Below, piece after piece: positions 1 through 64,000 of a stretch of DNA of 64,000 nt. Position numbers and translations under genes: made by a program. The notes beneath the pieces are model-generated. The model was not told the DNA's origin. It saw nothing but the letters and a program-made list of their open reading frames with translations, and did no database searches. The DNA is taken from positions 32,001 to 96,000 of the IMG/VR virus record IMGVR_UViG_3300021964_012561. One strand, given 5' to 3'. How positions within the stretch are numbered: position 1 is the stretch's first letter; the number at the start of each line of letters is the position of its first letter. Source of the stretch: a virus.

Positions 1-2
1 CA

Positions 3-1142
3 AGATTTTACTGGATGAACAGAAAGCATGGTAGTTACCATAATGACAATGTAAATTTAACTAGTCAAGAAAGAGAAGTTTCTATCTATTTTAGAACTGA
101 TTTAAAAACTGGAATAAATGCATTTAATGATGAAGAAATTATTGGTGCACATAATTTTCCTAAACTTGTCAATACTAAACATCCAGAATTTTTGGAACCA
201 AATACTACTTTTAAAAAATCAGAAGCTTATATAAAAGAATTTACAAATGAGCCTGTTCCTGAAGTCATTAAAAAGTGTGGAGATCTGGTTTTACAAGGGT
301 CTAATAATACGTTAATACAGCTTACAACAGAAAAGTTTACTGACGTTGCATCATTAAACGAAAGATATTCAAAAAATTTATTTTTACCAAAAGATTCAGT
401 AGTACCTGAACGCGTTTATAGAGTACCTCAATCTCCTGCAATAGACATGTGCATTGCAAGAAAGAAAAAACATTTCACAGAGTTAGCTAAAAAAAATGAA
501 AAAATAATTTCTGCAAAAACAAGTGAAAAAAATGTTTTATCTCTTGTTGAGAACAACAGGGATGGTTTGCCAGGAATTGAAAATTACGAAGTTAATAAAT
601 TTAATGAAGATTTTTATACTAATAGAGACAAAGATCCTGCAAATTGCGGAGCCAGGCTTTATATGAGTAACAATTGCAATATTGACGCAATTTTTAAAAT
701 TTCAGATACTGAAAAATCTCAAGAGACTTTTCAGCAGTACTTTGGTGCAACTCTAGCAGGTTATTCAGAACACATACGTTTTATTGCTGAAGGTGAATCA
801 AGCTCTTTTAGGGTTGTTAAAAAATACAATGAAGGTGAAACTTTTTTAGAAATTAATAATGACGGAATTGTAAGAATTGGATCAAAGGATTCAAATAAAT
901 CGCCAGAAAATACTATACAACAAGGAATGCAAAGCTTTGTAAGAGGTGAAGACTTAGAAGAAATTCTAAAAGATTTAGTATCTGCAATCAATTCTAATTT
1001 TTCTACAATCAAAACAGCCATGGAAACTAATTTTGCTCCATTAATAGGCCCTAATGTTCCATTAGCGTCAGCGTCAGCTGCAATTAATAATTTATCTATA
1101 AACTGTGAGCCATTTAAATCAATAATAATAAAAGGAGAATAA
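3..1142 (+). CDS. Baseplate hub/spike-associated protein (gp5/gpV-like), probably 5'-truncated by the window edge
   Basis: Frame is open from position 3 (AGA TTT TAC TGG ATG). C-terminal 'FLEINNDGIVRIGS...FVRGEDLEEILKDLVSAIN' resembles spike-type C-termini. Lies just upstream of gp25/gp6-like genes. Confidence 0.4.
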   Translation, partial: RFYWMNRKHGSYHNDNVNLTSQEREVSIYFRTDLKTGINAFNDEEIIGAHNFPKLVNTKHPEFLEPNTTFKKSEAYIKEFTNEPVPEVIKKCGDLVLQGSNNTLIQLTTEKFTDVASLNERYSKNLFLPKDSVVPERVYRVPQSPAIDMCIARKKKHFTELAKKNEKIISAKTSEKNVLSLVENNRDGLPGIENYEVNKFNEDFYTNRDKDPANCGARLYMSNNCNIDAIFKISDTEKSQETFQQYFGATLAGYSEHIRFIAEGESSSFRVVKKYNEGETFLEINNDGIVRIGSKDSNKSPENTIQQGMQSFVRGEDLEEILKDLVSAINSNFSTIKTAMETNFAPLIGPNVPLASASAAINNLSINCEPFKSIIIKGE

Positions 1143-1143
1143 A

Positions 1144-1623
1144 ATGGGAGATGTTTTAACGTCAGATCAAAAAATTCAAGAAGCAATAAATAAAGCAAAA
1201 GAAGAAATAAGAAATGCTCCTGCTGGACAAGAAGCGGCTCTTGAAAAAGCTTTAGCGGCTATTAGCTTTAAAGAAATCGGCCCTGCTATAGCAGCTAGCT
1301 TAGGTGAAGAATTTATTCCAGTTGGAGGTGTAGGATTACCTCTAGTCATGAGAAAAACAGGAATTGAAATATTAGGTGGTAAGGAAAAATTAATTAATTC
1401 AGGTTTAACTGAGGCTCAAATTAATGAAAAAGTATTAGAAATGGTTGCCTATATTTCTTTTATTACCCTAAGTTTTGCATCAATTACTAGTGGAAATTTA
1501 ATTCCGTCGCCTCCTAGCTTTGCTGTTGCTAAAAAATATTATGATATTTTAGGGGAGTTATTAGCATATGCTGACAATATTCAAAATAATAGAGCAACTA
1601 CGATAGTAGAAGGAGTATTGTAA
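1144..1623 (+). CDS. Hypothetical protein, baseplate region
   Basis: 159-aa ORF with AGGAG SD, tightly packed between neighbours. Confidence 0.6.
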   Translation: MGDVLTSDQKIQEAINKAKEEIRNAPAGQEAALEKALAAISFKEIGPAIAASLGEEFIPVGGVGLPLVMRKTGIEILGGKEKLINSGLTEAQINEKVLEMVAYISFITLSFASITSGNLIPSPPSFAVAKKYYDILGELLAYADNIQNNRATTIVEGVL

Positions 1624-1638
1624 TCTTTTTTTGAAGAG

Positions 1639-1646
1639 GATAATTA
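1639..1646 (+). promoter_or_regulatory. Putative phage late promoter (ATAwwTA/ATAnTTA motif)
   Basis: GATAATTA in the intergenic gap before the AGGAGG SD; similar motif recurs in many intergenic gaps ahead of structural genes. Confidence 0.45.
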
Positions 1647-1667
1647 GAAATAAAAGGAGGAGTAAAA

Positions 1668-2174
1668 GTGGCAACTTTTAAATTTAAGAGTTCGGGTTTT
1701 AAATATGATGACATTGTTGTTATTGATCAAGAATCACAACCTAAAAGAACACCGATCGGCATAAAAACTCCTTTAGAATTTTCTAGAAAATCTAGAAAAC
1801 AATTATTTCACATGAATGATAATCCAATTTTTCAAATTAAAGATAATTTAAGAAATTTAATTTTAACAGAAAAAGGTGAAAGGATTGGACGTCCAGATTA
1901 TGGTTGCGGACTTAAAGATTATGTTTTTGACTTAACAGCAATTCCTAATTATGAACAAAAAGTCATTAATATAATAAAGGGCCAGGTTGAAAAATTTATG
2001 CCTTTTGTTTTGATTACAAATATTGAAATTTTAGATTATTATTCAAATGGTGTTGATCAATTTGATGAACGCAGCTCAAGATTAGCAGCATTACTTTTAA
2101 GAATAAGTTTTGATGTACAAAAAATAGCTGTTAAAAATCAAAAAATTGATGTAATAATTTTTTCAGGTGGATAA
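1668..2174 (+). CDS. gp25: Baseplate wedge subunit, gp25/GPW-like
   Basis: Motif IKDNLRNLILTEKGERIGRPDYGCGL is typical of the GPW_gp25 family; GTG start with AGGAGG SD. Confidence 0.85.
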   Translation: MATFKFKSSGFKYDDIVVIDQESQPKRTPIGIKTPLEFSRKSRKQLFHMNDNPIFQIKDNLRNLILTEKGERIGRPDYGCGLKDYVFDLTAIPNYEQKVINIIKGQVEKFMPFVLITNIEILDYYSNGVDQFDERSSRLAALLLRISFDVQKIAVKNQKIDVIIFSGG

Positions 2175-2176
2175 AT

Positions 2177-4024
2177 ATGGCAAAAAATTTAAAAAAACAG
2201 ATTAAAAAAAATAAAGAAATTTCTTATCTTGCAAAAGATTTTGATTCTTTTAGAGCGGAGCTTATTAATTACGCTAGAAATCATTATGGATCAAAAATTG
2301 TAGATTTTTCTGAGTCGTCAGTTGCAGGAATGTTTATAGATGTAGCCTCTTACGTCGGAGATTCTTTATCATATTATTTGGATCATCAATTTAATGAATT
2401 AAATTTGGAAACTGCAATAGAACCTAAAAATATTGAAGCACTTGCAAGACAAGCCGGAGTCGAAACAAGAGGAGCCACTCCCTCCACAGCATTGGCAAAA
2501 ATAAGAATGGTAATTCCAGCTGTGACTGAAAATGGTTTAAGAGTAATTAACGAAAACTATTTACCTAAAATTTTAGAAAATTCCGTATTTACATCTGAAT
2601 CTGGTATTAACTTTTATACAATTGAAACTGTCGACTTGTCAAAAAAGGATTCTCAAGGCAATATATTAATTGATAACATTCTTCCAAATGTCGTACAAGA
2701 TGGCATTATTCAAGATTTTATTATTGAAAAAGAAATAAGATGTTCTAGTGCAAGAGTAATTGTAGAAAACTTTCCAATCAACAACAACATAGTTCCTTTT
2801 AGAACTATTTCGCTACTTAATCCAAACGTGCATAGCATTATTTATGTAAGAGATAGTTCAGGTGAGGACTACTATGAGGTTGATTCACTTTCTCAAGATA
2901 CTGTCTTTATAAAAGAAGAAAATTCGCGTAATGATGTTGACTTAGTACCGTACCGTTTAAAAATGGCACCCGCCCCAAGAAGATTCATAAAGGTAACATC
3001 ATCAATAACAGGAAAAACTTTATTAAGGTTCGGGTCTGGCGACGAAGATACATTCGATGAAGACGCAATTCCTGACCCAAGTGATCATGCAATTACTCTG
3101 TATGGTGATAGAAAGACTTTTGCAAAGGTTGCCATAGATCCTAATAGCTTTTTAACTACAAACACTCTAGGAATATCTCCAAGAAACACAACGTTATCGA
3201 TAAAGTACTCCTATGGCGGAGGAATTAATCATAACATAGATCCTGGTGAACTGGTCTTGGTTAACACTTTAAAAACTCAATTTAATTCTGCTGTTCCTTC
3301 GTCAATTATTTCATCGATTAGAAGATCAACAACTGTAATTAACGAATTTCCTGGATTTGGAGGTGATAATCGTCCTACGCTAGAACAGTTAAGAAATTTA
3401 GGACTTTTATCGAAAACATATCAAAAAAGAGTTGTAACAAGAGAAGATTTGCTGTCTAGAGTCTATAGTATTCCAACTAATTTTGGTCGCGTCTTTAGAG
3501 CTTCCGTAAGAGATAATCCAAATAATCAATTTGCAACCCAGTTAAGCGTTCTTTCAAGAGACAAAAACGGTGTTTTAGTTTATGCTCCTGACACACTAAA
3601 GGAAAATCTTTCTGTGTACTTAAGCAAGTTTAGACTAATTTCAGATGCTGTAGACATTGTTGATGCTGTTATTGTTAATTTGTCAATAAGTTATGTTGTA
3701 ACTATTGACAAAGGAGTCAGTAGAACTAATACAATCCAAAATATAAATGTTGCATTAAAAAACTATTTTGATATTAAAAACTTTCAAATTGATCAACCTA
3801 TCATAACAGGCGAAGTTGATAATTTAATTTTAAATACATCAGGAGTAGTTTCTTTGATTAGTTTGAAATTTAACAATATGTTCGGCACTAAAAACGGAAG
3901 AATATACTCAAACTTTAGTTATTCTCCTAACAGAAATTTAGATAGAGGCCTTCTTTTTCCTCCACCTGGAGGTATTTTTGAAATTAGGTACCCAAATGAT
4001 GACATTCAAGGGAGTGCAATCTAA
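2177..4024 (+). CDS. gp6: Baseplate wedge subunit, T4 gp6/baseplate J-like
   Basis: N-terminal YLAKDFDSFRAELINYA...DFSESSVAGMFID...YVGDSLSYYLD; later GGDNRPTLEQLR...QKRVVTRED; follows gp25-like gene. Confidence 0.85.
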   Translation: MAKNLKKQIKKNKEISYLAKDFDSFRAELINYARNHYGSKIVDFSESSVAGMFIDVASYVGDSLSYYLDHQFNELNLETAIEPKNIEALARQAGVETRGATPSTALAKIRMVIPAVTENGLRVINENYLPKILENSVFTSESGINFYTIETVDLSKKDSQGNILIDNILPNVVQDGIIQDFIIEKEIRCSSARVIVENFPINNNIVPFRTISLLNPNVHSIIYVRDSSGEDYYEVDSLSQDTVFIKEENSRNDVDLVPYRLKMAPAPRRFIKVTSSITGKTLLRFGSGDEDTFDEDAIPDPSDHAITLYGDRKTFAKVAIDPNSFLTTNTLGISPRNTTLSIKYSYGGGINHNIDPGELVLVNTLKTQFNSAVPSSIISSIRRSTTVINEFPGFGGDNRPTLEQLRNLGLLSKTYQKRVVTREDLLSRVYSIPTNFGRVFRASVRDNPNNQFATQLSVLSRDKNGVLVYAPDTLKENLSVYLSKFRLISDAVDIVDAVIVNLSISYVVTIDKGVSRTNTIQNINVALKNYFDIKNFQIDQPIITGEVDNLILNTSGVVSLISLKFNNMFGTKNGRIYSNFSYSPNRNLDRGLLFPPPGGIFEIRYPNDDIQGSAI

Positions 4025-5535
4025 TGTATAGAATTTTATCAGCTAGTAAAGATACGTACATAACAAATAAAATTATTAATAATAAATTTAGAGCAACTGA
4101 CGCAAACCTAGGTCAGGCAGGAACTTTAGATCTTTTTAAGCTTTATAATGAATCAACTATTTCTGGCGAAACAAACCCTATAGAGAGTTCGAGGCTTTTG
4201 ATTAAATTTGGCTTAAGCGAAGTCACTAAAATGCATAATGAAAAAATAATTGACGTAGGTGATAGTTCTTTCAAGGCTTTTTTAAAACTTCATGACATTT
4301 ATGGAGGCCAGACAACTCCTAAAAATTTTAAAATTATTTCTTTTCCGCTGTCAAAAAGTTTTGATGAAGGCCCTGGCTATGATGTAGTCAGCTACTCAGA
4401 TATTGGTGCAACTAATTGGGTGACAGCATCTTTCACTAATGGCGTAGTATCAGACTGGTCTCAAGCAGGCGCAAATGCTTCTGGTTCATTAGGTGATACT
4501 GACATCGATGTAATAGTAAGTGGAACAATACAAGGTCAAGATTCAAAAATACCTTTGTCTTCAGAAATGCTTTTTGAAACAGGTGAAGAAGACTTGATAT
4601 TAGATGTGACAAATTTCATATCAGCATCAACAGTCGGGTTGATTAATAATCATGGTTTTCTTATAGCACTTTCAGGTACATATGAAACAAATAATAAATC
4701 TTATTTTGTAAAACGTTTTGCCTCTAGAAACACATTGAATACAGCTATACGTCCTAAATTAATTATAAAATTTGATGACTCAATTCAAGACAATCACGAG
4801 AATTTTGAATTTGACACAACAGGAAGTCTTTATCTTCATAATTTTAAAAGAGGGTCGTTAGCAAATCTTATTTCAGGATCTTCAGGTAATGAAATAACAG
4901 GTGCTGATTGTATGATCTTAAAAATAGAGTCAGGTAGTTTTTCTAAACAATTTAATGTTTCTCAAGTACCAAGAGGATCTAATCGATTGACAGGAATATA
5001 TTCATCATCATTTGCAATTAGTAGTTTTGATTCTACATTATACGATCATGTAATAGCATCTGGAAGTATTACTTTCAATGAAATTTGGTCAAACTCAAAC
5101 GAAACTGTTACTTATTTGTCATCGTCTTTTAAAATAAAACAATCAAATAGGAATAAAATAAACTTAGGCGAACAAAGAGTAGTTACAAGAATACTTAACT
5201 TAAAAGGAAGATATCGTCAAAATGAAAAGGTCCGTTTAAGAGTTTTTGTAGAAAGTGCTGATAGAGAACTAATTCTTAGAAAAACACCATATGAAACGCC
5301 TAGTGCGCTTTATTCAAACATGTGTTATAGAGTAAGAGACTATGATTCAGGTGAAATTATAATACCTTTTGACGCTTCAGCGACTAAACTTTCACATGAT
5401 ACAAAAGCAATGTATTTTGATTTCTATATGAGTTCAATACCAAAAGGAAGAACATATGTGTTTGATTTTAAAATACAAGAAAATGATTTCGACATAGTAA
5501 TAACAGATTTAGCTTCTAAATTTATTATTGTTTAA
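4024..5535 (+). CDS. Virion structural protein (baseplate region)
   Basis: 503 aa, overlaps gp6 stop; 'ASKDTYI...RLLIKF...KRFASRNT...RPKLIIKFDD' pattern; Ser/Thr/Gly-rich beta protein. Confidence 0.6.
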   Translation: MYRILSASKDTYITNKIINNKFRATDANLGQAGTLDLFKLYNESTISGETNPIESSRLLIKFGLSEVTKMHNEKIIDVGDSSFKAFLKLHDIYGGQTTPKNFKIISFPLSKSFDEGPGYDVVSYSDIGATNWVTASFTNGVVSDWSQAGANASGSLGDTDIDVIVSGTIQGQDSKIPLSSEMLFETGEEDLILDVTNFISASTVGLINNHGFLIALSGTYETNNKSYFVKRFASRNTLNTAIRPKLIIKFDDSIQDNHENFEFDTTGSLYLHNFKRGSLANLISGSSGNEITGADCMILKIESGSFSKQFNVSQVPRGSNRLTGIYSSSFAISSFDSTLYDHVIASGSITFNEIWSNSNETVTYLSSSFKIKQSNRNKINLGEQRVVTRILNLKGRYRQNEKVRLRVFVESADRELILRKTPYETPSALYSNMCYRVRDYDSGEIIIPFDASATKLSHDTKAMYFDFYMSSIPKGRTYVFDFKIQENDFDIVITDLASKFIIV

Positions 5536-5549
5536 TAATAGGAACAATC

Positions 5550-8500
5550 ATGTCAAAAAGACTATTAACAAATAACAAAGGAAAACTTTTTAAATCGAAG
5601 TATAGAAAGTCCAACACAGATGCTAGATCGTATTTGCAACCAGGCAATAGTGAAATTTTAAAAATTGCCAATATTGAAAATACAAATTTAGAAAGCACTG
5701 CATCTTTTAGGTACGAATTTAACAAACCGATTAAATCGACCCAGCAGCTAAATTTAGATTTTTCTAAGTTCGAAAATCACACATTTTTTCATTCGGCTGT
5801 TGCAAAAGTTAATGAATCTTTCCTAAACATACTTAACTTTTACCCTTTTAATGGAACAGAAAAACAAATTGAAGCATTTGAAGATAGTTTGACAGGTTTT
5901 GAAAAATACATACTTGACAAATATCCTAAAAATAAAGGTTACTTAGTTTTTTCCGGAACACAAAAAGGTGAAAGCTTGTCAAACGGTACACAAATTAACG
6001 TATTAGATCAAAATGCATCTCGTGTTCCTTCAATTAAATCGTTAAAAGACAGAAACGTAACTTTAGACCCGTCAGTAAATAGTTTTGCAGTTCAATTTTT
6101 TATTAATCCAGAATCAATTGTAAACGATAATCAAATAATATTCCAGAAAAAATCTAGCCTAGCAAATAATTTTACTTTATTTTTATCTAATTCCTCAAGT
6201 ACATCTAACTGTGAAATTCACTTTGGAATAACCTCAGGATCCCGGTATACAGCAGTTTCATCTTCAATTGACAAAGGCAGTTTTTCCCATGTAACTGCAA
6301 TGTTTGATACAGATTTTGATCAAAAAACAAAATTAATTATTTTTAATCAAGACAACATTAAAACAGTAGCGTCATCTAGTAATGCTTTAAATGTTATGTC
6401 TTTAAATTATTTTGGAGCAGACTTAGACATAGGTTCTGGAGGTAATTTTCGTTATAATGATCAAGAGTTCGAACCACAACAAACTTTTAGTGGATCCATT
6501 GACGATTTTAGATTGTATCATCGAAAATTATCAGATGATGAAATCTTTAAAAACAAAGATAGATCAGTTAGCGGGGATAAAAATTTAGTCCTGTATTACA
6601 AATTTAACGAACCTTATGGGTCATATGCAGGAAACAACATTGTTTTAGATCATTCCGTTAATTCAAGAAGTGAATTAATTCAAAATTTTATCGTTAATAA
6701 CCGACTAACTGGATCACTCACACCTTTAAAGTCTGAAGACATTAACAAATGCCCGGTTTTATTTCCTCAATTTCCAAAAGTTTCTTCTTTTAATAGTGAA
6801 ATGCTAGTAACAGCTTCACTTTACGATACTGCCAACCCCAACTTAATAACAAAATTAATACCTCAGCATTATTTAGATATTGGCAACAATTTTGAAGGTT
6901 ACGAAGAATACTTAGGAAATATTCAGACTGAAATTAGCAACCTTAACACATTAAGAGAAAGTGTTAATACACAGCGCTCAGCGCAGATGATGACGAAATT
7001 TTTATTAATCTGGGCAAAACACTTCGATCAATTAAAAATGTTTATAGATAGCTTTTCGTTGTACAGGCTTGTTGATTATGATGATTTAAATACAGCCCCA
7101 GATACTTTTCTTAAAAGCTTGTCCCAGTATTTAGGAATGCCTGTTCCAGATTTATTTTCTCAAAATAATGATGATAGTTTTTTTAAGGGGTTAGATTATC
7201 AAAATGTTGCATCAAAATCAAATTTATCAATTAAGAAAATACAATATACTATTTGGCGAAGAATTCTTTCTGAATACTCATCTTATGTATCTTCAAAAGG
7301 TACGTTAGATAGTATTAAATCTATATTTTTAGCATCTGGAATTGATCCCTCAAACATTTTCCACATAAGAGAATATGGTGGTGCAAAAGCTAGGTCACTT
7401 AAAAGTTCAAATCAAAAAATTAATGATAATATTGGTTTTATCGATTTTTCAGGTTCGTTAGGTAATGAAGAAAATAGTCGTAATAATCAAGGAAGATCAA
7501 TTGATAAGTCACCATATTTAAAATCAACATTTTTATCAGGTTCAAGAGTATCACCAGGAAAACCATTAATTAAAGGTACTTTTGTTAATGGTATATCTAA
7601 TAATCTTAGTGATGGTCTTTTTACTTCTTCTTCGTTTGATTATCATGCAACTTATTTTTACTCAAACTATCATGAACACAAGACTTTACAAAGCCTAATC
7701 AGGCTTCAAACGACAGGATCAACAGTACCATCGAGCAAAGAAAGTTGTATTATAAATTTAGTAAATAATAGTCAAGAAAACAAACTAAGCCTATTCGTGT
7801 CAGACGACCCTACAAGTAGTACAATTTCTGAATTGTTTTTAACAGGAGTTAATATTGCTGATGGAAATATTTGGTCTGTTAATTTTGGAAGAAAAAGTTC
7901 TGAATTTTTAGAATCAGATTTAAAAAGTCAATTTTATTTAAAGGCATCAACGTTCGACCCAGGCCTAGATCCAGTCTTATATAAAACTTCTTCTTTGCTG
8001 ACAGAGTCAACTAATTCTGTTTTTTCAAATGTAAGCACTGCACATAATGCATCAGGTAGTATTTTAACAATCGGTTCTCAAAGCTTTGAGGATACTTCTT
8101 TGTTTATTAACGCAGGTACTGCTAATCAGAAAGCAACACATTTTTCAGGTCATGTTTCATTTATAAATTTTTGGTCAAAAGATTATACTGACAAAGAGTT
8201 TACTGCATATGTTAAAAATCCTAGTAATTACGGGTCAAATAATGTTAAATCAAATTATAATTTTTTACAAAATCAGTCAGGTAGTAATCAAAAAGTAAGA
8301 ATACATACTTCTGGTAAGCAGGCAACAACATCATCAAACAGTTCAGGTGAGATAAGAATTTTTGACTTTAGCCAAGAAGAAAATCATTTTTCTGGTTACA
8401 ATTTTGAGGCAAATAAAAAAGTTATAATAAATAAAAATTTTATTAGAGAAACATTATCACCAAATTTTGATTTAAATTCTAGCGAAAATAAAATTAGAGT

Positions 8501-9020
8501 AAGAAGTTTGCAGTCGGAAGACCTTTTAGAAAATCATTCTTTCGCAACAATCGCGCCAGTTTTTGAAGTAGATCCAGCAGAAGAAGTAATTGATGATTCA
8601 AGATTATCTTTTGATTTATCTGTTATGAAGGGTCTCAATGAAAACATTGTCGATGTTTTTCCTCATTTTGATGAAATTGAAACTGCCTTAGGTAAACCTA
8701 ACTTAGTTTTTAATGAAAGATATCCTGATTTAGAAAATTTAAGAAAAGTTTATTTTGAGAATGTAATTGAAGATTTAAATTTAAACAAGTATAGAGAATT
8801 ATTTAAGTGGTTAGATGGCTCTTTTTCTGATATTATTTTTCAATCTATACCACGCAATACTAGGTTTTTAGGAATTAACTTTGTTTATGAGTCACATATG
8901 TTGGAGCGAAACAAATTAAAATATCTACATGACGAAATTTATCTTAAGTCTTTACCTAGAAATCCTTCTAGAGGTAATATTTTTTTAAGTCAATTTGTTT
9001 GCAAAATTAAGAAAGGTTAA
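5550..9020 (+). CDS. Large baseplate/tail protein with LamG (concanavalin A-like) domain
   Basis: FSGSIDDFRLYHRKLS...LVLYYKFNE is a LamG signature; 'IWRRIL...SKGTLDSIKSIF' resembles the wedge (P2 gpI/gp7-like) motif. Confidence 0.65.
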   Translation: MSKRLLTNNKGKLFKSKYRKSNTDARSYLQPGNSEILKIANIENTNLESTASFRYEFNKPIKSTQQLNLDFSKFENHTFFHSAVAKVNESFLNILNFYPFNGTEKQIEAFEDSLTGFEKYILDKYPKNKGYLVFSGTQKGESLSNGTQINVLDQNASRVPSIKSLKDRNVTLDPSVNSFAVQFFINPESIVNDNQIIFQKKSSLANNFTLFLSNSSSTSNCEIHFGITSGSRYTAVSSSIDKGSFSHVTAMFDTDFDQKTKLIIFNQDNIKTVASSSNALNVMSLNYFGADLDIGSGGNFRYNDQEFEPQQTFSGSIDDFRLYHRKLSDDEIFKNKDRSVSGDKNLVLYYKFNEPYGSYAGNNIVLDHSVNSRSELIQNFIVNNRLTGSLTPLKSEDINKCPVLFPQFPKVSSFNSEMLVTASLYDTANPNLITKLIPQHYLDIGNNFEGYEEYLGNIQTEISNLNTLRESVNTQRSAQMMTKFLLIWAKHFDQLKMFIDSFSLYRLVDYDDLNTAPDTFLKSLSQYLGMPVPDLFSQNNDDSFFKGLDYQNVASKSNLSIKKIQYTIWRRILSEYSSYVSSKGTLDSIKSIFLASGIDPSNIFHIREYGGAKARSLKSSNQKINDNIGFIDFSGSLGNEENSRNNQGRSIDKSPYLKSTFLSGSRVSPGKPLIKGTFVNGISNNLSDGLFTSSSFDYHATYFYSNYHEHKTLQSLIRLQTTGSTVPSSKESCIINLVNNSQENKLSLFVSDDPTSSTISELFLTGVNIADGNIWSVNFGRKSSEFLESDLKSQFYLKASTFDPGLDPVLYKTSSLLTESTNSVFSNVSTAHNASGSILTIGSQSFEDTSLFINAGTANQKATHFSGHVSFINFWSKDYTDKEFTAYVKNPSNYGSNNVKSNYNFLQNQSGSNQKVRIHTSGKQATTSSNSSGEIRIFDFSQEENHFSGYNFEANKKVIINKNFIRETLSPNFDLNSSENKIRVRSLQSEDLLENHSFATIAPVFEVDPAEEVIDDSRLSFDLSVMKGLNENIVDVFPHFDEIETALGKPNLVFNERYPDLENLRKVYFENVIEDLNLNKYRELFKWLDGSFSDIIFQSIPRNTRFLGINFVYESHMLERNKLKYLHDEIYLKSLPRNPSRGNIFLSQFVCKIKKG

Positions 9021-9021
9021 A

Positions 9022-10077
9022 ATGGAAACAACAACAATTTTCAATATTAAAGAAAGATCTAAACAAGAAAGGCTAAGGCTAGATTCTAGAACTTTTTACG
9101 AAAAATCATTAGCTACAACACTGGTATCCGGGTCCGATAGGATTGGAATGATTCATTATAAAGAAATTTCAACTATTTCTATTATTGTACCTGATTCATC
9201 GATAGAAGGTACTAGGGTAGGAAGAACAACTAGTTTTTCTAATATTAACGACGTTGACTCTTTTAGGTACGGAAAAGACATTAAAAGCGTTAAAAACTTG
9301 CTTAACGACAAAATAGTACCAAACATTACTTTAGGTAGAGAGCAAAATATTACAAATGATGACTACATAGATCATTCTTTAGAGCTTTGCTTTTACGGTC
9401 AAAACAGTCTTTTTAAAACATACGACTACAAAAGAGAAAGTTTTATTCCTTTTGAAGATTTTGAAGGCAAACCTGCATTTAAGCGGTTTATTGGTTTGAA
9501 TGATGAAGACAAGAGTGGAATGTTTCCTTATGCCTACAACGAAAAAAGAAATTATGATAAATTTAGAGATCCGGATCCTGCATCTTTAGATGGCGCAATT
9601 GAAGTTTTTCATGTTAGAAATTCTCCAGCGAATACAGGGTTTATAGACTTACAAATTAAAGGTGCAAGAGGTCTTTTTGGGGTAGGAAATTGGGAATTAA
9701 CTCAACATACAACATACGGTAAAAAGGGGTCACCTTTAGTTTCTGAAAGATATGAAATTAAACAGTCTTCACACGACTTTTTTGACGACGCAGACGAATC
9801 GATCTTAGGTAAACCAGTAGAAGGTTTTATTTCGGAAGGCCTTTATAAATCTTCACCATTTATTGAAAAAAATCATTATTTGATCGATGAATATGAACAC
9901 TTGACAGCAATCCAGAAATCCAATTTAATTTCGTCTTCTAGTCGAGATGATTCAGAATTAGGGACTCGTTTTAAAAGTCGTGATAACGGCCTTATAATAA
10001 CACCGTTTTATCAATTAACCGAACAAAGATCTTTTGGGACAGATTCAATCGCCTTTAGTGGATTATTAAAAGGATAA
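9022..10077 (+). CDS. Hypothetical structural protein
   Basis: The ORF track starts at 8995; ATG at 9022 directly after the upstream stop, with AAGG SD, is more plausible. Confidence 0.6.
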   Translation: METTTIFNIKERSKQERLRLDSRTFYEKSLATTLVSGSDRIGMIHYKEISTISIIVPDSSIEGTRVGRTTSFSNINDVDSFRYGKDIKSVKNLLNDKIVPNITLGREQNITNDDYIDHSLELCFYGQNSLFKTYDYKRESFIPFEDFEGKPAFKRFIGLNDEDKSGMFPYAYNEKRNYDKFRDPDPASLDGAIEVFHVRNSPANTGFIDLQIKGARGLFGVGNWELTQHTTYGKKGSPLVSERYEIKQSSHDFFDDADESILGKPVEGFISEGLYKSSPFIEKNHYLIDEYEHLTAIQKSNLISSSSRDDSELGTRFKSRDNGLIITPFYQLTEQRSFGTDSIAFSGLLKG

Positions 10078-10079
10078 AA

Positions 10080-13000
10080 ATGCCAAAAATAGTTAAAGTT
10101 AGAAATTATAGCCCGCCTAATCTTTTAGATAAGTTTTTCGTCAATGACATTCTACCTGCGTCAGGAGATAATTTAAGGGGTTTGCGAGGCTATAATTACA
10201 ATGCAGGCAATGATCTAAGATTATGGGTAAGATTTAAATCCGATGCACCTGACGAATTAGTAGATTATGATTCAAATAAAATTCCATCCAATGCGTACCA
10301 AGGAACAGCTAACACGCCTGCAGTTTTAGATGATGTTCTTAACTCCAGAATGCATCAAATGATTGTAGGAGGAAGTACATCTGCCTATGCAAGAATAACA
10401 TTTCCAGGATTAGATGGCAACAATAATCCTATAACTTTTGGCGGAGGCTCTGGCGCAGACCCGGATAGACCTTTTAGCATTGGCTTTTGGTATAAATATA
10501 GGCCGGACAAAAACACACCCAGGACTTTATTTGATAAAGGTAAACCAGGAACTGGTTACGAATATCGTGCAGATTTATTGTATACAGGGGACTTAATTTT
10601 TCGAATTTACGGCAACGGATCAATAACTGATTATGAAGAAGTTAAAGTTGAAAATAGCAATGTTATCGATCAAGAATGGCATCACCTAGTATTTACGTAT
10701 GATGGGACTGGTGGTCCAGCCTCAAATGCAGGTATGGAAATATACATCGACGGTGTTCAGCAGACAGTAGTTAGAGATGACGGAGGTTCATATGCATATA
10801 TGGATGGCGTGTCAGAAAGATTACACATCGGATCACAGGCCAGTGGAGGCAATATAGCTGATGGTAGCATTGCTGAATTTGCAATATGGGGTAAAGAACT
10901 TTCAATTGAAGAGATTAAGGCAATCTATTATTCTTCTCTAGAGGACTCTGTCGTTAAATCTGGTTACATTAGCTTACCACCTAGAGTAAGATTAAGAGAT
11001 GCGGATAATCGCTCAGGTTGCTATCCTACTAAACATAGAATGGGTGATAAGGATCGAAGCGGAAAGCAAAATATATTTTATGAAGACCTTCCAATAAAAT
11101 TTGGTTCATGTATTAAAGATGATTTTGAAAGTGTCATAACAGATGATCTAGGAAATGCACCTCTAGGTTCAGGTATTAATCGCCAAAAGTTAGATGAAAA
11201 TAAATGGGCTTTATCACGTCATATGTCGATACGGACAGACAAATATCAAGCTTCTGACGGTAGTACTGTAGAAGACAAGTGCTTAGTTTTCGCCGGCAGA
11301 GGTACGATAGAAGTAGGAGAAAATGTAAGATTCTTAAAGGTAAAAAATAAAATTACAAATCCGATAAGCATTGATTTTGATGTAATTCAAGGCCCATATA
11401 GCTTAGGAAATTATCTTCAAGTTGGAGGTCTTGACTTAGGACATGTAGTTCCGTTTGGAAGCCCCTTTTCACCATCTGCAGATAATTTATATAACGGTTT
11501 AAGAATTCAAGCAAGTACACATCCAAATTTTGGCTCTAATCCGACCGTCGACGTTGCATTTATTGATTTGGAACCTGATCAAAGAAATTTTTATGGTCAT
11601 GAAGGAACTGAATTTCCTGTACCTCGCAGAAAAAGAATTAGTTTAGACATGACAAGTTTTAAAACTTTTGAAGATGGATTTTATCTTCGCATAGCTCAAA
11701 AAAATTTTAACTTTGCAATTGCAAATTTTGCAATTTCCAAAATTTCTATTAGTTATGCTGATCAAACAATTAATTATCCGTTACTTTTAGATTATAATGA
11801 TCGCGCAGGAAGTAAAATTTCTAATAAATACATTGCAAACCCACACCAGAGTGGATCTTTGACTGGAACAGGAAGGTCAGTCAGCGGTATATCAGATGTT
11901 GCAAATCCATTTCAAGAGTTTACTCAAGCAATCTCACCATTTAATGAAACGCTTGTAATAGAAAATGAAAATTTTGGCTTTTTTAATACCGGTCTAGATC
12001 CAAACATTTATCCTGGTTTTCAGTCCCCAGCTCGCAGTAAAACAAAATTTACGGTTAACTTAAGCCCGGAAACACCAACAACCTTTGGTCATATAGACGA
12101 ATTAGGTGTTTTAAATCAAAATATAACAACGGATACCTCCGGAGCCGGTCAAAAATTAATGGTCTACTGGAATCAAAATCTTAAACGATGGGAAAAAATC
12201 GGTCAACCTTTGCACCACAATAATCTTAGAAATCCAACATTGTCTGATTTAAACAATACTGGATCAACATTAATGTTATCTCAATCTTGCTTAGGTTTTG
12301 GCCCTAATTTAGCTTCTTTTGGGACAAGAGGTAGTAGTGGAGAGACTAACTTTTATGATCGAGGATTATTAAGGCTTAGCAATAAAAAAACATCATTATT
12401 TAATTTTCCTCATGGGCCTCAATATAACGCAACAGGTAGTCAATTTATAAAAGCAAGTGACTTAGGAATTACAAAACCCTTTCTTTTAGAAAAATGTTCA
12501 ATTGAATTTGAATCAAAATTTGAACAATTTAGTAGTAAAGCATCATCTAATGATTTTGATCAACATAAACCTTTTAGATTAGCCGTAGCACCTGAAAACA
12601 CAGCCGGCTCAGCAATTACAACATTTGGTGCAAACTTAGTGACGCCTACTTTTTTTATGCTAAGACAATTTAAAGATAACTATACAAAACAAGTTTTAAT
12701 TAAAAACAGTGGGTGGAACGCACAACGAGTCATATCCGGATCTAGTTTTTCTATTCCTGGCAACTATAAAACAGGACAAAATGGAGATTCTGAAATTTAT
12801 GTTAATACAAATAGAGAATTAATAACATTTGGCCAAATGGGATTATTTACAACATCAAGCGCGCAATCTGACACTGCTGATAGAGACGCTGACGACTCTA
12901 GAGAAGATGAAAACGGTAACGAAATTTTAATAAGTGATTTTATAGACGCAGGATTATCATATGATTTAAATGTTAATGAAACTTTACCTGATACAAATCC

Positions 13001-14417
13001 TAGGCAATTAACCGGTAGTTTTGTTATGAATTTTAATACAAAATATTCTACAAAAACCATCGACAGCGTTATTAATGTAACACAATTTAATTTTAATGAA
13101 TTTTTAGGCAGCGCTAATAGAAGCACTGTTGTCATGGATTTGCCAAATGAAGCTGTTAGATCAAACGATGATCTTAAGGTAAGTAGAGCAATTGTTAATA
13201 ATTTAAACAGTTTTAGCGGTGAGCTGTCTCAAGCATTGCCAGACTCAACAAACACTTCAAACCCCCAGGTTGTAAAAAGGCATGCACCCTTGAGAGATGT
13301 AGAAAAAATCTCTCCTTATTTAATTTTACCAAATGATAATTTAATTTTGGGCTGGCAGTATCCGCCAATGAAAGATCCAGTTAATCATTCTGTGGGCAAT
13401 GATAGCAATAATAAAGGTAAATTCTCTATGACCCTTTTTGGTAGGGCCAAATTACACCTTTATGGTTCACAGGTTGTAGAAAACAAAGAATTTCACGAAA
13501 CCGTGAATCAAAACTTAACATCTTGTGCTGTTTATGAACATGTTATTGGAGATGAAAAGATTGTTGATCAATGGCAAGTTGCGTATCGAGGAGAATTGAC
13601 AGGAAGTTATTCAAGGCAACATACATATGCTGAAGCCGGATATACTACTTTGCATAACAAAGGCCTCTCATACGAATGGTGGGATACACCTCAATACTCG
13701 GCACTTGTTAAACAAACAGACCCACCTGCTTTTCGAATAGGCGCAGGATCATATAGTAATTTGGATACTTTTGACGGCTTTAATGAATCTATACCCAGTA
13801 TACTTCAAGCATATATAGATGCTTTGCAAGAAGAGATTGGAAGAGAAGTTGTTCGTATCGCAGCACAACAATATAAATCATGTTATACATCGATAAATTT
13901 TAGAGATCAAGATCGATTATTTGCTGACAAGCCAGGAGCCGGCGGCACAAATGTAAATACCGGAAAAGAAGATATCGTCTACTATTATGATGATAGTACT
14001 TATGGTACAACACAAAAATTAGGCTTTGGTAATGTTAGCGGTTATTCTGATATCGACAGACCTAGACCGGTTTATAGTTTTAATCGTGATCATTTCGGGT
14101 ATTATGCTGACATGTACAAACAAGGGCTTGATGGAAAATTTGTTCCTAAGGCACGTCAAGGCTTTACAACAGGGTTTGATATAGCAATTAACTCCCAATC
14201 TCCTGTTAAGATAAAATTTGTAAGTGGTACTGTATCAGAAGGGCCAAATCTTAGACTGTATACAGAAAAAGATGTTGATCTTTATTTGGATGAAAAGTTT
14301 TTTCAAAGTTCAAATTTAAGCACAGCTGCTACGAGTTCAATTCCGTTTATTGATGACAATACGCCTAGAAACAGATCTTACATTGAAACTGAATTTATAG
14401 CAGTACCACTTTTTTAA
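10080..14417 (+). CDS. Large tail/baseplate protein with N-terminal LamG domain
   Basis: PFSIGFWY...QEWHHLVFTYDG...MEIYIDG...DGSIAEFAIWGKELS is a canonical LamG3-like motif; 1445 aa. Confidence 0.7.
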   Translation: MPKIVKVRNYSPPNLLDKFFVNDILPASGDNLRGLRGYNYNAGNDLRLWVRFKSDAPDELVDYDSNKIPSNAYQGTANTPAVLDDVLNSRMHQMIVGGSTSAYARITFPGLDGNNNPITFGGGSGADPDRPFSIGFWYKYRPDKNTPRTLFDKGKPGTGYEYRADLLYTGDLIFRIYGNGSITDYEEVKVENSNVIDQEWHHLVFTYDGTGGPASNAGMEIYIDGVQQTVVRDDGGSYAYMDGVSERLHIGSQASGGNIADGSIAEFAIWGKELSIEEIKAIYYSSLEDSVVKSGYISLPPRVRLRDADNRSGCYPTKHRMGDKDRSGKQNIFYEDLPIKFGSCIKDDFESVITDDLGNAPLGSGINRQKLDENKWALSRHMSIRTDKYQASDGSTVEDKCLVFAGRGTIEVGENVRFLKVKNKITNPISIDFDVIQGPYSLGNYLQVGGLDLGHVVPFGSPFSPSADNLYNGLRIQASTHPNFGSNPTVDVAFIDLEPDQRNFYGHEGTEFPVPRRKRISLDMTSFKTFEDGFYLRIAQKNFNFAIANFAISKISISYADQTINYPLLLDYNDRAGSKISNKYIANPHQSGSLTGTGRSVSGISDVANPFQEFTQAISPFNETLVIENENFGFFNTGLDPNIYPGFQSPARSKTKFTVNLSPETPTTFGHIDELGVLNQNITTDTSGAGQKLMVYWNQNLKRWEKIGQPLHHNNLRNPTLSDLNNTGSTLMLSQSCLGFGPNLASFGTRGSSGETNFYDRGLLRLSNKKTSLFNFPHGPQYNATGSQFIKASDLGITKPFLLEKCSIEFESKFEQFSSKASSNDFDQHKPFRLAVAPENTAGSAITTFGANLVTPTFFMLRQFKDNYTKQVLIKNSGWNAQRVISGSSFSIPGNYKTGQNGDSEIYVNTNRELITFGQMGLFTTSSAQSDTADRDADDSREDENGNEILISDFIDAGLSYDLNVNETLPDTNPRQLTGSFVMNFNTKYSTKTIDSVINVTQFNFNEFLGSANRSTVVMDLPNEAVRSNDDLKVSRAIVNNLNSFSGELSQALPDSTNTSNPQVVKRHAPLRDVEKISPYLILPNDNLILGWQYPPMKDPVNHSVGNDSNNKGKFSMTLFGRAKLHLYGSQVVENKEFHETVNQNLTSCAVYEHVIGDEKIVDQWQVAYRGELTGSYSRQHTYAEAGYTTLHNKGLSYEWWDTPQYSALVKQTDPPAFRIGAGSYSNLDTFDGFNESIPSILQAYIDALQEEIGREVVRIAAQQYKSCYTSINFRDQDRLFADKPGAGGTNVNTGKEDIVYYYDDSTYGTTQKLGFGNVSGYSDIDRPRPVYSFNRDHFGYYADMYKQGLDGKFVPKARQGFTTGFDIAINSQSPVKIKFVSGTVSEGPNLRLYTEKDVDLYLDEKFFQSSNLSTAATSSIPFIDDNTPRNRSYIETEFIAVPLF

Positions 14418-14448
14418 CGAATAATTTTAAACCAAGATAAATAATAAT

Positions 14449-15492
14449 ATGGCAGGAATACTAGACAAAAAAACAAGATTTATTGACCTTATTGTAACTC
14501 AAGAAGGAAAAAGACAAATCGCAGCAGGAAAGTTAAGGGCTGAGTATGCATCAATAACTGACATGCACGCTTTTTATAAAAAAGGTTATACATATTCAGA
14601 TGTTACTGATCGTATTTACTTTGAAGCAATGGAACGACCTGAGCATTCGATAGTAATGGAAAAAGATGATAGTGGCAAGCTGTTTACATTTGATCATTCC
14701 CCAACCGGTTCAATAATTGGTAATGCTATCTTTGAAAAAGAAACTCAAGTTGCAACTGACTTGCATAAAGTAAAAATAGCAACCGGTTCTCAATTTGCAT
14801 CTTTAAGTGCTGAAATAGAAAAAACTTTCTTAAGGCATTTTCAGAAAAACTACTTTATCTCGTCCATGGACACTATCGGAGATCAAACTTTTGAGTTAAG
14901 TGATTATTTTTTAGAATATAAAATTACAAATGCAGTCCCATTTGAAAATGGTCCAAACCCTGAAGTAATTAATGTTAATAATGCTGAACCTTTTATGCTT
15001 GACTCAAAATTAGCACACCTTCCTAATTTTGAGTTTTTACCACCTGTTAATGAAGATGGTTCTGCATATGGTCAATATACAGATATAAGAAACACAACCT
15101 TAGAGTCTTGGGACAACATTAAAGAAAGACTAGGAAGAAAAGCATTTACTAATTTTTCTCAAGACATTAATGACAATGTCGATGTTAAAGTTGATACTTT
15201 TGGAGATTTTCATAGAAAAATACAAATGACTGATGCTCCTCCTAGGGCAAAAAAAGAATTCAAAACAATTACGTTTAATAAGACATCTAGAGATAATAAT
15301 TTACTAATTCAAGTTTTTCAAAAAAACAAAAACCTACTTCAAAAACTTGACATTGTAGACGCAGGAATTTTTATTGATGAAAACGACACAAATAACTTAT
15401 TTGAAAAACATGTTTTTTATGTAGGTAAAATTTATTTAGATGATTTTAATACGCCTACGTTTATTAATTTATTTACAATTGTCTTTGATTAG
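14449..15492 (+). CDS. Structural protein, N-terminus paralogous to 24667..25350
   Basis: MAGILDKKTRFIDLIVTQEGKRQIA vs MGFLDHSTNNIIVDAVLTDIGRQSLA. Confidence 0.55.
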   Translation: MAGILDKKTRFIDLIVTQEGKRQIAAGKLRAEYASITDMHAFYKKGYTYSDVTDRIYFEAMERPEHSIVMEKDDSGKLFTFDHSPTGSIIGNAIFEKETQVATDLHKVKIATGSQFASLSAEIEKTFLRHFQKNYFISSMDTIGDQTFELSDYFLEYKITNAVPFENGPNPEVINVNNAEPFMLDSKLAHLPNFEFLPPVNEDGSAYGQYTDIRNTTLESWDNIKERLGRKAFTNFSQDINDNVDVKVDTFGDFHRKIQMTDAPPRAKKEFKTITFNKTSRDNNLLIQVFQKNKNLLQKLDIVDAGIFIDENDTNNLFEKHVFYVGKIYLDDFNTPTFINLFTIVFD

Positions 15493-15500
15493 GAAAACAA

Positions 15501-18164
15501 ATGAGAATTATTGAAGAGGCAAAGCCTGAAAGCAAAAAAATTTTTACTAACGTTAGGAATGTTCCACTTAAATCAAAATTGGTTAATATAACCACAGTTG
15601 ACAATGAAAAACTTTTTCATTATGATGTCTATTTAGAAATTAATAAAAGACAAGCTATACTGCAAAATTTAAAAAAAATTGAAATTAATCTCATAAGTGA
15701 CAAATCCAGCCTAAATAGGCAACGACCTAGTCTTTTTGACAATGTTGATACTAACAATACCAATGAGCTTAACTTGGTGGCAATTAATGCCGCAAGGATT
15801 AACTTCGACCAAGTTGCAAATATAAATTCAAATAATGAAATTTATAGTGTTGGTGAAATGTCTAGTGATGATGTATTTATAAACGAAAATCTAGGAAAGA
15901 TAACTTCTAACATGTTAACAAAACGGCCAGATAAAGAAACATTTGGATTTAAATCTAGGTTAGTCTTAAAGGAGCAACTAAATACAGGACGACCAAATTT
16001 AAAATTTAAAGATTACTTAACGCAACCTACAGTTAGTCAAAACAACGAAACAATTGAAAGAGATAAATTTAATTCAAACTATACAAGGTTTGTTAATAGC
16101 GGCATAGATCCAGCTACGATGTTGTCAAAGACTTTTGGAACAAATACAAATAGAGGTACATTAAGTAAATTTAGAGGAAGTTTTACTTCGTTTGTTTCTT
16201 CGCCAGCATCTGGAGTCAAGCAAAAGCTATATAGTTCGCTAACTAGCGGTATTGAGACAACAATCAATACAGAAGCTTCAAGTGTTGACTATGTATTAGA
16301 ATTAGAAACCCTTGCTAATATTGATGCGAAATTATCGCAGCGAATTGTATTGAGTGAAAGCTTGCTTCAAAACTATCCAACTGATGAAATTAGCATACTT
16401 TTTATTGCAAGGAATGATAAAAACGTCAAAATAGAATCAGGCACTGGCATAATAGAACACACCAAGGAAAAAGAAAAAATTAATTTTCCTAAGTTTGATT
16501 TTGAAGTTGAAGCAAATAGAACAACAACAGGTCAAAGTATACTTTCTATCAAAAACAACGAGTCATCACCTAGGCTATTTAATGTATATAGTAGACAACT
16601 TAATAATTACTTGCCTCAAGAATTAATACCGTTTGAAGAAAAAAGACTAGGTGTATTAGTTCAACCACGACAAAAAATTATTCTATTTAGAAAAGGAAAT
16701 TTTTTTAAGAAAAATCGTCCAGTCTTTTTTAGAGTCAACCCAGTCTTCGCAGAAAAAGAATACTCAAACTCTAAATTTGCCTCAATTACAACAGGAAGAA
16801 GATTAAGTAATTTAACATATGCCGGTATTTCTGCGATTATACAAAATGATCGAATTGCAATTCAGGTTAAAAATGTTTCTCAGGCAATAAAAAAAATAGA
16901 ACTGTATAGAAAAAATTTAACAAAAAAAGAAAGAAAATTTTTGCCCACACAATCAAAAGGTAGGTTAGGTAATAGTAATGAATTGTCTAGAAATAAGTTT
17001 AAATCTACTGCGTCTAACGATTTTAGCGCTATTTATAAATTTGTTGATGATGATGTTGAAGAATTTAATACTTATGAGTACAAAGCAGTTTTATATGATG
17101 AAAATGGTAATAAGTACATGTCATCATCAAGTGCAATCGAAAGATATTCAAAACCAACAGGTTATGTCAACATGACAGCTACGCAGTCTGGAACAGATAA
17201 TTCTTTTTCTGAATACAGGCAAATAACAATTAGCGGAAACGTTGAAAGAAAAGAAACAGATGCAGATAGGTTGTTTAAAGACTTATTTGGTAAATACTAT
17301 GACCTTTTCGAGGATGATCTTAAAGAAATCAAAGATTTGACTGGTATGTCTATTAATGTTTTGGTTGAAATGATTAACAGAGACAATTCTGAAATAACCA
17401 GATTAGGCGAATTATCAGTTGACAATGAAGGTAATTTTTCAAAAGAATTTTTAATTCCTAAAAAGCAATCATTAGCTATAAAGCTTATTCCTAGAGTTCT
17501 TCCTCCTGCTGATCTTCTTTCAAAATTAACAAAAAATTTAGAAAACTTGGCGCTAAAACAGCGCTTTGCACCTGTTAGCCCTAGCGCAAACGCTGCTTTT
17601 AAAACTAGATTACGCAATAGAAGCAGAGGTGCTGTGTCAGCTACTGGTGATAAATTTTCTTCTCGCATGTCTCGAACCAAAGGAAAAATAATTGATTCTA
17701 GAACAGATCTTAACAGAACAGATTTTGACTCATATTACGACGGAGACACTGGTGATGTTTTATATTTACTAATCGAGGGAGAATCTCCTTTTAATGTTAC
17801 AAATTTAGTCAATATTACGAACGCATCTATAGAATATTTAGAATTAAACAATGTTGATCAAGCAAATGACAACAATCAGAAAAGAGTTGGCATCAAAGAA
17901 GAATTTTATTTAGCAAATTTTAGTTTAAATAATGAAAGCGACAAATTAGATTTTTTACTAATGTCATTTGAAGAAAATGGAAATTTAAATTTCAGTGGTT
18001 TAGCATATGCGTCTAACAACACTTCACAAGTTAATTATGTTTACAAAACACCGTTACTTTACGGAAAAATTAGCTTTTTTGCTAGCCCAGTATTAAAAAA
18101 TGGTGAAACTTTGGCACCTATTTTAATTAAAACAATCTACAAAGATGATCAAGGAATCAAATGA
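15501..18164 (+). CDS. Hypothetical structural protein (possible Ig/FN3-like beta domains)
   Basis: 887 aa; 'KFVDDDVEEFNTYEYKAVL' is an FN3-like motif; ATGA overlap with the next gene. Confidence 0.5.
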   Translation: MRIIEEAKPESKKIFTNVRNVPLKSKLVNITTVDNEKLFHYDVYLEINKRQAILQNLKKIEINLISDKSSLNRQRPSLFDNVDTNNTNELNLVAINAARINFDQVANINSNNEIYSVGEMSSDDVFINENLGKITSNMLTKRPDKETFGFKSRLVLKEQLNTGRPNLKFKDYLTQPTVSQNNETIERDKFNSNYTRFVNSGIDPATMLSKTFGTNTNRGTLSKFRGSFTSFVSSPASGVKQKLYSSLTSGIETTINTEASSVDYVLELETLANIDAKLSQRIVLSESLLQNYPTDEISILFIARNDKNVKIESGTGIIEHTKEKEKINFPKFDFEVEANRTTTGQSILSIKNNESSPRLFNVYSRQLNNYLPQELIPFEEKRLGVLVQPRQKIILFRKGNFFKKNRPVFFRVNPVFAEKEYSNSKFASITTGRRLSNLTYAGISAIIQNDRIAIQVKNVSQAIKKIELYRKNLTKKERKFLPTQSKGRLGNSNELSRNKFKSTASNDFSAIYKFVDDDVEEFNTYEYKAVLYDENGNKYMSSSSAIERYSKPTGYVNMTATQSGTDNSFSEYRQITISGNVERKETDADRLFKDLFGKYYDLFEDDLKEIKDLTGMSINVLVEMINRDNSEITRLGELSVDNEGNFSKEFLIPKKQSLAIKLIPRVLPPADLLSKLTKNLENLALKQRFAPVSPSANAAFKTRLRNRSRGAVSATGDKFSSRMSRTKGKIIDSRTDLNRTDFDSYYDGDTGDVLYLLIEGESPFNVTNLVNITNASIEYLELNNVDQANDNNQKRVGIKEEFYLANFSLNNESDKLDFLLMSFEENGNLNFSGLAYASNNTSQVNYVYKTPLLYGKISFFASPVLKNGETLAPILIKTIYKDDQGIK

Positions 18165-21100
18165 GTTTTAAAAGCTTTAAATCACCTTTTACTGTATACA
18201 ACAATCCGCTGCCTGATCCGTCACCTTTAACAGATAGCCCAGGAAACAGCCCCATACTTGTTTCTCGACCTCTTATAGTATCAGCAATCGCATTAACAAC
18301 AGAAAAAATTTCATCTGTTATAACTGTTGTTCCTGGAAGTAATGCAACAATTGAAGCAACAAAACATAAAGATACTTCTTCTTTTCATCAAAAACTATTT
18401 AAAAAAGGCATTAATGTTTTAAGGCCTGAGGTTTTACTTTCAAATGAGTTTTCTCCTATCGCTACTGGACGTCGTGTCGAAGAAAATCAAAATTCAATAA
18501 GTGTACAATACGGTAACAATACGTTTGTTGAGGTAACAAATACTGCAAGGCTTCTTGAATTGCATCAAGTATTAAAAGAAAATGCAATTAAATCTTCTGA
18601 AGCTTTAATTAAAAGATACGGTAAAATTGCATATGGGATTGGAGATGTAATTGCAAAAATGAGGACAGCAATGTCAGCACACGCCGATGATATATATGAC
18701 CAAAGTGTTACCAAAATGAGGCAAAACATAATCGATAGGGTTGTTGAAAATTCAAACAATATTGTTCGAACACAAATAGATCAACTTTCTGCTGATGCAA
18801 TTACACTAATAACTGACTATATTATTAATGATTTTATAGCAAAGGAATTAATTAAGTATACCGGTCAAATTTTTGATCACAAAGAAGAAATTGAAAGAGC
18901 TATTGAATTAAATAGGCCTGGCGCTTCGAACGTTAATGCAATTGAAATGATGGAGCAAGTAGGTAATCTTAATCTTAAAAATTTAATCGGAAATAGAAGG
19001 CTTAAAGCGTCAGTCGACAAGTCGACTAATTTTGAAAATATGCTTGACATGATAGGACAATTAAAATCTTATATAAACCTCGAAGACACTATAGATGATT
19101 TAGACAATGCAGAAATAGACCGACAAGAAGGCTTTGTTTATGGAACAAAAAAAGGAAGGCTTCAAGAATCATGCCGAATCTTAAAACAAATTAATTTTCC
19201 TGGTTGTTTTGGGGTCAATCAAAGAAAACTTAAAAGTGTAGTCGGAAATGAAAACAGGATGATTGGAAGTAATGTTCAAAACGCTTTTAACGCAACAGGA
19301 TTAGGAAATGGAGAAGCTGCAGCTGAATTAATAGCTGCACTATGTTTTGATCAAGTAATGGGAGCAACAAAGCTTGTTAAATCTTTATTAGACATTGATA
19401 ACATATTAGAAGACGGAAGAAAATTTGAAACAATTGAAGAGCTTTTTTCGAAAACTTTATTTGATTTTGACACAATACCTTCGCACATGAAAAGGCATGA
19501 ATTTTATTTTAGAACGAGAAAACAAAAAGGTGGCTCAATTGTAAAACATTTATTTGAAGAAAAGCAATCACCTTATGACGAAAAAACATACATTCCTTAT
19601 GAGACAAACAATACGATATCTGAAAAACTGTATGAAGAAAATAATTATTTTCCAGGAGAAGAAATATATTTTACATCAGCACTTAAAAGCAATGACACTA
19701 GTTTTGAAGAGCTAGAAAATTTTATAACTAAATTTAAAACTAAATGGGAAGATTTTTCTACACACTTAATTAAATCAGTAGGTCTAGACTTCGATTTTAC
19801 CGGTAAAGCATCGTCCCCAGATTTAAATACAATTGACCAACTTAACCCTATGAGTTACTTAAATTACTATTTAAATCTTCTAGCTGATGATTTAGAAGCT
19901 ACTTACATGCATGAAAACGTTGAAAGAAGAAAAAAAGGATTAGTTAGTTTAGCTATGCTCTTAAATAATGCAAGTAGTTTAAGCAGAACTGTTTCAAGTT
20001 ATAAGTCAGTTCTAATGAGTACTTTACTTTCAACTTCTGGCGCAGAGCTTTGGCAATCTGCAGACGAACCGGTTTGGGCATTTAAAGAAGACCAAACATT
20101 ATCTGATAAGGGTGAAGGTCTAGTCGGAACACTATACACAGAGGCAGAGGCACAAACAGAAAAAAGTTTTGTAAAAATACTTGAAGGTTTAGATATTGAC
20201 GATTATCCTAAATCTACCCGGGAGCATCCAGACGGAAGAGGGAATTACAATATAACTTTAACAGCGTCGGGTCTAAACCCTGAAGAAGGTGGCATAGGAA
20301 CTTTAGTACCCGGTAGTAAAATTCTCTTAGGGGATACTAATAATTATGTAGCGGGAGAAGATGATAGCACTTTTAAAAGATACTCATATGGTCAAGATGG
20401 TCTACTCGGTGGCACTATAGATAATGAACTTATGTCTACTTTAAACCTTGTTGATCAAGAAGACTGGCAAGGACCTTTAGCCATATTAGGGTTCCTCTTG
20501 ATCGTTGGCGTATTTGCAATTCCAGGTGTAGGCCCGGCTGTCGCAGCTGGGCTGGCAAAAATAGGTTTAGGCGGCCTTACTGCTGGTTACGTATCATCCA
20601 CCTTTGCAATCGGCGCCAGCGGTGCTATTGTGACCGCCGGCGGCACTTATATAGCAACCGGCTTATCTATAGGTGGCATCGCCATCCTTGCCGGCGGCGG
20701 CGCCGCTGCAAGCTATGCAATCGCAACTGCAGTTACGGAAGCATCTTATGAAACAGCAAAACCAGTGGGTGTAACGTTAACAGGCTCTTCTAATTATACC
20801 TTAGGGACAATAACAAATCAACCCGTTCAAATCAATGTTGAAGACAAAGAAAACCTTCCTATGCCTAATATTATGCCAGAAACGGTGTCTCATTTTAATT
20901 CTTACTTTTTTAAAAATAGACCAAGCGCAAGTCGACCAACAGGATTTTTAGAAATTGAACACCCGGGAGAATTTGGCCATGTTAAAAATTTCAGTGCTGT
21001 GCATCGTTCTTTTTTGATGCATTATTTCGCTGTTAAATTATTACAAAATACACAGAGGCTAAAGGTTTATATAAATACAGAGAAAAAATTTAAAATATCA

Positions 21101-22552
21101 ATTAAAATCACTAGAATGAAAGGATTAATTAATGCATTGAGAGGTAATCAATTATCAAGCGGAGCTGTGCGCAGTGAAATTCGAGCACATACCGAAACGA
21201 ATAGACTAATTAATCAGATTAAAAGAAAAATTAGAAAAAGACAAGATTATATTTTAGGTATTATCGGCTCAGTCAATAAAAAAATCTATGAATTAGAAAT
21301 ACAACATAAAAGACTTAAGAGTTTTATAACAACAGCTGAAGGTCGTTCTCCCCTTTTAAGAGAAAAATTAGAAGAAAATAATTTTTTTGAAGAAACAGTT
21401 ACGTTATTAAATCCGTCATATGTAGACTATATATCAAAATCATATTATCAAAATTTTGTTTTAAGCCCTACTTTTGATGATTCTACATTTGCTTTGTACG
21501 ACAAAGATGTTTTATCTGATTTAAAAATTATGTATCGAGTTTTGTCATCAACAAACTATGGTTTTCTAGAAAAAGAAAAATTTGGCAGAAAAAATGTTTT
21601 TCACATTGGGATTCCTTTAGGTTTGCTTGATTTTCTTCGTCGTCAAACATTTAAAGAAACAGGAGATCAGGATTATTTAGATTCAAGTTTAGTTAAAATA
21701 ACTATTTATAAAAATAATCAAATAAATTCTGAATTAAGCTACATACCTAAGCAATTTATTTTTGATTTGTCTAAGCATATTTTGCCTTTTATTTATGATC
21801 AAACTGGCAAGGCAATTTTTGCCAATCATATCGAAAATGCAACAGATGATAAAACCTTAGAAAAAATTATAAATGATATGGAGATTTTTAAGTATAATGA
21901 TATGTTAAACTTTGGTTTTAAAGCTAACGGATTAGGATTAAATGGTATAGTAGGTAATAGAAAGTCATCCGAATCAAATAATTATGATGAAAATTTTAAA
22001 AAAGAAGTTTTGCTTAATCATATTTTTGATTACTATTTAAAATTGTATACACGATTATCTTGCAATATTGATCTAAACGAATCAAGTTTTTTAATTAACT
22101 CTGATAACATTTTTTCAGGAAAATCAGACAATAGAATTGCTTCTGAATTTAAATCAGCTATTTATAGAAAATTTTTAAGAGACTATCCAGAAGTTGATGC
22201 AAACCCAGCTGAAAAAGAATATTTTTCAAGATCAATTAACATGATGAACAATTCATTATTGATGAGTTCAAATAATCGATTAAAAGAAATGATGACAGCG
22301 AATTGTTTTGAGAGAATATTTTCAGTATTTGTTAATGAAAAAGATTTTTTAATAGATTCTGATAATTCAAGTGCATACTCTGGACAAACTCAGTTTGGTT
22401 ATACAGGACAATTGCAGCAAGGTACAGTAAACTACACAAACGGAACAAGCCCCCAAGGTGAAGAAAACACTTTTGCAAGTGAAGTGTTTAACGAAAAAGA
22501 AACAACGATGTCTGGCTTTTCTGTAGAAATAGAAATATTAAAAAAATGGTAA
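18161..22552 (+). CDS. Large virion protein with a central Gly/Ala-rich hydrophobic (membrane-inserting) segment
   Basis: 1463 aa; residues ~771-860 form a long uncharged glycine-zipper-like stretch. Confidence 0.55.
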   Translation: MSFKSFKSPFTVYNNPLPDPSPLTDSPGNSPILVSRPLIVSAIALTTEKISSVITVVPGSNATIEATKHKDTSSFHQKLFKKGINVLRPEVLLSNEFSPIATGRRVEENQNSISVQYGNNTFVEVTNTARLLELHQVLKENAIKSSEALIKRYGKIAYGIGDVIAKMRTAMSAHADDIYDQSVTKMRQNIIDRVVENSNNIVRTQIDQLSADAITLITDYIINDFIAKELIKYTGQIFDHKEEIERAIELNRPGASNVNAIEMMEQVGNLNLKNLIGNRRLKASVDKSTNFENMLDMIGQLKSYINLEDTIDDLDNAEIDRQEGFVYGTKKGRLQESCRILKQINFPGCFGVNQRKLKSVVGNENRMIGSNVQNAFNATGLGNGEAAAELIAALCFDQVMGATKLVKSLLDIDNILEDGRKFETIEELFSKTLFDFDTIPSHMKRHEFYFRTRKQKGGSIVKHLFEEKQSPYDEKTYIPYETNNTISEKLYEENNYFPGEEIYFTSALKSNDTSFEELENFITKFKTKWEDFSTHLIKSVGLDFDFTGKASSPDLNTIDQLNPMSYLNYYLNLLADDLEATYMHENVERRKKGLVSLAMLLNNASSLSRTVSSYKSVLMSTLLSTSGAELWQSADEPVWAFKEDQTLSDKGEGLVGTLYTEAEAQTEKSFVKILEGLDIDDYPKSTREHPDGRGNYNITLTASGLNPEEGGIGTLVPGSKILLGDTNNYVAGEDDSTFKRYSYGQDGLLGGTIDNELMSTLNLVDQEDWQGPLAILGFLLIVGVFAIPGVGPAVAAGLAKIGLGGLTAGYVSSTFAIGASGAIVTAGGTYIATGLSIGGIAILAGGGAAASYAIATAVTEASYETAKPVGVTLTGSSNYTLGTITNQPVQINVEDKENLPMPNIMPETVSHFNSYFFKNRPSASRPTGFLEIEHPGEFGHVKNFSAVHRSFLMHYFAVKLLQNTQRLKVYINTEKKFKISIKITRMKGLINALRGNQLSSGAVRSEIRAHTETNRLINQIKRKIRKRQDYILGIIGSVNKKIYELEIQHKRLKSFITTAEGRSPLLREKLEENNFFEETVTLLNPSYVDYISKSYYQNFVLSPTFDDSTFALYDKDVLSDLKIMYRVLSSTNYGFLEKEKFGRKNVFHIGIPLGLLDFLRRQTFKETGDQDYLDSSLVKITIYKNNQINSELSYIPKQFIFDLSKHILPFIYDQTGKAIFANHIENATDDKTLEKIINDMEIFKYNDMLNFGFKANGLGLNGIVGNRKSSESNNYDENFKKEVLLNHIFDYYLKLYTRLSCNIDLNESSFLINSDNIFSGKSDNRIASEFKSAIYRKFLRDYPEVDANPAEKEYFSRSINMMNNSLLMSSNNRLKEMMTANCFERIFSVFVNEKDFLIDSDNSSAYSGQTQFGYTGQLQQGTVNYTNGTSPQGEENTFASEVFNEKETTMSGFSVEIEILKKW

Positions 22553-22565
22553 CAAGGGAGAATTA

Positions 22566-24599
22566 ATGCCTGCAGTTGAAAATGAAGAAGATTTAATTAG
22601 AGACAAAGAAATAACAAAAAAAATTGAATCTGCAAAAGAACTTACAGCAGATCTTCTTAGAAATCCTTCAGAGAGAGTCTCTGACCCAATGATTTCTTCA
22701 AACAATCTAACCAAGTCAATTTTATCAAAAACAGTTTTTAGCTATGATATTCCTGAAGTTGAAAATTTTGAATTAGAATTTGTATATAATTATTTTACTA
22801 AAGATGAACGTTTAGCTGATGCTTTAAGTTTAAATAAAAGAACAATTAACTTAGATGTAGAAAAAACATCTGAAGCATTATATCTTGCTACAAATGAAAT
22901 GCTACCCAGGTATGTTAAATTTAACTTTAAACCACCTAGGGATCCAAACACAACTATAGCATCACGAGTTGAAGAATTCTTGACAGAAAACTTAGATAAA
23001 ATTGTAAAAGAAGGCGGTGCATCTAATAAGTTTTTTACTGGAATTGAATTAAAAGACACAGGTGAAGAAAAAGCAATTTATAACAATTTAAAAGTAACTG
23101 GGTTTATTACAAGACTAGCTGAACCGGAAGATTCATCTCAGTCTGCTGCAAAAAAAATCGCGGATTTGCTTGATGATCCTAACGGTTTAACAGGGTCAGG
23201 TAAAAAATTTATTTTAGAATCATTAAATCAGTTAAAAGACGATCAATTGACTTTTGCTCCATCCGATGTTAGGCCTGAAGTTGCAAAATTTTCAAACAAT
23301 CCTGTTGGTAGGCAAACATTTTCAGTTAAATTTAATAATTTATTTATCAATGACATTGTCAAAAAGGCAAATAGAATGCCTACAGGAGTCTTTCAAGATG
23401 AAATTTTTTCATTTTCTAGGCTAACAGAAGATTATCAAAATAATATTTTGTCAAAAATTGGAAATGATCCTACGAAAATTTATGAAGATGAGTTTATAAA
23501 CAATGTAACAGCATTTGAAATACTCGCCGGCGATAATTCTGGTAATTCTCAAGCTGTAAGAGACATGATAAGAAATAAAGGCTTTGAAATTAAATTATTA
23601 GGTTATTTAATTGAAAAGACCGAAATATTCCCTAATGAATCAGTTAGAGTATACCCGCCTTTTGTAGTTAATGATCCCCAAAAATTATTTGTTAAGGACG
23701 ATAATGTAAGATATGGTGGAAACTATACTTATACAATTAGAACAATTTGCCAAGTTACAACGCCTGTTGTTAAAATAAATTTAGATGACCCTATTTTAGA
23801 CGAAATAGTCTTAGCAAGATTTTTAATGACATCTGAAGGTACAACAAATTCAGTGCTTTGTACGGAAAAAGTACCACCGCCTGTACCAACTGCGATTAGA
23901 CCTAGGTTTGATTTTAAACTTAAGCAACCTATTATAAATTGGCAATTTCCTGTTAATCCACAACGTGACATTAAAAGATTCCAAATTTTTAAAAGGCACA
24001 ACATTAATGAACCTTTTACTTTAGTTGCTGAATATGATTTTGATGATTCTTTATCTAGAACAAATGTAAATGAAAAAGCGCTAGATAAAAATTTAATAAA
24101 AATGCAATTTCCTAAAACTAGTTTTATAGATAAAAAATTTAGTATTGCATCAACTCCAATTTATGCCATTGCTAGTGTCGACGCACATGGAATGACATCA
24201 AACTTAAGTACACAAATACAAGTTCGCTATGATAAAATTAAAAACAAATTAATTTCAAAATTAATCAGTAGAGAAGGTGCACCAAAGCAATATCCAAACA
24301 TTTACTTAGAAGACGATACGTTTAAAGATGTAATAAGCGTAAGTAATTATAAAAGAATGCATTTGTTTTTTGATCCTGAGTATTATAGGGTTTTAAAAAA
24401 TGATACATCAGGCAATCAAGAGAACTTAATTATTGAAAAAGACTTAAAATTAATTGCAGCTAATCCGGATAATTCAACTTATTCAATTCAAATTTTAAAT
24501 TTAGATATGCAAAAAGATGGAATAATTAATATTAAAATCAAAGACGAATCTGCAATGCCGCAGAGAGTCTCTTCGACTACAATTGTCAACAATAATTGA
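22566..24599 (+). CDS. Hypothetical structural protein (FN3-like motifs)
   Basis: 677 aa; 'FVKDDNVRYGGNYTYTIRT', 'PPPVP...INW', 'YAIASVDAHGMTSNLS'. Confidence 0.55.
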   Translation: MPAVENEEDLIRDKEITKKIESAKELTADLLRNPSERVSDPMISSNNLTKSILSKTVFSYDIPEVENFELEFVYNYFTKDERLADALSLNKRTINLDVEKTSEALYLATNEMLPRYVKFNFKPPRDPNTTIASRVEEFLTENLDKIVKEGGASNKFFTGIELKDTGEEKAIYNNLKVTGFITRLAEPEDSSQSAAKKIADLLDDPNGLTGSGKKFILESLNQLKDDQLTFAPSDVRPEVAKFSNNPVGRQTFSVKFNNLFINDIVKKANRMPTGVFQDEIFSFSRLTEDYQNNILSKIGNDPTKIYEDEFINNVTAFEILAGDNSGNSQAVRDMIRNKGFEIKLLGYLIEKTEIFPNESVRVYPPFVVNDPQKLFVKDDNVRYGGNYTYTIRTICQVTTPVVKINLDDPILDEIVLARFLMTSEGTTNSVLCTEKVPPPVPTAIRPRFDFKLKQPIINWQFPVNPQRDIKRFQIFKRHNINEPFTLVAEYDFDDSLSRTNVNEKALDKNLIKMQFPKTSFIDKKFSIASTPIYAIASVDAHGMTSNLSTQIQVRYDKIKNKLISKLISREGAPKQYPNIYLEDDTFKDVISVSNYKRMHLFFDPEYYRVLKNDTSGNQENLIIEKDLKLIAANPDNSTYSIQILNLDMQKDGIINIKIKDESAMPQRVSSTTIVNNN

Positions 24600-24638
24600 C
24601 AAAACTTAAAAAAAATTTACTTATAAAAAAAAATAGTT

Positions 24639-24646
24639 AATATTTA
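24639..24646 (+). promoter_or_regulatory. Putative late promoter
   Basis: AATATTTA upstream of the AGGAG SD of 24667. Confidence 0.45.
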
Positions 24647-24666
24647 GCAAATAATAGGAGAAAATA

Positions 24667-25350
24667 ATGGGTTTTTTAGATCACAGTACAAATAACATTA
24701 TTGTTGATGCTGTTTTGACTGACATAGGTCGTCAATCGTTAGCAAGAAATGATGGATCTTTTAGCATTTATCAGTTCGCATTAGCAGATGATGAAGTAGA
24801 TTATGAGATTATTAAACAATTTGGAAGAACTGTAGGTAAAGAAAAGATTGAAAAAAATACTCCAGTGTTAGAAGCATTAACGCAAGGTAGTTTAGCTTTA
24901 AAATATCCGCTAATAAGTGTTTCAAACGAATTTATGACACACCTACCGTCAATGACGATAGATGCAACATCACCAGTTACTTTTGACAGAAATTCAAATA
25001 TTACGCTTAAAGAAATTAAAGTTGACATTGCAACTACAACTGGTGTTGAAATTGAATTTGATTTATTAGATGCAGAACTAATGGTTGAAGTAAATAACAT
25101 CTTTTTAAGACTATCAGGTGAAGCTCCAGACATTATTTATACTGACAATATTGCTGTATATCGATATCCAACCGAACAAGAATCAGCAGGTGACACAATT
25201 ACTACTCGAATACCTCTTGTAAGAAAGGATTTTTCTCAAACAACTTTTAACACATATAAAGTTTCTGGCCAGAGTTACATAAGAACTTATGTTAAAGTAA
25301 CCGGTCTAAATTCAGGATTAAGCAAAACTTTTGAAGTACAAATATCATAG
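24667..25350 (+). CDS. Baseplate/tail structural protein
   Basis: VDAVLTDIGRQSLARNDGSFSIYQFALADDEVDY...PVLEA motif; strong SD. Confidence 0.6.
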   Translation: MGFLDHSTNNIIVDAVLTDIGRQSLARNDGSFSIYQFALADDEVDYEIIKQFGRTVGKEKIEKNTPVLEALTQGSLALKYPLISVSNEFMTHLPSMTIDATSPVTFDRNSNITLKEIKVDIATTTGVEIEFDLLDAELMVEVNNIFLRLSGEAPDIIYTDNIAVYRYPTEQESAGDTITTRIPLVRKDFSQTTFNTYKVSGQSYIRTYVKVTGLNSGLSKTFEVQIS

Positions 25351-25360
25351 GTGAAAAAAC

Positions 25361-26590
25361 ATGGCAACATTTAAAACAATATCTAGTGCTGATATAAAAA
25401 CAACTAGATCAAATCTTAATCAATTAATTGATTTTGTAGAAGAAGATATATCCGGTTCTACTACAAGAAAAACATACGAAGTGTTCGTAACTGGAACAAC
25501 AGCAGACAATGGTGTTACATCTTCTTTGTATCAAACAGTTTTTGATCAAAATTTTCAATTGCAAACTGCAAATGAGCTATTTGATTTAACTGTAGGATTA
25601 TTTTTTAATGGTGGTTCTGTAACAGGATCTTCTACAGGAACAGATGACAATGATAAGTTGCTTTTCCCGTCTGAATCTTTAATGATGAGAGAAAAAGTCA
25701 ATATTTATAGACAATATGCACAGCTGCTTTTAGGAAATGCTGAATCTAGATTTGTGGCTCCTTTTGGTAGTACTACTAATAGAGACAATATTGATGAAGC
25801 CTTGTTTATAAACTTTAAGCGTCTTTTTGTAAGAGATGGAATTAAAAGAGAAACTTTTGCAATGAGATTTTTTCAATCTGCATCTGTTTCTTCGCCATCT
25901 TTAGACGGTTTAGGTCCTTCCGGTCAATCTAACATTTTTAGAGGAACTGTTTCAGGTTCAATGATTATAACAGACGTAGGATCATCTGCAAACATTGAAA
26001 GATCTAATACGGGCGGAGATGTAGGTAATTTAGTTAACTCAGCAAAAACATCAGAAAGTGTAGGACTTTTATTTTACCAACAAGGTATTGCTGTTTTAGA
26101 CTTGGCAAAAATTACGTCCGGCTCACAAAAAATGAGTGGCTCCATAGATGCTGTAGGCAATACAGCAGGAAAGATATTGTTAGGTGCCAACATGCAAGGT
26201 AATTTACAAGCTAAGTTTATACCTGATTTTATTGTATCCGGATCTATTGATGACATTGTAAAACACGTTTCAACTGTTAGGTTTGGCAGTGGGTCACAAA
26301 CATTTTTAACATTTCAAAATAACACACAAATTAATTCAACATTAGTATTTTGCAGAGCAACAGCAGATGAATTTAACTTTTCTTCAAATCCAACATATAC
26401 AGAGTCATCTGGTAGAATAAAGGTGATCGATTCTAATGTAGTAGCTGGAACTCAGAAAGCATTTTCTTTTGTAACAACTGTCGGACTTTATGACGCCAAT
26501 GAACAACTTCTCGCAGTTGCAAAATTAAGTCGACCTGTTGAGAAAAATGATGAAAAAGATTTGACCTTTAGAGTGCGATTAGATTTCTAA
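25361..26590 (+). CDS. Baseplate/tail structural protein with collar-like C-terminus
   Basis: C-terminal FCRATADEFNFSSNPTY...FVTTVGLYDANEQLLAVAKLSRPVEK...VRLDF. Confidence 0.6.
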   Translation: MATFKTISSADIKTTRSNLNQLIDFVEEDISGSTTRKTYEVFVTGTTADNGVTSSLYQTVFDQNFQLQTANELFDLTVGLFFNGGSVTGSSTGTDDNDKLLFPSESLMMREKVNIYRQYAQLLLGNAESRFVAPFGSTTNRDNIDEALFINFKRLFVRDGIKRETFAMRFFQSASVSSPSLDGLGPSGQSNIFRGTVSGSMIITDVGSSANIERSNTGGDVGNLVNSAKTSESVGLLFYQQGIAVLDLAKITSGSQKMSGSIDAVGNTAGKILLGANMQGNLQAKFIPDFIVSGSIDDIVKHVSTVRFGSGSQTFLTFQNNTQINSTLVFCRATADEFNFSSNPTYTESSGRIKVIDSNVVAGTQKAFSFVTTVGLYDANEQLLAVAKLSRPVEKNDEKDLTFRVRLDF

Positions 26591-28935
26591 TGTCTTTTAT
26601 TAAAATAGGAAACAATTTTTTTGAACAGTCTACCTTACTGCTGCGACCTAAAGTTAATTTTGTGTCATCATCGTTAGGTATAACCGGTTCTGAGAAAATT
26701 GTTTCTAATTTTTCTAAATGTATTAAACAGATAATAGACCCAAAAAAGCAAAGTTTAAATCAAGTTAATGATCGCTCATATGACGAATTAGATTTTCAAA
26801 TTTTAACATATATTGATAATGCTGCCAGTCAAGTAAGACAAGGATTAAGTTCTAACATAGAAAATTATTTAAATAACTATTTAAATTCTGTTAATGATGC
26901 TGTTAATGATGACAGATTTAGTAAATTAATTAATGTGTTTAGATTTGATGTTCCTGTTTCTTATAATCAAAATTATAATATTAAAAATAATTTAAGAAAA
27001 AGTTTAATACCTTTTCATCAGCACAGATATTCAGATGCTGGGTTTCATTATACAAATTACAATACATTAAATTTTTATACCGGTTCAGGATCTCCTCACG
27101 ACTCTTGTTTAATTTATCCAAATAGTAACGACATATACACACCTAGTAAATCTTTTTCATTGAATTTCTGGGTTAATCCTAGATATAGTCAAGATAATAA
27201 AAATTTACCATACAGTGCCGGCACAATTTTTCACATGTCTTCATCATTATGTGTATCTTTAATCAGTGGCTCTTCATCTGATAAAAATAATTTATCTTCT
27301 GATTTTAAAATTATGCTGCAACTAAGTCATAGTGCTGACTCTCGACCAGACACAATTAATTTTTCTAACTTAATTTATCCAAACGACTTAATTTTTACAT
27401 CATCTAATACTTTAAAAAAGAACAATTGGCATAACGTAACAATTAGATGGGGTGCGAATGAGTATGATAATTATGATGGCGCAATTGTAATTGATGAAGT
27501 AGCAACAGAATTTAACATACCTTCAAGTTCACTTTTTCAGTCAAATGAAATAATTACCATAGGAAACTACTTAAATACAGATAAAGTTAATGCAAGTAAA
27601 TTTTTTAACAATACTGTTGACACTGTTCATGGTTTAACTGTACTAAACGAATCAACTTCAGACGAGCCTAGTAATCAAAAAGAAATTTTAAAAAACGGGT
27701 TAAACGCCGAAATTCATGATATAAAACTTTTTAACAAGTATTTAAATGATACAGAAGTCTATTACATTAAAAATTTCGGCATAAAAAAAGAAAAACTTTT
27801 AGGCAGCGATTCAGCTAACATTTATTCAAATTTGCTTTTTTATGTGCCGGTATTCTTTTATCCTATAACTAAAGAAAGAGAAATTTTAGTTACTCCATTT
27901 CAAACTATAGCAGGGTCAACTACAAATGATCCTTTTAATGTCCAATTTTCTTTTGGAGTCGGTGGTAAACACTTAAACTTAGAAAATTTTACACGTGAGT
28001 TTATTCAAGGCGAATTTCCTAGGCTACAATCACTAACAGGATCAGAGCTGGCAAATACAATTCAAAACATAACGGCAGATCAGTACATTTATCACACAGC
28101 GTCGCTAGTCAGAAGAAATAATTTTGTTCTTCCAAATGATAATGGTTTGTTTCAACCTGATTATTATGCAATTCAGGCATCTCCAGCGTCTAGTAGTAAT
28201 AGTTATAAAAAGACTGGCACTTTTGTAGATTACTCTAAAATAAACTTAGAAGAATTAATACCGACCAGTTCTTTATTTCCCGGCCTAGTCTTTCAAGATG
28301 GGTCAATATTTAATGATATTGTAGGCACTAGGCCAGAAAATCCAGGTGTGGCTCCAGGATCTGTTTTATCAATTGCACAAAGAACTAGAGACGTTTCTAG
28401 TAATGAAATAACTGTATTTGACATATCAAACCTTTTTTATGGAAACAGAATTAACCCAGGGTCATTTGAAATTATTGACAATAATCTAACAGGGTCAAAT
28501 CAAAAAGTTAAGATTACATTAAAAGATAACAAAAAAGGGAGTTTATATAGAGCAGACGCTTTGACTAAACATTCAACATGGAATAACGTAGGTGATATTC
28601 TTTATGATGAAGGTATGGTAATTGTCAAGTCTCCTCATTTATTTTACTATTGTAAAGATTCAATTGACATGTCGTTTAAGGGTGAACAAAATATTCATAC
28701 ACTTATTTTAAACGTACCCATTGAAAAACAATTATTTAATTCTTCATCAAACTTTACGTTCCAAACTTTACCACCTAGCAATAACATTAACGATACTGAT
28801 TTAGAATCTTTTTACATAACAGCAGTTAACATTCATGACGATAATTTTAATATTATAATGAAAGCTCATTTCGCTCAGCCTATTTTAAAAACTGAAGATG
28901 ATGAGTTTGTAATAAGATTAAAACAGGATTTTTAA
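26590..28935 (+). CDS. LamG-domain structural protein, C-terminus paralogous to 25361..26590
   Basis: FSLNFWVNP...WHNVTIRW...AEIHDIKLFNKYL (LamG); C-terminal YITAVNIHDDNFNIIMKAHFAQPILK...IRLKQDF. Confidence 0.6.
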   Translation: MSFIKIGNNFFEQSTLLLRPKVNFVSSSLGITGSEKIVSNFSKCIKQIIDPKKQSLNQVNDRSYDELDFQILTYIDNAASQVRQGLSSNIENYLNNYLNSVNDAVNDDRFSKLINVFRFDVPVSYNQNYNIKNNLRKSLIPFHQHRYSDAGFHYTNYNTLNFYTGSGSPHDSCLIYPNSNDIYTPSKSFSLNFWVNPRYSQDNKNLPYSAGTIFHMSSSLCVSLISGSSSDKNNLSSDFKIMLQLSHSADSRPDTINFSNLIYPNDLIFTSSNTLKKNNWHNVTIRWGANEYDNYDGAIVIDEVATEFNIPSSSLFQSNEIITIGNYLNTDKVNASKFFNNTVDTVHGLTVLNESTSDEPSNQKEILKNGLNAEIHDIKLFNKYLNDTEVYYIKNFGIKKEKLLGSDSANIYSNLLFYVPVFFYPITKEREILVTPFQTIAGSTTNDPFNVQFSFGVGGKHLNLENFTREFIQGEFPRLQSLTGSELANTIQNITADQYIYHTASLVRRNNFVLPNDNGLFQPDYYAIQASPASSSNSYKKTGTFVDYSKINLEELIPTSSLFPGLVFQDGSIFNDIVGTRPENPGVAPGSVLSIAQRTRDVSSNEITVFDISNLFYGNRINPGSFEIIDNNLTGSNQKVKITLKDNKKGSLYRADALTKHSTWNNVGDILYDEGMVIVKSPHLFYYCKDSIDMSFKGEQNIHTLILNVPIEKQLFNSSSNFTFQTLPPSNNINDTDLESFYITAVNIHDDNFNIIMKAHFAQPILKTEDDEFVIRLKQDF

Positions 28936-28936
28936 A

Positions 28937-29485
28937 TTGCTATTATCATTAGATATATCCACGTCAATAACTGGGTTTTGTGTTTTCAACAAATGGAATT
29001 GCGTGCACATTGGCCACATTGACTTAAGAAAAGAAAAAGATTTCTTTAAAAAAGTTGACATGGTAAAAGAAAAAATTGAAGAATTGCATAAACAATACGA
29101 TTTTAAAGAAGTAGCTATAGAAGAAGCATTTCAATCCTTTGGGCGAGGATTATCTTCTGCTAAGACTCTGTTTACACTGGCAAAATTTAACGGAATCATC
29201 CAATATAATGTATTCTCATTAGGAATCCAACCTACTGTGATTAACGTGAATAACGCAAGAAAGCTTGTTGGGATTAAAGTTAATAAAAAAGACAAGACTA
29301 AAAATACAAAAGAACAAGTTTTGGAGCAAGTACAACAATTAAATACAACTCTAACATGGCCTAAAAGAATACTTAAAAGTGGCCCTAGAAAAGGTTTAGA
29401 AATTTATGATGACTGTTGCTTTGATAGAGCAGATGCTTGGGTAATTGGAAAAGCACATTTACTTGAAAATAAAAAAACTGCATAG
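28937..29485 (+). CDS. ruvC: RuvC-like Holliday junction resolvase
   Basis: LLSLDISTSITG...VAIEE...DRADAWVIG gives the RNase H-fold D/E/D/D catalytic set; TTG start. Confidence 0.8.
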   Translation: MLLSLDISTSITGFCVFNKWNCVHIGHIDLRKEKDFFKKVDMVKEKIEELHKQYDFKEVAIEEAFQSFGRGLSSAKTLFTLAKFNGIIQYNVFSLGIQPTVINVNNARKLVGIKVNKKDKTKNTKEQVLEQVQQLNTTLTWPKRILKSGPRKGLEIYDDCCFDRADAWVIGKAHLLENKKTA

Positions 29486-29491
29486 TAAAAT
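29463..29491 (+). promoter_or_regulatory. Sigma70-type promoter for the primase-like gene (probably leaderless mRNA)
   Basis: TTGAAA (29463-29468), 17-nt spacer, TAAAAT (29486-29491); ATG 6 nt later with no SD. Confidence 0.5.
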
Positions 29492-29497
29492 AGCAGT

Positions 29498-30454
29498 ATG
29501 ATTACTGTTAAAGAAAAAATAAGGCTTATTGAATCATGTTTTGGTAAGTCTAGGCTGTCTGCTGACAATAAAAATGCCGTTGTGTTTTGCCCAATTTGTA
29601 AATCACAAGGTAAAGATAAATTCAAACTAGCCATTGGTATAGATAAAGGTATGTATCATTGTTGGGTTTGTGAGTCTAAAGGTAAAAATATAGGTCGTTT
29701 AGCTTTAAAATATTCAATTCAAAAGAAATCTGCGACTGAACTTTATAGTTATTTTAAAACGGATAAAGATGACTTACAAGTACGAATTGAACAAAAAAAG
29801 ACTGTTGAATTACCTGAAGACTTTAGACTTATTGCAACAAGCAGAGGACATTCAGCAAAGATTGCAAGATCTTACCTTGAAAATAGAGGCTTTAAGGAAA
29901 AAGATTTCTACCGGTTCAGAGTTGGAATTAGTGAAAAATACGGATACAAAAACAGAATAATATTTCCTTCGTTCGACAAAGATCAAAATTTAAATTATTA
30001 TACAGCAAGAACTCACAACTCAGAACAAAAAAGAAGATATCAAAATTCAAAAGTTTCTAGAAAAGACGTAATTTTTCGTGAATTTGACATTGATTTTTCA
30101 AAAGAATTAATTTTAACAGAAGGTGTTTTTGATTTACTAAATTGTCCTGATAACGCTACATGTATTTTAGGTAGCTGGATTGATAAAAATTATGCAATCT
30201 TTAAAAAAATTGTGAAAAATAGTACACCTGTTATTTTGTGCTTCGATGAAGATGCAAAAGCCAAAACACAAAAAATTGCCAAAATGCTTCATGAGTACTG
30301 TGTACCGGTAAAAATAACACAACACAAAGGCAAAGATTTTGGCGACATGTCAAAAGAAGAAGTAGATTATTGGCTAAAAGAGGCAAAACCTTTTAATAAT
30401 GTTGATCGAATATCCTATTTAATAAAGACAATTCAATCCGGTTCAGTTTTTTAG
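29498..30454 (+). CDS. DNA primase-like protein (Zn-binding domain + TOPRIM)
   Basis: CPIC...YHCWVC zinc motif; YLENRG, RIIFP, YYTAR; TOPRIM ILTEGVFD...LCFDED...KDFGDM. Confidence 0.8.
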   Translation: MITVKEKIRLIESCFGKSRLSADNKNAVVFCPICKSQGKDKFKLAIGIDKGMYHCWVCESKGKNIGRLALKYSIQKKSATELYSYFKTDKDDLQVRIEQKKTVELPEDFRLIATSRGHSAKIARSYLENRGFKEKDFYRFRVGISEKYGYKNRIIFPSFDKDQNLNYYTARTHNSEQKRRYQNSKVSRKDVIFREFDIDFSKELILTEGVFDLLNCPDNATCILGSWIDKNYAIFKKIVKNSTPVILCFDEDAKAKTQKIAKMLHEYCVPVKITQHKGKDFGDMSKEEVDYWLKEAKPFNNVDRISYLIKTIQSGSVF

Positions 30455-30463
30455 AGAGGTTTT

Positions 30464-31072
30464 ATGAAATTAAATCGATTACAATTAAGAAAAATAATTT
30501 TACAAGAAATTCAAAGTTCAATAGACGAAGAGATAATATTTGCAAAAGATGGTTATTTAAACTATGGCATGCAATCTCAACATGATCAAGGCCATGTATA
30601 TAGATCTAAATGTTCTGAATGTGGCTCAAAAATGTATGAAGGTGACAAAGTTTGTGAACAATGTGGTTATTCTATGGCAGAAGAAGAAACACGCAAAGAA
30701 TACATAAGCGAGGGTGCTTGTGGCGGTTGTGGATCATGTAGTACTTGCGGCGAAGATGACGGATCAGATTATTCAATAGATACAATGGGAATGGTAGGGG
30801 ACGCATTACATGCTTTAAATGACGCAGGTTACAATGTTGATGCAACAAAAAGAAAAGACTATAAAATAGGTAATCATAAAATATTTAAAGGGTCGTATAT
30901 GGCAAAAAGTCACCTATACAAAGTCAATAAATATTCAGAAAAGCTTTACCATATGATACCAGACGGTCATAATCTTGAAGACTGGATGAGAACAAAATTA
31001 GCACAAATAGCTGATGACATTGGTGAAGTTTATCACGCATTAGATCATGATATATTTGAGGGTGATGTATAA
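30464..31072 (+). CDS. Cys-rich protein with shared N-terminal leader (putative internal head protein)
   Basis: MKLNRLQLRKIILQE leader; CSEC, CEQC, CGGCGSCSTC; C-terminal helical GSYMAKSHL...LEDWMRTKLAQ domain. Confidence 0.6.
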   Translation: MKLNRLQLRKIILQEIQSSIDEEIIFAKDGYLNYGMQSQHDQGHVYRSKCSECGSKMYEGDKVCEQCGYSMAEEETRKEYISEGACGGCGSCSTCGEDDGSDYSIDTMGMVGDALHALNDAGYNVDATKRKDYKIGNHKIFKGSYMAKSHLYKVNKYSEKLYHMIPDGHNLEDWMRTKLAQIADDIGEVYHALDHDIFEGDV

Positions 31073-32347
31073 ATGCCTTATTTACTCCAGGATCTTTTTG
31101 AAGAAACAAAAAATCACGGAATAAGAAAAAAAGATAAAAAAAGAATGGCAAGATCTTGTAAATACATTAAAAATTACAAGCTGCTACCTGAATTAAAGTG
31201 CCCAGATCCAACGAGTAAATTGCATAAACAAGACGTAGAAGAATTGCTTAGCTACTATCATAATCCAACACTTCCTGAAAAGTTCTTAACTAAGTCTCAT
31301 GAGTCTGTTAAAAAGTTATTTAAAGATTATTGTAAAGACAACAATTTAAAGCCCAGCTGGAAACAAATTGATGATTATAAAAAAGATGTAAGTACAATAA
31401 TTTCACACTTAAAATACAGACATAATAGACCTAGGCCAAAAGAATTTTTAGGTGAAGAATACGATGAAATTAGTGACATGTTTAATCCTTCATTTCCTAG
31501 CGGTCATACAGCTTCTGCATATTTTTTTGCTGAAATGTTATCTTGCATTTATGAAAATCATAGGCAAGAATTAAAAAAATTAGCACGTTTAATAGGACAA
31601 TCTAGGCTTGAAAATGGAGTACATTTCCCATCAGACATTCTTTATGGACGTTTTATTGGAGAAACATTAGCGGGATTATGTAAAGAACAAGGGCTACATA
31701 AAGATTTAATTGACTTTGAGCTTAAGAAAAACGATACAAAAAATTGTAAAGAGTATCTACTTAATAAATTCAAAGATCCTGAACAATTAAAGAATAACAT
31801 TACTGAATTTATCATACGATCAAATGAAATAGAAAAAATTAATGTAGATTATCAAGAATGCATTAATGCTGTTGATAACTTTTTATCAGGATATCGACTA
31901 GAGAAATGCTCTAAAAATAAAGATATTATGTCACATTTAAAAGGCATTGTCGTTGCTCACAAATTACACCCTATTGATAATCCGTATAAAATGATTTTAG
32001 TTCATAAGGCTTTTGATAAATCTTGTTTAGACAAAGGCAGCCCAGGAGAACTAAGGTTTGAGCAAGGTTTTTCAAGTACATCAGGTAATAAGTACGCATC
32101 ACCTGAAAAAATAATTCCTTATTTGACAAAAATTAACAATCATAAAAATGATTATGTCAAACACATTTTGTATGAATGGGTTCATCCATTTAATGACGGT
32201 AATGGAAGGTCTGGCAGGATTATTTTACTCTGCAATTCAGATTTTGACTTTGACAACGTTTTAGATTTTTGTGGTGACAATTACATTAGTTACATTGTTG
32301 ATTACATTAACCACTTTAAAGATTTAAATAAGTTATTATTTGTGTAA
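31073..32347 (+). CDS. PAP2-superfamily phosphatase fused to a Fic domain
   Basis: PAP2 motifs KYRHNRPRP, PSFPSGH, SRLENGVHFPSDI; Fic motif HPFNDGNGRSGR. Confidence 0.85.
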   Translation: MPYLLQDLFEETKNHGIRKKDKKRMARSCKYIKNYKLLPELKCPDPTSKLHKQDVEELLSYYHNPTLPEKFLTKSHESVKKLFKDYCKDNNLKPSWKQIDDYKKDVSTIISHLKYRHNRPRPKEFLGEEYDEISDMFNPSFPSGHTASAYFFAEMLSCIYENHRQELKKLARLIGQSRLENGVHFPSDILYGRFIGETLAGLCKEQGLHKDLIDFELKKNDTKNCKEYLLNKFKDPEQLKNNITEFIIRSNEIEKINVDYQECINAVDNFLSGYRLEKCSKNKDIMSHLKGIVVAHKLHPIDNPYKMILVHKAFDKSCLDKGSPGELRFEQGFSSTSGNKYASPEKIIPYLTKINNHKNDYVKHILYEWVHPFNDGNGRSGRIILLCNSDFDFDNVLDFCGDNYISYIVDYINHFKDLNKLLFV

Positions 32348-32370
32348 GTTTTAAAATTTTTGGTTATAAT
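32342..32370 (+). promoter_or_regulatory. Sigma70-type promoter
   Basis: GTGTAA (32342-32347), 17 nt, perfect TATAAT (32365-32370), upstream of 32394 and the SbcDC gene. Confidence 0.5.
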
Positions 32371-32393
32371 AATAACAACTAAAGGGTGTAATT

Positions 32394-32795
32394 ATGGCTA
32401 AAATTAAAAGAAGCATATTAAAAGATATTAAAAAAGCTGCTCGTGAAATTAAAAATCAAGAAGCTAAAGAAAATAAGTCAGAAAATAAACCGCAGTACCA
32501 AACTCAACTATCTTATGGTCAAAGACGTCAAATAAGAGAAGAAGCTTTTAATGACCATAAAGTTAAAGTAACATGGAATATTCATCCTGGTGACTTAGTT
32601 AAGATTAAAGCTAGCGCCTCACCAACTGGCGCTGCCATATATGGCTTGGTAACATGGGGTATTAAAGAAACAATTCAAAGAGCACCATATTTAGGACACC
32701 AAAAAAGCCTGTCTTGGTATGATAGTAAAATTAGAGTAATGTCACCAGCTGGTTATTATTTTTGTGTAGCTAGCGGAATGATTGTAATTAGTTAA
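32394..32795 (+). CDS. Hypothetical protein (possible SH3/KOW-like C-terminus)
   Basis: 133 aa; basic N-terminus; 'IHPGDLVKI...YGLV'. Confidence 0.55.
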   Translation: MAKIKRSILKDIKKAAREIKNQEAKENKSENKPQYQTQLSYGQRRQIREEAFNDHKVKVTWNIHPGDLVKIKASASPTGAAIYGLVTWGIKETIQRAPYLGHQKSLSWYDSKIRVMSPAGYYFCVASGMIVIS

Positions 32796-32803
32796 GGAGA
32801 AAC

Positions 32804-35800
32804 ATGAGAATAATTCATATTGCTGATGTACATTGGCGAGGTTTGTCGCGCCACGAAGAATACATTTTAGCGTTTAAAGATTTTTTTAAAAAAGCAAAAG
32901 CTTTAAAACCTGATGTAATTTACATTGGTGGTGACATTGTTCATTCTAAAACACAAGGAATATCACCAGAATTAATTCAATGTTTATCTTGGTGGTTTAA
33001 TGAAATGGCTAAGGTAGCACCAACGCATGTTATTTTAGGTAATCATGATGGATTAATCTTAAACAAGGATAGACAAGATACGATATCACCTATTATTAAA
33101 GCCCTTAACAATCCAAATATTTACCTTTATAAAGAAAGCGGAAGTTATGAAATTTTAAACCATCCTGGTTATTATTGGCATGTTTTTTCTTGTTTTGATG
33201 AAAAAGGTTGGGACAATGTAAAACCAAAAGAAGATTCTGTCAATATTGCTTTATACCATGGTGCTGCATACGGCTCTTTAACAGATACAGACTGGCAATT
33301 AGAAGGCGAAATATCAAAAGGAATGTTTAAGGGTTTTGATTTTGCGCTTTTAGGTGACATTCATAAACGTCAATTTCTTAACGAAGAAAAAACTGTGGCC
33401 TATTGTGGTTCTACTATACAACAGAATTATGGAGAAACCATCGATAAAGGTTTTTTATGTTGGGATATTAGAGGTAAAGGGGACTTTGATGTAGAGTTTC
33501 ACAGAGTTCAACCAGTACATCCTTTCTATACAGTTGAATGGTTAGGTAGCGTTGAAGAAACACTTGATTATTGTGAAAACTTACCTAGGCAATCAAAAAT
33601 AAGAATACGAGCTGACAACTTTATTTCACAATCAGATACGCGAAGGTTAAGAAAACTACTTAAAAAATCTTTAAATGCTGCTGAGGTTGTATATAAAATC
33701 GATTCTAAGTTTGATGCTGAACATGTTGTTGACGAAACAAATAAAAATGCAATAAATCTTCGTAATGCTGACATCCACAAAGATCTTTTAAGGAATTATT
33801 ATGCAACACAGAATCTATTAAAAGAAGATTGGCAAAAAATAGATGATTTGGTAGAAAAATATGTAGATCAGCTAGGTGGAGCTGAAGACGGTAGAAATAT
33901 AAAATGGACAATAGATGAATTGAGGTTTGACAATGCATTTTCATACGGGAAAGATAATTACATTAATTTTAAATCGTTACCAGGAATTACAGGTATTTTT
34001 GGCAGAAACGCAAGAGGAAAGTCATCTATTATTGGAACAGTTGCCTATTCTCTTTTTAACACTTCTGATCGAGGTTCAATAAAAAATCTTCACCTTATTA
34101 ATACACGCTATAATAACTGCAAGGCTGAAATTGACATTACTATTAATGGTATACCACATCGCATTGTTCGTCAAACTGTCAAAAAGGTAACTAGGAAGAA
34201 CGTGTGGGCACCTACAACACTTAAGTTTTATCGATTAGATAAATATGGTGAAATAGTAGAAGACCTCACAGATGAACAACGTCGTGAAACAGAAAAGATA
34301 GTCAGAAAAAAGATAGGAACTGCAGAAGAGTTTTTAATGACATCTTTAGCTTCTCAAGGTGAAATGAATACTTTTGTAAAGGAAAAAGCTGCAGCAAGAA
34401 AGCTGCATTTAGCTAATTTTCTTGACTTAGGTGTATTTGATAAGCTTTATGACATGGTTAAAAAAGATTCAAATGAGCTTAGATCTCGTGCTAATGCGTT
34501 GTCAGGCGAAAATTGGCAACAAAAAATAGATAAAAGCCAGCAGAGAATAGACGAATACCTTAAAAAGAAAGCTTTTAAAGAATTAGAAATTTCTGGTGCT
34601 AAAAAGAAACTAAAGGAGCTTAACAAAGAATATCATAAAAACGATACTGCTGATTTAATTGAAGAAAAAACCATTAAAAATCTTCATTATGAATTAATTG
34701 ACATTGATAACAAAAACAAAGAGTTTGAAAAATTACAAAAAGCAGTCGTTGAAAGTATTCTAGAAAAAGAAAACAAAATTAAAAAAATAGAAGATTTTCT
34801 AAAAACTATTAATATCGATGACATTAGATCAAAAAGAGATGCAAAAAATAAAATAGAAAGAGATCTGACAGAACTTCAAGGCTTGTACAATTTAGAAAAA
34901 AGAGAATTAGAAATTATTAAAAAGTCTGTTTCTAAGTTATCTGAAGTTCCTTGTGGTGACCGGTTTCCATCATGTAAGTTTATTAAAGAATCTCATCGCA
35001 ATAAGAAAAAATTAGAAATACAAGAAAAGAAAGTAACATTATTAAGTGTAAAACTAGATGACATTGCTGAATCATTTCAGATATATAGTAAAGATAATTT
35101 AGATGCGAAGATTAGTAAATATAATAAACTAATTCAAAGAAAATCAGAGCTAATAACAGACGTTTCTGATGTTCGCATACAAATAAGTCAATATGGTCAA
35201 AAAATAGAAAGATTAAATGACTTGTATGACGAAAAACATCAAGTGTTTATTAATCTTAAAGAAAAGTATGATTTACAAGAAGTTGACGATCAAATAACTG
35301 AATTAAACAAACAAATTAAGGCAACTGAAAAATTAATTAAAGCTCACGAAATATCTTTAACAAACATAATTCAACAATTAGCAAATTATAAAGCAAATTT
35401 TAAGCTTTATACAAAGCAAAAAAACGAATACGATAAAGCAAATGGTCAATTAAAAACATATGATATGATTGCTCAAGCTGTTTCAAGAAGAGGCATACCT
35501 GTTCAAATTATACATTCACTTCTTCCTAAAATTAATGCTGAAATTGCTAAAATTTTAAATGGTGTTGTAGGTTTTGTTGTTGAATTAGAAGCTGACTTGG
35601 AATCAAACGCAATGGACATCTATATTAACTATGGTGATTCTCGTCGTATAATAGAGTTAGGTTCAGGAATGGAAAAAATGATGGCATCTTTAGCGATACG
35701 TGTAGCATTGATTAATTGTTCTACACTTCCAAAAACAAATATGTTAATGATCGACGAAGGCTTTGGTGCGTTAGACGAAACCAATCTAGAGTCTTGCGGA

Positions 35801-35935
35801 AAACTTTTGCAATCTCTTAAAAAGTGGTTTAAAAACATACTTATTATTTCTCATATTGATGCAATTAAAGATGTTGTTGACAACACTATAGAAATTAGGA
35901 AAAACGGAGTTGACTCTTATGTTTACCAACAATAA
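32804..35935 (+). CDS. sbcDC: Fused SbcD(Mre11/gp47)-SbcC(Rad50/gp46) recombination nuclease-ATPase
   Basis: Metallophosphoesterase motifs HIADVH, GGDIVH, LGNHD, LGDIH; Walker A GRNARGKSS, SQG Q-loop, coiled coil, GSGMEK signature, Walker B MLMIDEGFG, ISH. Confidence 0.9.
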   Translation: MRIIHIADVHWRGLSRHEEYILAFKDFFKKAKALKPDVIYIGGDIVHSKTQGISPELIQCLSWWFNEMAKVAPTHVILGNHDGLILNKDRQDTISPIIKALNNPNIYLYKESGSYEILNHPGYYWHVFSCFDEKGWDNVKPKEDSVNIALYHGAAYGSLTDTDWQLEGEISKGMFKGFDFALLGDIHKRQFLNEEKTVAYCGSTIQQNYGETIDKGFLCWDIRGKGDFDVEFHRVQPVHPFYTVEWLGSVEETLDYCENLPRQSKIRIRADNFISQSDTRRLRKLLKKSLNAAEVVYKIDSKFDAEHVVDETNKNAINLRNADIHKDLLRNYYATQNLLKEDWQKIDDLVEKYVDQLGGAEDGRNIKWTIDELRFDNAFSYGKDNYINFKSLPGITGIFGRNARGKSSIIGTVAYSLFNTSDRGSIKNLHLINTRYNNCKAEIDITINGIPHRIVRQTVKKVTRKNVWAPTTLKFYRLDKYGEIVEDLTDEQRRETEKIVRKKIGTAEEFLMTSLASQGEMNTFVKEKAAARKLHLANFLDLGVFDKLYDMVKKDSNELRSRANALSGENWQQKIDKSQQRIDEYLKKKAFKELEISGAKKKLKELNKEYHKNDTADLIEEKTIKNLHYELIDIDNKNKEFEKLQKAVVESILEKENKIKKIEDFLKTINIDDIRSKRDAKNKIERDLTELQGLYNLEKRELEIIKKSVSKLSEVPCGDRFPSCKFIKESHRNKKKLEIQEKKVTLLSVKLDDIAESFQIYSKDNLDAKISKYNKLIQRKSELITDVSDVRIQISQYGQKIERLNDLYDEKHQVFINLKEKYDLQEVDDQITELNKQIKATEKLIKAHEISLTNIIQQLANYKANFKLYTKQKNEYDKANGQLKTYDMIAQAVSRRGIPVQIIHSLLPKINAEIAKILNGVVGFVVELEADLESNAMDIYINYGDSRRIIELGSGMEKMMASLAIRVALINCSTLPKTNMLMIDEGFGALDETNLESCGKLLQSLKKWFKNILIISHIDAIKDVVDNTIEIRKNGVDSYVYQQ

Positions 35936-36179
35936 GATAGTTTTTATTGACAAAACAAAAGAAAAAGATAACTTTTTTTGTGAAATTTGTAGCTATTCAT
36001 TAATTACAAAAGAAGATTTTGACACAAATGAAAAATATGATTGTTGTTATAATTGTTTCTTAAAATTCATAGAAAGTAGAAAAAAAGAATGGTTAGCAGG
36101 TTGGAGGCCCTCCAAAGATCAGTTAAGCAGCTATTTAAAAGAAAGAAAACAAATTTCTGAAAAGATAATTAAGATTTAA
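35919..36179 (+). CDS. Small zinc-finger protein
   Basis: CEIC...CCYNC...GWRP; ATG 35919 has GGAG SD (track start 35910). Confidence 0.6.
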   Translation: MFTNNKIVFIDKTKEKDNFFCEICSYSLITKEDFDTNEKYDCCYNCFLKFIESRKKEWLAGWRPSKDQLSSYLKERKQISEKIIKI

Positions 36180-36190
36180 AAGGAGAAAAA

Positions 36191-36622
36191 ATGGCACTAA
36201 ATTTTAAAGAAATTAACATATTAGGAAACATTACAAACGATACATACGGAAAAGGATCTACAAATTACAATGAAGAGCACAGTAGTAGATACACACATGC
36301 TAGTCAAACACTTTCTTCTGTTGTTACAAAGTCTTCCCTTCAAGGAGACGTATTAACTGTGACTAGTTTGACTGTCGTTAATCTTTCTCATATTCACACA
36401 CAACATCAAGAAATAGCAAAATGTGAAAATGAGTTAAATCAGTATATTAAAAAGTATGTCTCGAATATTAAGAAAGAATTTAAAAAGAAAGAAAATGCAG
36501 GTCGGGCTTTAAAATGCAAGCAAATTAAAGATTCTGAAAGAAATTCTGTTGAAATGATTAATCATTATGCAGAAAATAGACGAGCTATTGTAAGAAGGTC
36601 AATTGATTTTGAGGTGGGTTAA
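36191..36622 (+). CDS. Hypothetical protein upstream of terminase
   Basis: 143 aa, AGGAG SD. Confidence 0.6.
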   Translation: MALNFKEINILGNITNDTYGKGSTNYNEEHSSRYTHASQTLSSVVTKSSLQGDVLTVTSLTVVNLSHIHTQHQEIAKCENELNQYIKKYVSNIKKEFKKKENAGRALKCKQIKDSERNSVEMINHYAENRRAIVRRSIDFEVG

Positions 36623-38245
36623 TTGGCAAAAGGAACAAAAAGATCACAAGTTCAAGAAATAATCAAATGTGGAAAAGATCCTAATTATTTTTTTAAGCAT
36701 TATCTTAAGATACAGCATCCAGTGCGTGGATTAATTCCATTTGATACGTTTCCTTTTCAAGACGATTGTGTTGATCAATTTAACGAGCATCGCTTTAACA
36801 TTGTTTTAAAGTCTAGGCAGTTAGGTTTATCAACACTTGTTGCTGCATATTCAGTATGGATGGCGATATTTCAACGTGAAAAAAATATTCTTATTATTGC
36901 AACAAAACTAGCAGTTGCACAAAACTTTATTATTAAAGTTAAAACAATGATCAGGTCTTTGCCAAAATGGTTGTTAATTCCTGAAATAGTTGCTAATAAT
37001 AAACAAATAGTTCAATTCAATCACGGATCTCAAATAAAGGCAATACCAACTTCAGAAGATGCAGGTCGTTCAGAAGCATTGTCGTTACTTATTGTAGACG
37101 AGGCAGCTTTTGTTAGAAACTTTGATACAATTTGGACAGGTATTTATCCAACAATTTCTACCGGTGGGCGTGTTATTATTCTTTCTACGCCTAATGGTGC
37201 AGGAGGTCAATACTACAAATTATATGCAGATGCTGAAGCAGGCCTAAATGAATTTAATGCTATAAAATTACCTTGGGATTGTCATCCTGAGCGTGATAAA
37301 GAATGGTTTGATAAAACCACAGCAAACATGTCTCAGCGTCAAATTGCGCAAGAATATCTTTGTGATTTTACTTCATCTGGCGAAACTTTTCTTGACCCTA
37401 ATTCTCTAGAGTGGATGAGACAATGTGTCAAACCTCCTATTGCAAGAGAAGGCTTAGGTAATTCTGTATGGATATGGAAATATCCTTTGACAGAACACAA
37501 TTATATACTTTCAGCTGACGTTGCAAGAGGAGACTCAAAAGACTACTCAACATTTCACATTATTGATGTTGACGAGGGTGAAGTTGTTGCTGAATATAAA
37601 GGAAAAATTAGGCCTGATAACTTTGCAACTCTTTTAAATGAATGGGGACTAAAATACAATAAAGCTTTAATGTGCCCTGAAAATAATAGTTACGGCTTTG
37701 GAACTATTCTTAAATTACTTGAATTTAAGTATCCTAGAATGTATTATCGTAAACAATCAAAAGGAGCCTATCTTGGCGGCTATGTACCTGCAGCTGCACC
37801 TGAAAGTGCTGGTTTTAATACCAATGGTAAGACAAGAAACACAATGTTAGGAAAACTTGAAGAAGTAATAAGAAATAAACAGCTTTACGTTCCATCAAGT
37901 AGGTTTTATGAAGAAGTTAAAACATTTACTTGGCAAAGCGGAAGAGTTCAAGCTAAAAAAGGTTTTAATGATGACCTGGTTATGTCACTAGGTATTGGTA
38001 CTTGGTTGTATGATGCATCAGCAGACTATAGTAATTCATCTAAAAAGATTAATGATGCAATGTTAAATGCCTTCAGTACCAAAAGAAAAGAATATAGTGA
38101 AACTCCTGATCAAGTCTTAAGTGACACAACTGTTTTACCTGTTTTTTCTTCAAGAGGAAATGATAAAGGTATTATTAAAACAAATTTAAATAAAGCATTA
38201 AAACGAAGTAAAATACCACCAGGTATGGAATGGATATTAAAATAA
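36623..38245 (+). CDS. terL: Terminase large subunit (T4 gp17-like)
   Basis: KCGKDPNYF, LKSRQLGLST (Walker A), LLIVDEAAF (Walker B), LSTPNG, QEYLCDF; nuclease ADVARGDSKDYS, ENN, DDLVMS. Confidence 0.95.
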   Translation: MAKGTKRSQVQEIIKCGKDPNYFFKHYLKIQHPVRGLIPFDTFPFQDDCVDQFNEHRFNIVLKSRQLGLSTLVAAYSVWMAIFQREKNILIIATKLAVAQNFIIKVKTMIRSLPKWLLIPEIVANNKQIVQFNHGSQIKAIPTSEDAGRSEALSLLIVDEAAFVRNFDTIWTGIYPTISTGGRVIILSTPNGAGGQYYKLYADAEAGLNEFNAIKLPWDCHPERDKEWFDKTTANMSQRQIAQEYLCDFTSSGETFLDPNSLEWMRQCVKPPIAREGLGNSVWIWKYPLTEHNYILSADVARGDSKDYSTFHIIDVDEGEVVAEYKGKIRPDNFATLLNEWGLKYNKALMCPENNSYGFGTILKLLEFKYPRMYYRKQSKGAYLGGYVPAAAPESAGFNTNGKTRNTMLGKLEEVIRNKQLYVPSSRFYEEVKTFTWQSGRVQAKKGFNDDLVMSLGIGTWLYDASADYSNSSKKINDAMLNAFSTKRKEYSETPDQVLSDTTVLPVFSSRGNDKGIIKTNLNKALKRSKIPPGMEWILK

Positions 38246-38255
38246 AGGCAAATAA

Positions 38256-40316
38256 ATGGCAAAAGAAAATAATGGAAATTTATTTAGTAAATTAACCAGA
38301 CTCTTCAGGAGTGGTCCTGTTGTCAAACGAAAATTGGCTAATAAAACATCATCAAAAACGTCGTCTGCGTTTGAACAGTTTAGAAAAAATCAATCACAGG
38401 TTTATTCAGCAGCTATGTCTGCATATGGTACTTATGATAGAATGGCAAGATATTCAGATTTTAGTGAAATGGAGTATACTCCTGAAATTGCATCTGCATT
38501 AGACATTTATTCAGAAGAATCTGTAGCTGCGGATGAAAACGGAAAAACTTTGCACATATACTCTGAGAATTCAAAGATTAAAGAATTGTTAACAGAATTG
38601 TTTTATGATACACTAAACATTGAATTTAACATGTCATCATGGATTAGAAATTTAGTTAAATACGGTGATTTCTTTTTGTTCAATGACGTACATCCAGACC
38701 AAGGCGTTATTAACGCCTATCCTTTGCCAATTTCAGAAATAGAGAGAGAAGAAGGCTTTGATCCTAACGATCCATTAGCAGTTAGATTTAGGTGGATTAC
38801 ACAAGGCAATCAAGTTTTAGAAAATTGGCAAGTATCACACATGAGATTGTTAGGTAACGATGCATTTTTACCGTACGGATCTTCAGTTTTAGAACCTGCT
38901 CGTAGAATTTGGAGACAATTAATCTTACTTGAAGACGCAATGATGGTAATGCGAATTGTACGCGCACCGGATCGCAGGGTATTCTACATTGATGTTGGTA
39001 ACGTTCCGCCTGAAGATATACCAAACTATATGGAACAAGCACAAAGTAGTCTTAAAAGATCAGGCGTGGTTGATAAAAATAATGGTAGAGTTGATTTGCG
39101 TTATAATCCTCTTTCTATTGATGAAGATTATTTTATTCCAGTTAGAGGTGGAGATAGTGGCACTAAGGTAGATAGTGTGGCGGGTCAAGGCATATCAGGC
39201 GAAGTAAATGATGTTGAATATATTCAAAAGAAGCTTTTTGCAGCATTAAAAATACCAAAGGCATATCTTGGGTATGACGAAGGGTTAGGAGCCAAAGCAA
39301 CACTATCACAGGAAGACATTCGCTTTAGTAGAACTATAGCAAGGATTCAGAGGACTATTTTGTCCGAGATGAACAAAATTGCAATTGTTCACCTTTATTG
39401 TAATGGTTATACTGACGAAGACTTAGTTGATTTTACTTTAAAACTTTCTAACCCATCAACAATCGCTCAACAACAAAAATTAGAACTTTTTAAGTCTAGG
39501 TTTGATGCAGCATCAACAGCATTAGGTACTCCAGGGTTGGTTGACAGAACTTGGGTTCAAAAAAATATTATGCGACTCACAGATGATGAAATTAAATCAG
39601 TAGTTAAGGGCAGAATCAAAGACAAACTATTGGATTTAGAAGTTGATGCAACTCAATTAGAGCAACCTGAAGGACCGGAAAATCCTGATGTTGGAGGAAC
39701 GACAGACGTAGGCGGCGGATTTGGTGGCTTAGGAGACCTAGGTGGTGGTATGGACTCACCAGCTCCAGCTTCCCCACCTGCAGATGACCCTATAGGATCT
39801 TTGGACTTAGGAGCATTATCAGAAAAAAATAAATTAAGCTTAAAAGACGAACTAGTACCGATTAAAGTTAATCAAAGAATAAGCTCTATTTTATCTGAAA
39901 TTAAAAATGTCGATACAGAAGAAAACAAAGACGAAGATGATAATTTAACAGAATTAGAAAAATTTCAAAAAGAAAAAACAGAATCAGATAAAAAGAAACG
40001 AGAAAAGAAAAACAAATACGAGCGAAAGAATCATCTATTTGCTGATAACCACTTTAGTGAGTATCAAAGAAATCGCTTAAGAGAAAAAGATGTTTTTTAC
40101 GATGTAAAACATGAATTAAAATCTGACGTGAAGTATAAACCAGAAAATATAATGCCTGAAAATAATGACGTATTCAATGTTCAAGAATACTTAGATAATA
40201 ACATAACTGTTAATGCAGAATTCACCAATAGAATTAAATCAACATTAAGCAAGCTTGACAAAAGTTTAATTTCTGAAAATATTGATGAGGACAATAAAGA
40301 TAATGACAAAACATAA
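38256..40316 (+). CDS. gp20: Portal protein (T4 gp20-like)
   Basis: PEIASALDIY, LEDAMMVMRIVRAPDRRVFYIDVGNVPP, EDYFIPVRGG, DVEYIQKKLFAALKIP. Confidence 0.95.
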   Translation: MAKENNGNLFSKLTRLFRSGPVVKRKLANKTSSKTSSAFEQFRKNQSQVYSAAMSAYGTYDRMARYSDFSEMEYTPEIASALDIYSEESVAADENGKTLHIYSENSKIKELLTELFYDTLNIEFNMSSWIRNLVKYGDFFLFNDVHPDQGVINAYPLPISEIEREEGFDPNDPLAVRFRWITQGNQVLENWQVSHMRLLGNDAFLPYGSSVLEPARRIWRQLILLEDAMMVMRIVRAPDRRVFYIDVGNVPPEDIPNYMEQAQSSLKRSGVVDKNNGRVDLRYNPLSIDEDYFIPVRGGDSGTKVDSVAGQGISGEVNDVEYIQKKLFAALKIPKAYLGYDEGLGAKATLSQEDIRFSRTIARIQRTILSEMNKIAIVHLYCNGYTDEDLVDFTLKLSNPSTIAQQQKLELFKSRFDAASTALGTPGLVDRTWVQKNIMRLTDDEIKSVVKGRIKDKLLDLEVDATQLEQPEGPENPDVGGTTDVGGGFGGLGDLGGGMDSPAPASPPADDPIGSLDLGALSEKNKLSLKDELVPIKVNQRISSILSEIKNVDTEENKDEDDNLTELEKFQKEKTESDKKKREKKNKYERKNHLFADNHFSEYQRNRLREKDVFYDVKHELKSDVKYKPENIMPENNDVFNVQEYLDNNITVNAEFTNRIKSTLSKLDKSLISENIDEDNKDNDKT

Positions 40317-41142
40317 CAAGAAAAGAAACGTAGGAATCATTTATGAGCTTTTTACTAGACACATATCCAGCCTAGTTATTGAAGGCAAGAAAAAAGAAAT
40401 TAAAAAAGCAACTAAAATCCTAGAAAAAAGATTTAAAAAAGGCACAGAATTGTATAAAGAATTCCGCCTTTTTAATGCACTAGTAAACGCATCTGTTTCT
40501 TCTCAGGAAAAAGCGGTTATTGTAGTTGAAAATGCAAAAAAAGAAATATTAAACATTGACAATAGAAAACTCAATCAAGAAAAATCTAAATTAATTAAAG
40601 AAATTAACTACGATCTTAAAGATAAAGATTTTTATTATCGATCAATTCCTTATTATAGGGAATATGCAAATTTGCAAAATCTTTTTAATGAATGGCGAAA
40701 AAAAGATGCATCAAATTTAAAAAATCTAATTGAAAAAGAAGAAAAAGCTACACAGTGGTTGTTAAAAGAAAAGAAAAAAAATGAAGTGCACGAAGAAGCA
40801 GATGTATCAAGTACGAACAATTTAGTGTTCAGCATAATGAATGAAAAAATTAACAACAAATACAGCAATCTGTCTCACGATCAAAAACAAATTATTAGAA
40901 ATTATGCACTTTATTCAGATGCAGATCAGGAAAAATTTAAAAGATTTTTAAGAGAAAACAAAAACAGAGCTTTGCAAGAAATAGAAAGGTTTAAAGCTTC
41001 GTGTGAAAATCGTATCATTCTAGAAAAAATTGACAACGTTAAAAATAAAATACATAATCTCAATGTTGAACCTGATAGTGATCAAGAAATAATTAAATTT
41101 TTAACAGTTTCTAGTTTAATTAAGGAACTCAAGGAGAAATAA
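40303..41142 (+). CDS. Conserved head-region hypothetical protein
   Basis: MTKHNKKRNVGIIYELF start; lies between portal and protease; ATG 40303 preferred. Confidence 0.6.
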   Translation: MTKHNKKRNVGIIYELFTRHISSLVIEGKKKEIKKATKILEKRFKKGTELYKEFRLFNALVNASVSSQEKAVIVVENAKKEILNIDNRKLNQEKSKLIKEINYDLKDKDFYYRSIPYYREYANLQNLFNEWRKKDASNLKNLIEKEEKATQWLLKEKKKNEVHEEADVSSTNNLVFSIMNEKINNKYSNLSHDQKQIIRNYALYSDADQEKFKRFLRENKNRALQEIERFKASCENRIILEKIDNVKNKIHNLNVEPDSDQEIIKFLTVSSLIKELKEK

Positions 41143-41739
41143 ATGAAATTACTTACAGAGTGGTGTGCATTTAACATAACAAAAGAAATGATTAACGAGT
41201 CTAGAGAACGTCATGGAGGAAAATTAGTTTTAAAAGGTCCGATTCAAAAGTCTAACACTTTAAATCAGAACGGAAGAATCTATCCTAGGGCGATACTTGA
41301 AAGAGAAATTATGAATTATCAAAAATTAATTCAAGAAAATCGTGCAATGGGTGAATGCGATCATCCTGATTCTTCTGTTGTTGAACTTAAAAATGTTTCA
41401 CACGTAGTAAAAGAAGCTTATATGCAAGGTGACATTGTATACGGCGCAATAGAAATACTAGATACACCTAGCGGAAAAATTATTCAATCACTAATTGAAA
41501 GTGGCGTTACTTTAGGTATTTCTTCAAGAGGCGTAGGGTCTACACAAAAACAAGGAAATACACAAATAGTACAAGATGATTTTCAGTTAATTTGTTTTGA
41601 CATGGTATCAGAGCCTTCTACTCCTGGCGCATTTGTAATGAGAGAGGGAAAAGAAATTTCTCAAGACGAAATTAATAAGATTTTTAACAAAACTGATCGG
41701 GTTAATAGAATTTTTAATGATATATTAAACTGGGAGTAA
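41143..41739 (+). CDS. gp21: Prohead protease (T4 gp21, Peptidase S77)
   Basis: NQNGRIYP, MGECDHP, NVSH, GISSRGVGS, FDMVSEPSTPGA. Confidence 0.95.
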   Translation: MKLLTEWCAFNITKEMINESRERHGGKLVLKGPIQKSNTLNQNGRIYPRAILEREIMNYQKLIQENRAMGECDHPDSSVVELKNVSHVVKEAYMQGDIVYGAIEILDTPSGKIIQSLIESGVTLGISSRGVGSTQKQGNTQIVQDDFQLICFDMVSEPSTPGAFVMREGKEISQDEINKIFNKTDRVNRIFNDILNWE

Positions 41740-41741
41740 TT

Positions 41742-42191
41742 ATGTCAAAATTATTAAGAAGTGAATTAAAATCTATTGTAAAAGAATGTTTAGTTGAAAT
41801 ATTATCTGAAGGGTTGGCAGAAAACAATAGCAGCAATTACATAAAAGAATCTAGCGAATATAATAAAAAATCAATAAAATCAAATGTTAACAAGTCTTCT
41901 TATTTGAACAAAATTTCTTATAATCGAGAATCAAGCAAAAAACAAGATTATGCGCCTGCTAGTAAAATTAAAAATACAAATTTGACATCTGATCCTATTT
42001 TGAATGATCTACTTGCTGATACTGCTAAAACTACTTTGCAAGAGCAACTCTCAGCTGAGTCTCGAAGAGGACCGATGGTAACTACTGGTGGTGATAGAGC
42101 AACAATGATAGTAAATCAATCAAATCCGGAAGAATTATTTGGAAGTGAAAGTGCCGGCAAGTGGGCTCAACTAGCTTTTTTTGATCAATAA
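41742..42191 (+). CDS. Head-region protein with shared leader
   Basis: MSKLLRSELKSIVKECLVEILSE. Confidence 0.6.
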   Translation: MSKLLRSELKSIVKECLVEILSEGLAENNSSNYIKESSEYNKKSIKSNVNKSSYLNKISYNRESSKKQDYAPASKIKNTNLTSDPILNDLLADTAKTTLQEQLSAESRRGPMVTTGGDRATMIVNQSNPEELFGSESAGKWAQLAFFDQ

Positions 42192-42238
42192 CTTTTTGTC
42201 ATTATATATATAAATGATTTTAAATTTTGGAGAACACA

Positions 42239-42490
42239 ATGAAAAGAAAAATTTTACGTTTGACACCGCTTCTTTTAAAAAAAATTATTAAAGAAGAAAA
42301 AGAAAAAATTTTAAAGGAAAGACAACAGAAAAAAAGTAAGTTAAGTAATCGTCAAATTGTTGAATCATTAAAAAAGTTAGTGTTGCTTAAAAAAGCCCAA
42401 AAAAGAGCTGGTAAAGATTTTCAAAAAATCTTTGAAGAAAGACAAAAAATTAAAAAATTAATCAAGGAGAGCACAAATGGCAGGAACTAA
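42239..42490 (+). CDS. Small basic protein with shared leader
   Basis: GGAG SD before ATG 42239; RLTPLLLKKIIKEE. Confidence 0.55.
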   Translation: MKRKILRLTPLLLKKIIKEEKEKILKERQQKKSKLSNRQIVESLKKLVLLKKAQKRAGKDFQKIFEERQKIKKLIKESTNGRN

Positions 42491-42974
42491 CTATTATGCA
42501 AATGTCGAAGGTAAAAATGTAGCTACATCTCTACCTGCGGATAAAGGTCAAAGTTTTACCAACAATTTACAATCAGCATTTTCAAGTTCCCCTGTAAACA
42601 AAGGAGAGATTTCTGCTGAAGAAAGAAAAGAAACTTTTCAAAAACTAGTTTTAGATGGAGAAGTTTTAAACGGAAACGGTTTAAATCTTTTTAATAGAGA
42701 CTATTTTAAAAATGGCGCGCCAGATATTAGTAACATTGATATTGAATCTTACAATTTGCCTTCTCCATATATTCCTAACCCGACGTCTCCAGGCCCAGGA
42801 AGCTTAGATGCAGATGATAAACCTGCTTTTGAAGGAGATGTTAAAGATCCTCAAACTATCAATAGCCAATTTGGGGCAGGAAATAATAGTACATATAATC
42901 CTGCTATTTCTTCAAAAAAACTAAGTGATTTAAAACTAGGGAGTTATCTACCTGGAAATTCAGGCGGTAATTAA
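42477..42974 (+). CDS. Hypothetical protein
   Basis: 165 aa, AAGGAG SD, Pro/Gly-rich. Confidence 0.6.
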   Translation: MAGTNYYANVEGKNVATSLPADKGQSFTNNLQSAFSSSPVNKGEISAEERKETFQKLVLDGEVLNGNGLNLFNRDYFKNGAPDISNIDIESYNLPSPYIPNPTSPGPGSLDADDKPAFEGDVKDPQTINSQFGAGNNSTYNPAISSKKLSDLKLGSYLPGNSGGN

Positions 42975-42975
42975 A

Positions 42976-43566
42976 ATGTATGCTGGGGGCGGTTATAATT
43001 TAGGTAATTACGACCCTAGGACTGGAAAAGAACCTTCAAAGATCGTAGGATCGCAGTCTGTAGGAGATTTATCTTTAAAATTCTTGTACGAGGAAGATGA
43101 AGAAGGCCAGACAGAAGAAGTAGAAAATGAAGACGTGTTACCTAACGCCGCCAGCAGCAAAATTGTGCATAGTTTAGCAATGGGTGTAAGTGACCCTTTG
43201 GCGAAAGGTGATAGGTCGGCAGGTCAGCTTAAAAATACAGGCGGCGCCGGCGCAGGTTTTTTACAAGAATTTGCTGGATATCACAAAAACCCAGCTAGAA
43301 AAGGAATTTCTCCTTATAAACAACCAAAGCATTCCGGTCCGCCTTTAGGGGCTGGTGGTAGTGGACAAGCTTTTAGGACAACAGGCAATAGAATTGATTT
43401 AGGCTCCAGAAAAGGTTGGTCAAGAGCTTATCAAAGTAAAAAACAAGGCAACCAAAAAAGATATTTTAGTTTACAATCATTGGTGCAAGATACACGCGAT
43501 GGCTTTCATCAATTTACTAGACAGAAAAATAAAGTAAAAAAAATCATTTACGAGATTAATAATTAA
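42976..43566 (+). CDS. Hypothetical protein
   Basis: 196 aa, Gly-rich, adjoining the previous gene. Confidence 0.55.
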   Translation: MYAGGGYNLGNYDPRTGKEPSKIVGSQSVGDLSLKFLYEEDEEGQTEEVENEDVLPNAASSKIVHSLAMGVSDPLAKGDRSAGQLKNTGGAGAGFLQEFAGYHKNPARKGISPYKQPKHSGPPLGAGGSGQAFRTTGNRIDLGSRKGWSRAYQSKKQGNQKRYFSLQSLVQDTRDGFHQFTRQKNKVKKIIYEINN

Positions 43567-43632
43567 TGTCATTTCCTAGGAAAGAATAGATTTTAACAAA
43601 TAAGTATTAAATAAATTAGGCAAGAGGAGATT

Positions 43633-45153
43633 ATGTCAAAAATTTTTGAAGAAGCATTAGCAGATGCAAAAAAACTCAAAGAGGTTGCTGAAGCGAATGC
43701 TAAAAAAGCGATTTTAGAATCAGTAACTCCTAGAATTAAAGAGTTTATTGAACAACAAATTCTTGAACAAGACGACAAACTAGTTGAATCTAAGAATGAC
43801 GTCGATGATGTTCCGGAAGAAGCAATGCATGCATTATTAGAAATGATTGCAGGTAAAGATCTTGTTAGTAAAATTACTGACAAACAAAAATTAAACGAGG
43901 CGTTTAAAAAATCATTTGACAACCTGAATGATTCAGAACAATTACAAATGAAAAATTTAATACAAAAAATTAATCAAGAAAAAAATAATTTAAAAAGCAG
44001 AAGAATAATTAATTCTGTTAACACAATTCAGGAGAACAAACAAATGAGTAGTCGTGAAAAATTTTACGAAATTGACTTAGCACTTTTAAGAGAAGCAGTT
44101 GATGACAAAGCTGTTGAAATGAAAGCTAAAGAGTTAGAAGAAGACGATTTTTTAAAAGGTTTAGAAGAAGAAGACAATCAAGCTGAAGAAAAATTAGATG
44201 AATATTCTATACTTTTCGAACAAGATGATGCAGACGAAGCTTCAGAAGAAATGGAAGAATTACCTGATGAAGCTGGTGCTGGTGCAGAAGATGACGCTGT
44301 CGAAATTCCTTTAGATCTTGCTCAAGAATTACAATCAATTTTAGACGCAGAATTAGGAGGTGCTGCTGGTGAAGCTGCCGGTGGAGAGCTTGGTGATCTA
44401 GGAGATTTAGGAGCAATGGAAGATTTAGAAGATTCTGAAGAAGAATCTGAAGAAGAATCAATTGAAGAAATGGGTCACTACGGCATGAATGAAGACGATG
44501 TTGACGAACCTCTTAAAGAAATGTTTGATGTTGATCCTAGCATGCTTCGTGAAGAATTAGCAAGCATTAGATCAATGTTAGGTGAAGGAAAAATGGATCA
44601 CCACTTTGGTGGAAAAGGCGCCGGAAATGGAGGTCATAAAAACGCATTCGGCGGTTCTGGACCCAAGAAACATGGATATCAAAAGTCTTTCGGTGGTGGA
44701 TCTTATGGAAAAGATGTATTCGTAACTCCTCCTTCAACTTTAAAGAAATTAAATGAAGCTATTCAACAGCTTCGCAAATTGAGCCGCATGAATCGAGCTC
44801 AAAACGAGAAACTGAATAAATACAGAGGTGCAGTTCATACACTTCGTGAACAGTTGGAAGATCTCAACTTATTCAATGCAAAATTACTCTATGTAAATAA
44901 GCTTTTACAAAATAAAAATCTAAACGAGTCACAGAAGAAATCTGTTATCAAAGCTTTAGATGAAGCAAAAAGCTTGGGAGAAACAAAAGCATTGTTCCAA
45001 TCGCTTACTGAATCATTGTCATCATCTAAGTCAAGCTTAAATGAATCGACTCGTTTTGGTAGCTCTTCAAGAACAACAACTTCCGGATCAGGAGCTAAAG
45101 ACAGAAAAGTCGGTGAATCTGATCGTTGGGCGAGGTTGGCTGGTCTTAAGTAA
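43633..45153 (+). CDS. Prohead scaffold/core protein (gp22-like)
   Basis: Immediately upstream of MCP; EEALADAKKLKEVAEANAK, acidic middle, LNLFNAKLLYVNKL, C-terminal RWARLAGLK; many L/I-x-E sites. Confidence 0.8.
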   Translation: MSKIFEEALADAKKLKEVAEANAKKAILESVTPRIKEFIEQQILEQDDKLVESKNDVDDVPEEAMHALLEMIAGKDLVSKITDKQKLNEAFKKSFDNLNDSEQLQMKNLIQKINQEKNNLKSRRIINSVNTIQENKQMSSREKFYEIDLALLREAVDDKAVEMKAKELEEDDFLKGLEEEDNQAEEKLDEYSILFEQDDADEASEEMEELPDEAGAGAEDDAVEIPLDLAQELQSILDAELGGAAGEAAGGELGDLGDLGAMEDLEDSEEESEEESIEEMGHYGMNEDDVDEPLKEMFDVDPSMLREELASIRSMLGEGKMDHHFGGKGAGNGGHKNAFGGSGPKKHGYQKSFGGGSYGKDVFVTPPSTLKKLNEAIQQLRKLSRMNRAQNEKLNKYRGAVHTLREQLEDLNLFNAKLLYVNKLLQNKNLNESQKKSVIKALDEAKSLGETKALFQSLTESLSSSKSSLNESTRFGSSSRTTTSGSGAKDRKVGESDRWARLAGLK

Positions 45154-45163
45154 CTGTTCAAAC

Positions 45164-45171
45164 AATAATTA
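45164..45171 (+). promoter_or_regulatory. Putative late promoter of the major capsid gene
   Basis: AATAATTA upstream of the TAGGAG SD. Confidence 0.45.
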
Positions 45172-45195
45172 ACAATTTTATAGGAGATAAAACAA

Positions 45196-47166
45196 ATGTC
45201 TAGATCATTTAGTTTAAATCAACTGACAGAAGGAATCAGAGAACGTCATTTAGGCGCTGATACCTCACGTCTTGTGTCAAAATGGACACGTACCGGTCTT
45301 CTTCGAGGACTTAACGAAAACAAGCGCGAAAATATGGCTCGCATGCTTGAAAATCAAGCGTCTCAACTTCTTCGTGAGGCAAACACCTTAGGAAGCGGTG
45401 GATCTGCTAATAACATCGATGGATTCTCTAACATCGCATTTCCAATCGTTCGTCGTGTATTCGGTGGATTGGTTGCTAATGAATTGGTTTCCATTCAGCC
45501 TATGTCACTTCCAAGTGGACTTCTTTTCTACTTAGATTACACATACGGTAGTGATATTCACGGTGAAGATGCAGGTGCAGGAAACGCTGCTGATACATCT
45601 TCAGCAAACATTTATGGAAAAGGTGATTCTCTTTATGGTAATCCTTCTGGAAGTTCTATCCGAACAGGTGCAAATGCAGTTGGCGGTATGTACGACTTAG
45701 CTGGTAGTGGTTATTCTTTAGTACATTCTTCCTCAAACATTCTTGCTGATAATGATGCAGCTCTAAACGATACTTTCCATGTACACAACATTGCTTCTGC
45801 ATGGGGTGCATACAATACGGCTGGAACATTTACTATTGGTAATTCTTTAGAAATTACTAATAATAAAAACCTTAAATTAATTCAGTATGATCCACAACTT
45901 ATCAAAGAAATTTCAGAATACAGTACATCTTTTTCTGTTGGCTTCTTCGAGTTAGGTGAAACTATCAAATCACAATTTGACAGAACCAATGCAAAATCTT
46001 GGGGTCTTGTACAACATTTAGGTGCGGTAACTGCTATCGATACAAATCTTTTGTCTTTTGATCAAGATGCTTCTGGTAATGCAATTACTGACTCTTCAGG
46101 AAACGCTTACCAAGATGGTACGGGTGTTTTTAACCTTAGAAGACTTAATCAAATTGGTACTTGGAACGCTTCTACCAAGGTTTGGACACCGGACGTGACT
46201 GGTGATCACTTATTAGCAGTTTTTAGAGGTGCACCAGCTGATACAACAGGTCGTACAGCGGCAGTTGAATTGCAACTAGTTGCTCCGGTACTTGATCAAG
46301 TATCAGCAGAAGGTGGAACCGGTGGAGTTGTAACTATTCCTTCTTTCGAATCTGGATTTTCTGCTGGTTCTACCGGAAATGTTGCTCCAATTATACCTGA
46401 AATCGACATCAAGATCGAGTCTATCGCGGTAACAGCTCAGACACGTAAGTTAAGAGCTCGTTGGTCTCCAGAACTCGCTCAAGATCTTAATGCTTATCAT
46501 TCAATGGACGCTGAGGTTGAATTGACCCAGATTCTTTCTGAGCAGATTGCATTAGAAATTGATCGTGAAATTCTTAATGACCTTCTTGTTGAAGCAAAAG
46601 GTGCTAACTACTACTGGTCACGTGCTCCTGGTAAATTCGTTAAGAAAGACACCGGTGCAGTTGCTTCTAGTACAATTGGTCCTAACTTTACTGGTACAGT
46701 TCGCGAATGGTACGAAACTCTTGTTGAAACCATTATCGACGTTGCTAATGAAATTCATAGAAAGACTCTTCGTGGAGCTGCTAACTTTATCGTGGTATCA
46801 CCTGAAGTTGCAACTATTTTCGAAGCATCAGTTCTTTACAAGCCAAGCATCAAAATTGATGGACAAGGACAGACATCTGCTCCTTTCTCTATCGGTGCAG
46901 AGTCGATTGGATCTCTTTCTAACAGATTTACTGTTTACAAAGATCCTTACTTCCCACGCAACAAGATCCTTGTAGGATACAAAGGTGGATCATACCTTGA
47001 GTCTGGATACGTCTATGCTCCTTATGTACCACTTATCGTTACTCCTACAATCTTCGCACCTGAAGATTTCACACCAAGAAAAGGTGTAATGACTCGTTAC
47101 GGTAAGAAAATGGTACGTGCCGATTTCTACGGAACAGTTACATGCCTTGACATGGACATTATCTAA
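45196..47166 (+). CDS. gp23: Major capsid protein (T4 gp23-like)
   Basis: KW...GLL...MLENQ, FPIVRRVF, VSIQPMSLPSGLLFYL, AQTRKLRARWSPELAQDLNAYH, EIDREI, YAPYVPL, FTPRKGVMTRYG. Confidence 0.97.
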   Translation: MSRSFSLNQLTEGIRERHLGADTSRLVSKWTRTGLLRGLNENKRENMARMLENQASQLLREANTLGSGGSANNIDGFSNIAFPIVRRVFGGLVANELVSIQPMSLPSGLLFYLDYTYGSDIHGEDAGAGNAADTSSANIYGKGDSLYGNPSGSSIRTGANAVGGMYDLAGSGYSLVHSSSNILADNDAALNDTFHVHNIASAWGAYNTAGTFTIGNSLEITNNKNLKLIQYDPQLIKEISEYSTSFSVGFFELGETIKSQFDRTNAKSWGLVQHLGAVTAIDTNLLSFDQDASGNAITDSSGNAYQDGTGVFNLRRLNQIGTWNASTKVWTPDVTGDHLLAVFRGAPADTTGRTAAVELQLVAPVLDQVSAEGGTGGVVTIPSFESGFSAGSTGNVAPIIPEIDIKIESIAVTAQTRKLRARWSPELAQDLNAYHSMDAEVELTQILSEQIALEIDREILNDLLVEAKGANYYWSRAPGKFVKKDTGAVASSTIGPNFTGTVREWYETLVETIIDVANEIHRKTLRGAANFIVVSPEVATIFEASVLYKPSIKIDGQGQTSAPFSIGAESIGSLSNRFTVYKDPYFPRNKILVGYKGGSYLESGYVYAPYVPLIVTPTIFAPEDFTPRKGVMTRYGKKMVRADFYGTVTCLDMDII

Positions 47167-47192
47167 TCTTTAGGTAGATGATTTAAAACCAT

Positions 47193-47226
47193 AGGGTGCG
47201 GTGTTTATTCACCCACCCTTTTTTTT
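47193..47226 (+). terminator. Rho-independent terminator after MCP
   Basis: AGGGTG-C-GGTG / TTTATT loop / CACC-CACCCT stem followed by a T-tract. Confidence 0.8.
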
Positions 47227-47237
47227 ATGGAGAAAAA

Positions 47238-47771
47238 ATGAAAATAAGTAAAAAAGATTTAAAAATGTTAATTGAAAATTATGTAAGCGAAGGATGGGCT
47301 GATCAAGTAAATTCAAATTATGCTGATGGGATGAGAGACAGCTTAAAAGGTGCTGGTTTCAAAGAAGATAATATGTGGGACATGAATTCTCACTATAAGG
47401 CAGCTGATACTTTTCATGCACATCTACAGCAAGGTTATGATTATGAAACTGATATGAATGGAGACGATGTACAAATTGATGAAGAAGTAGAAACTCCTAA
47501 AGGGGAAGTTTCAATAGTTCCTTGCCCTAATGGCTTGACTGTGTTAATTGGTAAAAATGGTGCACCAGATTTGCTAGTGCCAAAATATTCTAAAAAGAGT
47601 ACACGTGAGCCTAAGGTTTTATCATCACAAGAAAAAGCTGTTGTAGCTTTTATAGAAAAGTATGGTAAGAAATTTAAAACAGACAATGAAAGACTAAGAG
47701 TAGAAAAATCAGGTTTAACTCCGTACACTAAATTATCTGTTAATGGGTATAGCATTTGTTTTGTTCCTTAA
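47238..47771 (+). CDS. Protein with shared leader (putative internal head protein)
   Basis: GGAG SD before ATG 47238; MKISKKDLKMLIENY. The track start at 47196 lies inside the terminator. Confidence 0.6.
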   Translation: MKISKKDLKMLIENYVSEGWADQVNSNYADGMRDSLKGAGFKEDNMWDMNSHYKAADTFHAHLQQGYDYETDMNGDDVQIDEEVETPKGEVSIVPCPNGLTVLIGKNGAPDLLVPKYSKKSTREPKVLSSQEKAVVAFIEKYGKKFKTDNERLRVEKSGLTPYTKLSVNGYSICFVP

Positions 47772-47794
47772 TCATTATACATTTATTAAAAATT

Positions 47795-47822
47795 TTGTAC
47801 TATTACCTAGTATCATTAAGAT
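47795..47822 (+). promoter_or_regulatory. Possible sigma70-type promoter
   Basis: TTGTAC (47795-47800), 16 nt, TAAGAT (47817-47822). Confidence 0.35.
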
Positions 47823-47855
47823 ACATTTACACACAATACACACACGGAGAAAATC

Positions 47856-48047
47856 ATGGCTAGTAATCCATATGAACTGCGCCAAGGTCTTTTAGGACAA
47901 GCCCAACAAATTTTAGTAGAAGCATACCACAGTGAAGTGCAACGATGTCGAGATCAAGGCGTTGCTGCTCATAATGTAAAGTTTCCTTCAACAGAAGATA
48001 TTATAGCAGAAGCTGAAAAGCTTTATGCATTTGTACAAAAAAAATAA
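47856..48047 (+). CDS. Small conserved phage protein
   Basis: NPYELRQGLL...FPSTEDIIAEAEKLYAFV; GGAG SD; CA-repeat leader. Confidence 0.7.
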   Translation: MASNPYELRQGLLGQAQQILVEAYHSEVQRCRDQGVAAHNVKFPSTEDIIAEAEKLYAFVQKK

Positions 48048-48107
48048 ACAAATAAAATTTATTTTTTAAAACATACTTATTTTTAACAAGCTAAGTTAGG
48101 AGTAAGT

Positions 48108-48701
48108 ATGTTTTTTTTGTTGTTTCTTTTAAGTTTTTTATCTTTTGGAGGTGAGCCGCAACCTGACATGTCGATTACGGTAACTGCAGTTAAAGGTGTG
48201 ACAATTTTTGTTGACAAACCTATTGTTATAGGTGGAGGAGAAACTTATCAATCTTCTGAATTAGAATTTTTAATTACAAGTTATGCGACTTTACATAAAG
48301 AAACTTTTGTCAAAGATCCGCGAATGATAAATAGTATTTATAACGCATCAACTGTCCAAACGGTTAATTCTGAATGTAACTGGTTAGGTAATTCAATAGA
48401 TTGTGCAACTTCTGAATATATGTATGTTTTAAAAACGCAGGTGGTTATTAATCCTGTTAGAGCATACGTCACAGTTACACTGCATGACCACAGAATGAAT
48501 GCAGTTTCTTCAGCTACAGTATCCAATAAACATCAAAGAAGTGTAATACAGCTGGTACAGCAAACACAATCTCAAGGCTTGTTAGGTAGTACAACAACTA
48601 CAAATCCTCAAAAGCCAGAAATATTTAGCGTAGAGCCGTATCTTTATGAAAAAGATTTTCGCCAAGCTGTTATTTTAATGTATAGCTCATTTCGATTTTA
48701 A
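48108..48701 (+). CDS. Secreted/periplasmic protein with N-terminal signal peptide
   Basis: MFFLLFLLSFLSFG hydrophobic N-terminus; AGGAG SD; CATACTTA promoter-like motif at 48072-48079. Confidence 0.6.
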   Translation: MFFLLFLLSFLSFGGEPQPDMSITVTAVKGVTIFVDKPIVIGGGETYQSSELEFLITSYATLHKETFVKDPRMINSIYNASTVQTVNSECNWLGNSIDCATSEYMYVLKTQVVINPVRAYVTVTLHDHRMNAVSSATVSNKHQRSVIQLVQQTQSQGLLGSTTTTNPQKPEIFSVEPYLYEKDFRQAVILMYSSFRF

Positions 48702-49036
48702 ATGAAATCTTTCCAAGCGTGAGGTTTTCTATCTTTAAGGTAATTTAAGTCTTTGTCGTTTTCATACGCTTCTCTTTCAAATGGAATTGCATAATAAGCT
48801 TTTCTACCATTTAAACCTTCTAATCTCGCTTTAAGCCAGTACCATACATAAAGAACATAAAAACCAATCAACCAGAGTTCTCTCTGTTGAACAAGGTGAA
48901 TCTTTTCGTGATTGTATACAGTAACATCAAGCTTTTCTTTTGAAATAATAAACGGGTATAACGTAATCGCATAGACATCAATAAAAAGACTCATTGCTTT
49001 GCAAAATTTTGGGCTAATTATTATTATTGGTTTCAT
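48698..49036 (-). CDS. Zincin-like HExxH protein
   Basis: AITLYPFI...NHEKIHLVQQRE...PFEREAY; ATG 49036 has AGGAG SD. Confidence 0.7.
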   Translation of the reverse strand: MKPIIIISPKFCKAMSLFIDVYAITLYPFIISKEKLDVTVYNHEKIHLVQQRELWLIGFYVLYVWYWLKARLEGLNGRKAYYAIPFEREAYENDKDLNYLKDRKPHAWKDFI

Positions 49037-49037
49037 G

Positions 49038-49964
49038 TTATCTCCTATTGTATGGATATTTAGGCTTGAGTGTGTCAACAGCGAACCTACCACCTCTATT
49101 TGGATCTAGTAAGTATTGTAATGTTTTATAAAGCACCTCCATTGTCATGCCAATGTCTGCAGTAGCTTCATGCCACGATTCATTGTCAATTTCAAATGCT
49201 GTTGCCATCATGCCTAGGCGGCTAGCAAGATAAGGTTTTCCTTTATACGATAATGCTGTGATACTGTCGATAATGTGTTTGTCTTCTGCATTCATTTCTG
49301 ACTCATTTTTTTGCACATATTGTAAAACTGCTTTTAAATAATTATCAATAATTGCGATAGAATCCATTACGGCAATGTCTGGTGCATTTAGTCCACCTCT
49401 TTGGTAAAAAAGATTTGTCATTTTTGCGTCAAAAGGAGAATTGTGGGCCCAAAAAACTATTTTTCCTGTGGGGCTGGCTGTTTTTTGGGCCTGTATGTAT
49501 TGATTAAACATTTCAGCGCCTTCTGCTTGATTAACACGAGGTACACCATCACCACCATAATAATCATTCATGTCTAAAAGCCCTGGAATTGAGTATTTTG
49601 GGTCGCCTTGATAAGTTCCAGCATCAAGTTGGGCTTGTTGCCTTTGAATTTCAGTCTCAGTGTCGGATGTTAGTATAATCTTAACATTAAACATTCCATC
49701 GTTGACTGGGGAAGGTATTTGTTCTAATCCATTTGGTTCATAAGCTATAGCAGCTAACTGAGTAATTTGTACGAAATTAGGAACAGAACCGTCTTTGTTG
49801 GGTAAACCTGTCGTTTCTGTATCAAAAAAGACCCAATTGTGTTGCGCAAGATCTTTAAGTTTGGAAATCATGGCAGAAAATTCAGGTGGGTAAAAACTAG
49901 GGCTAACTGAACGTTCATTTATAAACTTGCGCCACTCAGTTAAAATTTGCTTCATGTTATTCAT
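49038..49964 (-). CDS. DEDDh 3'-5' exonuclease (DnaQ-like)
   Basis: Exo I FFDTETTG, Exo II AHNSPFD, Exo III WHEATAD; AGGAG SD. Confidence 0.85.
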   Translation of the reverse strand: MNNMKQILTEWRKFINERSVSPSFYPPEFSAMISKLKDLAQHNWVFFDTETTGLPNKDGSVPNFVQITQLAAIAYEPNGLEQIPSPVNDGMFNVKIILTSDTETEIQRQQAQLDAGTYQGDPKYSIPGLLDMNDYYGGDGVPRVNQAEGAEMFNQYIQAQKTASPTGKIVFWAHNSPFDAKMTNLFYQRGGLNAPDIAVMDSIAIIDNYLKAVLQYVQKNESEMNAEDKHIIDSITALSYKGKPYLASRLGMMATAFEIDNESWHEATADIGMTMEVLYKTLQYLLDPNRGGRFAVDTLKPKYPYNRR

Positions 49965-49997
49965 TCAATCTCCTTTAAAACTTTCTTCTTTTATGTT

Positions 49998-50005
49998 ATA
50001 ATTAT
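49998..50005. promoter_or_regulatory. Palindromic ATAATTAT, putative bidirectional late promoter
   Basis: Lies between divergent genes 49964(-) and 50040(+); reads ATAATTA on both strands. Confidence 0.4.
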
Positions 50006-50039
50006 CTTTATTAATAGCTATTTACTAAAGGAGAAAACA

Positions 50040-50375
50040 ATGCCAATAGCAAAAAAAACAGTAGAAGCAAAAAAAGAAGAAGTAGCAACTCACAAGCACG
50101 ATGACTTATTGAAAGAAATCAATGCACTTAAAAAAGAATTAGAAACAGTTAAGGCAGAATCAGCAGCACTTAAAGGTCAATGTCATAGCTGCTGCGGAGA
50201 TTTATCAGATCTTAAAAAACAGCTTAGTAGCTTAAAATCAGCGCCTGCAGCTAGTAAAGATGGTAGAGTTGATTTATTAATTGACATTCTTAAGCTTAAT
50301 TTAGCAAAAGGAAAACCGCAAGCAGTGGCAATTAAAGATAGTAAAAAAGCTGAGGCAATTTTAAATTCTTTGTAA
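50040..50375 (+). CDS. Small coiled-coil protein
   Basis: AAGGAG SD before ATG 50040 (MPIAKK...); heptad pattern with a CHSCC cluster. Confidence 0.6.
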   Translation: MPIAKKTVEAKKEEVATHKHDDLLKEINALKKELETVKAESAALKGQCHSCCGDLSDLKKQLSSLKSAPAASKDGRVDLLIDILKLNLAKGKPQAVAIKDSKKAEAILNSL

Positions 50376-50384
50376 TAATTAATA

Positions 50385-50437
50385 GCAGGCCCGGCACAAG
50401 CATAATAGCTGATCTCGCCAGTGTGTCGGAATCTTGC
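50385..50437 (+). ncRNA. Putative structured 5' leader RNA
   Basis: GC-rich island; GCAGG/CTTGC and CCGGCACA/TGTGTCGG stems with G-U pairs enclose an AGC-ATAATA-GCT hairpin; SD AGGAGGTG follows. Confidence 0.45.
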
Positions 50438-50458
50438 GAACCTAAAAGGAGGTGAATT

Positions 50459-50899
50459 ATGCCAACAATTATAGTTGATCCTAAAAAAGGACTACATCAA
50501 AAAGCAGCAACATCAACAGAACCCGCAGGTTCTTTGTCCGGACATAAAAATGTTGTTAAGACATTAACCGGTGCGACAACTTTAACTGAAACTGACAGCG
50601 GCAAAACTTTTTTATTAAGTTTATCGGAGGGGACAGTGCAATTTCCTGTTAAGCCAGGATGGCATGGAGAATTTATCATAACCGGTTCTTGTGCAGCTGT
50701 TGTTTCTGGAAGTGATGCAGGTGGAATTGCTGTTGATGGAATTTCTAGACAGTTAGGAGGTGATGCTTCTGAGGATGCCGTCGTAATTGCGAATGGAAAA
50801 GCGACTTTTCAGGTCGGCACAACAGCTTCAGGAGACAGAGTAAAAATAAACGTTTTGACAACTGCATTAATAGACGTGCAGACTGCAACTAGTACTTAA
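50459..50899 (+). CDS. Possible capsid decoration/fibre protein
   Basis: Monocistronic with strong SD and own terminator; 'TTLTETDSGKTFLL' beta-rich Thr/Ala/Gly composition. Confidence 0.5.
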   Translation: MPTIIVDPKKGLHQKAATSTEPAGSLSGHKNVVKTLTGATTLTETDSGKTFLLSLSEGTVQFPVKPGWHGEFIITGSCAAVVSGSDAGGIAVDGISRQLGGDASEDAVVIANGKATFQVGTTASGDRVKINVLTTALIDVQTATST

Positions 50900-50916
50900 T
50901 TTTATTTTAACTTTAT

Positions 50917-50946
50917 AAAAGACACTCATTTCGGGTGTCTTTTTTT
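50917..50946 (+). terminator. Rho-independent terminator
   Basis: AAAAGACACTC-ATTTC-GGGTGTCTTTTTTT. Confidence 0.8.
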
Positions 50947-50998
50947 ATGTTTGCAAGAAGTTACTGTTTAGTTTATGTGATACTTTAAAGTGTTAGGT

Positions 50999-51006
50999 GA
51001 TAATTA
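50999..51006 (+). promoter_or_regulatory. Putative late promoter of the leader-tagged gene cassette
   Basis: GATAATTA upstream of the GGAGG SD. Confidence 0.45.
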
Positions 51007-51036
51007 TTAAGGACATATATATTGGAGGTTACAGAG

Positions 51037-51387
51037 ATGTCTCAGTTAAACAGAAAACAGTTGAGAAAAATGCTTTTAAAAGAATTTAAAATGATTGGAA
51101 TGGCTAGTCCGCATGTAGGAATGTTGGGAAGTTCACCATTTCAGCAAAATGATCATGGTTGTGATGCATGTGGAATGTCACCTTGTGGATGTGACGAGCA
51201 TGAAGATCATGATCATGGACAATTTAGTATGACAGTTGGAAAAGCTGATTATGTAGGTGGTCATAAAGGACAAGTTTCAAAAGAAGATTGTTGCAAAGCT
51301 GTGCTTTGTCTTATTGAATGCTGTGATTGTCCTGAAACGAAAGCATTACTTCAGGAATGTTGCGAAGATATTCTTTCTCGTTGTTAA
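51037..51387 (+). CDS. Cys/His-rich (metallothionein-like) protein with shared leader
   Basis: MSQLNRKQLRKMLLKE; CDACGMSPCGC, HEDHDH, DCCK..C..ECCDC..ECC..C. Confidence 0.65.
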   Translation: MSQLNRKQLRKMLLKEFKMIGMASPHVGMLGSSPFQQNDHGCDACGMSPCGCDEHEDHDHGQFSMTVGKADYVGGHKGQVSKEDCCKAVLCLIECCDCPETKALLQECCEDILSRC

Positions 51388-51395
51388 TTTTATAG

Positions 51396-51785
51396 ATGTA
51401 TCTAACTCGTCGCAATCTTCGATCATTGATTCTAGAATCTATCAGTGAGATTTTAAGTGAAGCTGATCCGAAAGTAGGCACAGGTAAAAAGCCAAAAGGA
51501 TCAGGTCGAAGATTGTATACAGACGAAAACCCAAAAGATACAGTTCGTGTTAAATTTTCAAATGTTTCAGATATTAGAAAAACATTTTCTAAAAAAAGTT
51601 TTAAGTCAAAATCACATAAGCGTCAATCACAAATAATTAATTTGGTACACCAAAGGGTTCGAGCAGCATATAAAAATGCAAAAGATCCAAAAGTTAAAAA
51701 ACGTTTAAAAAAAGCTTATGATTATGCTAAAAAAAGAAAAGAAGCAAGCAAAAGAAAAACAGAAAGAATGAGAAAGAAAAAATGA
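51396..51785 (+). CDS. Basic protein with shared leader
   Basis: MYLTRRNLRSLILE; DPKVGTGKKPKGSGRRLYTDENPKDTV. Confidence 0.65.
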   Translation: MYLTRRNLRSLILESISEILSEADPKVGTGKKPKGSGRRLYTDENPKDTVRVKFSNVSDIRKTFSKKSFKSKSHKRQSQIINLVHQRVRAAYKNAKDPKVKKRLKKAYDYAKKRKEASKRKTERMRKKK

Positions 51786-52159
51786 AACTAACAAGAGCGT
51801 TTTTAAGAAATTTAATTAAAGAAGTTAAAGGTGACAAGTCTTGCAAAAAAGCAACACAAGATCCTGAGTACAATAAAAAGAAAAAAGAAATTGCAGCTTC
51901 AAAAAAAGACGTTGCATATGGTCCTTCTAGCAGGCCTGAATTAAAAGATTATGCAAAGAAAGGCAAACTTTGTGGTAATTGTGGTGCATTTGATGTAACA
52001 AAAGAAATGCAAAATTGCATGAATGTTAAATACCCAAAAAAAATCGACGCTAACTTTTTAATTAAAGGTAAAAAGAAAGGCTACTGTTTAATGCATGACT
52101 TTATGTGTTCAGGTCATAAGACTTGTTTGACTTGGGGTTCAGGCGGTCCGAAAAAATGA
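51782..52159 (+). CDS. Cys-cluster (possibly HiPIP-like Fe-S or Zn) protein with shared leader
   Basis: MKLTRAFLRNLIKE; LCGNCGAF...GYCLMHDFMC...KTCLTW. Confidence 0.6.
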   Translation: MKLTRAFLRNLIKEVKGDKSCKKATQDPEYNKKKKEIAASKKDVAYGPSSRPELKDYAKKGKLCGNCGAFDVTKEMQNCMNVKYPKKIDANFLIKGKKKGYCLMHDFMCSGHKTCLTWGSGGPKK

Positions 52160-52506
52160 AACTTACTAGGCAAAAATTAAAATCGCTTATTCTTGAAATC
52201 TTTTTACAAGAAAAAAAGAAACGTAAAAAGCGTAAAAAGAAAAAGATTGATTATAAAAAAGCCTATAAAAAATACCACAGTTCAAAAAAAGCTAAACAAG
52301 AGCGTGCACAAAGAAATGCTGCTGGCCGAAAATTAAAAAAGATGGGTGTTAAAATACCTAGTGGTTATGAAATAGATCATAAAAATCCGATAAATAGTGG
52401 TGGATCAAATGATTTGTCTAACTTAAGAATAATTCCTCGTGGTAAAAATAGAGCTTTAGGACAAAAAATAACAACTGCAAAAAGAAAAAAGAACGGGAGT
52501 TATTAA
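52156..52506 (+). CDS. HNH endonuclease with shared leader
   Basis: ATGA overlap start; MKLTRQKLKSLILE; YEIDHKNPINSGGSNDLSNLRII..GKN HNH motif. Confidence 0.75.
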   Translation: MKLTRQKLKSLILEIFLQEKKKRKKRKKKKIDYKKAYKKYHSSKKAKQERAQRNAAGRKLKKMGVKIPSGYEIDHKNPINSGGSNDLSNLRIIPRGKNRALGQKITTAKRKKNGSY

Positions 52507-53733
52507 ATGAAACTTACCAGAAGACAATTAAGAAAATTAATATTAGAACAGATTAGCAATACTACATTTAAAGATGCTGAAGAGTCTGGAGTAATTCCCG
52601 AACCGGAGCATAGTACAGATCCTTACCCAGGAAAGATAAAGTTTCCTGGTCATTCTGCAGCTGATGCAGAGCATAGAAGAGCAACCGATTTTATGAATCC
52701 TGAATATAAAGCTACACCTTTAGAACGTCAAAGAATTAAGAATAAGGCATATGGAAATTATGTTAAAAACTTACAACAAGGTATGGAAAAAGGGGACGCT
52801 GAGCGTTTGTATGATGCACAATCTAAAGGATATCCGGACTACCTCACTATGGAGCGAGATTTAGGTAGAAAAGAAGCTTACTCTTTCCACAGCTACAACG
52901 ATATGGAATTAGATCAAAAAACAAGAGAAGAGTTAGCTGCAGAATTTCCTGACATGGATTTTACAGATGTGCAACCTAGCGTTGATCTTAAATTAAGTAG
53001 CATGATAAAAAAGTTTAGAGACGAGAGTCCTGGTGGCAGAACAACAGTTTATAAACTTAACAGTTTTATTAGAGATCTAGTAGCAACTGACATATCAAAA
53101 CAAGATACTGAAGTTGGAGAATTTATAGCTGCTAATCGACCAAATTTTCTTAAGGATTATCAAGAAAAAGGTTATTATAAGGACACAAAGCTAAATGAAA
53201 ATAAATTTACAAGAAAAGATTTAAGAAGCTTAATGAACGAAGAGTTAAAAAGATTGTCATATGTCAGTAAAGAACAAGGACATACATACGGGATTGAACA
53301 TTTACCCGATCAATATGATCAGAAAAAAGCAGACGATATAATAGGACACACCTGACTGACTCATGTTCGGAAGAAGGGTTCTTCCTTAAATGAAGTTGGT
53401 TTTGTTCTTTGGCATTCCTTAAATGAAAGTGGTCATGTTGCAATTTATGATGTTGAATGGCCTAACGGAACAATTGAAAGAAACATACCTGCACGTCTTT
53501 TAGAAAAAGTAAAAGATAGTAATGATAGTGTTGATGAACATGATGAGCATGGAGTTGTAGGTCATGAAGAAGACTCACTGTTAGGCGAAAGAAAATATAA
53601 AAAAAGAAAGAAGAAAAAGAAGTCAACAAAGAAAAAGCCTAAGTATTGGTATCTAGGTGGTTATGGAATAGACCATGATCATGATTTTGCTGATTTTGAT
53701 GGAGACTTCGGCGGAGATGGAGGCGGAGAATGA
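52507..53733 (+). CDS. Putative selenoprotein (408 aa, Sec283 at TGA 53353-53355) with shared leader
   Basis: Frame stays open for 125 codons after the TGA and ends in an ATGA overlap with the next gene; SECIS-like hairpin immediately 3' of the TGA; H-T-U-L-T-H context. Confidence 0.7.
53356..53399 (+). promoter_or_regulatory. Bacterial-type SECIS element
   Basis: Upper stem GGAAGAA (53369-53375)/TTCTTCC (53379-53385) with a GGG loop 20 nt after the UGA; lower stem CTGACT-CAT/ATG-A-AGTTGG. Confidence 0.65.
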
Positions 53734-54368
53734 AAATAACAAGAAAAAATCTTAACATACTGATAGAAAGGTACTTAAAAGAGTCAGATGAAAAAACAGT
53801 GCCAGGCGATAAATTCATTGACATACTAGATAAAAAGCAAAAAAAGCAAGAAAAAAACATACATGCTGTGACAGATTTTAGAAAAGGCAGTGATAGGGGT
53901 CAATTTCCTCCATTGACGTTTGGTCCAGGAGTGGACGATGAAGGTAATTTAGAGGGTGGTAAATTTACAACTGTCCATGATTATCACGAACCTGACCCAT
54001 ATGATCATGCTGCTGTTAGAAGATACAAAAAACAACACTATTTAGGTCCTGATGATAAGTCCGTAGATGATCCTGAAATTACAAGAATTGGCTTAGAAGA
54101 CGATGAAGATACTGAAGAGTCTCCTTTTGGAACACAATATTCTTTAGATGCTACAGATCCACAATTTAGAATGGATGATAGGACTGTAGAAGATGATGGT
54201 TTTACCGCACACAGCGATGATGACTTTCACATGGAAGACGAGTACGATGAAGATTATGAAGAATCTGAAGATTATACAGAAGAAGATACTCTTTATGATA
54301 TAGACGATGACAGTGAAGATGATGGTTTGATTGCAAAAATTAGAAAGTTTTTTTCTGGAAAGAAATAA
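53730..54368 (+). CDS. Acidic protein with shared leader
   Basis: MKITRKNLNILIERYL; D/E-rich C-terminal half. Confidence 0.65.
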   Translation: MKITRKNLNILIERYLKESDEKTVPGDKFIDILDKKQKKQEKNIHAVTDFRKGSDRGQFPPLTFGPGVDDEGNLEGGKFTTVHDYHEPDPYDHAAVRRYKKQHYLGPDDKSVDDPEITRIGLEDDEDTEESPFGTQYSLDATDPQFRMDDRTVEDDGFTAHSDDDFHMEDEYDEDYEESEDYTEEDTLYDIDDDSEDDGLIAKIRKFFSGKK

Positions 54369-54453
54369 TTTAACGTAATAATTGTTAATAGATTAGTTGC
54401 TTTTTGAAGTCTTGTTTTGTTCGTAATATATAATATAAACTAACGAGGTACCA

Positions 54454-55611
54454 ATGGCTATTTTTTCTCAGATATCAAACCCTACACCGTTTGGAATTTA
54501 TGACAATGAATCTATTTTTCAAACAGATGCAGATAATATGGTTACTTTTGTCAAAAGAAAACTAGGTGACGATATACTTTCTGTGGAACTTACTAAAAAA
54601 CAAATTTTTGGAAATTTTGAGGAAGCTGTATTAGAATACAGCTCAATTCTTAATCAGTATCAGGCCAAATCTCAAATGGTCAATTATTTAGGTTTTGCAA
54701 CAGGAAGCGCTTTAAGCGGTAGTGAAAATAAATACCCGCGTGAAAACCTAGAATATTTGTCACGTTTCGCCGAACCTTACGCAATGGAGGCTGGAATCGG
54801 TGGTTCTTATAACTTTGTTAGTGGAACAATCAGCCTTGAGAGTGGTCGACAGGATTATGATTTATATACAGAACTAAAAAATGGGTCTGGTGATGCAATT
54901 TTTGATGATACAAAAGGTAAAATTAAAGTAGCTGAAGTATTTCATTACAATCCTCAAGCAGCATATCGATTTTTTGATACAACTTCTGCAATTAATTACC
55001 TAAACAATGAATTTAGCTTTGAATCATTTACTCCTGAAACTATTTTTTATGTTTTACCTGTTTTTGAAGACATTTTAAGGGCAGGACAATTAGATTTATC
55101 TAATCGTGTAAGAAGATCTAATTATTCTTACAAAGTAACCGGTACAAAAATTAGAATATTTCCAATACCAACAAAAAGTTCTAAAAAATTATGGGTGAGA
55201 ATTAGGCAGTATCCTGATCCTAATTCACCAGCATACAAAGATAATTCTATAACAGGAGTTTCAAACCTAAGTAATATTCCTTTCGGGAATATTCCTTATA
55301 AACAAATCAATTCCATAGGAAAACAGTGGATTAGACAATATACAGTTGCTATTTCAATGGAGCAATTAGGTTATATTAGGGGAAAATTTGGTAATGTTCC
55401 TATTCCTGGAGGTGATGTATCTTTGAATTCATCAGATATGATTAATAATGGTAGGTCTGATAAAGAATCTTTGGTTACTAAATTAAAGGAAATGTTAGAA
55501 ACAATGACATATGATAAATTAGTTGAATTGCAAGCTACGAGAGCAGAGCAAATTAATAAACAACTTAAATACGTTCCTGTCCCAAATGGAAAATGTGTTT
55601 ATTTAGGATAG
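54454..55611 (+). CDS. gp13: Neck protein (T4 gp13-like head-tail adaptor)
   Basis: KRKLGDDILSVEL...FEEAV; WIRQYTVA..MEQLGYIRGKFGNVPIPGGDVSLN. Confidence 0.8.
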   Translation: MAIFSQISNPTPFGIYDNESIFQTDADNMVTFVKRKLGDDILSVELTKKQIFGNFEEAVLEYSSILNQYQAKSQMVNYLGFATGSALSGSENKYPRENLEYLSRFAEPYAMEAGIGGSYNFVSGTISLESGRQDYDLYTELKNGSGDAIFDDTKGKIKVAEVFHYNPQAAYRFFDTTSAINYLNNEFSFESFTPETIFYVLPVFEDILRAGQLDLSNRVRRSNYSYKVTGTKIRIFPIPTKSSKKLWVRIRQYPDPNSPAYKDNSITGVSNLSNIPFGNIPYKQINSIGKQWIRQYTVAISMEQLGYIRGKFGNVPIPGGDVSLNSSDMINNGRSDKESLVTKLKEMLETMTYDKLVELQATRAEQINKQLKYVPVPNGKCVYLG

Positions 55612-55621
55612 GAGTAAAATT

Positions 55622-56287
55622 ATGGCACGACTTTTTATCTCACCTAGAGAAATTAACTTTATAAATGATTTAGCCAAAGAACTTGTAAAAGATATAGCAG
55701 GGCAAAAAATTTACTATTTCCCAGTATCAGAAGTAAAGTCAAGAGTACACGATATATACGAAGAAGCAATAGATAAAATTTTTGATGACCCAATTGAAAT
55801 TGAGTGTTTTGTTAAGTATGAAGAACCTGCTACAAAAACAGATAGGTTTGGTTCCGAAAAATACTTCTCAGTGACTGCTTACATTCAGTCAAGAGACTTA
55901 TTAGATAAAGGAATAGAGATTTTAGAAGGTGACTTCTTTTCATATGGGTCTGTTTTTTTTGAAGTTGTAACAAGCCCGGGAACAAATGTAATTTTTGGTC
56001 AAATTGAACACGGTCAGTATATTACAGTCACAGGTAAACAATCAAGAAAATCTAACTTTATTGCTAAAGTTTTCGGACCTACATCAGAAGAATATACAGA
56101 TGCTGATGCTGTTCAAGAAACATTTGTACAACAAAGAGGATTTGAAGAAAATAGATTAGGAAAAACAGCTGATAAAAGAGAATTACAAGAAAATGGTGTT
56201 TTGGAAAAGCCGATTAGTGGCCCAAGAGAAGTATCTAAAAAAGGAGATAATTCTAATGTAGGTTCTTCTTTTTATGGAGATGAATAA
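55622..56287 (+). CDS. gp14: Neck/head-closure protein (T4 gp14-like)
   Basis: GQKIYYFP...IYEEA..KIFDDPIEIEC...EGDFF; follows gp13-like gene. Confidence 0.7.
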   Translation: MARLFISPREINFINDLAKELVKDIAGQKIYYFPVSEVKSRVHDIYEEAIDKIFDDPIEIECFVKYEEPATKTDRFGSEKYFSVTAYIQSRDLLDKGIEILEGDFFSYGSVFFEVVTSPGTNVIFGQIEHGQYITVTGKQSRKSNFIAKVFGPTSEEYTDADAVQETFVQQRGFEENRLGKTADKRELQENGVLEKPISGPREVSKKGDNSNVGSSFYGDE

Positions 56288-57492
56288 TGTCTAAATTTGG
56301 TGATAAAATCTTTAGTCAATTTGATGGAACAAATGTTCCTGATGATTTTGAGTTTCCTTCAATTGAAATTGAAGATATTGACAGGGCAGTATTTAATTTA
56401 TTTGATAAAACAATAGGGTTTGAAGTTGAAGAAAAAGGATCTTCAAGAAAAGTTCCTGTTATCTTTGCAACTGGAGAACGATTCGCCTTAACTAGGAGAA
56501 AGAATTCAATTAGGGATAAAAACAACGCGTTAATTCTGCCTCTAATTTCTATACTCAGAGGTGAAATTGACGTAAGTCCTAGTCAACATAACAAAGGCAC
56601 GGCAATAGCATACAGAGATCAGCCTAATTACTATATTAAAAAAAGACTTTCTAAAAAAGATAGAAAATATCAAAATTTAATAAATAAACAAAAAATTAAA
56701 AACCAAGATAACGTTGCTCAAAATAGTTCTTTCATAGATGATTCTATTTATCCGGGCAAATTTTCTTCTCCCGGTACTATCGCAAATAGAAGTAATAAAA
56801 GCAATAATAGTTTATTTAAAGGTGTTAACATTAATTTAGCAAATGATCTTAAAGATAACATTTTTGAAATAATAGAAGTACCTTATCCTAAATTTATGTC
56901 TATTAAATATGAAGTTGTTTTTTGGTGTCAATATATGCAACAAGCAAATCAAATGCTACAAATGGTTTTTAGAAATTATAAAGGGCAAGGTCATGAAATA
57001 CCAATAACTACTTCTAGCGGATACGAATTAGTAGCTTATTTTAGTGAGACTTTTTCCTTAGATAGTAATTTTACTGACTTTACTAACGAAGAAAGAATGG
57101 TCAAATATGCATTTGGAATCACGATTCCAGGATACATGATTAATCCAAAGTCTGTGAAGGGATTACCAAATCAATTAAGAACTTATATGTCTGCTCCTTT
57201 TATTGATTTTGGCTACAAAGATTCAGCAAATAAAATTGTCTTAAGAAATAAAAGTCAAACTATAAAAGACGAAAACGCAAACAAGAACGTCTTGTCAGAC
57301 TTAAATAACATAAACGAATTTAAAGAACAAAAGAGAGGAGAAACATCAGAAGAAATTGAACATTATGTGCAAAACCCTTTTACAGGGAAAAAAGAAGTAA
57401 GATTCTCAAAAGTTTTGGGAAAAAACAAAAGAACAGGAGAATCTGTGATTTCTCCGCTTATAGTCAAAGACATTGAAAAGCAAAACGAATAA
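56287..57492 (+). CDS. gp15: Tail completion/terminator protein (T4 gp15-like)
   Basis: KVPVIFATGER...LILPLISI; PYPKFMSIKYEV..W..Y..QANQ; lies before the sheath gene. Confidence 0.65.
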   Translation: MSKFGDKIFSQFDGTNVPDDFEFPSIEIEDIDRAVFNLFDKTIGFEVEEKGSSRKVPVIFATGERFALTRRKNSIRDKNNALILPLISILRGEIDVSPSQHNKGTAIAYRDQPNYYIKKRLSKKDRKYQNLINKQKIKNQDNVAQNSSFIDDSIYPGKFSSPGTIANRSNKSNNSLFKGVNINLANDLKDNIFEIIEVPYPKFMSIKYEVVFWCQYMQQANQMLQMVFRNYKGQGHEIPITTSSGYELVAYFSETFSLDSNFTDFTNEERMVKYAFGITIPGYMINPKSVKGLPNQLRTYMSAPFIDFGYKDSANKIVLRNKSQTIKDENANKNVLSDLNNINEFKEQKRGETSEEIEHYVQNPFTGKKEVRFSKVLGKNKRTGESVISPLIVKDIEKQNE

Positions 57493-57517
57493 TTAAATGA
57501 TGTTTCTATGTTTTTAA

Positions 57518-57525
57518 GATAATTA
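57518..57525 (+). promoter_or_regulatory. Putative late promoter
   Basis: GATAATTA upstream of the AGGAG SD of sheath 1. Confidence 0.45.
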
Positions 57526-57548
57526 ATTAAGAATTGAAGGAGTTATGA

Positions 57549-60500
57549 ATGGCCGAACAAACATTTAAGTCCCCGGGGTTTTTTGAAAGAGAAATTGATG
57601 CTTCTCAAAGAACAGCATCAAGATCGTTTAGTGTCCCAGGTGGAATTATAGGAATAGCAAGTAGAGGGCCTGCTTTTGTTCCAAAAACAATTACGTCAAT
57701 GAACCAATTTATCACAAATTTTGGAGATATCAAACCAGAACAATTTGGAGCAATTGCAGCACATGAATTTTTAAAATTAAGACCTGCTATTACTTTTACA
57801 AGAGTCCTAGGCGCAGGATCGATACAAAACGGTTCAGACTTAGATAACTACACTACATTAGGTATTGTAGCAAATGCTGGATTTTCTTTAAGTGGTTCAG
57901 TTAATAGTACACCTGGGCATGCTGAAAGGAGTGATGGTAGAGATGAAGGTTGTGTTCAGTTTATTTCAGCTAAGCACGAAATACAAACCAACGAACAGCA
58001 TACTTACCCGATTTTTACTGATAATCAATCGATATCTAGCAGTACTGCTTATCTTATCAGAAGCATGGTACTTTTAGCTTCGGGTGCACGCTTAGAAATA
58101 TTAGATCACAACGAATCTTATGCTACAACTGGAAGTGCAAATGATTTAGCGAGAATTAGTAACTATACAGGGCAAATTAAAAATCAAGGAACGTTTAAGG
58201 TTGTCATTTCTTCATCTTTAGGAAGTAGCTTTTCTAATGACGAATTAAATCCAGGTATTAAAATTTACACAGCGTCTTTGAATCCTGATTCTGATTATTA
58301 TGTAGGAAAGATTTTAAACACAAGTTATGATTTATTTGACTCAAAGCAACATTTACTTCTTGCAGATTTTGTCGTAGAAAATGACATTGCAAAAGTTGAG
58401 TATCATGCTACAAATGAAACTGTTGCAGTTTTATCCGGATCTAGAAGTACTTCTGCAAATGGTGATACAACTAAATACTTTAGAGAAGTATTTGGTTCAT
58501 TTAATACTAGATACCAAAATGCAAAAACTACATCTTTTATTTCTCAGCCTTATGGATCCTTAGAATATGATTTATTTCATTTTGAAACATTATCAGACGG
58601 TGAAAGTGCAAATAAACTAGTATCTGTTTCTATTGCTAATTTAAAAAAGTCTGAAGATGTTAACGATCCATATGGGACATTTACCGTTCAAGTAAGAAAA
58701 TATTCAGACGATGACAACAATCCTGTTATTTATGAACAATTTAATAATTGCAACTTAAATCCAGATAGTGAAGATTATGTTGGAAGAAAGATAGGTGATT
58801 TAAACGTTTATTATAATTTTAATACAGTTTTAGAGAGTGAAAGAGGGTTAGCACAAAAAGGAACTTATTCAAATCAATCTAATTTCATAAGAATTGTCTT
58901 AAATCCAAACGTTACAAATAAAATAATTCCTAAGACAGCTTTACCTTTTGGTTTTAGAGGATTACCTGTTCCTAAAACAACAGATACTTTAACATCTAAT
59001 TCAACAGCTTTACCTGGTTTAGGAGGTCCAAGTATTAGATTGGGTGTCTCAGGTTCAGTTTCAGCATTTAAGTATTCAGTAGTCCCACCGGTTCCTATGA
59101 CTTTTAAAGTAACAAAAGGAAACGGAAATACATCTCCTGGTTTTACCGGTCATGCTAGTCAAAATGAATTAATAAATAGCAATATTTATTGGGGCATTCA
59201 ACAAGGTAGACTATACAAAAATACTAACATTGATAGCAGTGTAGGTCTTAGAAACCCAGAACTGCAGTCGAATAGTAGGTTATTTAATGAGCCTAGTCTC
59301 ATCGATGCATACAGTAAATTTTTAGGAATACAAAAATTAGATGCACTAGTAACCGGTTCTGGTGCAGATGCATTTAATAATAATAAATTTTCTCTTTCAA
59401 AAGTAGCATTAAATAATCAATCAAATAGCGCAGATACTTTATCAGCTGCTGTTGCTAGAGAATTAACCGGTTCTGCTGACGAACACATGATTGATGCTGC
59501 TTACATCAGAAATGCATCTCTAGATCTTCCTAATTTGACTATTAATGATAATGTTTCAAATACAAGAAGACTAACGTTCGCATCTCTAGCAGCATCTAGC
59601 GCTAATACTTTTAATAAGTTTTCTAAGTTTGCTAAATTTACCAATGTTTTTTACGGTGGTTTCGATGGCTTAAACATTGTCGATAAAGATGCACGGTTAA
59701 TGAATGACAAAGCTTCTTCCCTGGAGACAGGGGGTAAGGCCAATGGAGGAGAAATAAGTTATCAAAACCTCCATGCAGGATCTTCACCTGGCAAAGGTTT
59801 AAGAAATAACATTGTCTCTGCTTATTTAGATGCTGCTAATGTGATGACACAAGAAGGCGTTACAAACATTAACACTTTAATCGTTCCTGGTATTAGAGAA
59901 AAATTAATTACAAACAAAGTTTCAGAAAAAGTAAAAGACAATTCAAAAATTATTTATTTAATGGACATACCTAGTTATGACAAAAACAACATAAGAAAGT
60001 TCGACGAATCAGCTGATTTACTAGACATAGGAAAGACAGTAGATAAATTTAAAGCTAGAAACATTGACAACAATTTTGTTGCAACATACTTTCCAGATAC
60101 ATTTATTTCAACTGAAGCTGTTAGAAAAATTGTTAAAGTTCCAGCTTCCGTTTCAGCATTTCAAGCGTTAGCTTATAATGATAATGTTAGCTATCCTTGG
60201 TTTGCACCAGCAGGCTTTAACAGAGGTGCTTTAGAAAATGTTGTAAATACAGATTATAAATTAAACACTGCAGATAGAGATACACTATACGAAGCAAGAA
60301 TTAATCCTATAGCAAATTTTGCGAATGGTAAGGTCGTAATTTTTGGACAAAAAACATTACAAATGAGCAGGTCAGCTTTGGATCGAGTTAATGTAAGAAG
60401 AATGGTTTTAGAAGTAAAAAGAATTGTTTCTAGAATTGCCGGTGATTTTGTATTTGAACAAAACACTCAAATTTTAAAAGATAGATTTATTGCTCAAGTT

Positions 60501-60692
60501 ACGCCTCAATTATCTATAATTCAGTCGCAACAAGGCATAGATAAATTCCAAGTAATCATGGATAAGACTAATAATTCTGCTTTAGATGAAGAGCAAAACA
60601 GGTTAAATGGTACAATTGTTTTAGTGCCGACAAGAGCAGTTGAGTTTATTTCAATTGACTTTATTATAACAAATTCAGGCGTAACTTTTTAA
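57549..60692 (+). CDS. gp18: Tail sheath protein 1 (gp18-like)
   Basis: FKSPGFFEREID, RGPAFVP, PWFAPAGFNRG, LYEARINPI, FGQKTLQ..SALDRVNVRR, FEQN, PTRAVEFI. Confidence 0.95.
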   Translation: MAEQTFKSPGFFEREIDASQRTASRSFSVPGGIIGIASRGPAFVPKTITSMNQFITNFGDIKPEQFGAIAAHEFLKLRPAITFTRVLGAGSIQNGSDLDNYTTLGIVANAGFSLSGSVNSTPGHAERSDGRDEGCVQFISAKHEIQTNEQHTYPIFTDNQSISSSTAYLIRSMVLLASGARLEILDHNESYATTGSANDLARISNYTGQIKNQGTFKVVISSSLGSSFSNDELNPGIKIYTASLNPDSDYYVGKILNTSYDLFDSKQHLLLADFVVENDIAKVEYHATNETVAVLSGSRSTSANGDTTKYFREVFGSFNTRYQNAKTTSFISQPYGSLEYDLFHFETLSDGESANKLVSVSIANLKKSEDVNDPYGTFTVQVRKYSDDDNNPVIYEQFNNCNLNPDSEDYVGRKIGDLNVYYNFNTVLESERGLAQKGTYSNQSNFIRIVLNPNVTNKIIPKTALPFGFRGLPVPKTTDTLTSNSTALPGLGGPSIRLGVSGSVSAFKYSVVPPVPMTFKVTKGNGNTSPGFTGHASQNELINSNIYWGIQQGRLYKNTNIDSSVGLRNPELQSNSRLFNEPSLIDAYSKFLGIQKLDALVTGSGADAFNNNKFSLSKVALNNQSNSADTLSAAVARELTGSADEHMIDAAYIRNASLDLPNLTINDNVSNTRRLTFASLAASSANTFNKFSKFAKFTNVFYGGFDGLNIVDKDARLMNDKASSLETGGKANGGEISYQNLHAGSSPGKGLRNNIVSAYLDAANVMTQEGVTNINTLIVPGIREKLITNKVSEKVKDNSKIIYLMDIPSYDKNNIRKFDESADLLDIGKTVDKFKARNIDNNFVATYFPDTFISTEAVRKIVKVPASVSAFQALAYNDNVSYPWFAPAGFNRGALENVVNTDYKLNTADRDTLYEARINPIANFANGKVVIFGQKTLQMSRSALDRVNVRRMVLEVKRIVSRIAGDFVFEQNTQILKDRFIAQVTPQLSIIQSQQGIDKFQVIMDKTNNSALDEEQNRLNGTIVLVPTRAVEFISIDFIITNSGVTF
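60371..60401 (+). repeat. 31-bp exact direct repeat shared by the two sheath genes (second copy 63791-63821)
   Basis: GTCAGCTTTGGATCGAGTTAATGTAAGAAGA occurs in both. Confidence 0.9.
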
Positions 60693-60696
60693 ATCG

Positions 60697-60704
60697 TATA
60701 TTTA
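60697..60704 (+). promoter_or_regulatory. Putative late promoter
   Basis: TATATTTA upstream of the GGAG SD of sheath 2. Confidence 0.4.
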
Positions 60705-60725
60705 ATGAATAATGGAGAAATTTAA

Positions 60726-63700
60726 ATGGCAGAAATAGTATACAAAAGTCCAGGCGTATTTACAAGAGAAATAGATAATTCTCAGCCTAGTCCTCAAAAC
60801 GGACCTTTGACAACGCCGGCGGGTATTATCGGAACTGCTAATTTGGGTCCGGCATTTGTACCGGTCACGATCAGTTCTTTATCAGAATTAAACTCTGTCT
60901 TTGGCGACGTCGATGGGTCAAGCTTTGGAAGATTAGCAGCAGCAGAATATTTAAGAAACGGTGGGGGATCTGTTGCTTATGTTAGGGTACTAGGCGCTGG
61001 TGATGGAAAACAAAGAAATGACAATGGTACAGTTACAAACGCTGGATTTGTTGTTGGTAATGAAATAATTCAGCCTAACGGAAATGTAGGTAATAACGCA
61101 TATGCAAATGCAGGTTCTGGCGACGTTAAAGGTAGAACTTATTTTCTTGGTTGTTTCATGTCAGAATCAAATGGATCAACAATTTTTTCTGACGCAGGAA
61201 TACAAAAAACAGGAAGAACAAAAGCAACAGCACAAATTCAAGCTGTGTCGATACTTCCAGCGCAATATGATGGTGGAAAATTGACCATAGTTGATTCTGA
61301 GTCTGTATCAAAGGTTTATGTATTTGATGATGACAACGATGGTGCGACTGGTACTCTTGATGGTAGCGATATAAGAATTCAAATTAATGGTTTGGGTACT
61401 GCTGGTGCAATAGCAGCCCAAATTAAAGCTGCAATTGAAAGTACAAACGGGCATAATGGTTCAATAACAATAACACTTTCAACAGATGCCGCGGCAAATG
61501 ATACACTTACTTTGACACCTACTACACCTGGCACAGTAGGTAATAATACAATAACAAGAACAGTTATAACTGCTGACAATATTTATACAATATCAGGATT
61601 TTCTGGCGGTGTAGATAATGATCACGCAGTTCCTATTCTTCGAGGTGTACTTCTTGCGCCAAGCGGTGTAGCTCTTTCTTTAAGTGGAGCTTTTCACAAT
61701 GAAGTAAGTCAAACTCCTTTGTTAACAACGACAGCAACCACAGATGGTTCTACCCCAAGATACGGACAAATGACAGGTTCTATAGAGATGGCAAAGTCAG
61801 GTAGTTTTACTTTATTGTTGAACGGTTTTAAAGGGTCCAATGAAAGAGAATCTAACGTAATAACAGCATCTTTTGACCCTACATCAATTTCTTATTTTGG
61901 TGATGTATTCAATACAGACCCGCTCAAAATAGAAGAACACGGACATCTTTTATATTCTCAATATTATATACATCCTCAGTATGGGGTTATAACAGGCTCT
62001 GGAGCAATACCAAGCACAGTAAGCTCAAAATTTGAAAACATTGCTTTTATTTTAACCGGATCTAATGCAAGAGCAATAACATCCGGTTTCAGTGACATAC
62101 CTGACTATGAAGATTTTCAAGACAGATTTTCACATGCTGAGTCTCCTTATATTATTTCTCAAGACTTAGGCGAAACATATGATTTATTTAAGTTAGTATC
62201 ATTATCTCCTGGGCCAGATTTTGCATCAAAATACAAGTTTTCTATTCAAAACATAAATCCTAATGTGAAAACTTTTGATCTTATAATTAGATCTGCTGAT
62301 GACGTTGATGGAGAATTAAACATTATAGAAGCTTATTATGGATTATCTTTAAATCCGGATAATGATTTTTATGTCGCTAGAGTTATTGGTGATTTTAATT
62401 TAAGATATAATTTTGATAATTCAGAATCTTCTCAAGGTTTAGTTGTTGAAGGATCTCATCCTAACATATCTAAATTAGTCAGAGTAGTTGTTTCTAGTGA
62501 TTTAGAAAACGGAAATGTACCTAAAACTGCTTTACCTTTTGGTTTTAGAGGGGCAATGCATACAGTTACATCTGGTTCTTTATTGGCACCTTGCCCAGGA
62601 AACTTTTCAAACTCAGATATATTGCAAAGATTAACTGAACCTCCTTTCCCATTTAGAGAAACAATTTCTTCTGGAGAAGGAGTCAATAAACAAGCTGAAT
62701 CTAAGTACTTCTGGGGATTCCAAAAAGAAGCAAAAATCAACGTAACGCAACCTAATCTATTTGATAATACTGTTATTGAAAGTCACAATGTTTTTACAAA
62801 ACATTATCCGACTCATAGAACAGATACAACTGCTTTTGCTGTTAAGGAAAACGTTGGAACGGCAAACGTAAATGGTTCTGTCTTAGATGTTGATTTATTC
62901 AATAAGAATAAATTTTCTCTTGAACATGTAAAGGTAGTTACTGCGTCTAATGGAAGAGCAGATACTACAAAATGGTTAAGTGCATCTTACGTAAGAGGTG
63001 GATCTATTACAGAAGATGACACGGCAAAGACAAGAGCTTTGACAGTTAACGACCTAGTAGAATCAGCAAATCAAGTATATGCAAAATTCACATGTTTATT
63101 TCAAGGCGGTTTTAATGGCGTCAATGTATTTGATGTAGATAAATCAAATTTGGCAAACGATGCTTTAAAAAGAGAATACGATAATGTGTCAGATCAAGGC
63201 GGTGTCAAGTCCGGACCTACAATAAAGTCATATAGAAAAGCGCTGGATGTTTTAGGATCAAAATCTGACATTGACATACAATTGCTATCAGCTCCAGGTA
63301 TTAGACATTCATCAGTAACAGACTATGGAATAAGCGTTGCAGAAAATAGATTTGATACTTTATTTATTTTTGACATAGAAAAATACAATAGTCAAAACAA
63401 TTTAATGACAGGGTCTTCTGACGATTTACCTAGTATAAGATACACTGTGGATGCTTTTATTAATCGAGGTTTAGACACATCATTTGCAGCAGCTTATTTC
63501 CCAGACGTTAATATGCAATTTCAAAAAGCAAATGGTGAAGTAATTACAAAAAAAGTACCTCCTTCAGTTGGTGTACTTGGAGCTTATGCTAACAACGATA
63601 CGATTGGAAAGTCATGGTTTGCTCCAGCTGGAAATACAAGAGGTTCATTAAGTACAGCTATTTCTTCTGAATTAGGAACATTAACTAGGACTAATTTAGA

Positions 63701-64000
63701 TAAACTATACGAAGCTGACATTAATCCAATTAATACTACAATTAACTATGGTGTAGTTATACAAGGTCAAAAAACGCTACTTAAGAATTTGTCAGCTTTG
63801 GATCGAGTTAATGTAAGAAGATTATTAATTAGTGTAAGACGTTCTGTTAGAAATATTGCAAACACTCTTATTTTTGAACCTAACAGAACTGAAACTTTGA
63901 GTAAGTTTACTTCACTAGTAAATCCAGTTTTAGAAAGTCTGAAGAATCAGCAAGGAGTTTCTAGATACAAGGTGGTTATAGATGAAACTACCACAACGCA
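60726..64000 (+). CDS. gp18: Tail sheath protein 2 (gp18-like), 3'-truncated by the window edge; absent from the ORF track
   Basis: ATG 60726 MAEIVYKSPGVFTREID...LGPAFVP; same frame later gives WFAPAGNTRG, LYEADINPI, QGQKTL..SALDRVNVRR, FEPN; no in-frame stop seen in the window. Confidence 0.93.
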   Translation, partial: MAEIVYKSPGVFTREIDNSQPSPQNGPLTTPAGIIGTANLGPAFVPVTISSLSELNSVFGDVDGSSFGRLAAAEYLRNGGGSVAYVRVLGAGDGKQRNDNGTVTNAGFVVGNEIIQPNGNVGNNAYANAGSGDVKGRTYFLGCFMSESNGSTIFSDAGIQKTGRTKATAQIQAVSILPAQYDGGKLTIVDSESVSKVYVFDDDNDGATGTLDGSDIRIQINGLGTAGAIAAQIKAAIESTNGHNGSITITLSTDAAANDTLTLTPTTPGTVGNNTITRTVITADNIYTISGFSGGVDNDHAVPILRGVLLAPSGVALSLSGAFHNEVSQTPLLTTTATTDGSTPRYGQMTGSIEMAKSGSFTLLLNGFKGSNERESNVITASFDPTSISYFGDVFNTDPLKIEEHGHLLYSQYYIHPQYGVITGSGAIPSTVSSKFENIAFILTGSNARAITSGFSDIPDYEDFQDRFSHAESPYIISQDLGETYDLFKLVSLSPGPDFASKYKFSIQNINPNVKTFDLIIRSADDVDGELNIIEAYYGLSLNPDNDFYVARVIGDFNLRYNFDNSESSQGLVVEGSHPNISKLVRVVVSSDLENGNVPKTALPFGFRGAMHTVTSGSLLAPCPGNFSNSDILQRLTEPPFPFRETISSGEGVNKQAESKYFWGFQKEAKINVTQPNLFDNTVIESHNVFTKHYPTHRTDTTAFAVKENVGTANVNGSVLDVDLFNKNKFSLEHVKVVTASNGRADTTKWLSASYVRGGSITEDDTAKTRALTVNDLVESANQVYAKFTCLFQGGFNGVNVFDVDKSNLANDALKREYDNVSDQGGVKSGPTIKSYRKALDVLGSKSDIDIQLLSAPGIRHSSVTDYGISVAENRFDTLFIFDIEKYNSQNNLMTGSSDDLPSIRYTVDAFINRGLDTSFAAAYFPDVNMQFQKANGEVITKKVPPSVGVLGAYANNDTIGKSWFAPAGNTRGSLSTAISSELGTLTRTNLDKLYEADINPINTTINYGVVIQGQKTLLKNLSALDRVNVRRLLISVRRSVRNIANTLIFEPNRTETLSKFTSLVNPVLESLKNQQGVSRYKVVIDETTTT

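What the first reader, a model, noticed from the sequence alone, without database searches (positions are those of the whole stretch)
52507..53733. Candidate phage-encoded selenoprotein: in-frame UGA plus bacterial SECIS hairpin in a probable virion protein
Seen: the ORF track stops at TGA 53353-53355, but the frame continues for 125 sense codons (IIGHT-U-LTHVRKKGSSLNEVGFVLWHSLNESGHVAIYDVEWPNGTIERNIPARLLEKV...GGDGGGE). It ends in an ATGA overlap with the next gene (53730), the same coupling used elsewhere in this cassette; otherwise 375 nt would be unexplained. Right after the UGA is a hairpin with a perfect 7-bp upper stem GGAAGAA/TTCTTCC, a GGG loop starting 20 nt past the UGA, and an imperfect lower stem starting at the first base after the UGA. 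The codons there (CGG AAG AAG GGT TCT TCC) are unusually G/C-ending for this AT-rich genome. Known: bacterial SECIS elements lie immediately 3' of the Sec UGA with a G early in the apical loop and are read by SelB. From memory only (not searched), T4-like phages have an H-x-C-x-T-H...YDV motif domain, which would put Cys at the UGA position. Inference: Sec283 in an H-x-U-x-x-H metal/redox site, decoded by host SelA/B/C/D; no sel genes or tRNA-Sec were seen in this window. A short (282 aa) and long (408 aa) form could depend on host selenium status.
Basis: partly seen in the sequence, partly recalled or inferred. Interest (0 to 1): 0.92.

Follow-up and report, generated by a model that had tools for sequence, protein, structure and literature searches.

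The report
Phage gene encoding selenocysteine via SECIS
A head-cassette gene of this uncultured marine T4-like jumbo phage has an internal UGA "stop" that all 37 distinct related phage sequences examined keep where more distant relatives have cysteine, always followed by a co-evolving RNA hairpin of the bacterial selenocysteine-insertion type, so it most likely encodes a selenoprotein, which I found reported for no virus of bacteria.

Summary
TGA 53353-53355 interrupts one reading frame, 52507-53733, which ends in an ATGA overlap with the next gene.

- **Conserved UGA.** 37 distinct related phage sequences carry TGA at this codon; none has TGG. The residues on both sides (IIGHT / LTHV) are invariant, with only synonymous changes.
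- **Hairpin.** A 7-bp stem with a 3-nt loop (GGG, GGA or GUC) always starts 13 nt after the UGA. It is 98.8% paired, and all 7 pairs show compensatory changes across at least five unrelated stem sequences. It meets the published bacterial SECIS consensus.
- **Cysteine relatives.** More distant relatives, including cultured T4-like cyanophages, have Cys at this codon and no hairpin.
- **Not a code change.** This is the only such TGA in 114 kb, against 289 TGG codons.

Best reading (about 0.8): Sec283 in an H-x-U-x-x-H site, inserted by the host's SelA/B/C/D. No phage sel genes or tRNA-Sec were found. The host of this phage is unknown.

The protein carries the cassette's N-terminal leader and sits near a T4 gp21-like prohead protease, so it is probably capsid cargo. 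Its biochemical function is unknown; a His/Sec metal or redox site is my guess.

Earlier follow-ups of this scan reported phage selenoprotein candidates of this kind on other genomes.

The parts
52507..53733 (+). Whole gene: 408 codons with Sec at codon 283, then stop TGA 53731-53733 in an ATGA overlap with the next gene
   Evidence: The frame is open on both sides of the UGA. tblastn matches in relatives run across the UGA.
52507..52548 (+). N-terminal leader MKLTRRQLRKLILE, shared with neighbouring genes. Putative capsid-targeting sequence ending in an L/I-x-E protease site (inference).
   Evidence: The same leader starts the ORFs at 51396, 51782, 52156 and 53730 and the family members in other phages. 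A gp21-like protease is encoded in the window.
52549..53202 (+). N-terminal module (residues 15-232) of unknown function. It is absent from the compact family members.
   Evidence: Relatives such as L001, L013 and L014 have only about 50 codons before the UGA. P0007 and P0008 share this module.
53203..53244 (+). Internal leader-like motif KFTRKDLRSLMNEE. It marks the junction where the Sec module was fused, and is a possible second protease site (inference).
   Evidence: In L001, L006, L013 and L014 the equivalent motif is the true N-terminus, of the form MK(I/L)T+K.L..II.EE.
53353..53355 (+). In-frame UGA, read as selenocysteine (U283) within H-T-U-L-T-H
   Evidence: TGA in 37 of 37 distinct Sec-type loci, TGT in three Cys-type loci, never TGG. 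The aligned column is Cys in 14 distant homologues.
53356..53368 (+). 13-nt spacer between the UGA and the stem. It encodes the invariant L-T-H-V.
   Evidence: The spacer length is the same in all five hairpin types. Codons vary only synonymously.
53369..53385 (+). 17-nt SECIS-type hairpin: 7-bp stem GGAAGAA/TTCTTCC with loop GGG
   Evidence: 98.8% of cells paired, 7 of 7 pairs with changes on both sides, 0 of 500 shuffles reach the observed values, slid controls 46-63% paired. The first loop base G is invariant.
53356..53553 (+). Conserved core after the Sec: LTHV..K.S.LNE.G.V.WHSL..G...YDV.W, then an HE.HG motif. Predicted small SH3/Tudor-like beta-barrel.
   Evidence: Alignments A3 and A7. 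AlphaFold2 models have pLDDT 80-92 over the barrel. VIA-align Z is 5-6 to SH3, Tudor and KOW domains.
53554..53730 (+). Lys-rich tract followed by an acidic, Gly-rich tail
   Evidence: Read directly from the translation. Present in some relatives and absent in others.
41143..41739 (+). Context: T4 gp21-like prohead core serine protease
   Evidence: Pfam Peptidase_S77, E = 2.1e-25. It lies between the portal gene (38256-40316) and the major head protein gene (45196-47166).

Best explanation
The gene 52507-53733 encodes a 408-residue selenoprotein. UGA 53353-53355 is decoded as selenocysteine (U283) because the 17-nt hairpin that starts 13 nt downstream acts as a bacterial-type SECIS. In a host with the Sec system, that element would recruit SelB carrying Sec-tRNA(Sec) to the ribosome. 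The phage supplies only the mRNA signal, so it must infect a host that has selA, selB, selC and selD.

The Sec lies in an invariant H-x-U-x-x-H motif. Together with the further invariant His of W-H-S-L and a C-terminal H-x-H, it probably forms a metal-binding or redox site at the entrance of a small SH3-like barrel.

The protein carries the N-terminal leader shared by the neighbouring cassette genes, and the window encodes a T4 gp21-like prohead protease. It is therefore probably loaded into the capsid, trimmed after L/I-x-E, and delivered with the DNA.

Shown here: the conserved UGA, translation across it, the covarying hairpin, and the Cys homologues. Inferred: SelB dependence, selenium incorporation, the metal or redox role, and capsid packaging.
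For: 1. TGA sits at the same codon in 37 distinct related sequences from IMG/VR and from one MAG contig. Protein identity to the window falls as low as about 25%.
2. Translation crosses the UGA. IIGHT before it and LTHV after it are invariant, with only synonymous third-position changes. The codon after the UGA is CTG, CTA or CTT, so no restart is possible there. In one subfamily only 11 codons precede the UGA.
3. The hairpin has the same geometry (13-nt spacer, 7 bp, 3-nt loop) built from at least five unrelated stem sequences that encode different peptides. It is 98.8% paired, with 7 of 7 pairs changed on both sides; 0 of 500 shuffles reach these values and slid controls pair at 46-63%. Within the closest subfamily it is 100% paired, with 3 of 7 pairs compensatory.
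4. It fits the bSECIS consensus quoted in PMC13188914: loop of 3-9 nt, stem of 4-16 bp, G then G or U at the start of the loop, 16-37 nt from the UGA to the loop (here 20), and MFE of -7.5 kcal/mol or lower (-15.4 here; family median -8.7).
5. Cys homologues: 14 representative proteins and three TGT loci have Cys in the aligned column. The TGT loci pair only 2 of 7 positions in the hairpin register. Cys forms occur in 242 records of T4-like cyanophages in GenBank.
6. The hairpin codons are among the rarest in the genome.
7. There is no genome-wide recoding: one such TGA in 114 kb, 289 TGG codons, and TGA used as a normal stop.
8. A roughly 280-kb relative, probably complete, carries a family member with UGA and hairpin but no tRNA-Sec, suppressor tRNA, selA or selD. 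The MAG in which it was binned has selA-selB-selC and selD. SelA is found in 71 of 81 genomes of that MAG's order.
Against: - No experiment shows selenium in the protein.
- The host of this phage is unknown, so the required Sec machinery is not shown for it.
- The nearest cultured phage by major head protein infects Flavobacterium. A Flavobacteriales MAG holds a fragment with 79% identity to that protein, yet true SelA was not found in 201 sampled genomes of that order. Either the host lies elsewhere or the reading is wrong.
- The link between the relative phage and the Sec-capable MAG rests on metagenomic binning only.
- Rfam's SECIS models gave no hit, although bacterial SECIS elements are poorly covered there.
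- The core hairpin alone is weak, at -4 to -8.5 kcal/mol.
- All related phage records apart from the roughly 280-kb relative are incomplete (28-77%), so phage-encoded factors cannot be excluded for them.
Confidence: 0.8

Rival explanations
1. Programmed stop-codon readthrough without the Sec system. The hairpin slows termination, and a near-cognate tRNA (Trp, Cys or Arg) reads the UGA at some frequency, giving short and long forms as in the Qbeta A1 protein.
For: Translation across the UGA is shown. In the window and many relatives the base after the UGA is C; from my own knowledge UGA-C is a weak stop context in E. coli. No Sec genes are seen in the phage records.
Against: Distant homologues have Cys specifically at this column, never Trp or any other residue, and the column is invariant alongside flanking His residues. 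If any amino acid served, sense codons such as TGG should appear, and none does in 37 loci. The base after the UGA is not conserved across subfamilies: it is C, U, A or G. The geometry and the loop starting with G match the SelB-type consensus. I know of no bacterial example of hairpin-stimulated readthrough (own knowledge).
Confidence: 0.08
2. Recoding by a phage-specific factor not seen in these partial genomes, such as an opal-suppressor tRNA or a phage protein that binds the hairpin.
For: G000 and the IMG/VR relatives G001-G005 are 28-77% complete by CheckV. These phages encode several tRNAs and even a tmRNA.
Against: The roughly 280-kb relative, probably complete (about 25 kb terminal overlap), has 9 tRNAs and none has a UCA anticodon. 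A general suppressor would also read the ordinary TGA stops used in gene overlaps. Nothing about a suppressor explains the Sec/Cys pairing.
Confidence: 0.05
3. The UGA is a true stop. The downstream frame is a separate gene or a relic, and the hairpin is a terminator or regulatory element.
For: Standard gene callers end the gene here, and many database entries stop at ...IIGHT.
Against: The downstream frame has no start codon in 125 codons. LTHV immediately after the UGA is invariant under synonymous change. In one subfamily the upstream part is only 11 codons. No run of T follows the hairpin.
Confidence: 0.02
4. The phage or its host uses a genetic code in which UGA is a sense codon (table 4 or 25).
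For: Several database proteins show W at the site. Where the DNA could be checked these are code-4 gene calls: P0005 reads through a TGA in its locus L004 and ends ...GGGEWK, which matches GAA TGA AAA TAA.
Against: Only one split-ORF TGA occurs in 114 kb, against 289 TGG Trp codons. Five long ORFs end at TGA, several of them in ATGA overlaps.
Confidence: 0.01

Closest known systems
Bacterial selenoprotein genes with an in-ORF SECIS read by SelB (prototype E. coli fdhF; consensus bSECIS model as summarised in PMC13188914)
   Same: In-frame UGA. A stem-loop inside the coding sequence just downstream. A small apical loop that starts with G followed by G or U. 20 nt from the UGA to the loop, within the 16-37 nt range. 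Cys-containing homologues. The 17-nt size of the stem-loop and its distance from the UGA resemble the minimal fdhF element (size and distance recalled from my own knowledge of the E. coli work).
   Different: It is encoded by a virus of bacteria that carries none of the Sec machinery. The protein family is phage-only, has no Pfam or PHROG assignment, and lacks the thioredoxin-like or molybdopterin context of known bacterial selenoproteins. There is no bulged U in the stem.
Poxvirus selenoproteins (molluscum contagiosum and fowlpox glutathione peroxidases; PMC8310308)
   Same: A virus encodes a selenoprotein and relies on the host's Sec machinery. In fowlpox the SECIS lies within the coding region.
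   Different: Those are eukaryotic viruses with captured cellular GPx genes and eukaryotic-type SECIS elements. Here the element is of the bacterial type, and the protein is a phage-specific family with no cellular homologue found.
T4 internal head proteins (IPI-III, Alt) with a capsid-targeting sequence cut by the gp21 prohead protease
   Same: A cluster of small, unrelated proteins next to the head genes shares a short N-terminal leader ending in L/I-x-E. A Peptidase_S77 (gp21-like) protease is encoded nearby. The phage is T4-like by portal, terminase and major head protein.
   Different: The leader sequence differs from T4's. Packaging and cleavage are not shown. No T4 internal protein is known to contain Sec (own knowledge).
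Cys-form homologues in cultured T4-like cyanophages (for example the N-terminal domain of Synechococcus phage ACG-2014d gp154, annotated 'cytidyltransferase')
   Same: The same domain: H-D-C-A-K-x ... A-H-T-L ... H-Y-D-I ... E-K-H-E-H.
   Different: TGT or TGC in place of TGA and no hairpin. Fused to other domains. From my own knowledge, the hosts (marine Synechococcus and Prochlorococcus) are not known to use Sec.
tRNA-Sec genes annotated in huge phages (PMC10747093)
   Same: They hint that phages may engage the Sec system.
   Different: That report lists tRNA genes only and names no selenoprotein gene. Here the selenoprotein gene is present and no phage tRNA-Sec was found.

Membership tests
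Bacterial-type selenoprotein gene (UGA plus in-ORF SECIS, SelB-dependent) | In-frame UGA conserved among homologues, with coding conservation continuing in the same frame | tested here: met
   TGA in 37 of 37 distinct Sec-type loci. The flanking IIGHT and LTHV are invariant under synonymous change.
Bacterial-type selenoprotein gene (UGA plus in-ORF SECIS, SelB-dependent) | Stem-loop meeting the bSECIS consensus: loop 3-9 nt, stem 4-16 bp, G in the first two loop positions, 16-37 nt from the UGA, MFE of -7.5 kcal/mol or lower | tested here: met
   7-bp stem; loop GGG, GGA or GUC; 20 nt spacing; -15.4 kcal/mol in the window and a family median of -8.7.
Bacterial-type selenoprotein gene (UGA plus in-ORF SECIS, SelB-dependent) | The structure is conserved through compensatory base changes | tested here: met
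   7 of 7 pairs changed on both sides, 98.8% paired, 0 of 500 shuffles reach the observed values.
Bacterial-type selenoprotein gene (UGA plus in-ORF SECIS, SelB-dependent) | Homologues with Cys aligned to the UGA | tested here: met
   14 Cys-form proteins and three TGT loci; the column is invariant U/C in A7. Cyanophage Cys forms are also present.
Bacterial-type selenoprotein gene (UGA plus in-ORF SECIS, SelB-dependent) | selA, selB, selC and selD available in the cell where the gene is expressed | tested here: inconclusive
   None in the phage records. Present in the MAG that was binned with a relative phage. The host of this phage is unknown. SelA was not found in 201 sampled Flavobacteriales.
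Bacterial-type selenoprotein gene (UGA plus in-ORF SECIS, SelB-dependent) | Selenium demonstrably incorporated at the UGA | not testable with these tools
   Needs 75Se labelling or mass spectrometry.
Genome-wide UGA reassignment (tables 4 and 25) | Many in-frame TGA codons in genes, and TGA not used as a stop | tested here: not met
   One split-ORF TGA in 114 kb, 289 TGG codons, TGA stops in ATGA overlaps.
Leaky-stop readthrough (Qbeta A1 type) | The inserted residue does not matter, so homologues may carry any sense codon or Trp at the site | tested here: not met
   Only TGA or Cys codons at the site; no TGG, although the scan patterns allowed W.
T4-type capsid-targeted internal proteins | A shared N-terminal leader ending in L/I-x-E on unrelated proteins encoded near the head genes | tested here: met
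   Leaders at 51396, 51782, 52156, 52507 and 53730, and the same leader on family members elsewhere.
T4-type capsid-targeted internal proteins | A gp21-like prohead protease encoded by the phage | tested here: met
   Peptidase_S77 at 41143-41739, E = 2.1e-25.
T4-type capsid-targeted internal proteins | The protein is present in virions and processed at the leader | not testable with these tools
   Needs virion proteomics.
Thioredoxin-fold redox selenoproteins (CxxU, UxxC, TxxU) | A thioredoxin-like fold with a resolving Cys, Ser or Thr two residues from the Sec | tested here: inconclusive
   No second Cys is conserved, and the motif is H-x-U-x-x-H. The model shows a small SH3-like barrel after the site, but the site region itself is modelled with low confidence.
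Gamma-class carbonic anhydrase (zinc-binding IGH....HG motif) | Significant sequence match and a left-handed beta-helix fold | tested here: inconclusive
   A single PDB hit, 6sc4, at E = 0.089, aligning IIGHRALIHG with IIGHT-U-LTHV. The predicted fold is not a beta-helix. This is a lead for a zinc-type H-x4-H site only.

The most novel reading that the evidence does not exclude
A widespread family of marine T4-like and jumbo phages loads a selenocysteine- and histidine-containing metalloprotein or redox protein into the capsid and injects it with the DNA. Infectivity would then depend on the host's Sec machinery and on selenium supply. The Sec or Cys state of this one gene would report whether a phage's host uses selenocysteine.
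Probability: 0.3. Interest if true: 0.92.

Novelty: new variant of a known kind. Interest (0 to 1): 0.85.

Why it matters
Selenocysteine decoding in bacteria is well understood. However, the papers I could search name no selenoprotein gene of a bacteriophage. These included a 2026 review of the prokaryotic selenoproteome, the GOS selenoproteome study and the BSepDB database paper; none of them mentions phages. A marine trace-element survey states that selenoprotein families have few or no viral sequences.

Here a phage-only protein family shows all the sequence hallmarks used to define selenoproteins. It would matter in four ways.
- Phages can exploit the host's Sec recoding system using only an mRNA signal.
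- Standard gene callers miss or truncate such genes, or miscall them with code 4.
- The Sec or Cys state of the gene becomes a testable marker of host physiology and host range.
- Phage production in the sea would be tied to selenium availability.

The conserved H-x-U-x-x-H site on a small barrel is also a new selenoprotein motif to characterise.

Tried and rejected
- **RNA and protein family searches.** Rfam, at a permissive threshold, found no SECIS family in 50000-56000. Pfam and PHROGs found nothing for the protein or for its Cys-form relatives.
- **Structure.** The Foldseek PDB search gave no match at E of 0.001 or better. VIA-align gave only generic SH3, Tudor and KOW barrels at Z 5-6. 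Two AlphaFold2 models remained at mean pLDDT 68.6, with the region just before the Sec (residues 38-44) below pLDDT 50.
- **Lower stem.** It is not supported by covariation.
- **Phage-encoded Sec machinery.** None was found: tRNA-Sec, SelD/AIRS and the SelB wing domain in five relatives, tRNA-Sec and all tRNAs in the window's own record, and tRNA-Sec, SelA and SelD in the genome holding the roughly 280-kb relative.
- **Host search.** Scanning 185,579 species genomes with the family profile found nothing. Scanning with the major head protein found contigs in MAGs of mixed taxonomy, which probably reflects mis-binning. The phage and MAG tmRNA tags differ. No Sec-type formate dehydrogenase was seen in the Sec-capable MAG that could serve for comparing SECIS elements.
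- **GenBank phages.** No hit for the window's C-terminal part or for P0144.
- **Covariance model of the hairpin.** I considered building one to search host genomes and dropped the idea. A 17-nt hairpin carries too little information to be significant in megabases.
Full report
**1. What is in the sequence**

The window has 32.6% G+C and all long ORFs lie on the + strand. It is the structural region of a distant T4-like phage:
- a gp6-like baseplate wedge subunit, large terminase, portal and gp23-like major head protein;
- a gp21-like prohead protease of family Peptidase_S77 at 41143-41739.

The whole record is 114,636 bp, and CheckV rates it 28% complete. Related records of 135-237 kb are rated 40-77% complete, so these are jumbo phages of roughly 260-400 kb. 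The nearest cultured major head proteins belong to Flavobacterium phage immuto, Microcystis phage Mel-JY01 and Rhodothermus phage RM378.

The ORF from 52507 stops at TGA 53353-53355. The same frame then runs for 125 more codons with no ATG, GTG or TTG, and ends at TGA 53731-53733 in an ATGA overlap with the next gene. Thirteen nt after the UGA lies GGAAGAA-GGG-TTCTTCC, at 53369-53385.

**2. The UGA is conserved and is translated through**

Searches of IMG/VR with the read-through protein and with family profiles gave 37 distinct sequences with TGA at exactly this codon. One of the 37 came from a MAG contig found through a genome scan. Three further sequences have TGT there. None has TGG, although the scan patterns allowed W.

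In the closest subfamily (23 distinct sequences) the residues IIGHT before the UGA and LTHV after it never change. Their third codon positions vary freely (ATA/ATC/ATT, GGN, CAY, ACN; CTG/CTA/CTT, ACN, CAY, GTY). Protein-level selection therefore runs straight across the UGA in one frame.

The codon after the UGA is often CTA or CTT, and in other subfamilies TTC, TTT, GCG or AGT, so reinitiation there is not possible. In one subfamily only 11 codons (MDKYNKS.QH.) precede the UGA, so stopping there would give a useless peptide.

Database proteins with W at the site appear to be gene calls made with code 4. For example, P0005 ends ...GGGEWK, which corresponds to GAA TGA AAA TAA.

**3. The hairpin is a selected RNA structure of SECIS type**

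Across the 37 sequences the element always has a 13-nt spacer, a 7-bp stem and a 3-nt loop. At least five unrelated stem sequences build it, for example GGAAGAA/UUCUUCC, AGCGGAA/UUCUGCU, CUUGGGG/UCCCAAG, AGUGGAA/UUCCACU and AGGUUCA/UGAAUCU. They encode different peptides (RKKGSS, KRKDSA, TWGSPK, EWKSST, VQDES).
- The first loop base is an invariant G, and the loops are GGG, GGA or GUC.
- 98.8% of cells pair, and all 7 pairs show changes on both sides.
- None of 500 shuffles reaches the observed values, and partners slid by 1-3 columns pair at only 46-63%.
- Within the closest subfamily alone, the stem is 100% paired with 3 compensatory pairs.

The hairpin codons are among the rarest in the genome: CGG is 1.0% of Arg codons, TCC 3.6% of Ser and GGG 6.7% of Gly. 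The central Lys codon is AAG in 23 of 23 sequences, although AAA makes up 83% of Lys codons in the genome.

The element meets each criterion of the bacterial SECIS consensus quoted in PMC13188914. The stem and loop sizes fit, the loop starts with G followed by G or U, and 20 nt separate the UGA from the loop. The folding energy is -15.4 kcal/mol here; the family median is -8.7.

**4. Cysteine homologues**

A profile search of 1.84 billion representative proteins found 138 relatives.
- Many end exactly at ...GHT or begin just after the site, because gene callers stop at the TGA.
- Fourteen distant relatives span the site with Cys: GHSCATHV, GHACANHV, HSCASHV, HNCATHV, HDCPKHV and similar.
- In a joint alignment of 34 Sec and Cys forms the invariant columns are H44, U/C46, G61, H66 and G72. 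H49 is nearly invariant, and an H-x-H motif lies near the C-terminus.
- The three TGT loci pair only 2 of 7 positions in the hairpin register.
- A Cys form matches 242 GenBank records of T4-like cyanophages of Synechococcus and Prochlorococcus. In ACG-2014d the domain is the N-terminus of gp154.

**5. Rival readings**

- *Genome-wide recoding* is excluded. There is one split-ORF TGA in 114 kb, against 289 TGG codons, and TGA serves as a stop in gene overlaps.
- *A suppressor tRNA or tRNA-Sec of the phage* was not found in the window, in the whole record, among the tRNA-like matches examined in five relatives, or among all tRNAs of the roughly 280-kb relative.
- *Plain leaky readthrough* does not explain why the only alternative ever seen at this codon is Cys, nor why the hairpin has SelB-type geometry.
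- *A true stop* is contradicted by the conservation pattern.

**6. Where the Sec machinery would come from**

No tRNA-Sec, SelD/AIRS or SelB wing domain was found in the five related records, and no tRNA-Sec in the window's own record.

A scan of species-representative genomes with the major head protein found relatives on contigs of MAGs with scattered taxonomy. One is a 305,838-bp contig of a MAG deposited as 'Methylococcaceae bacterium TMED69'.
- The contig has a terminal overlap of about 25 kb, so it is probably a complete genome of about 280 kb, with 39% G+C.
- It carries a family member with UGA and a hairpin with loop GGA in the same register.
- It has 9 tRNAs and a tmRNA, but no tRNA-Sec.
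- The bacterial contigs of that MAG carry selA-selB-selC in a row, and selD.
- SelA is present in 71 of 81 genomes of that MAG's order.

By contrast, true SelA was not found in 201 sampled genomes of the order of the Flavobacteriales MAG, which holds a 79%-identical head-protein fragment.

Binning is weak evidence. The result does show that a Sec-capable lineage is a plausible host for a relative, and that a flavobacterial host would be hard to reconcile with Sec. A preprint reports that Pelagibacter lacks selC and that Actinomarina has the full system. The host of this 32.6% G+C phage remains unknown.

**7. What the protein may do**

The compact family members are about 135 residues long. They consist of the leader MK(I/L)T+..L..II.EE, a short linker, H-x-U-x-x-H, a barrel with the motifs G.V.WHSL and YDV, then HE.HG and a Lys-rich end. 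In the window this module follows an extra module of about 220 residues, joined at an internal leader-like motif (KFTRKDLRSLMNEE, 53203-53244).

The same leader starts the neighbouring genes at 51396, 51782, 52156 and 53730. From established T4 biology, a leader ending in L/I-x-E, together with a gp21-like protease, points to capsid-targeted internal proteins that are trimmed in the prohead. That is an inference and is not shown here.

AlphaFold2 models place residues of about 45-100 in a small SH3/Tudor/KOW-like barrel. The pLDDT is 80-92 there and the best Z is 5-6, which is a common arrangement and says nothing about function. The region just before the Sec (residues 38-44) falls below pLDDT 50.

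Five conserved His residues plus the Sec suggest a metal or redox centre. One weak PDB match (E = 0.089) aligns IIGH....H with the zinc-binding IGH....HG of a gamma-carbonic anhydrase. It is a lead only.

**8. Novelty**

The library searches found poxvirus GPx selenoproteins and tRNA-Sec genes annotated in huge phages, but no phage selenoprotein gene.
- The 2026 review of prokaryotic selenoproteomes, the GOS study and the BSepDB paper do not mention phages.
- A marine trace-element survey says selenoprotein families have few or no viral sequences.

Earlier follow-ups of this scan reported phage selenoprotein candidates of this kind on other genomes. A first-reader note on another genome matches this family by sequence. 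I reached the same conclusion from my own tests.

**9. Verdict**

Sec decoding is the best explanation, at about 0.8. What is missing is the identity of the host, direct proof of selenium in the protein, and the protein's function.

Noticed in passing
window 51022-54368 (starts at 51396, 51782, 52156, 52507, 53730; also 51037): Six adjacent small genes, mostly joined by ATGA or TAA-ATG junctions, begin with the same roughly 14-residue leader, MK(L/I)TR..L+.LI.E. The sequences after the leader are unrelated: a Cys/His-rich protein, a Cys-rich protein, an HNH-like protein, the Sec protein and an acidic protein. With the gp21-like protease at 41143-41739, this looks like a T4-style capsid-targeting leader followed by an L/I-x-E cleavage site.
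   Followed up: partly
window 52123-52506: A leader-bearing 117-127-residue protein with weak HNH endonuclease matches (Pfam HNH E = 0.0018; PHROG 4590 E = 9e-18). It may be a nuclease packaged as capsid cargo.
   Followed up: no
L117-L132 (G008 contig C5, 305,838 bp): A contig of a MAG deposited as 'Methylococcaceae bacterium TMED69' is a jumbo phage genome of about 280 kb with a terminal overlap of about 25 kb. It encodes 9 tRNAs and its own tmRNA (tag ANNNYHYESARLAA), which differs from the MAG's tmRNA (tag ANDDNYALAA).
   Followed up: partly
database proteins P0005, P0006, P0009-P0013, P0023-P0034: Public protein collections hold many members of this family translated with W at the Sec codon, and sometimes with a ...EWK tail. 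This appears to happen because gene callers switched to code 4 on these contigs. Others are truncated at ...GHT or start at an internal Leu or Val codon. Selenoprotein genes of phages are therefore systematically mis-annotated.
   Followed up: partly
L141 (NC_026923.1 140885-142675): Synechococcus phage ACG-2014d gp154, annotated 'cytidyltransferase', carries the Cys form of this domain at its N-terminus. The annotation probably does not describe that domain.
   Followed up: no
L044, L046 and relatives: In one Sec subfamily the barrel domain is followed by long Lys-rich extensions, and in some database proteins (P0014-P0016) by a PF19141 domain. The Sec/His module therefore combines with various C-terminal modules.
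   Followed up: no
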